From Catajapyx aquilonaris (Eukaryota), in contig KZ537970.1 of NCBI GenBank assembly GCA_000934665.2, positions 186,001-241,611 of the forward strand: a stretch of DNA of 55,611 nt. Direction: 5' to 3'. A model generated the notes under the pieces. That model was not told where the DNA came from. It worked only from the letters and a program-made list of their open reading frames with translations, and made no database searches. The translations under genes and the position numbers were made by a program. Shown here in pieces: positions 1 to 55,611 of this stretch (position 1 is its first letter; the number at the start of each line of letters is the position of its first letter).

Positions 1-104
1 GCAAACTATTCATTTATCATTCTTTTGAATGAAGGCAATAACTATTCCTATTGAATGGTATTTCCAGCCACTTTTAAAGCTGTTAGATTTGAACAGTATG
101 GTAC

Positions 105-1542
105 CGTGAAAAGGTCTCCGACGGACAGCTGATGATCTATGTACAGTTTTGCACCATACCAGAATGCCAGCGCATATGTGCCATACATCACAAGAAACAC
201 AATGGCACAGCCAATACCAATTACTTGGTACTTTCCTTTGGCAGTTTTGCTACCATCCTCCAAGGCTTTTTCATACCTGAAAGTGATTTTTTGGTAGCTA
301 ATTATTCCTAAAAGGGGAATAATATTTATTATGCTGTTGTAGTTACCTCCTGATTTCTCTAGGTTGGCCTCCGAAAGCAGCAACTGTCCTGATACATGCT
401 ATAACTTCATTTGCAATAGCACCTGCAAGTCCATACTTTTCTTGCTCTCGAGCTGAAGATGATGCCATCACCTACAGAAACATGGTTATTATACCAATGT
501 GTATTGCTTTCATGATGTCATTCTGCATTACCCTTCCGGTAAAAGCTGATGTCCCAGCAAGGACAGGTGTTAGAGCCATGATGATGAGAGTCAGTTTCCA
601 GCTTTTGGAAAAGCCCACAACGAAACCTGCTAAGAAGGTGGCCAAATACTGCATCACCATGCTGAACTTGTGACCAATGCCTTCCTTCACCCTTTCTACG
701 TCACTGAAAATATATTGTCAAAGTCTTGTCATGACCACCTCATTTCACATGGCATTATGAGTACATAAGGATAATTACTCTTGTAGCTTGGTGGTGAGGT
801 CGCCTGTTTGCTGATCATCATACCACGATATTTCCTGTCGCAACACTTGATAGAAAAACTTCTGTCGGATGTGAAAAACTTGTCTTTCACATGATATTTC
901 CCAACATAAAACCTGTGTGAGCAAGAATTTGCAGTAAATGGGACAGTTCAAGTCAGTTTTTAGACAACAATAATGTTATAATATCATTATGCGATATTAG
1001 TTAAATTACACCAGATATTTCGATTCTACCAATTGTAAAGTATACTTACTTGCATGATTGACATTGTGAAAACACCAATTCCAATATACACATATTCAAG
1101 TGCAAATGAAGTCATCATGGCCGAAAACTCATCAGAAGGTATGCAGTTACTATTTTGAGTTACAGAACTAGATGTTGTGCTCCAAGAGTCATTGGTAACT
1201 GTCCCGTTCACTTCAGACGGTGATGGATTGCAGTCCTATGGAATTCAGTGCAAAAAAATAGTGTTTTCTCAAGGAGATTAAAAAGGAATCATGTGTCTTA
1301 CATTTTGCCCCTGCTTAGTTTTGATGACAAATGCATCTGTCATCTTTCCAAAGACAATTCCCAAGATTGGCATAGCAGCTCCATGTATAAAGGCAAATAT
1401 GGAGCCGGCCACCAGAAGCATCACATCTATATAATCAGCATATCTAAACTGGAAACAAATTTATGGAAATTTAAAAATCAGCAGTGAACATAAATCAACC
1501 AGGTTAAAGAGTTACCAAAAACACAGAACGAGGTTTCTTCAT
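105..1542 (-). CDS. ABCB1: P-glycoprotein/ABCB1-like transporter, tandem paralog B; N-terminal TMD1 exons only, gene runs off the window start
   Basis: Spliced GT-AG exons give MKKPRSVFL|FRYADYIDVMLLVAGSIFAFIHGAAMPILGIVFG..|..[36 protein letters not shown]..|[18 protein letters not shown]..|..[11 protein letters not shown]. Intron positions largely match those of the neighbouring paralog. The start codon at 1542 is tentative. Confidence 0.9.
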
Positions 1543-3505
1543 GGTGTCAGTGTTATGCTAGCACAGAGCACGTAGAAATGTTCTTTCCGTCTGTGCCTGG
1601 CAATGGTACCTGACAGGAATGGATCTCTTCGTGACTTATGCCTCTGTGTTTTAGGCACTAACATGTTATATCACTGACAACACAAAGGCTACTAGATGAA
1701 TCTCTGTCGTGATTCATTGCCACACATGCTGTACAAGGAGAGGGACCAAATTGCTGGAAATCACACCAATGCAATGTATCAGTATTACATCATGGATCAT
1801 TATTTTCTTTTTAAACCCTGTATTACAATCATATTTACTTTTGAATCATAACATACAGTACAAATCATAATTGCTATACCAATGTGTTGCAGCCACAATG
1901 TTACTTATTGATATGAATAATGATTTTGAAAATACCATCACCAACATCCTTGCATCTGAATTTTCATCCGCTATCCTTATTATGAAGTAGGTTATTAGAT
2001 CCAGTCCTTAATATGCAGTATAATAGTGTATATTATCAGCTTCATCAAGTGAAGTAAATCTTATATGCAACAGTGCATTGCCGTGTTATGACCTGCATCT
2101 CATTTAAATACATTTGTTGGCTTGTCCATTGTTTATCCAGGGACATGTCAATTACTGTAGTTATACCTATTATTGGGATAGAAACGTTGACACTGGTATG
2201 ATGATGAGATCCGTTTTCTGGAATCTTACGTCAACCTTGCAATGAACACTATACAGAACATCACATTAGGTAGGGTACATTGTGAAAATGCGGCATGCTG
2301 TCATAGAACCTTGTGCTGACGCACATGTACTTCTAGCTAAACAGTCACTATAGTATGTGCAGTAGGCTACTACCTCTTATTTATAGATTGCCCCATTTCC
2401 CACAGTAATTCATATTGCTTGTTCCTTGCCTGTCTTAAATTTTGGAGCATGTTTCGTTTCATAACGTGAAAGATCAATTATAATAAAACCTTTATACCCT
2501 ATAATGCTTTTCAAGTAACATACTAAAAGTACTGATATAAGCAGGAATTCGTTATATGTAGGAAATACTTCACATGGGATCTGATAATGAGAGACCAAAA
2601 TTCAACCTCCCATAGTCGCCATTCTTTTAATACAAAAAGAAAATTGTACAGTAAATTGAACGGCATCAAATTCACATAAGTACATTGAACAGTTGCATGT
2701 ACTGGGCATATCATATCCATTTCATTTCATTCTTCCTAGTTTTTCCTATAATATATTGCATTTATTGTGTTACATATGCTGTAGAATAAATCAAGGAGGT
2801 AGGGGGGTGCATGATAGCAAGAGTTAATGATAGGGAGGGAATCTTGATTAGCAAGTATAGTACAGTTGGTGCACAGGCAAAGGAGACAATCAAGTTTTCT
2901 TCTGCTGCTTATTATATCCACTATAGCTGTGGTACTAAAGTGACTCACACTGATGTACATTTTTATAAATAATTGCTAATTGCATGTGTTAACAGCATCA
3001 GATTGATAGTGATATGATACAACATGCTGCATTGGATAGATCTTTAGTTTGGGTTACTGTCATGTGACTGGATATTTGTTTCAAAATTTGAACTGGATTA
3101 AATTTACAACAGCTCTTACATAAGTAATTTAGGAATGCAACAATTCATTTTTGTACACATAAGCCCAAAGTGTTCAAGCTTATAACAACTGGTATACCTG
3201 ATTACATTATGCATTTCAGTGCAAATTAATTCATTTGTATTAGTTTATTTCCCAATTATGACTGATTAAAAGAGAAGGGTCTGGCTAAAGAGAGAAATAA
3301 TTACTGATCAAATTTATTGAATGAGAGTATATGTTTGAAAAAAAAACTATCGCATCACTAAGATAAGATCAAAAAACATCAACTTCATCAACATAAAAAA
3401 ACATGTTCTCCTAATACAATAGAAAGCCTTGAGTATCAAGAACACTTATCAGAGCATTGCCATAAGTGTATATGTGCAGTACAAAAATAATACCCATATC
3501 ATCAA

Positions 3506-6500
3506 CTAATGGGTAATCTGCTGGCGCTTGGTGAGGCGATAATAAAGCCCTCTCTTTGCTCGAAGCTCTTCGTGGGTTCCCATCTCTACAATTTTCCCCC
3601 GGTCCAATACGGCAATACAATCAGCATTTTGAACAGTGGATAATCGATGTGCTATCATGATGCAAGTACGCCCTTTCATGGCCACATCTAATGCTTCTTG
3701 TACAATCTGAAAGCAGAGAGCATAGTTAGGTTCCACAAGGTTGCTTAGACCTCCACAAATTTCTACCCACCTTCTCATTTTCAGTGTCCAGAGCTGAAGT
3801 GGCTTCATCTAATAGGAGTATCTTAGGGTCCCGAATGAGAGCCCTGGCTATGGCAATCCGTTGCTTCTGACCTCCCGAGAGCTGTGCCCCACGTTCTCCA
3901 ACCAATGTTTCATAACCTCTTGGCAACCCACAGACAAAGTTGTGAATGTTTGCTATCCTGGAAGCTTTGATGATATCATCATCCGAAACATCACCCTCCA
4001 CACCATAGGCAATGTTGTCACGAATTGAGCAATCAAACAGCACTGGCTCCTGTGTCACCAAACCCATTTGCCTCCGCATGTGAGCCAGATTTAGGGAACG
4101 AATGTCAAAGTCGTCTATTGCCTTCATTAAAAAATTAATGAATAACCTTGGGCTCTCTAGAAAAACGTATTGTGACAAAACATACCAGTGATCCATGCTG
4201 GGGATCATAAAATCGTTGCAGCAAGGACACAATGGTGCTCTTCCCGCAACCAGAAGGTCCCACCAATGCTAAACTGTGCCCTGGCTCCACAGTCAAATTC
4301 ACCCCTTGTAGCACATTGACCCCTGGTCGTTGGGGATAACTGAAGTGCACATCATGGAAGGCCACTTTGCCATGTACTTCCTGTTGAAAGTATTCCAGCA
4401 TTACAGATGTGAAGAGCTGTCAGTAGAAATACATACGAACCGGCTTGTTCCCAGACTTGGAAAATGCATCAATCAAGGGCTTCATCTCAATCAAGTTAAA
4501 CATCAGACCAGCTGCTAGTTTGGCTTTTGTGTAATCTGGCATGAAAGCTGTTGTCTGCCCCACGGAAACAGCACAAAACGAAATGGCAAAAAATACCCTG
4601 CAAAAGGGTCAGGTTATTCATAGTAATCTCTCTGGTGCAAGTCAAACGTCGTTTTCTCAAACCTATATATGGAGGTTGGGTCCGATTCTCCAATTTCAAC
4701 CAAATAGGCACCGAACCTGAAAGCTGCTGCGTACATGAAGAAGGTTACTGCCTCTGAGAAGGCAAAGGTAAGGCCATACACAAATGCTTGCTTTCGTGCT
4801 TCCCTGAAACAAAGGCCAATTTTGTAAATAATACCACTAAACTTGAAAACAGTCACCTTACATGTATGCAGGCAGTAGGCTATCCAAGAACTTCTCAAAA
4901 AACAATTTTTCTTGTGTCAAAGCCTGAACAGTTCTCACATTTTGCAGTGACTCATTGGCAATCTGTAATGGATAAATTAATTTCAATCTCATAAAATGTT
5001 TTCATTTTACGAGGAACAATTTCAGCCTGGCATCTTGTCCTTACCCTTCCAGCTTCTTCCAATAACTCTGCATCTTTGCGCTGACCTCCTCTTTGTATCC
5101 TGAATTGAATGTAACCAGCAATGGCCAAGATTGGAAACCCTCCCATAACCACTAATGCAAGTTTCCAACCAAAAGCGAAGGCAATAGTCATGGCAGCCAC
5201 AATAGTCACTATGGCTGTCAGCATAAGACCAACTCGATGGCCAGCTGCCTGCTTCACGATGGGTGCATCTCTGGCAAGTCTAGTGGTAATGCGTCCTCCT
5301 GAATGGGATTCTTCGTCAAACCAGCTGACGGACTGTCGAACTACACTGACAAATGACATCAACCTCAACCTCATTGTCAAGCCTTCACCAGCAACTGCAA
5401 GTCCCACCGTCTGTCCAAAAGGTATTGTTAATAAATTTATATAGATACATTGCAATTACACTGACCCGTAGCCAAGCTCCCAATGCACAAGTGGCTGCCA
5501 AAACTAGAAACATCATGGACCAAAAGAAAGCTGCTTCCTGGAGCTCTTCTCCTGTCTTGGTGAATGTCTGGAAAATTGCCACCCATGTATCAAACAAGTG
5601 CTCTGCCTAAAACTTACATGTAGTACATACTGCAAACATTTCACTGTAAAAATAAGCGAAAGCAGGCATGATGCCCCCGGAGATTGCAGCTCCAATGACA
5701 CCGATGAACAAATATGGCCACTCAGGCAGATTCATTTTCACGATCCTCCACACACTGGGCTCTTTCACTTCTTCCTGTAATGACAATAAGTTCACTAGCG
5801 GAATAAAATGAGATGCAGTTTTCATAGCACCGATAATAATTCAATGCAACATGAGATTCCAATCTGAATAATTTACGTCTAACCTGAAAAAAAGTAAGAA
5901 ATGAAGTCTTCCTTTTTTCTTCAGATTTGATAAGTAAACACTTACCTCCTCTGCCTGCATTTCTAAGCGCTCAAGGTCACGATCTGGAGTTGCAGTTCGA
6001 GACACAGAACTGGATCTGCGGGTTCTTTTGTGTCGCTTCTCTAAGAGCTCATCATCATTGGTTGAAGTGTATCTGAAACATATCATTAGTTGGTTGCAAA
6101 ATAATGTGCATATTGAATCATATTATGACACAAAATGCAGAATTTACCCTGTCCCAGTTCCAGCATCACTTGAGAAACCAGTAACTTCATTTGTCGTTTG
6201 GGAGGTAACCAATTCGTGGTATAAGCCTTCTTTGTTCATCAGATCCTGATGTGTGCCCTTCTCTTCCACATCGCCATTCTGAATTAATTGTAACATGTGA
6301 TGAAAAAAAATTGAAGTCACATGAGACACCCATTGCAAGTGTAATCATTTGCACTAGCCCTGCGTGAAATATTCTCCACTCACAGGAAAGTGGCTCCATC
6401 AATATGCCAGCCCACCTTATTAAAATTGTTGCTGACACAATTATATTCCTCTTACCTTCATCACGTAAATGCAGTCAGCATCCTTAATGGTGGATAGGCG

Positions 6501-9500
6501 GTGAGCAATTATGATAGTGGTGCGACCTTCCCGAGCCTGTAAAATTTAAAATGTGTAATTTACGTGAACATCACCCAAAATGAGAGAGACTCACTTTGTT
6601 CAGTGCAGCCTGTACAATTCCTTCACTATGAGCATCCAGTGCAGATGTAGCTTCATCAAGAAGAAGGATCCTAGGATTTCTGACCAATGCTCGAGCAATG
6701 GCAATGCGTTGCTTCTGCCCTCCAGAAAGTTGAGCTCCTCTTTCACCAACCAAAGTGTCATACCCCTACTCAATCAAAGAAATGGCATTAAATCACATAA
6801 TTACTTTCACTATCCACTTGCCCTTACATGGGGTAACGTGAGGATGAAGCCATGAGCATTTGCCATTTTTGAAGCTTTGACTATGTCATCCCAAGTGACA
6901 TCATCACGCCCATATCGAATGTTTTCTCCGATGGAACAACCAAAAAGGACAGGCTCTTGTGACACAACTCCAATGTGGTGGCGCAGAACAGCTAAGTTAA
7001 TATTCCGAATATCGGTGCCATCCAACAAAACCTGCAAAGAGTTAATCACATGAGAGAAGTTTTTTACAAATGGCGTTCCCGAAATATTCTGTATTCTGGT
7101 GATTAGTTATGGTGGATGGATCAACTATCACTTCTGCCATAATCAATGACAATTAATGCATCATAAATGCAAGAAAGTAAAATTTCTTATAACATTGTAT
7201 CATCTCAGCAGAACAATCCTTAATCTCTCTAGTGTTGCAAAATCACATTTGCATGAACTTACTTGTCCTCTTTCAGGGTCGTAGAATCTTAGGAGTAGAT
7301 TAACCACAGTGCTCTTTCCAGAACCAGATGGTCCCACCAAGGCTATGGTTTGTCCCGGCTCCAAATTCAGCTTAAAGTCTTTCAAAATCTAAGGACAGTA
7401 TTAAATGAGTTACAGCACATAAAGGAGGTGAGGTCAAAAGCCCTGTTCAATACTGAATGAAAATTGACAGGCTGTCTGAACACTGACACAGACTGGCAAT
7501 TTAATGAAGCTTTCAACAGTTATTTTTCATCATCTGACAGTGAGTAATCTTACCTGAACCTGTTTTCGAGTTGGGTAACTGAATAACACATTCCTGAATT
7601 CTATTCTTCCTTCAACCCGCTCAGGTTTTTCCCCCCACTTGCTGTAGGGGTCTATGAAAGGTATGGAATCTATTATTCCGTAGCTCACAGCCGCTGATCC
7701 CTGAGCCACTCCAATGGATGACACGTATGGAACAGCATTTCCGAGAGAAAATGCTCCTACCAAAACACTGAAGAATACCTGAAACAAATGCCACCATCAT
7801 GGTCACTTTTGTCATGGAGCTTCATTCCATTCCTTACCGTAAAAATAGTGCCAGGATCCAGCAGGCCTCTGGAGAGCAGGTCTGAACCATACCAGAAAGC
7901 TAGAGCATATGCACTGTACATGACCAGAAACACAACTGCAATGCCCCAGGAAAATACAACATATTTTTTGACAGCCATGAGTCGACCAGCCTCCAAAGCA
8001 CTCTCATAACTATGGCAGATGAAATAAATTAAGAATTAGTTTTGCAACCAAATAATCTTAACTTCTTCCAGACGCACCGCTTAATTTCTCTTTCCTGCCC
8101 ACCAAATGAGGCAACTGTTCGAATACAAGCTATAACTTCATCAGCTACAGCACCAGCCAATCCATACTTTTCCTGCTCTCGTGCAGATGAAGAAGCCATC
8201 ATCTATGGATTAAAGGACATCAGCAATGTGATTCTGCAGGTGTGAATATAAATCTTCATGAAATAACCTCACCCTTCCAGTAAATGCAGAGGTGGCTGCT
8301 AGAATTGGAGTCAGTGACAAGATGACAAGTGTCAGCTGCCAACTGACAAAAAATCCCACAATGAATCCTGCTAAAAATGTGGAGCAAAACTGCATCACCA
8401 TGCTGAATTTGTGTCCAATTCCATCTCGTACTCGTTCCAAATCACTGAAGAAAAACATGAAAAGGTTACTTTCAATATTCTTAATTTTCAAGCAAATTCC
8501 ACTTACTCCTGCAATTTGGTGGTAAGATCTCCTGTCTGATGCATGTCAAACCAAGCAATTTCCTGTCGCAATACTTGAAAAAAGAAGTCCTGCCGAAGTC
8601 TATACACTTGTCGCTCGCAAGAAATTTCCCAACAGAGCACCTGTGCAAGGACACATGTTAGTGGGGATGATTTCTTTTATAACAAATGTAACTTATAAAC
8701 TTTCAGTTCAGGGATTGTACCTGCATGAATGAAGCCACAAAAACAGCAATTCCTATGTATACATAGTACATTGAGAAGTTCGTCATGTATGCAGCAAACT
8801 CCTCCACTGTGAGTCTCTCCCCATATTGAAATGAGAAACTTTAAAAAAGTAAGGACAACATAATCATAGATATATATTTTCATACATTAAAATTTTTCAC
8901 CCAACGGACCTTGTATTTTCAACTGGTGTAGTAGGTGCAGTGCTCGTATGAGTGGTGGAAAAGGTTTCATTGCGTTTCAAAGTTGTAAGGGCACTAATGG
9001 TGGTCCCATTATTATTGGAAAAATTTCCTGCCCCAACCCAATGATATTCAGGGTTAACAGGTAATGGTCCTGCTATAATATTTGAGCTGTACACATTAGC
9101 AATGGGTCTTATTGCTGGAGAGTCAGGTGCAAAACCCTGTGAATGAAAACAACACATTATTGCATTATGTCAAACAGAAATGACATGGTTTTCCAAACTT
9201 ACAGAGGTTGCCTGTTGAATAAATGTGTTGGTCATTTGGCCAAACACAAGGGCCAAAATAGGAAGGCCTGCTCCATGAACGAAAGCAAAGATTGATCCGA
9301 GGGCCAAAAGAAACTTGTCCGTGCAATCCGCATAGCGAAACTTAAAATGAAGTGCAGGAGTGGTACTGTACTGGTATGACATTAACAATGAACAACACTT
9401 TTTACTGAGAATACTATCATGCACCTAACAGAATCCTTCACACATGTCAATAAAATGCACAAAAACTGTGATGCACTAGTCATAATCAGATAGATTAGCA

Positions 9501-10143
9501 CTAATGTTAACAAAATTGATAACTTATCACTAAGTCACTTGTGACCAAAAGAGATCAGTCTGTCTGATTTATTCCATCATTTTTATAAAGTATGTGATAC
9601 CAACTTGTCACTATACATGTTTACATGAAGCAGTTACCACCACAGAGGGAATAACGCCATAAATGTGGTGTACAAATTTGCAGAAATTCAGACTCTAAAG
9701 CACATAAAAACCTCTCAACAGTCCTCCATAAAAAACATAGATCACAAATCCATGCACACCTAATAAAGTAGCTTCCATCACACACTCTCAATCTTTTCAT
9801 ATTGGATGACTCCCTGCTCTCAAAGTATATGAACAAAACCTTGTATACCACATCAATCACAAGTGCAATGACATTCTGTCCTTTAAAATCACCTTGAGTA
9901 CACACCCCATTGTACTTCTGCAAACTTACCAGCTCAATGACACTGATTTTCTTCGGTTGGTCCCCTTTAGCCTGGCTCTTTCTAGACACTCTCCTGTGAA
10001 GCAATGCAGCATAAACCAATGGCACTAAAACATGTGAATAGAGAAATCACTTACTCTGCCACCAGGCTCTGATGCGAACCGTAGAACGATTCAACACCAT
10101 TTTTCTTTGGAGATTCACCCAATAACTTTTCTGTTTCTTCCAT
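3506..10143 (-). CDS. ABCB1: Full-length P-glycoprotein/MDR ABCB1-like transporter (TMD-NBD-TMD-NBD), multi-exon
   Basis: Contains two Walker A motifs ([18 protein letters not shown]), two [15 protein letters not shown] signatures, [11 protein letters not shown] and AHRLST motifs, and two TMDs. Exons are joined by GT-AG introns from ATG 10143 (MEETEKLL) to TAG 3506. Confidence 0.95.
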
Positions 10144-13100
10144 CCCCTTCCCTTCACTCCTGCACTGCAACTGCCCTCTCAAATGGCGGATGATTGGGTC
10201 TGGTATGCCCTTTTCTGATAGCTTATCTGCCAGGGAGATGCTACTATTGAAAAGGCAGCATGTGATTGAGCTCACATTTCACTCAAGAGTCCAGAGTGCG
10301 CTGATGCAAGTGGTTGACGGTGGGGTATGAAATGACTGCATGTCTCAAATAACTGTCATGGTGCTTTATTTATGACCAAGTTACCCGGATCACTGTACAA
10401 TATAGAAATACTGCTGGGCAGATTTTTAGGCTATCTACAACTATGTCCACACTCAAAAGAGGTCCCAAGTCCTCCTCTTGGCCCGCTCAGGTAACTTATA
10501 GTTGGCATGCAATCTCTTTCACCTCCTAGCTACCTGCTACACATGCACACGTACATACACACACACTCACAGGATAGGTTATGTACAGTACAGTACACAA
10601 GTATTGCACAAGATATGCTGGAAGAGCTGCTGAATTATCGTCACAACCTGCTTTATGATGCCACACACTGCTCTATACCACTAATCCCTAGGGAAGAAGG
10701 TACACACTCTCTGGGCTACTACATATTGCACTCTGCTCATACCTCGTCATACCTTGCATTGCACAGCTATACCACAACCACATTTGCTGTTATAAAATAC
10801 TCTCCACCTCCATCAGCACCCTTCTCTATCACCATCTTTAAGTAACAATGTCCTGAGGGAGAAGGGACACAATCTTACACATGAAAAGCCCCTGGTGATA
10901 TTAGCTTCAAACCCTGGAACAAGCCCCATTGTCCATTAAAGGCTTTGAATAACCTTTTGGAGATTATGCTTAGTTTGAGGTGCATTTGATTTGCAATGCT
11001 CTCAAAGCATTAAAACATCAGTTGTGTCAATGCAAATATCACTACGAAAACACACTTGGTTCACCAATAGAGAGAAAGGAGTGGAATCTTGACAAATTCT
11101 CCATCATTTGTGATGCAATTGATGGGATTGTAACAGCCACTGTACATGCAAGAATTTGTGGAAGGTCCCACTCCCTTCTGTCCTGCGTTCAAACAGCACA
11201 GATATTCACACCCTGGATTTAAGGCTGGATACTTCCAGCAATCTGCACGTGCTAATATTGCACATGTTCTCAAACCCAAATTAACAGAAATAACATTATG
11301 AAATTATCGTGATACATTGTGACACATTTCATAAGAGTCATAAAAAATGAACAAGTCCTGGGGGAAAAAATTGTTTAAATGCCAAAAATTAGTTTTAGTA
11401 AGATAATTTCCCAAGTTTTGCTTTCTTAACATATGTGCATGATCCGATTACCACAATTGAGATTAACACCCTGCACGACAGAATGAATCAACAGTGGTCA
11501 AGCAAGACCACAAATCACTTGGTGCTGCAGTTAACCTCAAATTCAACACACTTCACATGGATGACAGCTTTGGTCATAATTTTAAATTTTGGCTTCTGAA
11601 CCTGTTTTCTAGGAGTACCCACAATAATAATAATGTGTGGATTAAAATACAGCACTGGTAACACAAGTCATCATAGTACAGTGCAGTAACATGTGCACAT
11701 TGCACAACTCATCATCCCTATAGTCATGTGACTCTTGGTTGCATAAAAAGGTACGTAATAGACACATGTTCATAAATTAAATTAGGTGGCTAATAAAGCA
11801 TCACTTGATTACTACACATACTTCAACTGGTGATCTACACATTGGCATGATTCTATTCTCAGATCACTCTGACTGTGAACCTTGATTATACACCTTTTTT
11901 AAATAAAAAAACACGGCATGCCCTAATTGTTGGGAAATTTTGTTACACCAACCAATCCCTTGGCTATTGCTACTATGTTGAATACATCTGGCTGTCACCA
12001 CAGGGCACCAGGGCTCCAAGTGTAGAGATATTTATAATGGTCATTCAAAAAAACCAGCCAAAGTGAATATTAGAAAGACATTGCAATGTACTTAATAAAT
12101 AATCACTACAGCAATTCGGCACTTATCCCACAATCCCCTGCCTTCCATACAAGAGGAATCAAACATCTGATGTCACAGTCACAGTGGAATAAGTGCCTTA
12201 ATAGCCACCATGATTACTTTTAAGGTAATTTGCAATATCTTTCTAATATGCCCTTTGGCTTGTTTTCATTTGAATGACCCTTACAAAGGTTCGCAGTTAG
12301 AGTGATTGGAGCATAAAGTGGTTAACAACAACAATGAAAAATGCTGGTAAAATTATTGCCATAAAAATGCATCTACTTGCAACATTGCAAGCCAATATCA
12401 TATTATAAAAATCAGTTGCTGTCAACTGAATGCGAAGTTTAAAACTGGTCACAAACCTCGAGGTTTAGAAATAATCCTGGTATAAGAGAGCCACTTTGAA
12501 AAGAAATTAAACTAATAGTACCTTCACACTACAAACGAGTTTAACCCATGCAGGAAAGGCTTAGCACGTATAATGTCATCCATTAGTCGAGAACACATGC
12601 CAGTGCATGTTGCATTATGTTGTTCCCAAAACACTGTCTGTCCCTGATTTACCACATTCTAGTGTCGAGTACCGTATTGACCCAAACAAGCTAGGGAAAA
12701 TTTCCCTTTTTTTGGTCAAGCAGGCATCTGCATCATTTGTTAACCTTCTCTGGTGAAAAAGTTAGTTTCTTTCATTCAACTAACCAACTAGGCAAACATC
12801 AGACCACTTTCTGCTTCTCAATTATGTGTTTAGACAAAAACCACAACTCTGGCATCCTCAGAAAAAACACTATAATTGAACTGAAAACTATCATGCAAGT
12901 CACTAAATATTAGGAAAATTGTAGGAATACTTTGAACACCAAAGCATACCAGGAATAACTAACTAGTAGCCTGTCTCCATATTTAAGTGCTTTCTCGTCC
13001 CTCTACTTTCCAGTAGTCTTATTTGGGGAGGGGAAGCTGTCAAAAACTCTGGAGGGACAAATTAGAATAACAGGAAGCCATTGTCACTTCATACATGTCT

Positions 13101-13169
13101 CCAACAGCGTTTATCAGTAATAAAATCTCCCCATGCGAAAAAGATTGGACAGTAAGCTGCGAGCTTCTA

Positions 13170-13709
13170 CAGGAAGTACCCGTTTTACGCCGTTAATTGG
13201 TTCCAACAAAATGCAGCGTAAAATGAATCAGCGTAAAAACAAGACAAAATTATAATTTAAGTAAATGAGATAGGTTCCAAAATTTCCAAACAATACCCAG
13301 AGGCAGTACTAATATTGCTGTTTATAATACCAAATTTTTGAAACATTGATTAATGGGAGATTCCAGGTTGAGGGGCATCAGGTTCTCAGGGCTCCTTTCC
13401 TCATTTTGGCAAGAACTGCAATACATGTCGTGTATTTAACAACGGTTAAGAGTATTTCAGGGGGTGCCGAGACCAACAATACAGTACTGTATATATTGAG
13501 AGCCACAAGGCACCAGGAAAACCTGAAGAAGAGGCTTTACGGTTGTGTTTGGACTTCGAAGTGTTGCAGTGATGTGTTTATGTTATGTTATGTGTTGTTA
13601 TATTCAAAATTTTCACAAAATTTCGATGGGAAAATTTCAAATGTAATTTTTTAACTTACGCTAATGTGAAATGGCATAAAATGGAGCAGTGTAAAACAAG
13701 TACTTCCTG
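13170..13709. mobile_element. Non-autonomous Tc1/mariner (Tigger/pogo-like) MITE, 540 bp
   Basis: Terminal inverted repeats CAGGAAGTACCCGTTTTACGC and GTGTAAAACAAGTACTTCCTG, each flanked by a TA target-site dinucleotide (13168-69, 13710-11). No transposase ORF is evident. Confidence 0.75.
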
Positions 13710-16120
13710 TATTAGTCTACCTCTACATTTAACCACCATTCCCCATACACTGGTTTTAACTTGCAGTTTTCTTAAAAGTTTGGTGGTTTTCATTGTTAGC
13801 CTTTATGGTTCTTGCTCTCTATTCCAGCTTTATTAGCTGCAAAGATGCTAGCCTACACACTGAGGTTTGGAAAAGTGTCACAACAAAGTCACTCATTGTC
13901 ATGCACTGCTCCACCGAGTTAAGTTATGCCTTTGACTCATTATTATACACAAATTTTTGAGTCTCAACATCTTTCAATTTGCTTACTTAAATAGCATTAT
14001 TAGTATTCACACTTGGAGTACAACAGCGCCTAGTTACTTGTGACCACATCTCAGTCAACAAAAAGAAATTCTTCTAGTCAGGAAAAAATCTTTGCATGGC
14101 ACAAGTCTGCCTCAGGGTAAAAAGGGAGCCGTCGTTATATTCACAATTGATTCTTAAATGGGGCAAATATTCCTGGTAAACTTACAATGCTACTTACTCT
14201 TCTTAACTGTTGTCAATTATATTCTCTCTCAAACCTACATTATCTGGTATAGTCATAGCGGCCAAAATACCACCTCAACTGGCATGCACGTTACTTAGAC
14301 ATGTTATGTAAAGCCAATTAAGTATCATTGCATGCCAATGGCATGTAGAAATAACTAATTCTAAAAAAGATGTGCTGTCAGTCACATGATACTGTAGAAA
14401 CTATAAGACAGATCCAAGATCTTTGAGCTTACACTGCATATAAAAGTGCTTATCACACATGCTATAATACTTTCTCTATGGAAGCTAGGTAATAATACTC
14501 CCCATTTTTCATTATTAATTGCATGCAAATGCCAGTAATAAGTTACCAATGAGTAGAGTAATACTATTTCTTAAAGAATCTCATGCAGGCCTGCAACATG
14601 GGTCAATACGGTACTCAGTTGCTGCAAGTTAGACTAGATCAATAGAGAAACTTTGCACTGTCACTGACTGCAATCAAGTCCGCACTTCTTCAGCAGAAAG
14701 TTCACAAGCTAGGACACAAGTAGGTTGGCAGAATAAACTGCTACAAAAGGTACAACTTGAATAATACATGTTGTGATATCTACACTGTACATAAGGCGTC
14801 AGAAAAAATTATTGTCTGCCTGCTAGAGTAACTATGAAATGGCTTCCACTATTTAATTGCAAGAGACCTGTGGCGATTGACCTTCTTTGACTGAACATGG
14901 ACCAGACTGCCACCAGAGTGCACCCTAAAGATAACAATTAGTTTTCAAATGCATTCAAATCACTGACCTCCAACTATGCATATTGATAGTGAACATGCTT
15001 CATGAGTTTAAATGCCTTTGTGTATTATATTTCACTCATAACTAAAGAGCACAATTAAGCATCGCAAAGTCCAGTGGCAATTTGATACCAAAAACGTTTG
15101 TTAAACCAAGGTTTTTATACACAAGGTGCGATATGTGCATTGATCTCATTTGAATTTAAGTGAGTAGTTCGCTCCTAAAATGATTTGACATATCAAGACC
15201 CACAGCATCTGAAGATACTGGCAAGTAACACAACACTACTGACCTTCATCCATGCCTCCATGAAATGGTATATAACATAATCCATAATAACCCTAATCCT
15301 TCCAATTGACTGTTCCAATTTAACTAACAAACCAAACTTGAAGGGTTGCACTACTTGTACGTCATGAAATTCATTTTGAAGGTCAGTGATTGCAGTCTTT
15401 CACTCCTAAAATTGAAACCCATTTTTTTGTTATTATTTTTACAAAAACATTGTTGGCTGGAAGAAGAGTTGTGAGATTGAACACTTCAGAAAGGAAGTTG
15501 CCCTCCAGAGATTTGAGCCAGTAGTTTTGTGAAATTCACGTGCTTACATTATTATCAACACCAGATGCAGTAGACAAGTTGCATGTGCATTTCAAAAACA
15601 CATTAGAAGGTGAAAGCAGCTCTACTGGCTCCGCCGTATCATCAAATATCGCAGTTTTGTAAAAAGGAGATTTCTGCCGATCAAGGGAGGTCATTTGATA
15701 CCCTAAGACATGATTTTGCACCAACTATTACATGTACAGGTACACTAAGACATTCACCTCCAGTGTTTCTTTTGTCACACAAGCTGACACACTTTTAGCA
15801 TCTAATGTGCAAGATACCAAGCCAATTTCCAGGTACAAAATTCCGCAGTCAAAGCTAAGGAGGAAACTTTTTTCCTTCCCTGAACAAAACATATCACAGC
15901 AAAAGAACGAGCCCCAATCTCTCAAACTCTGGAAAAGGCTTAGCTACTTGCAGTACCCTAGAAAGATTGCTTGCATATGAGAGTTCACCTCATCAGTGAA
16001 GCAAAACTGCAACCCCGAAGCCTTTTGGTATTTTGCGCAGAAATTGTGAGTGAACAAAGAAACTGACCGCTAGAAAAATACTTCTTCCTAAATATTGTAC
16101 CGCTCATCCAGAAGGGAAAG

Positions 16121-19100
16121 TCAGTTGTGAGCTGCCCTTTTGCCATTCATGTATCCAATCCATCTCTCTGCAGTGCTAGACAATATTGGATCCTTGTCGA
16201 TGGTCGTGAGCAGCAAGAGTTGGTTGATGTGGGTTGAGTGGTAGTCCCACCTAAAAGTTGCATGAGATAATTGTGAATTATTATCAAAATAAAATTAAAG
16301 TGCTCATTTTACAAGGATTACAAGCAATACAAGCATTTTACTTGCAGAGAAAACCAATTGAAACCTTGCACAAAAGCAGTAAAAATAACGACTCATGCCT
16401 TACCTGGCAACATTTGGTGCTACGCCAAGTGTGAAATGCCTGAGATCATACACAGATCCAGACCCAGTGTCATATAGAGGGAGCATCTTCTTTAGGGAAG
16501 TCATGCCAGAATCAAACAGTCGCCTGGCCTCCTGTGTACCTGCTACACTGGCCAAATCATACAGTCCCAGGATTGCGTAAATAAATCCATTGAGCACATA
16601 GGAGCTCGGAGTGGTTGGGTACTCTTCATACCATACAACTCCTCCACCAAACTCTGCCTTGACTCCTCCTTCAGCTGAATTTACTTTGAAGGGCCCCAGT
16701 GCTCTTACAGCTGCTTCTAAGTATTGCCCTTTGCCAGTTAGGTGAAAGGCCCTGGCCAGCACTGAAATGGCATGGCCTTGCCCCATTGCAGAATACCAGC
16801 CAGGCTTCAGCTCAACCATTCCTGCAGCAAACCGCCTCTGCACTGGATTGGCCCAACCACCTGTGTGGAGGTCCTGGTGGCGCACAAACCAGTCAGCAGC
16901 TGAGAAGAACTGTTGGGTGTGCTCACTGGTAGATAAAGTGACGTTGTCCACATAACCAGAGCCATGGAGGGTTAATGACACCACTTTTAGCTTGGAGCGG
17001 GACAATTTGCGTTTGCCTCCATTGTTGGCACCGCTTTGCGATAGGAGGCCCTTTTGGAGGTCAACAACCAGGTCACGGGTCAGATGATGCCACAATCCTT
17101 TTGGTTGGCCAATCCCATGATAAAAGTTGTGCCTCTGAAAAGTGAGAATATTATTGAAGAGTCACGAATTAACTGCTGCAAATGTTCAAAACTCTCATTA
17201 TGAAAAATGACAGCATGATTAATTTGTTAGCCTGTCAGCCACCTTATTGCATTAACAAATGTCAGAAAGTAATGTGCCCATAAATTATTATCAGTCAAGT
17301 TATAATGCTTCAAATATGAAGCATCTGGCACATTGCTTGATGATCCAGGCATTCTGATATTACTATCATGGTGCAAGTCTTGCTAGACTACGGAATGCAA
17401 AAAGAATGAGTGATAAAGGGTCATTAAAATTAAGGAGGTGATAATAACTTCGTACAAGGAACAAAATTGCGCAGCTGCTGACATTGTTCTTATATGAATG
17501 CACAGCACTAGCCAGGAATTGTGCACTCTAGGGATAGTTGGCTGCTGCAAGATGGTCGGGTTGGAGTCAACAAGGGCAGAAATCATGCAGGACTGGCACA
17601 AGTCTGATCACAGCCGTACTGGACAAGCGAGACTGGCAGACCCAGAACCAGGATGAGTTGAAGATTTGATAGCGAGAATAATTGCAGTAATCCAAGAGTC
17701 GACCCTCAGTAGAGAAAGGGGAGTGGACAACCATGCATAAGGACAGTAGCTGATGGTAGGGCTGTATGACATTCTGACACATCTAACATGCAAGTGACAT
17801 TTAAAGTATGAACTCATACATTGCATTTTCAATGTGGGTTTATGTTGTCAGTTTGCAATATTCAGTGTTTGACTTTGGTTTAGCTTTCAATATGTGATGT
17901 CCTAGGTGAGTCCATATGAGATCTTTACAGTGTTAAGTTACTGCAGTACAGTCAGTTATTCAAGTCAGTTAGTCATAAAAGGAACTCCTGCAATGCCACA
18001 TGCCTATCATGGAATAAGCAATCATTGTGACAGGTACCTCAAATGATAAAGTTTTACATCTTTTCTAAGATCACACAATCATTAGCCACAACACTTACAT
18101 CTGCAAAAATGAGCGTATCACTGGAAACATAGTGCAAATGGAAGACTTCTTGCTTTTCCCTGTTTTGAAGGGTAATAGTGAAGCTACAGTTGCCCTTCGC
18201 CTTCAAGTCAAGGCTCAACACAAAATCTAATACATGGTCCATTTTTACCGTAGCTCCTGGTTCCATCACAGATTCTGTGGGTGTAACACAATAATTAGAC
18301 ATGGTTTCAAAATCACCAAGAGACAATATAATTGCAAGACACTGGCCTGGAGCAGAGAACTCAAGCACTCGCTGCTTAGTGTCTGAATCAACAATAGAAG
18401 CAATTGTAGTTTGACCAGTAGTTGTCCACTTTTCAAGTCTTTCCTGCTCGCCATCTTCAAACCATTTCTTCCTTGGTTCAGGCTCGGTTAGGTTCTTGCT
18501 GTAGTGTGACAAACCAAACTGGGCAATCTGTGTTGGGTAGTAGTAGCCTTTACTTTCCCACTGGGTTGATACTGGTACACCTGAAGAATAATTCCAGACT
18601 TAGTCCTAATACCAATTTGAGCGAATGTGACTGGATTATGTTATTTCCATTAGTTAATATTTCATGGAAGTATAAGTCAATGATCCCTACTAAAAACTAA
18701 GTTTAAAAAAATATTTATTGCAAAAATGTTGTACAATATGATAGCATGCATGAAAATAACTTAAAACTTATTAAATGACTTGCCTTCAGTACCACTGATG
18801 CATTTCACCCTGTCACGAACTTCCACATTGTAGTTCTCAAAGTACATAAAAACACCTCGTGGGTCATACTTCCCTTTGGGATAGTAAACCTTTGAATAGC
18901 TGTGGGACCATTCAAATCGTTCATATCCATCATAAGAAGCCAATTTTCCATAAACCTGGACAGGGGCATGGCATTATCAAAAGTGTCAACAAAGAAAAAA
19001 TGATGCAAGTAACACTCTGGCAAAGTTAACACATAAGTGCCATCTTGTATAATTATGTAACATCACATATAAAAACTGAAGAGTGGTGGACAAAGGTGAA

Positions 19101-19509
19101 ATATTAACCTCAAAATATTTATGAAGAAAAGAAAAAGGCACGTAGATCTCTCCTCCTTCCTTCCGGCAGCTAACACTGTATTCGCCATTGATATTGCAGT
19201 CGATTTCTTCATACTCCTGAACTCCAGAGAGGCGCACCTGACGCACCGAATGGTCCACTTCCCCCAAGTAGGAGTCATCTTGGTCTGGAGCATCCTGGTT
19301 ATTAGACAAAATTCATATTTAGTTATGCAGTGCGCCTTTTTTGTTATTTAAGGTTGCACCTGAAGGCTCTGGAATTGGTCTCGGTTGCGAGCTGGAAGAT
19401 GAGAATGGTGGAAGGAGTGGGAGTCACCACACCTCGACTGCAGGAGGAGAACTGAAGCAAACACAACACAGCAGATCACCAGGAGGAGAATCTTCAGATT
19501 CACCCGCAT
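16121..19509 (-). CDS. GLCE: D-glucuronyl C5-epimerase (heparan sulfate epimerase)
   Basis: Type II signal-anchor [14 protein letters not shown]; motifs [92 protein letters not shown] at 16121-16123. Confidence 0.95.
17390..17760 (-). mobile_element. Possible degenerate LINE (CR1/L2-like) 3' fragment in a GLCE intron
   Basis: GC-richer patch whose broken minus-strand frames end in ..[12 protein letters not shown], reminiscent of the 'SFFPRT..WN' C-terminus of CR1/L2 ORF2. Weak evidence. Confidence 0.3.
18275..18346 (-). other. GC-AG intron, 72 nt, in-frame and stop-free (GLCE)
   Basis: Donor CAG|GCCAGT, acceptor cccacag|AA. Removal restores FSAPE-SVMEPG, comparable with vertebrate GLCE FIAPETSEG. 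Confidence 0.65.
18581..18783 (-). other. GC-AG intron, 203 nt (GLCE)
   Basis: Donor AAG|GCAAGT, acceptor ttcttcag|GT. Needed to join the conserved [14 protein letters not shown]. Confidence 0.85.
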
Positions 19510-21279
19510 CCTGAAAACCACAAGATAATTGGTATTGTTGTCCAGGTGTAAGCTTAAAATAACCGTAGTATTTACATGCTGGCTCATTCAACTTGTGGTT
19601 TTTCGCTCAAGTTATGCAGATATTTTGTCAAAATATGCACAGAAATGCTGATAAGTGGGTGGCAAACACAAGCATCAGCAATCTCAGGCTGTGCCTCAAG
19701 TAATGTAGTTTATTAATAGTTTTTTTTTTATTTCTTGTAATAAAACTCTTTGCTAAAAATGCTGAGTTCCTGAACAAATGGTCACATCACACTGCAGCAT
19801 ATTTCAGATATCAGAGATTTCCCTTTCATTTTAGGCTCTAGGCTGGATTTATTCCACCTGTGTGTGACCATCCCTGAGAAACATGTGACAATCATATTAC
19901 ACTTGGCCATCAAGTAACATAATTCACTTACTCAAGTTCTTTATAAATTAAATGCGCCAATATGAAATGTTACACTTATGATACTCCATTATTGAGCAAT
20001 GATTATAAGCATTACATGCATAATCATTATACACAGGCTTACGTACATGATCACTTGATCAGTTCAAGAAGATGTTTTGACAAGTGTGTCCCACATGAGG
20101 CTGATTACCACAAACTTTCCATTATGCCCTCATGTATCGTCCCCCTAATATGTACAAGTAGATAATCACTCCAGGAAGTAAGGGTGATTGGATAAGTGCT
20201 CCAACCCTCCCATGTATAGATTACACAAAAGGAAATGATGTCCCTGCTGGCACTGTCAAATAACAGGAATTGGCCACAAGATAATGCCGCAAATCAGGCA
20301 CATGCAGGATGAGTGCTAGCAGCACTGACATGAGAATATTGATGCAGACTGAGAAATTACCTATCTAACAAATGAGCAAAGAATTTTAAAACTGTTGGAG
20401 CTGTTCTTTTCATCAGTCAACCATTCCAACATTGTGCTACTAAAAATTCAGTACAACCGAGAGAGCATGGAATATTATTTTCCTTTCAGAGTTCCCTACA
20501 ATTAGATTTCTACATAATAATGATGGTGATCATTTAGGTTATGTAGACCTCATGCAAGGTATCACATAGGCCTTTTTTGTTCATGGACCCTTTCATTACG
20601 GCAATGCCACTCTACCTCCCCAGATTTTTAAGTTTCATGACCTCCCCCCCAGGTTTCTGATTATTATTTTTCAATCTGAATTTTTTTAAACCTAGTGCAG
20701 ACTCAGATTTACTATGCAAAGTGCAACATAAATACCTGGCATCAGTAGAATAACCCGGACTATGTATGATTCACATCCTACACATCCTTTAGGATCATGT
20801 CTGCCGCATAATCATCCCACGCTGATGTCCTCAAGTGCTGTTAGGAGAAAGATTTACTGTACTTCTGAGTCACCCAATAAGGCAAGGATTACTTTGATGA
20901 CTTACTCTCATTGGCAGTCATTGCTGACAATATATGAAATTCGGACAAACCTGAAATTAAAAAAGAAAACTAGTTTAGGCAATGTTCCACGAATTTCTTA
21001 TGGAAGTTGCACTAAAGGCAGGGAGCACCAAACTCGGTGAAAAATATCCAGCCAGATGTTCAATGTTATTTCAGTTTTCATCAACAATATTTATTCTGCA
21101 GAGTTTGGTGCTTCCTGACCAAAGTCTACAGTTCAAGATGACAGTAGGGGAAGAAGTTACACTCTTTTATCCCAGTCACTAGTTTAAAGAGTTGCCAAAA
21201 TCCAACAAGCAAATGCAGCCCTTCAGTTGGGCACTTCAATATTAAAAACTGAAATTTTAAACCCATGAGATCAAAAGAT

Positions 21280-21455
21280 TGATCCCGGTTCAGAATGCGT
21301 GTTTCTCAAGTCGCCAGACTTCCAATGAATCCTCACGCTCACCACACTTGACAGATAATCTCAGGGCCTCCTCTGTTTCCTTCTACTCCGAAGATGGTGA
21401 TTCATAAAATCAGTCAAGTCAAAAGATGACCCCCCCAAATTATTATTATTATTAT
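21280..21455 (+). mobile_element. Degenerate, 5'-truncated SINE remnant
   Basis: CTCAGGGCCTCCTCTGTTTCCTTCTAC resembles the conserved SINE central motif (CTCCGGTTTCCTCCCAC-like), and the element ends in an (ATT)n tail at 21439-21455. Confidence 0.4.
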
Positions 21456-21459
21456 ATCC

Positions 21460-22480
21460 TTTCCGTGGCCTGACCAGTCACCAGAGGATTCATTATACTG
21501 GTCTTACGAGATGGCCAGGTGGATTGTACCTGGTCATCGCTGGTAACCCCATCTTCATGGGAATATGCCACGATGATGAATTGATTAATATTAGTGAATT
21601 ATTGTACACTGTGTCGTAGCCACGTAAACTTTGGCACATTTCCCTTGAACTCAGCAATTGAGAGTTTAAGTGGCCCAAATGAGCCAGAGGACCTTTGGCG
21701 CCCCTCCCTACAATAATGGGCATGGCATTCCTGTCAGCCTACTGGAATGTCCCAAATGTGGGGCAAAGGCACCGACCTTTTTCCGTCTCTGCCTTGACAG
21801 AAGGGGAGGGTGATCCGGATGATCCTTTTTTTAGGCCCCGTATCCCCTGGGCTGCTCCAGGCCCCTCTCGACCCACCTCCAGCCAGCAGACCTCTTCTCC
21901 ATCTGATACACAGTCACACACGCACACACGACCTATTCACCCATTATCCTTATCATGTCGCGAGTCCCAGCCTGGCCCTTCCTCTGCCCCCACTCGATGG
22001 ATGATGATGTACCCACTGACAGCGACTGACTGACTGCACACGCGCCGATGTGTTTCCACAACACCATTCGAGGGCGATTGGAAGGTAGGAAATAAAAAGA
22101 GAAGGAGTGGAGGAGGAGGCCCGTGGTGGTGGTGGAGCAGGAAGGCGGTGACATCTGTCGGGAGAGGGTGGATGCGACGCAAGTGACTGTGCCAAGGTCA
22201 CCTGCTCCCAGGGCGGACACTCGCACAAATTGACTAATGCAATGACGGGCACTTCAAACTGCTTTATTTGCGACTGCATGTCATCCGGATGCACCCAAAG
22301 TGATCCCTTTTTTATGTCTGCCGATATAAGCATAGGAAGGATTTGCGGGTGCGACACAAGATTGTTCACTCCAGCAACAAGTTTGAAGAGAAGAAACAGC
22401 GCAACGCAGCGCAATTAGTTCTTGGCACGCTTAGGATATTAGTTTAAATTTTATTACTTAATAAACACACACACAAAACC
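21460..22480. other. GC/CpG-rich foreign-looking insert with overlapping short ORFs (mobile element or viral fragment?)
   Basis: Abrupt rise in GC and CpG against CpG-poor flanks. ORFs of up to 153 aa on both strands, with no confident family assignment. Confidence 0.4.
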
Positions 22481-25400
22481 AGGACAGTAATGCTTTGACA
22501 TTTACGAATTTAAATGTGTGAGAAATAATTATTTTTAAAAATTATGGATTCTTGTGACATTTGCAAAAAATGTGTAATACTGTAACTGAAATGTATGTAA
22601 ATGTCTTATCACTTGCTGCACTGGGACTGCAAGTTTTTTTTTGTTATTCGCGACGAGGGGACAGTCGAGTGATTGATGGCAAATCGAGAGCAATCCATAT
22701 TATCCACATAGTATTACCCCCATTGTTCTGGATACAATACTTGAATCAGTCTCAAGTATTAATAGTGGGGTTTTTGGGGACATGAATAAGTAATTGCACA
22801 ATGTTCTCAGCATCAACATGCCATTTTTACTTCTCATAGTCAGTATATAATGGGTTTCTTTCCTTGACTAGCACACTTTCAATAAAGGACACCTTTTGAT
22901 ATGTTGCAATACACAATTAATTGGATATGTTGGGCACACTGAGTCAGATAAATGGCACATGACAACAAAGGCATAACAGCATACCAGGCACCTTTGAGAT
23001 ACCTTGGACAATAATTATTACTCCAGTCGTTTGCAGTACCAACCAATGGTGACTCAGTCTGTGCAACATAAACTTACTACTGGAATCTCAAGTCTTCTTG
23101 AGCACAGATATACCATGTACTATATAAAAAATTGCCCTAGAATCAGGTACAATAATGTGCAAAGAAATAAATGAATTGAAATAACTATATATATACGTAC
23201 GGTAATGTATATTAGACATCACAAACACATTCATCATTACTACACATGGGAAGACTGGCTTACTGCTGAGGAGCAAAGGCTGCAGTTCAGCTACTAGTCG
23301 TTTAACTTCTAGAACCGAACCATTTTAATTACTGCATTTTAATACCTTTCGTACAACTTTTACAGGCTTGAAGCATCCACCAATCACCAAATGTGGTATT
23401 TTTTGGTTACACTGACTGCTGTTCTAACTCTCAAGTTATGTGACTGCACTAAACCCAAATCAACATTTTCCAACTAATTAAGAACAAGTTAGCATCCATG
23501 TTCACAGGTCTGCTTGAAGCTAATGATAATGGGGAAGGGGAATACGCACTCTCACATTCACACACGCAAACTGTACAGAAGGAAGAATCCTTCGAGGTGT
23601 GGCAGGAGCCTCCAGGTAGGCTTCCTAAACCACATTAGTGGCCCGACTCGACTCAGTGGCAAACTCACATGTTTGTCCACTTCTATGCTAAATAAAAGGG
23701 CACCACCAAAATCAAACCATCTGCCAAAAGCTTAGGGTCATTTTTTTAAACTTGATATTATCCTAATGAGCTATATGTACTGTGATTAAATCGCTTTTCT
23801 GATGTCTGCAAGTTATAACACCAATCTAACAGTTCTTCTCTGAATCAACCTAGTGGCAGCTGGCTCAATTCTGGCAAATGACACCCACTTCAAATGACAC
23901 AAATAATGTCCCTGAAAACTGAGGAGTGTTCTAAGTAGGACAAAATTATTTTTTTATGGCCAGTACATGACTGGAGTGTAGTGACCAGTGATGAAGCAGT
24001 GACCTTACACTTTTGACGCTACTTTTTCAGACTTTCCTCAGTTCCGAGAAAGACAGAGCTAGCTAGAAGACATACACAACCTATATAAGATATTTAAGTT
24101 ATGCTTACCAAATGGCATGAGTAATGCAACATATCACGTGATTCCTTTACAACTGCAGTATAAAATATAATTACTATTCCGACTTTCCATCAGTAGTAGC
24201 ACACAAAACACCCACAAAATTAATAGCATACATCCAAATTAATAATGCCCTCAATATGTGAAATACACTATGGTTACATGGTAAGATGCAATGTCACCAC
24301 TTGATTGTCCAGTAGTATAATTTGGTACTTGAATTCCTTGGAGTTATAATAATTAAAGCTACACATTCAGCACATTTTATCTCTTTCCCAGGTACGTATC
24401 TCTCTCGACTGCTAATTTCACTTTCATGACAGCAACAGTTGGAGCAATGTGTCATGATCACTTTGCCAATTCCAAAGCCTTCTGGTCATTGCTTCACTCA
24501 ATATACAATAATAAATTAAACGTGAATATACTACTCAAGGTACAATACATAATGCACCAATTTTTTGTCATTTTAGGAACTGAACAGAAAGGAATATGAA
24601 AATTAAAGCGATATAATCATCCAACAATGAATAGCACATCTAATAAAAGTATTTTGCAACTGTGCCTAACACCATTAAAATCTGCACATATATACAGTAC
24701 AAATTAAGGACTTTATAAATACAATATCATAAAAATAAAATCACAGTATAGAATAACTAAAACATTGATGTTCCTTGAGTGTACCACAAAGCTCCCTTGT
24801 GTGGATAAAATTAACTTGCACTGATTGTAAGGAAAAATATGCCAGCCTACGTCTAATTCAGGGTTGAGCAGGGCTTTTTTTTTAAATTAGAATTTTCACA
24901 TTTGACATTTAAAATCCCCCAAATATTTGGAGTGCTTAAGATGTGGGAAAGTCAAACTGCCTTGCAATTTGATTTACATTGAAGTGAGGGGCTGTCCATA
25001 AATGACATCTTGTCAAAAGAAGAGGTTAAAGTGAACGAGATTCTGCAACTCATTTTTTTTTCCACTGTGGAGCACTTAAATAATATCGAACACCAATAAG
25101 CTTCAGTATGAATACGTTAGCTAGATGAGTCATACATGTTAGAGTGACATGAAAGGAGGGAAGAAAAACAAGGTAATTTTGAAGCCATTAAATTTGTCTT
25201 TTAGATAGAAGAAACAGAGCCAAAATCATTGATGCAATTTATGGGCAGCCTCCAAAAATAAGGCACATGAAATGAAACTTGCACCCAGAATGATGAATTT
25301 TTGAATAACCTCTTCTTATCTACATTTTCAAATTATCATCCGCGCCATCCAGAAAATTTACGAAAATTTTGACAACCATAATGGTATAAAAATATGTGGA

Positions 25401-25493
25401 AAAAAACACTAAAATTCCTTCATAAAATGAGTTGAAGTCTCACAACATGCAAATAGCCAGTGTTCACATCAAGTGTGGATAAATATGCAATTC

Positions 25494-31089
<5,596 letters not shown>

Positions 31090-34000
31090 CTTGGAACTAC
31101 CGTATCCCGCCGACTGATGGCAGGGATCGTATTGAGCAATCGGATCGACAATACGCGGCGTTCTATTGGCTCACGGCCTTACCCAATCACAGGGCTGGTT
31201 GCAGGAGCTGTCGGTCCGCGGCTGTCGAAGGCGGCGGCTCGAATGGATCTTCCCTGCACACTGCTCACATGTTTTTATCATTTTAAGAGCTGGTGTATGT
31301 GGCAATGTATGCTCTCAGTATCAGCCTTTGGACTTGGTCATTCACTTTAAGGGGGGATGTGGCCAGAACAGTGTGGCGTCATCGGATTATATTCTCGTGC
31401 GCCGCGTGCGGGGTGTAAAGGGCGTGGATCCGGATCTTGGTCTTTTTTTTTGCACACCTTGTTATCGCGCGATTGTTTTGTGCCAAAGTGACAGGAGGAT
31501 TACCTGCACACTTGCTAATAATTAGTGTCCTCATTTCTCTCTTGTCATACAGGAGTACACTTCACAAAAAATACTGATTTTACATAGAGCCTTTCAGCAT
31601 TTTCGGTGTAAGGTATACTTATTGGAGTTTATTTAGTAAATCACTCTGACTCACTCGTCAGTATGATCAAGCTATTGATGCATATGACCAGTACCTGTAT
31701 AACGTTAGTTTGGTTTCGTAACTTTACACCGGATTATCTTTCAGTACTCGATGTCACACTTGTTACTCTTCATATTGTACGGGGCAAATAATCCTGCTCT
31801 TGATATAAATTTGCATCAACAGATCAGTTTTCCTAAAATCATACACCACCCTGCTTGGTTGTTATAGGCTACTTTTAAGTATACACTCATAAATACATAC
31901 ACAATAAACATACGAAGGTAATGTTTTTTTTAGGTTGGTCAATGCTGAAGTTTATTCATGTTGCAAGTTATGCTTGCTCTATAGAGAATTCATTGTGATA
32001 ATTATATCACATGTATGTGTAGGTCAGTATCATTATACGTATAAAGTAACCATGTCACCTTATCCTTTCCTGAACACTGATTTATGTTTATAAATAGGAT
32101 AAGCAACAGCTATAATTTCGCTTTTTTTCTTGATAACTCCATGATTGAAAGTACGACTTAAACTGCTGTGCAGATTTTATTCGTCTGCTATATCATAACT
32201 GTGCTGGTTCTGCCTCATAATTCGGTAGCATCTCTAGTGCTTCCGGGTTATGTTCAATTATCCTCAGTCTTATTTACTTTCTGACAGAAAAACACTTTGG
32301 AGATATCCAACTGAGACTACTAACCTTTGCTCGCCTGCTGTGCATTGTATTTTATCAGGCTTTATATTTCTGGCTCTAGTTTTGTGGACTTTACACGTAC
32401 GGATCAGGAGACACCGCGATATCATACTTGTAAATATAAGGATAAGTATTTGCCAATTTTGCACAAAAAATTATCGTAAAAAATTCATAAACTAATAGAT
32501 AGGCATTTTCATATTGCTGTAACTACAGCCAGTGATCCGCAAGTGTTCTACATGCTCATTTGCACACTCTTTATGATAAGGTACAATAAATAATTGATTT
32601 AAGTTAGTTTTATGAAAGTGGATGCCTGGAGTATATAGCACACGAAAGTTATTTTTGACCGAATAAAACTGTTCATGACCACAATGGCACGCAAATAAAC
32701 CATCGATTAAAATTTATGAATGTCAGGGCCGGTTATATCATCAACTTTAATTGTAAGCAACTTATTCTGATTGCGTATTATGAATATTGCTAGGAATTGG
32801 CGATTTCTCCTTAATTTGAGTTCATACAACATCCAGACCTCAGTATCTAATCCGTGCCCGTACAGTACATAGCTACTAACAGTAAGTTATATAGCAACAG
32901 CGCAGTAAAATGTCACGCTATAATTATTTTCTCCTTTCACTTCGTATCTGGCACACTCTACCCTTGAAGGGGTGACTCAACTTGATTGGAATTGATGAGA
33001 ATTTTACAACAGCAAGGAATCATATGCGAGCCCGAAGGCCAAGTGACCTTTTAAATAACATATTTTTGTTTTCTACTTAGGCCCTATTGCAGATTTTCTG
33101 TTTGCAAGAAGAGATGCCATTCAACTGAACCTCATGCAAATAAGGCATCTGCACTTGCAGGTGGGTATGGATGTTGCGAAAAAAATGCTATATTTTTCGC
33201 TCTATATCTGCTTGCAGTTGTAAGTACCCACATATTTTATATTTTGAAATAATACAGTTGAAAAGAACGTGGTAAAATATGCAAAATTATAATATAAACA
33301 TTCCGGCAACACGAACAGGTTTATATACTTGTAATTTAGGCCATGTATAGCTAGGTCTAATAAAATATCACTTTAGTCACTATAATAATTATAACTCAAT
33401 AGAATAATGACGAATTATGTTTCCACACGTGTGGGGTCTTGAAATAGGATATAAAGTCATGTTATCTCTTTTTTAAGTTGGAAAAAGGACGTTTTGCATA
33501 TAAGGTCGTAATTCTCATCATGTGACAGATAAATGAAAGTGACCTACTCACATAATTGGGGTTCTTTCAACTATTACATTATTTTGCGATATTCTCTCTA
33601 TAACTGATAATTTCATCGTGCGGTTACACTTTTATTAAGATCATCATTAGCTAATATTATGCTATATCTGACCAAAAGTGATGAATTGATGATACTTTAA
33701 AAAAGTACTGTACAATCCGGTACAATCCCAAATGTTCTGGTTTATTTGTTTGAGTGGGAAGGAGACAAATCGAATATCTAGCTATTAGATAATACATAGG
33801 CGGGACAGACGGAGATAGAAACGAACAGGGAGAGAAGGCAGGCTGTCTGTCTCCTACCCAAGAAGACCTTTTCGTCTTTTCCTGTAAGATATCTTTCTCA
33901 CACACAGGCCTACACACTCTCGCGAGTGTAATCAATTCGCAAATCGTTCAGGAATCTTTGTAAGGTCTGATGAACAATGCAACTATACAGCATACGTATT

Positions 34001-35836
34001 ACATTAAGGACTTATATAGGTATACTCTCAGCACCAATAAAAACTACAGCCATTATAAAAATTACGCAGCATAAATATTATCACAAAGGCAAAATCCGCC
34101 ATGGCGGGATTTTGTCATTCGATAACATATCTCGTTTGTTCCACTTAGGTTTATGTCGCCCGACACCCACGAGTGTAGCTCGTAGCTTACATTTGTGCTA
34201 CTAAAATAACTGCGTGGGCGCTTGCAACAATAAACTGTTCAAAGCGGTTCAAAGGGAAGGATTTCTTTTGGCTGACTCAAGTAATTGGGGGGACTAGGGA
34301 ACACCCGTTTACATGTAGCCCTATACACTATTTATTTTTGACACCTGTACATGCAATCGAATGATCCAACACAAGAAGAGCCGAAATCCAGGAATATAAT
34401 TTGGGTGTTACTACTAGTTCAACCTAATGCAGCAGCCTGTGTGGCAAACTGGCCTAACCAACAGGTCATAACTGCTGGTAACTATACCTGTAACCTATAC
34501 ATAGCCATATGCATCTCACCGATATCAATGTAGTATATACGGCCATTTTCAATAATTTTTTTTGGCCTCTCTCACAAACAAATCAGAATGATATACTACC
34601 TTTATATCAACTCGACAAAAACTGCAAAGTTTCAGCCAAAAATACCTATTACACCTCAGACAGCATCCTTACTCTCATCAGTGATAGGGAAGTAGTACTA
34701 CTAACTTAGCAGTATCATTGCCAACACTGGTACTGCTATGTTAGCCGTAACTATCAGTGGGACGAAAAATCCACCCAATGATTTTAAACTTCAGATGATG
34801 ACATGTTCTTCTGAATATAAGTAATTACTGAAAATATGAATTACATTTTGGTAATGATTTCAGGGGAAAAATTAGTGTTAGGCACACTGGCACAGGTCAC
34901 TCAACACACCGCTTACTGATTATATTTTTTTCCTCACACAGAACTTTGTGTGTACTACTGTATGTACATTACCACATCTGCTCCTCACTTTCGGAGGTCC
35001 CCGCCGAGAACAATGCCTGCATTATATTAATGATAGTCGCGACCCAATCTGTCACAATGTACTTCCAAGGTCCGTATAAATGTCACATCATTATGCACAT
35101 CTGTTAAATATTTTCTAACTTTGCCATTGTAAGGACTGCAGGTGAGTATTTGGTAGCTCGACTAGTGTTTTGATTTACCAGCCTTGGCAGTAAGTGACTT
35201 ATCGCATGACAAGCACAGGCCAGCCACATTCACGCAAGGAAACGAATGCCAGTTAAGCAAGACAGAATATTGAACATCGTTCCTGCCACTTAACTATATG
35301 ACCGGAAATAATTTCTTAAATGCGCCTGTAAGCTGCAAATGTAACAAACTGCATTATTGAATGATTCAATACGTGACCGAAAAAATAGGATTTGTTCAAA
35401 ATATGTTTTCTGTATCCCGTCCATGTTTACGCCATTGTTACTTACAAAAACCCCAGTCACAACTTCAATGTTAGTCCTTTATTGCACAACAATTTGTATT
35501 CAAATGTATCAGACATTTGCACAGAAATAATGACTGGGGGGGGTAATTATAGTGGTTCATGACGTAAACAGATGTGGAAAGAGGTAGCTTTGATACATGG
35601 AAGTTTGCCAGCCAGTAGACAAACGTATGATGAGACGGAAAAGGTTCAACACTGTCCAAAATTATATGATGTAGCATGCGGTCGACACGTTGCGTCCAGT
35701 ACTTTTAGAAATTATGCAAATAATGCTCAGTGGAAATGACAAATCTTCCCGCCACGTCATTTGTAGTTCACATGTGACTCGTCAGGTGGCTGCACCTCTC
35801 GAGCATGGCTGCAACGAAGTCAAGCAATGGCATAAG

Positions 35837-37391
35837 ATGCTCCAGTTAATAGCTGGTCACAGCCTCAGGTATGTACCAAAGAGACAATTACTATAAGTCT
35901 AGAGAACATTTCAAAACAAGCTGATGTAGTGCAAGTCACTGTGCTCCACCAGACACACTTAGAGGTAGCAATATTGATCTCAACTTGCACAACCTGCAAT
36001 CAAGAAGTTGCTAAACTAATGGATTGCTTTTGTAATAAATTAATGTCATGAGCTGGACGTCCATGAGCTGCACAAATTGAACATCACATAGAGTAGTTTT
36101 ATATGACTGAAGATGGAATTGACCCTGGCAACCTACTTGGTAAAAAAAAATAACCTTTCAGTATTCACTAGATTTTGGACATAACTGCATGCAAACTTCT
36201 GTTACAAATCTGTTACTTTCCTCTTTACAGGCCAGTCTTGGGAAAGCAAGGTGCAAGAGTTGTTGTTGTAGACCTGAGCCAGAAACTGAGATCTAAAACC
36301 ATGGATCTATCAGGTATCATTTTCTACAACCATAGTTCCCAGACTTGTTTGATTTTGGATAGGGTGCACCAGGTTGGAACCATCCAGCACACATTTTGGC
36401 ATGCAAAATTTGAGATACATATGTTAGTTGTTTCAGCCTGCCTTGAGATTTTTTATCCAAATAGCCTGAATTTAGGGGTTCTGTCCTACATGTGGTGCAC
36501 ATGCATATCAGAAGTACTGCCATGTTCCAGTTCTCTTCCAGCCATGCGTAAACCATACAAGGATGATGAGGAAGCATTCACGGTAGAACAACTGGTAGCA
36601 AAGGAACCAATCGCACAGTTCACAGAGTGGTTCAAAAAGGCCTGCCAGACACCTGCGATTAAAGAAGCCAATGCCATGTGCCTAGCTACAGCTACCAAGT
36701 TAGTCATTTTCAAAATTGTGATATTCAAAATATATGACTGTTTGTCATTTCAGGGACGGTATTCCATCAGCACGTATGGTTCTCCTGAAAGGTTATGGGG
36801 CAGACGGGTTCAAATTCTTCACCAATTATGACAGCAGGAAAGGTCGTGAGCTTGCTGAGAACCCTAGAGCTGCACTAACCTTTTTTTGGGAACCTCTACA
36901 GAGACAAGTGTGCTAACTGAAAACAATAGCCTCCTGAAAGTGCCTCATTACTGATACATATTTTCAGATCAGAATTGAAGGACATGTAATAAAACTGACT
37001 TCAAAGGAATCACAAGAATACTTCCAGTCTCGTCCTAAGAGCAGCAAACTTGCAGCCAGTGCCAGTGACCAAAGCAAACCAATACGAAGCAGAGATGAGC
37101 TTGTGGAGAGATGCCAAAAACTGTCAGAAAAATATCCAGAAGAAGACATTCCCAAACCTGAAAATTGGTAAAATATTGGTCATGGTTTATTTGAGAAAAG
37201 GTCATTCAAACACTAATTATTTTTTTTCCAGGGGCGGTTTTATGGTCATTCCAAAATTGATTGAGTTTTGGCAGGGTCAAACAACTAGAATGCATGACCG
37301 GATTCAGTTTCGGAAAGTTGGAGAAGGAAAAATGGGTGAATTCACGCAACTGGGAGATGGAGGCTGGTGCTATGAAAGGTTGCAGCCATAA
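35837..37391 (+). CDS. PNPO: Pyridoxine/pyridoxamine 5'-phosphate oxidase
   Basis: Approximate exons 35837-35868, 36231-36313, 36542-36698, 36754-36907, 36968-37167, 37232-37391. Motifs [58 protein letters not shown] second in-frame ATG lies at 36301 (MDLS). Confidence 0.94.
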
Positions 37392-37461
37392 TTCCCTGCA
37401 TTCCACCTGCAGTCATTCCAAGCTGTCTTCCAAAAATAGATTTATTCTTCAATGTCTATTA

Positions 37462-39077
37462 TTAAATTGTCAAACTTCCATCTTGCTTTCGAGTTATTTT
37501 CAATATTTCTCTCCTGACACCTGCAAGAAATGAAAGTATTAAATTGCTGAAGCAAAGTATGGGTCCTATAATATTATCTTTACCTTGTTTATGTTCAAAA
37601 CAAACTGTGCAATCCAAACCTCCTCTCTTTTGAAGTACCTCTTGAAACTCATAGGTAGAACCTCCAACTCCGAAATAACACACTTTGGCAGCCAAATACC
37701 TATCAGGTGTTAAGGAAACTACATAACATTTTTATCAATCCATGGACATGCATTGGTCACATTATTTTGTTCTACGTGTCAGAGCAAAGGATACATAGTT
37801 CCCTCAGGCTTCAAGGCAAACTTAATTAGGTTCGCTATCTTCCAGTAAGTTTCCACATTGTAAATTGTCTCTGATGCCAAGATATAATCATATTTATGGG
37901 TATCTGCATCTTGAGAATACCTAAATGTGTGCAAAAGAGATGACCAATCTCCAGCATAGAAGGAACAGGAAGCTTTTGACTCAGGTGTCCCAACATTGAG
38001 ATTCACATTTGGTATGGTCACATACATAATTACTTCGGCATTCTGTGAAGGAAAGACATGTTTGTTCAGTACATCAATCATAAAAATTGCTACATGGGTA
38101 TGACGTGTCAAACAATTTCAACTTCAAGAAAATTATTATGCTGAATATAAACAATTGGCAATTTACATACAGCTTCATTACAGTAAATAAACTAATGTAG
38201 CATAAGAACAATTACATAGTCTTGGAAGTGGACGACGGCACCATTCAAAAGGGCGTAGAGTCCTGGAAGGCTTTGTCCACATCCTATTTCCAGGACCTTC
38301 TTTCCCTTCCATGGCAGCTTCAGTGAGTGAAGATACTTGACTAAATCATGTGCACATTCCCACACCTTAAATCCACCTGAAAGAAATGAGCAGACAAACT
38401 TACTGAAGCTCCAAATCCTTCTTTTCCAGGAAAGAAAATGCTGCATGTTAACTGACTTTCCATAATTCAAATGCACTACATCGAATCTTGATTAGTGTTG
38501 TTAAGCCGTACTCAAAAATGACTATTTAATACAACATTACTAATATCTCTGATCATGTCAGATTTTGTATTGTGAATACCTCAACGTAATCACGGATTTC
38601 CCCTGATTTGCTTCCTTTTACACAACCTGCCCGAAGTCTACCTTACAGTGTGATTTTTGTGTCATTAGGATCATCTACACAGCATCAAGAAAACCAAACC
38701 TGATTCCAATACTGGACCAGTACGTCCTACACCTCACGTCTGGTTTTGCCGATGCCGTGCAAATGTGACCCCACACCAACCACCCTTCCTGCTTCACCCT
38801 CATAAACTCCAGGCTTGACGTCCAGGTTATTCCTGATGGTGTCCATGATTTCTCCCTTGGCTCCTTCAAAAGTGTCCATCCAGTGCAGCACATGCTCAGG
38901 GTCCAAGTACTTTATCCGCATGTGGTCATCCACCTGCAATGTCAGCTGGTGCTTCTGAGCTGAAGGGAATCCCTCAGGCACGTCCTCATAACCTATCTGG
39001 AGCGCCGGAGGTGCCGCATCGGACTCAGACTCCTCGTCAGGGATCGGATCTTCGCTTCCGTAGCCAAACAGGGCCAT
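37462..39077 (-). CDS. METTL18: Histidine protein methyltransferase 1 homolog (METTL18/Hpm1)
   Basis: Exons 39077-38798, 38376-38216, 38042-37795, 37699-37584, 37520-37462. Motifs PGVYEGGFKVWEC, VLEIGCG, FQDYNAEVI, GDWS, YDYILASETIYN, AAKVCYFGVGG, GVRREIL. Confidence 0.93.
37700..37794 (-). other. U12-type (minor spliceosome) GT-AG intron in METTL18
   Basis: 5' site GTATCCTTT; branch site TTCCTTAAC about 10 nt before the AG, without a polypyrimidine tract. Confidence 0.9.
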
Positions 39078-39340
39078 ATTTTTAAAATAATTGACAAGGA
39101 GCAAGCTGCACGTGCCACAAGAATTTTTGAATATTATCCAACATGGCCGCCAATGGAAAACAAGGTTGAAAAAAAAAATTTCGTTGAAGTGCACCATAAT
39201 TGTTTTAAAATTATTTATTGTTAAATTTAAAACATTTGAGTATGGTTTTTGTACTAAATAAGAACCCGACCGAGCCCGACAGATGTCTCTCTTTTTCCCC
39301 GAACACACAAAAAAAAATTGGAAGTCCAAGATGGCGTACA
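39078..39340. promoter_or_regulatory. Bidirectional promoter between METTL18 and GTF3C4/ITFG1, with YY1-like motifs
   Basis: 253 bp separate the divergent ATGs (39077 and 39331). CAACATGGCCGCC at 39139-39151 and CAAGATGGCG overlapping the GTF3C4 ATG. Local CpG enrichment. Confidence 0.7.
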
Positions 39341-42300
39341 GAGAACTGCAATTTTTACCTATTCCGTCATACTTGGAGGAAAAGTCCGGCCTTCAATGGT
39401 CAGAAGACGACCGGGTCTCGCTCATCACGCAGAAGGGGATCTATATTTTTGTAAGTGACTAGAAGAAAAGGGGGATCTGAATTGGTTGTGGGAAGCAGGG
39501 GGGAGTTGACCGAACTTGACGGAACAACCCATGCGACGTGTTGTTGGGAAGGCGAAAATCGAAGGGTTTACACATCATTGCATAACCTGGGATTCAGGGT
39601 TCTGGAACTGGGAGTGTCAGGTCTGGCCAAATCCTAGTTCCGAGGCTTCACTTGGGATACAGAATTCTTGCACCTGGGATTTCAACAGATGGCTGGAAAA
39701 TAATGGCAGGGTAGCCTACTGCATATTTATGTATAACAATGAACAGTAATTCCTGGCTCTGTAGTGGTGTAGTGGTCAAGTGCTGTAGCGGAAAACTAGT
39801 GTTCACAACTGACCTCCAGGATTCACCAACACGGAACTCCCAGACCCAACACTTGGTATCCCAGTAATCCTAGTAACACGTGAACTAAGTAATAGTTGCA
39901 TAAGACGGAATTAATTGCTGTGAGCAAGCCTGAATGCCATTTTAGAGGAATAGAATATTCAGTGAAATGGTGCGTTGAAAAGTAGACTACTCAAAGGTAA
40001 TGTTTTAATTGGTGGAAATAATTGTGGGCAGGGGGGCAGAGTGTTGTGGTTTTAAAAATTCTAACAAGCTGATTAACAAGTGTTACGAATGGGAATCACA
40101 TACTCCTGGAAGTGTAAGCCCTTCAATTTCCACTTCCTGTTTCCAGGTACTTACCATGTCTTCTACAAAACCTGCTCTAACTGCTCTTCTGGTGCTGTCT
40201 GTGCTGCTGGCACCGTGCATGGGAAGTGTTTTCACAAAAGAAGTGTTCGGAAACATCCCCAGAGACATCTACCCATCAGCTTTTGGTGATTTTAATGCGG
40301 ACAAGCGAACAGACATGTTTGTAGTGTCAAAGGATGAGAGTACGGTGGAGGTGTTGTTGGCCAGTGATGCTCCACCCTTGTTGAATCGCCCCAACATCTC
40401 ATGCACCATGGAGAGTGGTAGGAAGATACATAATGTTGTACCAGGAGACTACGATGGTGATGGAGTAATGGATGTGTTGGTCGTCACATCACTCAAAAGT
40501 TCGGACAAGCTACTAGATGTGTTTGTTTTATGGGGGAACTTGGTTTCTCTGGAGTGTGTTGAAAAAAGTTCTATCACACTTACAGGGGAGCCACTGATAT
40601 TTGATTACAATGGGGATATGGTAGGAGATGTGTTTGGGCTCAATGCTGATGGAAAACGAAATTTCTGGACATTTGGACGGGATAGGAGCGCACCATCTGC
40701 CACTCCTATGGATGGAGAGCCTTTTCGTGTGCCGCACTCCAATGCTGCAATTGACATCGATGCTGACTTTGCCACTGAACTTGTTGTCACAAACCAAAAT
40801 GCTTTTGAAGTGTGGAAACGTAACAATGGAACATATGTGAAGGTTGAAACAATGCCATATGCAAACATTTCGAGCAAGGAAGAGCGTATAGTTGGCCAAT
40901 CAATATGGCTTGATCTGAAACTAAGTGGTAAAATGAGCCACCTGGTACCTATTTGCTACAAACCAGGGTGTGAGTCCAGTGCTCTGTATGTATATGAGTC
41001 GGGAAAATGGCGCCAACTAGATGTCTCATTTACTGATTCTAGCAAGAAAATTTGGACATTCAATATGGATGGGTTGGATCGATACTCTGCTGCAATTACA
41101 CTAAGAGCTGGCGATTACAACCTAGATGGCTATCCAGATTTGCTGGTGTCATTACGACCTCAAGGAAAGTCAAAGGAACGTCCGCAAGCATTCATACTTG
41201 AGAATGTACCATGTGTTGCACACACTTGTGAATACTCCCGCACCTTTCAAGTTAACTGGCATTATCTGCAACGCTTTACAGATAGCCCAATGTCAACTTT
41301 TTATGATATTGGTGATGATGGTCTGCTTGACATAATATTGATGCAGAATGGAGAGGTTGAAGCCTTTAAAAATGAGTTGAGCATTGATGCCACATTTGTT
41401 AAAGTAATGGTACTCTCTGGTGTCTGCTACTTAAATTGCAAGGGTAATGTTAGGATACCGTACGGAACCAACTTGGTCGGACCATATGTGTGCTATTCCA
41501 TAACTACCCAACAAGGTGATGATCAGAAGTCATGTGGGGGTCAGATGCCACAAAATGCACATCAGGCTTTGCAGTTACCGTATCAGATATTCGGGTTGGG
41601 ACGCACTCCAAACTTTGTGGACACTCTTGAGGTTGGGCTAGCTGCAGATGCCAAGCATGAGTGGACCCAGATCATACCCAACTCACAGGTGATCATCATT
41701 CCATACCCAATTGACAACCCCAGCAAGTGGCAGGCCAAACTCTTTTTGACCCCAAGCAAGTCAGTGTTCATGACATTTGTGGCCCTGGTTGGAACCTGCA
41801 TCCTGGTGATGTTGATTATTGGAGTGTTGCACTGGAGGGAGAAGGTCGAGGACAAGAAGGAGAAGCTCCAGGAGGCACACCGTTTCCATTTTGATGCCTT
41901 GTAAAAGTTGTTCAGAGGAAAATCATGTTGCATTTTGTAAATTAATTCTAGTCATTGTTACTTCATTTTTGTATATACCAGATGTCACAATAAAATGTTT
42001 TTGATAAAGATGTGACAATGTAAATTGATTAATTTTTGCCTAAAAGTGTAGCCAGATCTGCTAAATGATAATGTGTGTAGTCATGCATGAAGTTAAGCAG
42101 CAGTGGTACTATGCCTTGCTGCATTTTGTAGTTGCAAATTTGGACACCTTGATGTTGTGGCTTGTGCCAAAGAGTGAAATATTTTTACGGTGTAAATATG
42201 TGAGTGGATCAAGTAATTATGTAAGAAGAACCAACAACAAAAATTCATAACATTGATGCAATTTACTAATTTTTGAAGATAATAATATGAAAGCTATTAG

Positions 42301-45300
42301 GAATCCTTACTGAAGTCTGTAGTTATTATGTTGGCAGTTTCTGCTTGAGCATTGGTACACAGTGGGCATGCCTTCCAATTGGCCCTTGTTGCACAGATGA
42401 AGGTATACGACAGTCTGGGGATATTGTCCTTGTTGCTAGCGGTATTGAGGAGAAAGCCAAAGATACAGCCAGCTCTCACTGGCTTATTGCAAAGCAACAT
42501 CCAATGTTGTGGTCCTGTAGTTCTTTAGTTCTATCAGGATGGCCTTCGTTCAAATTAATTTTGCATTCTTGAAATTACAGGAACTTGTCACGGATTGCAA
42601 AGGCCTGCAGCAGACATTAAACTTCCAGCGGTCCTTTATTCCAGCTCTTAGTAAGGGTAATGAGCACCTCTCTACAGGTACAGATAATTTTTCACTTAAT
42701 TTTTCTTGCATACAAATTAATCTTCTATACTGTTCAAGGACATGACCCATCACAGCTGGTATACTCTGGCAAGGATCGTCTGACTGTGTATAGTCTGGCC
42801 ATAGATCGTATATTGGCACCTAATTTGGAGGAAATGGAGCCTATGTCCATGACGTTTAAGTGTGCCATGTGGTCTCCAAAGGATCTGTCAAGAAGTGGGT
42901 GAGTCCTGCTGTGTTTATACAAAGTTCATACACTTTGGAAAAAATTAGTATTGCCTGCTTTCAAGGTTAAATAAGTACCTCAGTTGATCCTACTGGCTTT
43001 GGAAATATCTGTGCTTGACAGCTAGATCCATGTTATACTGTCTTGTTGTTTCCGTTAACCAGGGAACCTTGGAAAGCTATGATAAATATTGATGGTGTTT
43101 TTATTCTCGTAATCAGCAGGTGTAATGTTGATGCTTGCCAAACTGAAACATCTTTTGAAATGTTTGAGGGGAGAAGTTGATGGGACATATCTGTTGCTTT
43201 GTAGGTGCCTAATTGCAACTTTATCACGTGACTGCCAGCTGCACCTATACTCTTGTAACCAGAAGTCATGGATGCAGGCAGCCAACATTTCTGCCCAATG
43301 GTTGACACACTTGCAGAGTTTGTGGTCATTACCTGAATCTTCTAAGTATAGTGAGAAAGTCAGACAGCATGTGGAGAGGACAAATTTATTAGCCAGTAAT
43401 GGTGAGTCATGTTTTTATTGAGTTGGAAAAACGTATTCTAAGAGCGACTTGATGCTGTTTCAGCTATCACATGGAGTCATCTACTAGAAATTCAAAACGA
43501 AAGAATTGCCCTGCTTTTGACAGGGCAGAGGAGTGGTGATGTCGTGATATGGAAAGTAGCTGGGAGTCAGGCCAAATATGCTGCTCATTTCCATGTGTCT
43601 CCTGGCAGAATAAGCAGCCTTTTCTGGTGCCGAGACACGAAACATTCAGGTAGGCTACAAGTGGCCCATGCAGCATTAATTTGTCCCTATTCACTTATGC
43701 CTATGTGTTGTTTTTTGACCTGTATTAGGTGTTCTGGAGTTGCACTGGATTGGTCAGATGGTGCTATGCATTTGACAAGCACAATTGCTGAAAATTGTTT
43801 ACTTCGTATGATTCTGAAATGTTACCTGTCATCAGATTCATCTTACAATCCATAGGACTAGCTTTTCTTCATTTATTTACTGTTAGTGGATGTTATTTCT
43901 TATTGTTGTGCACCAACTTTGTTATTCAGGCCTGGCTGACACTATTTAGACAAGTTGTCAAAGGCTCTGTGGAACCCATCACTCGAAACTGCCATTTTTG
44001 TTTGTCTCTGAACAATCCCTGGTTACTAGTCACATGTCATCAGATCTAATGTTTTTGCATAAACATTCTGAGAATTAATGTATTGACCACTTCCAATTTT
44101 ACCTCGAGAAATTATAAGATTTGCAGATAGTTTCTTGTAACCCCCCAAGAATGTTGATTTACTGTTGTCACCTTATCATAATTGCAAAACTGAAGAAATA
44201 TTATGTCAAAATTATGAATTAAAACATTTGTTGCACTGCTGGAGAAATGACAACTACAATCTCAAATATTTGAGCACAACAAATTGTACTTTTTAGGATA
44301 CTTGCTTGTGGGATTTTCATCTGGTGAAGCCCACTTGTTGCATGTGGACTGCTCCAAGCCAGATGCTGTGGAGATCAAATCAGTCACAGTAGTCTGGAAG
44401 CATCAAGACAGACTTCAAGTGCATGGAATGGATTGCTACATAGAAGATGAAACTCTGGTGTGTGTAGTTGCAAAAGGAAACATTGTTGTGGCATGTGAGG
44501 TACAACTAACATCTGGCTGCACGTCACAAAAAGCTGAAGCCTTTCACCGCTGCCCTGGACTTGCCATCACAGGTGTGTCTCTTTGCACAAGAGTGTTGCC
44601 TTGAATCACTTTGACTGTGCATTTTCAGATATTATGCGGATTGAGCCAGGTGTTTACTACGTGTCACAGTATGATGGACCTGTCAGATCAGTTACTTTGT
44701 CCAGGTCTGATGGAAAATTAGAAATCACATCAGATGTGGTGACCTTTGATACTGAGAGGTCAAAGATGGCTTGCCTGGGGATTGCCTCCTCACGCAATCA
44801 TGCAATTCTGGCACTTGCAGAATGGTACAGTTTAGCAGTAATTATTTTCTCATCTGAATTTGTTTTCCTATTTTATACCATAACTTATCAATCATCCAAC
44901 TATAATTGGAAGTAATGTGTCCAAGTAATCAATGTTTTATTCAACTTATGGATATTTGCTTTTATCTTGCAGCATAGCAACGAATCATGACCACCTCGTG
45001 CTGAGGGAACCTTCCCGAGTCATCTTTTTCACTTCAAAGAATCCTTCAGACCTAATTGAGACTTTACATATTAATGAGAGTCAATCACTGCAGAACTATA
45101 CTGATTGTTTGGAAGTGTTGAGGTTAGCAATTAAGTTTACAATATGCAGTAGTGGTGCTTTTGGTGATATTTAAATTCCTACATATCTAACATATTGCTT
45201 GAGGTATAATTATCCATTTAATATGGGTGACATTGTGGTGGTTAGTGCCACAGCCTTTCACTTCTGGGGACCTGAGTGTGAGCCCCTTATCTCACCAAGC

Positions 45301-46675
45301 ACATTTTCTCATATACATAAATGTTCAGTGGGTTCTCCTTGTTCATATGCTTTTAAAGCGACCAACACTTTTAAAAGTTGGTGACCAGTATGTATGAGAG
45401 CAAAGACAGATAATTGTGCCTATAAATAATTGGAGCTGAAATAGATAATCTACGAGGCTTGCTAAACCCTTCTCAAACACATACGAGTTGTATGTTATGC
45501 AACGTGTATCCATAGAGGTGGACTCCTCTTATTGTGTTTTGTAACTTATGTGACTATTTTCCCCTGAACAGTACCTGCTTACTTATATGCTGCTGTTATA
45601 ATCTTCAGGGTGTTGTCGCTGATGCCAGAATCTCAGCCTTTGACAATAGAATGTGAAGAATTTACCTCACAAAATGCATATCAGTTGAGGTTGACCAGAT
45701 GGTTTGTGGGAGTCAGCTCTGTCTGCACGGAAGAAATTGAACAGCAAGAAATATTGGTAAGTCTGTAGTTCATGTTTTTCTTTTTGTGCATGAAAATATA
45801 CTCTTTCAGGTGGCTAAGGGCAAAGAAGTGGAAGTTTGGTTGTTTCAAAGACATGCCCTAGACATCCTCAAGCTGTACAGCTGCAAAGAGAAGTGGGATG
45901 AGAGAGAAGGAAGGTCCATTGCCTTGATGTGCTTGTGGTTGTCGCAGAATGGCCAAGACTTGGATTTTACAGAGACAAAGTTGTTGCAGCAAATGAGTGA
46001 AAAGGTTGCTGATCTGGCTAAAGAGCCTGCCAAATGCATAATTTGTGGAGATAATATCCTTTTGAAATGCGGTATAGGATAGAAGGCCCCAGTTTGTTGG
46101 TAGTATTGTGATTTTTATTTTTAGTTTTAGTTTCACCTTCCACACTTGGTATATTTTTTTAAACTGGCGTGAAAAGTGGGCAAAAAACATGATTGTGGCA
46201 TTCAGTTGTACTGTAGTCTTTTTTATTGCCATGGCGAAAAAATCTTATTGTAAAAATATGACGTGACTTTATTCAATTTGTAGTAATGTTCAGTATTGAC
46301 CAAAGTACGATGGATTTTCTGGTTTAGATACTTTACCTTGACGCTTGTATACATCTGAAGCAGGACAGCTACAAGAAAGCATCATGTCCAGAAGGCCATA
46401 ATTGGCCTATTTGCACCTTAACTATGGAAGTTTGCACTAATATTTCATATAGAGAGTGCATTGGATGCAAGGCTGTTGCAGCTCAGCAGCCAGGTATGTA
46501 TTCGCTTTTGTGCAGGTGTGCCATTTGGACCCTCTCAAAAAACATTATTCTCATGAAATTTTTTTTGTTGGTGATTTACTAACAATTTTGTCTTTCCGAA
46601 GCCATTCCAGGTATGGAAAGGTGCATCTTTTGTGAAGGAAGACTGATTTCCGTAGTTGGACTTGTACCTGCTTGA
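39331..46675 (+). CDS. GTF3C4: General transcription factor IIIC subunit 4 (TFIIIC90/delta), about 12 exons
   Basis: Exon 1 (39331-39450) MAYRE..QWSEDDRVSLITQKGIYIF splices in phase 0 to 42581 ELVTDC..FQRSFIP. Then FKCAMWSPKDLSRSG|CLIATLS, WD40-like exons, and a C-terminal zinc finger CIIC..CPEGHNWPICTLT..C..C..CIFC. Recalled human GTF3C4 has WSEDHRVSVST..LELICD, FKYTSWSP and CSNGHIWLRC. Confidence 0.88.
40156..41904 (+). CDS. ITFG1: T-cell immunomodulatory protein / LINKIN (FG-GAP repeat type I membrane protein), intronless, nested in GTF3C4 intron 1
   Basis: Signal peptide MSSTKPALTALLVL; FG-GAP-like AFGDFNADKRTD, PGDYDGDGVMD, GDYNLDGYPD; FGLGRTPNFVD; WTQIIPNSQ; TM helix; conserved tail QEAHRFHFDAL. 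Confidence 0.95.
   Translation: MSSTKPALTALLVLSVLLAPCMGSVFTKEVFGNIPRDIYPSAFGDFNADKRTDMFVVSKDESTVEVLLASDAPPLLNRPNISCTMESGRKIHNVVPGDYDGDGVMDVLVVTSLKSSDKLLDVFVLWGNLVSLECVEKSSITLTGEPLIFDYNGDMVGDVFGLNADGKRNFWTFGRDRSAPSATPMDGEPFRVPHSNAAIDIDADFATELVVTNQNAFEVWKRNNGTYVKVETMPYANISSKEERIVGQSIWLDLKLSGKMSHLVPICYKPGCESSALYVYESGKWRQLDVSFTDSSKKIWTFNMDGLDRYSAAITLRAGDYNLDGYPDLLVSLRPQGKSKERPQAFILENVPCVAHTCEYSRTFQVNWHYLQRFTDSPMSTFYDIGDDGLLDIILMQNGEVEAFKNELSIDATFVKVMVLSGVCYLNCKGNVRIPYGTNLVGPYVCYSITTQQGDDQKSCGGQMPQNAHQALQLPYQIFGLGRTPNFVDTLEVGLAADAKHEWTQIIPNSQVIIIPYPIDNPSKWQAKLFLTPSKSVFMTFVALVGTCILVMLIIGVLHWREKVEDKKEKLQEAHRFHFDAL
41989..41994 (+). terminator. Candidate polyadenylation signal for ITFG1 (intronic to GTF3C4)
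   Basis: AATAAA about 85 nt after the ITFG1 stop, followed by T/GT-rich sequence. Confidence 0.55.
45225..45350 (+). mobile_element. Degenerate tRNA-derived SINE head in a GTF3C4 intron
   Basis: A-box-like TGGTGGTTAGTG, then GCCTTTCACTTCTGGGGACCTGAGTGTGAGCCCC (CpG-decayed B-box region). Confidence 0.35.
46054..46352 (+). other. U12-type AT-AC intron in GTF3C4
   Basis: 5' site ATATCCTTTT; branch TTACCTTGAC at 46333-46342; 3' end TAC|. Splicing gives in-frame CIICGD-N-LKQDSYKKASCPEGH. Confidence 0.9.
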
Positions 46676-47088
46676 TATAATGGTTTAGCCAGCATATGTA
46701 AAACAGAACACAGTACTTACTTGTAAATATTTTTGTCACATAAATTACTTTCCAGATTAGGAAAGAATATGTGGAAGTAAAAGTTTCTCATGTTTTAAGG
46801 TGATATTTATTTTACCATCAAATATTTCTCATACTGCATGTCAGCTTGGCATTGACATTGGGCTGGTGCATTTTATGACACTTATGAAGGTAGAGGGATG
46901 TGAAAAATAGTAGCACTGTATAATTGCTTTAAATGAGTTGTACCTAGAGCAGCTCATGAAACGTCATTTAAGCTTCACTTTATATTGTTTTACATAAAAT
47001 GAAGAATATTTGGACTACATTTCTACATGAGTGATGTGCCAATGACTTAGGCAACATCACCAAGAGGCATATCTAGTTAATATGTGCT

Positions 47089-47728
47089 TCACCACAATGA
47101 TTCAGTGAGGAATGTGTATGGTGTGCCTTCAACTTCTGTCATCCCAATCTGAGGCTGCATTGGGAAGTCTGTCCCAGAAACAAATCCTGGGTTATAGTTT
47201 GGCTCAGAATAGACGTCTTCACCATATGTAGTGGGAACTGAGCCTGCTGGGAACTCCATTTCGTCACTGCCTCTGTAGAGTGGAAAATGGATGCCTTGAG
47301 TCAGAAACTCGTCATTTTCACTTGCCACACGGTAATCAGGCAAGATTCCAGCTGGTTCAAACACAGCATACTGCACAGGCTTGGGGTATGCCTGAGGTAA
47401 CAGTGTCCTTGGGTTGAGGTTGAGGAATCCAGCTATCAGGTTGGTTGTCGCTTGGGACAGACCACGGGAAAGAGCCTTTGCAAAAGCAACTGTCTCCATT
47501 GGGCATCCATCCTCCAGTATGCGGGACATAACTCGAATATAATTGTGGGCTAATCGCAGGGTCTCAATCTTGGAGAGCTTCTGCGTGCGAGAATGGACTG
47601 GTACACAGCTTCTGAGTCGGTCCAGGGCTTCATTGAGTCCATGCATCCGGTTTCGTTCACGGGCATTGGCCTTGCAACGACGCACACGGAATTTGTTGGG
47701 GCGAGGTTTAAGTTGACCCCAGTCATCT
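47089..47728 (-). CDS. NeuroD: NeuroD-family bHLH transcription factor, main exon; candidate upstream coding exon 50638-50559
   Basis: b[44 protein letters not shown] plus the NeuroD-specific extension [22 protein letters not shown]. Acceptor ccacag at 47729-30 (phase 2) is compatible with exon 50638-50559 (ATG 50623, MAGGNSS). Confidence 0.9.
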
Positions 47729-50700
47729 CTGTGGAGGTTGAGCATATGTTACAGATTCTTAAATACCATTGATTACAAGATGCACTAACAAAGGGAAAAA
47801 TTAAAGTTGTAATTTTACAATCTGATTTAGATGTATTTAGGATGCAAGTGAATTTGAAACATGTCACGCACTGTCAGTCTCAGTTTTGTATCATTGTGAC
47901 ACTGGAGGAAACCATGGAAAAATACCATATTAATCAATATTGCAGGTGATTGTGCTCCAGTAGAAACTAGATCATCAGTAATTCTGATGATTTATGCAGC
48001 AGATTTCATCACAAATTTTTTATGAAGTATAAATCAGGATTCATGCCATATTTTGCCAGGTTTGAGTTCTGGACTGGCACTAGGACCTGACAAAATGAGA
48101 ATCTTTAACTCTAGACTACACTAACAAGTAAGAGGCGCAGCCTATACAGGAGGTTCAACATGAATGTGGAAATTTTAATTAAGCAGGGTTTTACATTGCC
48201 CTGGAAATTGTTATCACAGCTGATAAGGTCAGGTTGCAGAGGAGTATCTCAATTGGTCGGTGTGTTTTGGGAACTTATGAAATTGATCAAAGTGGTTGCA
48301 AACCACCTTAGATATTTTTTAATTAAATGCTTATCTCAGGTAATGGCTTATCTCTGCAGCACTTGTACCATGTGACTTTATCTGAGCATAGAAGCATTAG
48401 TGTAGGTGAGAAGGGTAGCATGTCAGGATACAAGATTTTTTTTTCTCACACACTCTTTCAGACATCTACAGTATTATGTGCTACAGTATATTGGACAAAT
48501 GACAGAGATTACTGAGCCCAATTCTATAGTCGAAAGTGTAGGACTTTAGGGTTTTAAAATGTCGAACATTGCACTTCACACTGCCACATGGGAATGGCTC
48601 TCTTTTTCTTAGAAAGCTTTTGTCACTAAACTTAATACAATGCAATTTTACAATTACTAGAGAATATTTACACTGCAAAGGACTGTACTCGGTTTTTATG
48701 GGATAATATGATGAAGCTGTTAGATACAAATAGCAGGACGAATAAACGAATCCTGTAAAAATACTAAAATAGGATTTAGTGCTTTTGCTTCTAATGGCTA
48801 TGGGTTTCATGGATCATTCCCAATGTCTTTACCCGGTCTCAAATTCTGGTCCTGAAGGACTAGTCCTATTCAACCTAATATTAGCATTAATAGGCGTCTA
48901 TTGATACCACCTCAGTGCAATTGATCCAAAGGAACTGCTTGTTGATATGAAATATGTTGGTGTCAAAATTTTGATAATACGTAAAAATTGGTAAAAGGGA
49001 TATGTCAATCGGAATGCCCTCATTTCACAATCTTTTTAGCACATTAAAAGAACTCTGCAAAAAATGGAGCACAAGGATGTTATTTACACTGTCTGTGATT
49101 ACCTGACTCTAATATATGCCTATTCGCTATTCCTTCCCAAACATAATTTAAAACATTTGTTGGTTGTTTGCATTCTCTACAGGGTTCGGAAATGTAATCT
49201 ACCATCGCTTTGGGAAATGATAGAGCAGTTCTAGTCGATCACTTTGAGGATATGCAACATGCGTGTCCGCAGTATAGTTATACTGAGATAATGTGCTGTA
49301 AAAACACGAGGTATAAAATTGATCTCCTGGCACATAATTATACGCGTCCCTCCCCGCGACCTTACCTTTTCCATTTATATTTAAGGTGTTACCGTGTAAT
49401 TTAATTTACATTTATGATCCCATTAGGTGTAGGGAATGGCCAAGGCGATAGAAGAAGTGTCGTAAGCTGTATCCGCGACATAGAAGATGCTGTAATACAC
49501 TTTTTATTTTATGCTAGCTTATCTCGGCAACAATATGCTGCCGACACCCATGATGATCTCCTAGAACCTTTCTATCATTATTTTCTCAAAGCTATTTATG
49601 GTACGATTTTACACACCCTATGATTTTGCATTTTGTTCTTAGAGGGCTGATGCATTTTTAGCTCAGATGACCTTACTCACCCTGCACCTATACGACAATT
49701 AGGGAATGTTAGCCAGGCATTAAAATAGTTTATACTTCATGAATTTGAATCGTTGATATAGCATATTCCCATGAGTGCCTTTTCGTGTTTTTTTGGGGTC
49801 ATATACTGAGGTATCTACACGTGTATAACTTGGTAGCTATGCCATTTGTATAGGCTAAGGATAATAATCGAGTCCTTTTCCATAATTATACAACTGAGCA
49901 TGTGATACATTATAACTCACTCTTTTAAAAAATCAATGTAAGTACTGTACGTGGAATAAATAATTTTTGGTGACGAAATAATGGTGCGGAGACACAGAAC
50001 TCTGGCCTCTGCTGTGTATCCTGGAATGTAGGCTACCCTCACCACCAGCCAGTTATGCCTATATGGTGCGCGAGTGCTTAATTAAAAACTTGGTCCTGCC
50101 TTCCTGTACCTCGTTTACCACAAAACGCATTTAGCATGAGATATTTATGAGGATTTTATTCCGGAGATAATATACAGCTATACCGTGTACAAACCACTTA
50201 TTTCTGCAATTAAGAGGTAAATGGGTTTTACGTACATGTACAGTATAGTAAGTTATGTCCGAATTCTCACTGTAACAAGCCTTCGACTCATGTTGTCTCA
50301 TTCAAAATAAATTTCGAATAAATACGACATGTTGCTCAAATAATATTTTACGATCGGGAATTGCTATATAAAGATTTTTGTCTGTACTATAGCAGTGTGG
50401 GCGGCCTATGATCACTCTTGTTATCCTTGTTACAGAGTGTTTGTTAAAGCTGCAAAAATGCCGATCACTCTCTCGCTAACAGGGTAAGCAGAGTTCCGTA
50501 ATTTCTTGACATTGTCTTTCTTACAAAATATAAATGTGATCACCACTATCGTAAATACCTGTTTTGATGCACCTTTGTCACCACTTCTCTGGCACCACCA
50601 GCACTACTATTCCCGCCTGCCATGTCTTTTACGGTTATCTACAAAAAATTAAGACAATGACTCTTATTTGTTAGGCATAACACGAAGAGTCAGTCTCTGA

Positions 50701-51344
50701 GTGTCATCAACTTTGGGATATGCACCTGCTAATATCTTCATCTCACCTGTTGTGACATAAATTGGTCGTCGTCTATTGGACATCCAGATAACAAGAGGCG
50801 TTGAATTCTGATCAAGCTCCACCTCCATGCCGATCTGTGACTTAGACATCGGATGTTACACGCCTGCGTTGACCATACTCTTATCCTATACAGTACGTCC
50901 ATTAGTGTGTCTTGCATATAATGTTACACGCCTGCTTATCGCGTCACACGACACCTCCTCTTCCGCTGGTGGACTGCGTAAAATTGATGATGGTCGATAT
51001 AATGTGGGGGACGAGTCCTCTTCTTGAGGGATCAAAACACGCAAACGTCTGTGGTCCGGATGTCTCGTGCCATGGATCTCTGGGAAACATCAATGAAGCA
51101 CTGGAGAGAGAAATTGTCACACGACCAAACTGATATTTTAATATCATGAATCGCGATTCGAGATTGTTAAGTTAATGAATTACCGTCCGTACAAGTATTT
51201 GGAAAGTATCATGCTAGTTAACTATAGCTATAGGCACATTAGTTTCACTTGTTTATGCTATGGACCACTGTCGATGTCGCAACAATACCGTTGCGTTTAC
51301 AGTATCCGTAACGATCGGGTGTACTGTACAGTACGTGCGGGTGG

Positions 51345-51372
51345 GCTCCTTGGCAACGGAAAGTTTGTTTAT
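51345..51372 (+). promoter_or_regulatory. RFX X-box plus adjacent forkhead (FoxJ1/Fd3F-type) motif upstream of enkurin
   Basis: GCTCCT-T-GGCAAC (fits RYYNYY-N1-3-RRNRAC) at 51345-51357 and TGTTTAT (reverse complement ATAAACA, RYMAAYA) at 51366-51372, about 100 bp before the ATG. Confidence 0.6.
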
Positions 51373-51465
51373 CCTCTTTATGGCGTCAGAGAAAATAGGC
51401 CGTCGGGTTTTGCGGTTCTTGTCTTCGATATAATTAATTCCGTTCTAGGAAGAAATTTTACAAGG

Positions 51466-53073
51466 ATGACATCCATTTATATCACCGATCACACGGAAAA
51501 CGTTTACAACCTCATCAGGGATGAGCCACCGGAACCACCCAAACAGCCTCGGTAAATACCCTTGCCTTTTAAAGGCAACTATAGCTCTGATATTGTTCTG
51601 ATTTGGTTAGATAAGAGGATGGGATTATCTCGCAAAATGCAAATAGGCATACTTTCATGTCCTGAAACATTGAACAAACAACTCTCAAGTGGCTCTGATT
51701 GCGATACCTAATCGATCGGGGTTTAGGGACGACCTTTCAACAAACCACCCTGGTGTAACACTTTTGTCTTCTTTTACAGCCATGTATCTAAATTCAGAAA
51801 GCAAGTACGTAAGGAAATCAAGAAAAAAAGGTCTCCTCACAGCACCATGGGCACTGCCACCGTTCCTCTGTACCCCCCATCGGAGTTTCTCAAGAAGGGT
51901 TGCGGACCCAAGTTCAAAAAACATGGCTGTAAGATTCATTGGTTTAATTTAGTTTTTAAGAGCAATTCATACAGTTGTGATTTAACATTTTTTTGGTTGA
52001 ATTCAGGCCCAAGGCTTGATCACGCTCCACGTCCGCTTGTGCCGGACAGGAAGTCGCAGCTTCCGAAAGTGGTGAAGGAACCCCAGGACTTCATCACCAA
52101 AAACGCCTTGAATGTGATCAGAAAGCCGGCTCGGAGGCCAGTTCCATTTTATGTGGACAATCCTAGAGGTGACAAATTTTTGATGGAGCCTTCAGGAATG
52201 GCTCGGAAGTATGTTTACAAGAAGGTAAGATTTTGTTATATGCGACCACTGATCAGTGGTAAATGGTAAACCAATATTATTGTTTGACTGAGGTTGTTAA
52301 TAATTATTGTTAATATTGTTGTTTGTTGCGAGGATTTCATTTTGTTCGTAATTATTGCTTTGTTAAGCTTTGGGGACTTTTTATTAATAATGTGCTTTGT
52401 GCGGAAGGTGGTACCAGTACATTCAGGATCTGTTTCATGTTGAATGCAGTTTCGGTATATGGTCATGTAAGTTATATTGCAGTGTACAGTGTAGTACATC
52501 TTTTGATATATGGAAATATCCTGAGGCTATATAGCTATTATTGACAACAATCCAATGGTCCAACCCTGCTTTAGTTGCTGAATATTCTTCCCTCGCTTTT
52601 TTTCAGGACTACGGTGGTATACCTACCTACCTTCAAAAGTTTAACAAGGAGAAAGCAATACAGAAGGAAGAAGATAGGAAGGCTCAAAAAGAAGATGAGG
52701 AGCGCATGCAGAGGCGCTTCTACCAGATAACTCCCGATGAACAAGAAGGCGTGATTAAGGTACATCACTCGGCCCACACATTCCCACCATTCACATGAGA
52801 TGACTAATGCCTCAATAACCTTTGACCTAATCGTTGCAGGGTTTGAAGACCAACTGGGCCTCACTATACCGCCAGTTCCTGGGGATGTCCGTCCTGATCG
52901 ACAACCTGCCAAAGAAGATGCACAAGCTGAAGCTGGAAAAGGAGATGCTTCAGCTGGAAAAGGACATCAAGCTTCTAGAGCATCACCAGCCGGTGTACGT
53001 GGTTCATCCGAAAAGAGGAGAAGACTTGGCCCAGCGTGTTTCCAGGGCCATTCCTCCTCCCTCCAAACGGTGA
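51466..53073 (+). CDS. ENKUR: Enkurin (ciliary/flagellar microtubule inner protein)
   Basis: Approximate exons 51466-51551, 51780-51928, 52007-52224, 52607-52759, 52840-53073. Motifs ENVYNLI..PPKQPRHVSKFR, HSTMG, DFITKNA, PSGMARKYVYKKDYGGIPTYL and the enkurin domain GLKTNW..LEKEMLQLEKDIKLLEHH. Confidence 0.92.
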
Positions 53074-55611
53074 AAAATGTGCGGAGGAATAAAACTTTTC
53101 TCTCGGTTACCTTTCTCACTTTTGCTCACTCGTTTGATCTGAATTTTTGTTTTTCGTGCGGCGTAAAAAGGTGACATATGGTGGTTGACGAGGTTATCGG
53201 ATACTCCCACGGTCGAAGCCACGCGCCTGCTAATGCACCTGGGGAGGATGGCTTGCCCATATGTTAGTCGCAAAGCATGATCAGGAAATGGAAAATTCCT
53301 CGACGTCAGGATATAGGTATACCACGGAATAAATTGATATAACTTAATATTATTTATTATTATTACTTTGCCTGCTTCTGGGTAGTGGTCAACTACGTGC
53401 ATGTTTTTCTCTGTCGCGGCTGATGTCACCCGCATCAGCAATGGGCAACAATGGATAATAAAATCGATTATATCTCAAAAACTCGTATTTCTTCAAACAA
53501 AAAAACTTCAAAATTCATTAAAAAATACGCACGGTTTTTTTACATGGGTTTTCAAAATGTAGGTATTGAATAATATGCATTGAATGGCAATAATTTTGCA
53601 GGTCAGACACTCCTGCAGACGTTAAGAAGGATAGGTCTACGTGGTACTGTACACGCAGCCTAATATTAGTCATAGAAGCATTTAATATCCACCTAAGGTA
53701 ACTATATGTAAAAGTAACTGCTGAAAATATCCAGCTAACTGTCAAAAATCGCTAACTATAACGGGCATTTCAGTTGGAATACCCTACAATCCTTCATTAT
53801 ATCTAATGATACCGTGACCGGCGTGATGGCAAAGTAAAATTTAAAAATGCATAGGCTATAGGCGGTACAGTAACGATTATACTGTATAGTGGATACTATA
53901 GTAAGCCTCTGTATTGTCTTAGATTTTCTTATGTTACTGTCAAGAGACTGTTTTTCAAGGCTGAAGGTAGAATGTAGGCTGTACACTGATGCCATTTGAA
54001 GATTTTGCACATCTTCACAGTATGTCGTATATAGCCTCAAATATCACTGTCATCGATTTTTTTTTGTTATTGCCGTTTAAAAGCGAGTTCATAATATTAT
54101 ATTCTACAGAATAATGGCTCTGCCAGAGATTCAGAAATGCAGATTGACACTCTCAGTCAGGAAGTACAGTAGCCTATACATTCCAGAATTTTAAAGCGCT
54201 GAGAGAATGTTCTTGCAGTGCGTCAACTACTGCCTATTTCCATTCATGGAGGTGTTGGCACTGTTGGGTTTGGGTGATTGCACTTCAGCAACCTGGTCCA
54301 CTTGCAGTTTTTCTGCATTTTAAATTTTCACTTTACTCCTTCTGGGTGAGGCTGAAAGGCATGATTTCATCTCCAGCTTGTCACATTTACGTCGTTAGGA
54401 GGCCCTGGGCATACAAAGAGCCAACAGCATTTGGCACGAGTGTGAATCTGTGAATGTCACTCACAGATGTGCGACAGTTGTGACGTTGGTCGGGTTTTGT
54501 AATGTCATCTGAGCATTTGGCCCGCACAAGCTTTCTGATAACACAAGTTTAGAAATCCCAACATCGATTAAGAACTTCGTCCTGCTGTTGGCTTTTGGCC
54601 ACAAGCAATCCAAAATAGACTAAACACGTGCTCAGGTTGTATTTATTTCTTTTAGGTGTACCTTTGTAATCTAGGCACCTAAAGTTAACAACAAAAACAA
54701 CTACGGAATGATGATGATGATACGAGCATAAAAGCCTGTGAAAGGCAATATTGCGCATTATTTTTTTAAAAAATGTCTACCTGACACAAGTGGAATGATT
54801 ATTTTACTAATGATATTTGAATGTTGCATAAAAATGTTGTAATATCACAGAATTCTCCAATCTCGGCATATAAAATCTCCCAAATCTCCCACAGAGCCTC
54901 CTGTCAATGACTAGATTTCAGCCTTGATCCGTCCCATATGACCGTCTCCACTTGTTCCGGTTCAACATCCACTTGTTGCCATTACACATTTTTTTGACCC
55001 CCCATCTCCTAATTCACATAATGGATTTAAATGACTGTCACTTAAGGAAACACAAATTAACGCCCTAATTGCTTGATTATTCCACCGCGAGGCTGAACTG
55101 GCGTAGTCGACTAGGGTCATTCGGTTCCGCAGACATGACCTTTGGTCGTGTAAAAAAAAAAAATGCAGATTTGAAAACCATCCGGATTCCGCAACCAGGA
55201 AGCACAGTCTGGTCATCCCATGTGACCCCCATCGGCATGTAGATTCTTAGGTGACACAGTTTAACTCCTATTTCTGCACCAGCCAGTAGATCAGAATCCG
55301 CAAGCAGCAGCAGTCTATTTTCGCATCACACTGCTTGTGCCTGGTAGAGTGTGTGCAAGCAAACAGCAGAGCGGGCCAGTTCTTTCCGGGATGGCTCCAA
55401 CCAAGGGTCCAATACTCCAGGTGACCTGACCTGATTGAACTGTTCACCAGCATTAGGATGCTAAATACCTGTCTGCTTTTTTTATTTTGTTATTTTTAGT
55501 GTTTGGTGCTGATTTTAGCAGCTGTGCCGCTGGCCAGCCCCAGTCAAAATATCCATATGGATGATACATATGGATATCGTGTTGTTTTCGGTACACCAAA
55601 TCAACACAACA

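Follow-up and report, generated by a model that had tools for sequence, protein, structure and literature searches.

Gene organization of the locus

The window, that is, the whole 55,611-nucleotide stretch of the Catajapyx aquilonaris contig KZ537970.1 that was analysed, contains a GTF3C4-like host gene, an ITFG1/LINKIN gene residing in the first intron of the host and a divergently oriented METTL18-like gene (Table 1). An earlier note, made from the DNA alone, had described ITFG1 as a single-exon gene nested on the same strand within GTF3C4 intron 1 and in frame with exon 1. All of its coordinates (exon 1, the donor, both acceptors, the ITFG1 ATG and the AATAAA) were correct when the DNA was reread, and the nesting itself stands.

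Table 1. Features of the GTF3C4/ITFG1 locus (positions are those of the window)
Feature	Position	Strand	Remarks
First exon of METTL18-like gene	38795..39109	-	ATG 39077; X1 contig 38795-39109; ORF 38727-39077; head to head with the shared exon
Interval between the divergent genes, presumed bidirectional promoter	39110..39330	.	<=231 bp between RNA contig ends 39109 and 39341
Shared first coding exon	39331..39450	+	120 nt, 40 codons; ATG 39331; ends in phase 0
Intron spliced out of ITFG1 mRNA	39451..40146	+	696 nt, GTAAGT...TTTCCAG; X1 joint GT..AG
GTF3C4 intron 1, enclosing the ITFG1 exon	39451..42580	+	3130 nt; donor and acceptor sequence; exon 1-exon 2 join predicted from the P0121 alignment
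Single ITFG1/LINKIN exon	40147..41904	+	9-nt in-frame linker (VLT), then 582-codon ORF 40156-41904 with no intron
AATAAA, candidate ITFG1 poly(A) signal	41989..41994	+	From sequence only; 85 nt past the ITFG1 stop, upstream of GTF3C4 exon 2
GTF3C4 exon 2	42581..42677	+	Gene model; P0121 alignment continuous across the exon 1/exon 2 join
GTF3C4 exons 3-5	42739-42898, 43205-43401, 43464-43649	+	Stop-free model, Pfam matches, X1 joints
GTF3C4 exons 6-10	44297-44572, 44629-44824, 44973-45122, 45609-45756, 45810-46053	+	Stop-free model, X1 joints
GTF3C4 intron 10, AT-AC U12-type by sequence	46054..46352	+	Donor ATATCCTTT at 46054; TTACCTTGAC then 10 nt; AC at 46351-46352
GTF3C4 exon 11	46353-46493	+	zf-TFIIIC 6.2e-6, 26.7 bits (cut-off 23)
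GTF3C4 exon 12	46602-46675, stop included	+	Model; X1 joint 46491>46600

The donor GTAAGT at 39451 directly follows exon 1. The near acceptor ends in ...cttcctgtttccag (last base 40146; pyrimidine fraction of 0.8 at -23 to -4) and is followed by GTA CTT ACC ATG, so that the ITFG1 ATG at 40156 (context accATG) is in frame with the ATG at 39331 (context aagATGg), and the fused ORF comprises 625 codons. One out-of-frame ATG lies between these two start codons, and the region upstream of exon 1 has ATGs both in frame (39283) and out of frame (39143, 39153, and 39242). The AG of the far acceptor is located at 42579-42580, which places the start of GTF3C4 exon 2 at 42581. An in-frame join is by itself a 1-in-3 event; the RNA junction and the recurrence in other arthropods described below raise this one above chance.

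The ITFG1 ORF matches the full C2_ITFG1 profile (PF23122; aa 435-530, 3.4e-36) in Pfam and contains FG-GAP repeats (FG-GAP_3, 5.9e-17; FG-GAP, 5.2e-7); LINKIN is described as having seven atypical FG-GAP domains (PMC4275582). Of the 120 listed homologues, which share 42-47% identity, every one with a name is annotated as T-cell immunomodulatory protein, as ITFG1 or in a similar way. Judged by hydropathy, LTALLVLSVLL (KD 2.86) is a signal-peptide-like hydrophobic core, and the C-terminal QEAHRFHFDAL resembles the QEAHRFHFDAM of the homologues.

From its sequence, the host gene is GTF3C4-like, with a 12-exon model encoding 662 aa and containing TFIIIC_delta and zf-TFIIIC. When the exons were scanned against Pfam one at a time, three gave TFIIIC_delta matches that are below the 27-bit cut-off and colinear along the profile: exon 1 (aa 23-40, profile positions 1-18, 11.4 bits, E 0.19; its only Pfam match), exon 3 (positions 47-94, 15.2 bits, E 0.014), and exon 5 (positions 164-217, 20.8 bits, E 2.6e-4). 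Residues 1-653 of the model align with residues 1-685 of P0121 from the damselfly Ischnura elegans (E 2e-62, 208 bits), a protein in which TFIIIC_delta (PF12657) starts at residue 23 and exceeds the cut-off (4.1e-23, 82.8 bits). These matches, together with the zf-TFIIIC match over its cut-off, argue for the GTF3C4 identity originally proposed. A phmmer search of PDB sequences for the human TFIIIC subunit returned no match for exon 1, exon 3 or P0121, single-sequence searching being probably too insensitive for so distant a relationship.

The downstream exons of the minus-strand gene contain colinear Methyltransf_16 matches on two exons. Among PDB entries it matches 4rfq ('Histidine protein methyltransferase 1 homolog', 4.6e-13) best, ahead of METTL21B (1.8e-6), which fits the previous assignment to METTL18.

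U12-type AT-AC introns are characterized by ATATCCTT at the 5' splice site, a terminal AC and, 10-15 nt before the 3' end, a branch site resembling TCCTTRAC. GTF3C4 intron 10 conforms to this consensus, and the reading frame is kept across it; a GT-AG alternative near this intron breaks the frame, whereas the AT-AC option keeps it. The joint 46053->46353 was not found among the X1 pieces listed (see the next subsection), and the X1 contig 45809-46265 crosses the intron 10 donor unspliced. Because this consensus intron lies in the GTF3C4-only part of the locus, the minor spliceosome would be needed for the GTF3C4 outcome only, as had been suggested.

Splice junctions in RNA

The only run found, X1, is a public run of 32 million letters (Logan assembly) that may derive from the assembled organism, and its contigs are silent on transcript starts, ends, and proportions. 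Seven joints were listed, six with GT..AG ends and one with CT..AC ends (a minus-strand intron), indicating that X1 behaves as RNA or cDNA. Record 3, an 846-nt contig with a depth of 9.76, consists of 39341-39450 followed directly by 40147-40882, free of gaps and of deviating letters; at the joint 39450->40147, 696 nt with GT..AG ends are skipped, and the flanks of 110 and 736 nt have 0 mismatches. This junction was predicted in the earlier note, which had named its absence as counting against the proposal, and it is present in this one contig. Exon 1, the predicted start of GTF3C4, is therefore also a 5' exon of ITFG1 mRNA. Two stretches of ITFG1 (40147-40882 and 40977-41733) are covered by X1 contigs without mismatches, and the sole contig reaching its 5' end is the one spliced to exon 1. 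That the junction is an artefact, i.e. a chimeric Logan contig, is extremely improbable: it comes from a single contig with a depth of ~10 in one small run, but the break falls exactly at the GT and AG predicted beforehand, both long flanks match perfectly, and the same join is found as protein in four other lineages.

For GTF3C4, the joints 43400>43463, 43647>44295, and 45755>45809 were found in X1, along with a loose end joining ~45122 to 45609. A further joint, 46491>46600, connects exons 11 and 12 and fits equally well 2 nt rightward. The joint 39450->42581 was not seen in the X1 contigs. The proposal that exon 1 is common to ITFG1 and GTF3C4 in C. aquilonaris finds support in homology, the P0121 alignment starting from residue 1, while its GTF3C4 half is unseen in RNA. 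It is also conceivable that exon 1 now belongs to ITFG1 only and that GTF3C4 starts at the ATG at 42539 with a promoter past the ITFG1 poly(A) site, in which case the two genes would be arranged in tandem and not nested. The unseen exon 1-exon 2 junction accords with such an arrangement, as does the fact that the frame opened by this ATG continues across the exon 2 acceptor and yields MAFVQINFAFLKLQ ahead of ELVTD. However, exon 1 corresponds to TFIIIC_delta positions 1-18, the same positions that open the domain of P0121, and a model begun at 42539 aligns with P0121 only from residue 47 (against residue 72) and scores 180 bits, compared with 208 bits from residue 1 when exon 1 is included. 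The conserved WSEDD...ITxKG would also be hard to explain in a mere pre-signal-peptide exon, and we regard the tandem arrangement as very unlikely.

N-terminal extensions of ITFG1 in other arthropods

Extensions homologous to exon 1 were identified on 4 of the 120 listed ITFG1 homologues, namely P0002 (Ischnura), P0053 (Thrips palmi), P0119, and P0071. They align at residues 1-40 (1-39 in P0053) with 35-42% identity and E values of 4e-7 to 7e-5, and the next best match to the extension (E 0.13) lies elsewhere in the protein. Among further cluster members, four of seven carry the extension. In I. elegans, residues 1-40 of P0002 (ITFG1) are 100% identical to those of P0121, so that the two proteins have the same N-terminus, as is predicted by homology for C. 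aquilonaris. The two I. elegans proteins are encoded on the same 137.5-Mb contig (chromosome), have consecutive accessions and are labelled isoforms X1 and X2 (ITFG1 being X2). Based on these protein sequences, the GTF3C4-ITFG1 arrangement appears to be conserved in Ischnura, Thrips palmi, and two more lineages. The remaining 116 of the 120 listed homologues are without the extension, meaning that the arrangement is not universal or is often not annotated, and as in-frame joins are the only ones visible as protein extensions, they are over-represented in this comparison.

Five of the nine extension-bearing rows (P0119, P0071, P0129, P0130, and P0131), representing two lineages, are devoid of Met from the junction to the hydrophobic core. 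Of the two routes to ITFG1 offered by the earlier note, a translated extension is thereby favoured and not leaky scanning. On the other hand, P0072 starts with MVWFCWQ before the junction and P0125 has CCQ there, N-termini resembling translated intron ends; transcripts that start in the intron or stay unspliced may thus exist alongside the spliced ones and could provide a further ATG in frame. These ORFs running in from sequence like an intron 3' end, the start of ITFG1 at an internal Met in P0127, the many homologues lacking the extension and the retention of its own ATG by ITFG1 in C. aquilonaris would all be compatible with a mainly independent nested gene with its own intronic promoter, the exon 1-40147 product being a minor by-product of host transcription. 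We consider this unlikely: the only X1 contig at the ITFG1 5' end joins across 39451-40146 to exon 1, two lineages no longer have any Met from the junction to the signal core, and the extension is in frame and homologous across five lineages.

Proposed expression of the locus and comparison with known systems

The reading we prefer, to which we assign a probability of roughly 85%, is that one transcription unit gives rise to two unrelated protein products, GTF3C4 and ITFG1. Transcription would begin beside the divergent METTL18-like gene, and the donor at 39451 would pair with either of two acceptors. Use of the near acceptor would add a 1.76-kb exon that holds the complete ITFG1 sequence with its stop codon as well as the AATAAA, and the mRNA would end within GTF3C4 intron 1 through use of the intronic poly(A) site; use of the far acceptor would add eleven further exons, one of them flanked by the U12-type AT-AC intron, to encode the TFIIIC subunit GTF3C4. 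The two outcomes would probably compete through the near and far acceptors. Given the phase 0 end of exon 1 and an open reading frame through the 9-nt linker, the ITFG1 mRNA would encode a 625-aa precursor, the first 43 residues of which (GTF3C4 exon 1 plus VLT) precede the signal peptide. This extension may act as a long n-region that is removed with the signal peptide; mature ITFG1 would in that case be left unchanged, which would account for the tolerance of the fusion. ITFG1 itself may have been retroposed into the GTF3C4 intron.

The ChAT/VAChT cholinergic locus likewise has an intronless gene within intron 1 of a host transcribed from the same strand, and alternative splicing allows both genes to use one promoter and one first exon; the shared exon there is non-coding and the products act in one pathway, whereas GTF3C4 and ITFG1, two unrelated proteins, would share a coding exon. 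The precursor predicted here also resembles those with N-terminally extended ('long') signal peptides, in which 50 to 75 residues separate the initiator Met from the hydrophobic signal core, but it would differ from them in having an n-region that forms the beginning of the protein made by another gene.

No published description of an exon shared by GTF3C4 and ITFG1 was found. Human CPNE1 and RBM12, according to the accessible part of PMC2568002, share a promoter and 5' exons, and as proposed for the present locus, alternative splicing allows a single promoter to serve two distinct genes. The closest counterpart is the Su(var)3-9/eIF2-gamma locus, which, in the accessible part of Krauss et al. 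2006 (PMC1435931), has a shared promoter and 5' coding exon(s), with 3' alternative splicing generating two unrelated proteins; the authors suggested that retrotransposition had taken place and that a cryptic acceptor had been activated. In both loci, one large guest exon resides on the same strand in an intron of a housekeeping gene to which the guest is not related, and the guest mRNA carries the host 5' coding exon in frame (here, the X1 joint 39450->40147). Because the locus works in this way, GTF3C4-ITFG1 is, as far as that description goes, a new gene pair for a known type of locus. The common N-terminus is 79-84 aa long in Su(var)3-9/eIF2-gamma and 40 aa long in GTF3C4/ITFG1, the genes are different, and the host part of GTF3C4/ITFG1 contains a U12-type intron. 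Su(var)3-9 is described as keeping and using the shared N-terminus, whereas ITFG1 is a membrane protein of the secretory pathway, so its borrowed N-terminus, lying ahead of the signal peptide, is probably discarded. The Su(var)3-9/eIF2-gamma arrangement is reported by the same source to be kept over several insect orders, while the extent of GTF3C4/ITFG1 is only sketched by protein extensions.

A more far-reaching reading, which we put forward tentatively and think less probable than its opposite, is that the fusion is ancient, dating at least to winged insects and perhaps being pancrustacean (the ITFG1 of this locus falls outside insects in a 37-row tree), and that the outputs of a Pol III factor and an adhesion protein are coupled through the two acceptors and the intronic poly(A) site. 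If so, the start codon of ITFG1 would have been handed to the gene of a Pol III factor, and some lineages would make the ITFG1 precursor only from the TFIIIC ATG. In addition, slow splicing of the U12 intron would gate the GTF3C4 branch, and the TFIIIC-derived peptide freed with the signal peptide might have a role of its own.

A shared first exon and the nested ITFG1 gene

The single-exon gene in the first intron of the GTF3C4-like gene is assigned from its sequence to ITFG1/LINKIN, with Pfam matches to C2_ITFG1 (3.4e-36) and FG-GAP_3 (5.9e-17). According to PMC4275582, this protein is a conserved adhesion molecule that spans the membrane and carries a signal peptide. The best 120 ITFG1 relatives listed are arthropod proteins of 42-47% identity, and those with a name are called 'T-cell immunomodulatory protein' or similar. 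The positions proposed in the earlier note for exon 1, its donor, the two acceptors, the ITFG1 ATG and the AATAAA all match the window sequence (table below), and the codons following the near acceptor place the ITFG1 ATG in frame with the ATG of the shared exon.

Features of the GTF3C4/ITFG1 locus (window positions)
Feature	Position	Strand	Description
Shared first exon	39331-39450	+	ATG 39331, 120 nt, phase 0 end, read from sequence
Exon 1 donor GTAAGT	39451	+	sequence
ITFG1 acceptor, pyrimidine-rich	ends 40146, then GTA CTT ACC ATG	+	sequence
ITFG1 ORF	40156-41904	+	582 codons, uninterrupted
AATAAA	41989	+	sequence
Second acceptor (GTF3C4 exon 2)	exon begins 42581	+	sequence

The pyrimidine fraction is 0.8 at the near acceptor (40147) versus 0.6 at the far one (42581). 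We infer a retrogene origin for ITFG1; no A-tract was seen by eye 3' of the AATAAA in the window. A tRNA-like element considered at 39755-39785 was not supported, with ARAGORN reporting 0 genes and Rfam only mir-101 (E 0.86, far below the gathering score); its motif occurs once within the window.

A METTL18-like gene begins at 39077 on the minus strand, head to head with the shared exon; its best PDB match (4rfq, 4.6e-13) and colinear Methyltransf_16 matches bear out the earlier placement of METTL18 on the opposite strand. The sequences AAGATGGCG at the shared start codon (39320-39340) and AACATGGCCGCC upstream (39140-39160) may resemble a YY1-type core motif of bidirectional promoters. There is also an in-frame ATG at 39283, 16 codons upstream of 39331 in a CTCTCTTTTTCCCC stretch, which probably belongs to the 5' UTR or lies upstream of the transcription start, because the relatives begin at the position of 39331. 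At the other end of the locus, a neuronal bHLH gene (47092-47748, minus strand; HLH 2.1e-18, Neuro_bHLH 6.7e-12) faces the GTF3C4 3' end in convergent orientation.

Splicing of the shared exon to ITFG1 and probable translation of the extension

Of the words sampled, 41% were present in a single public sequencing run (X1), the kind of which is not on record, and its assembled contigs were placed on positions 37500-47000. X1 behaves as RNA or cDNA, since its contigs skip introns and the seven joints listed have GT..AG (six) or CT..AC ends (one, corresponding to a minus-strand intron). The junction 39450->40147, predicted in the earlier note, where its absence was part of the refuting condition, is present exactly in record 3 of X1 (846 nt), which consists of 39341-39450 and 40147-40882 and bridges 696 nt with 0 mismatches and 0 gaps. 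Being contigs, these data are uninformative on transcript starts, ends and proportions. X1 cover is absent over 42572-43205, and the joining of exon 1 to exon 2 (39450->42581) was judged by homology.

When the 43-aa extension (40 residues from exon 1 plus a VLT linker) was compared with the 120 listed ITFG1 homologues, the first 39-40 residues of four proteins matched (E 4e-7 to 7e-5), namely P0002 (Ischnura elegans isoform X2), P0053 (Thrips palmi), P0119 and P0071; the next match (E 0.13) lay elsewhere in the protein. The extension was not seen in the other 116 of the 120, a comparison in which protein extensions reveal in-frame joins only. Among seven further cluster members, four carry the extension (P0126, P0129, P0130 and P0131) and three do not (P0125, P0127 and P0128). 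In the alignment display, the homologous block always ends after its residue 40.

Five of the nine extension-bearing proteins, from two lineages (P0119, P0071, P0129, P0130 and P0131), lack any Met from the junction to the hydrophobic signal core, and so does P0120 (82% identity to P0119); in those lineages the spliced mRNA offers no start other than the shared ATG. In the window, the first ATG has the context aagATGg, and an out-of-frame ATG opening a 65-codon ORF intervenes between it and the ITFG1 ATG, which together argue against efficient leaky scanning. Of the two outcomes that had been offered for ITFG1, the 43-aa extension is therefore favoured by the Met-less relatives, and leaky scanning is disfavoured by the context of the first ATG and the intervening one.

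The N-termini of P0072 (…FCWQ) and P0125 (…VCCQ) before the junction resemble translated polypyrimidine-CAG intron ends, which suggests intron-containing ITFG1 transcripts in these species. Because these two proteins begin like translated 3' ends of introns, intron-initiated or unspliced ITFG1 transcripts may coexist with the spliced form.

The GTF3C4-like host gene and its start

A host gene model scripted from splice sites and RNA joints comprises 12 exons and 662 aa. In an exon-by-exon Pfam scan, residues 23-40 of exon 1 matched positions 1-18 of the TFIIIC_delta profile, exon 3 matched positions 47-94 and exon 5 positions 164-217, these three matches being colinear, and exon 11 matched zf-TFIIIC over the curated cut-off. 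Exon 1, exon 3 and P0121 (the Ischnura TFIIIC_delta protein) had no match among PDB sequences, and a homologue search with exon 5 among longer proteins gave 10 candidates, none of which was scored. Three matches of exon 6, to proteins of 1101-2788 aa with multiple matched stretches, were set aside as unlike GTF3C4.

A database search with residues 1-40 of P0002 returned, besides P0002 itself, only P0121 ('uncharacterized protein LOC124159194 isoform X1 [Ischnura elegans]', 691 aa, Pfam PF12657). The two proteins are 100% identical over the 40 residues, lie on one 137.5-Mb contig and have consecutive accessions. Residue 23 of P0121 corresponds to position 1 of the TFIIIC_delta profile, the same register as in exon 1 of the window. 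Residues 1-653 of the window model align with 1-685 of P0121 at 26% identity (E 2e-62, 208 bits). An alternative model that begins at ATG 42539, also in frame, reaches 180 bits, and its alignment does not start before residue 47. Given this register and the better alignment of the model with exon 1, the 40 codons of exon 1 are, as judged by sequence comparison, probably the true start of GTF3C4, and the common 40 residues begin both proteins in at least one other species (Ischnura).

Intron 10 (46054-46352) is classified by its sequence as an AT-AC U12-type intron, with a perfect donor ATATCCTTT and a TTACCTTGAC box 10 nt from its AC end, and the frame is kept, whereas a nearby GT-AG option, which was rejected, breaks it. 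This intron explains the earlier remark that the GTF3C4 outcome requires the minor spliceosome. One X1 contig (45809-46265) runs unspliced through the donor at 46054 into intron 10, consistent with retention of a U12-type intron or with pre-mRNA. Within 44824-44973, the X1 contig joins 44837->44973 using a GTAATT donor 13 nt downstream of the frame-keeping donor at 44825; a stop follows five codons on (HSNES*), and the isoform is therefore likely to be unproductive. At 43544, X1 and the window differ by one G>A change, 82 nt inside the end of a contig of depth 2.2, which may reflect an allele or an error.

In the best reading of the locus, one promoter and one first exon would have two fates: use of the near acceptor (40147) followed by polyadenylation within the intron would yield ITFG1, and splicing to 42581 would yield GTF3C4. 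The extension would then act as a long n-region, cleaved together with the signal peptide.

Age, parallels and significance of the fusion

ITFG1 identity is ~55-60% between insects and 43-47% between the window and insects. In a FastTree tree of 37 of 128 rows, a hand-picked set made up of the named rows plus part of the unnamed ones, the window clusters with krill and branchiopods and falls outside the insect clade (SH-like support 98), a placement that is unsure because of its flagged long branch. Since the extension occurs in both Odonata and Thysanoptera, the fusion appears to go back at least to the origin of winged insects, and perhaps further.

Production of two unrelated proteins from one promoter with a shared coding first exon is rare, the textbook insect example being Su(var)3-9/eIF2-gamma; the cholinergic locus is similar, but its shared exon is non-coding. 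The GTF3C4/ITFG1 arrangement works like the insect Su(var)3-9/eIF2-gamma fusion, in which one large guest exon sits within an intron of the host, both products depend on the same promoter and on 3' alternative splicing, and the N-terminus that they have in common spans 79-84 aa; that fusion has been kept across eight insect orders, and retrotransposition was proposed as its origin (PMC1435931). A literature search returned no description of the GTF3C4/ITFG1 case, the papers naming both genes being judged from title and beginning of the abstract to be unrelated gene-expression studies, and the shared exon is unmentioned in the available portion of the LINKIN paper (PMC4275582). The only trace of the GTF3C4/ITFG1 case is the automatic isoform labels of NCBI. 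The feature is real and well supported, and of a known but rare kind.

In genome annotations, the two products appear as isoforms of one gene or are inconsistently named, which may confound arthropod tables of GTF3C4 and ITFG1 orthology and expression. A second case, of independent origin and apparently old, would make general questions on such fusions testable, namely whether they come about when a gene is retroposed into a first intron, why the guest remains single-exon and how the choice of splice and poly(A) site is set. The new twist, a borrowed N-terminus ahead of a signal peptide, is a natural experiment on the tolerance of ER targeting to N-terminal extension.
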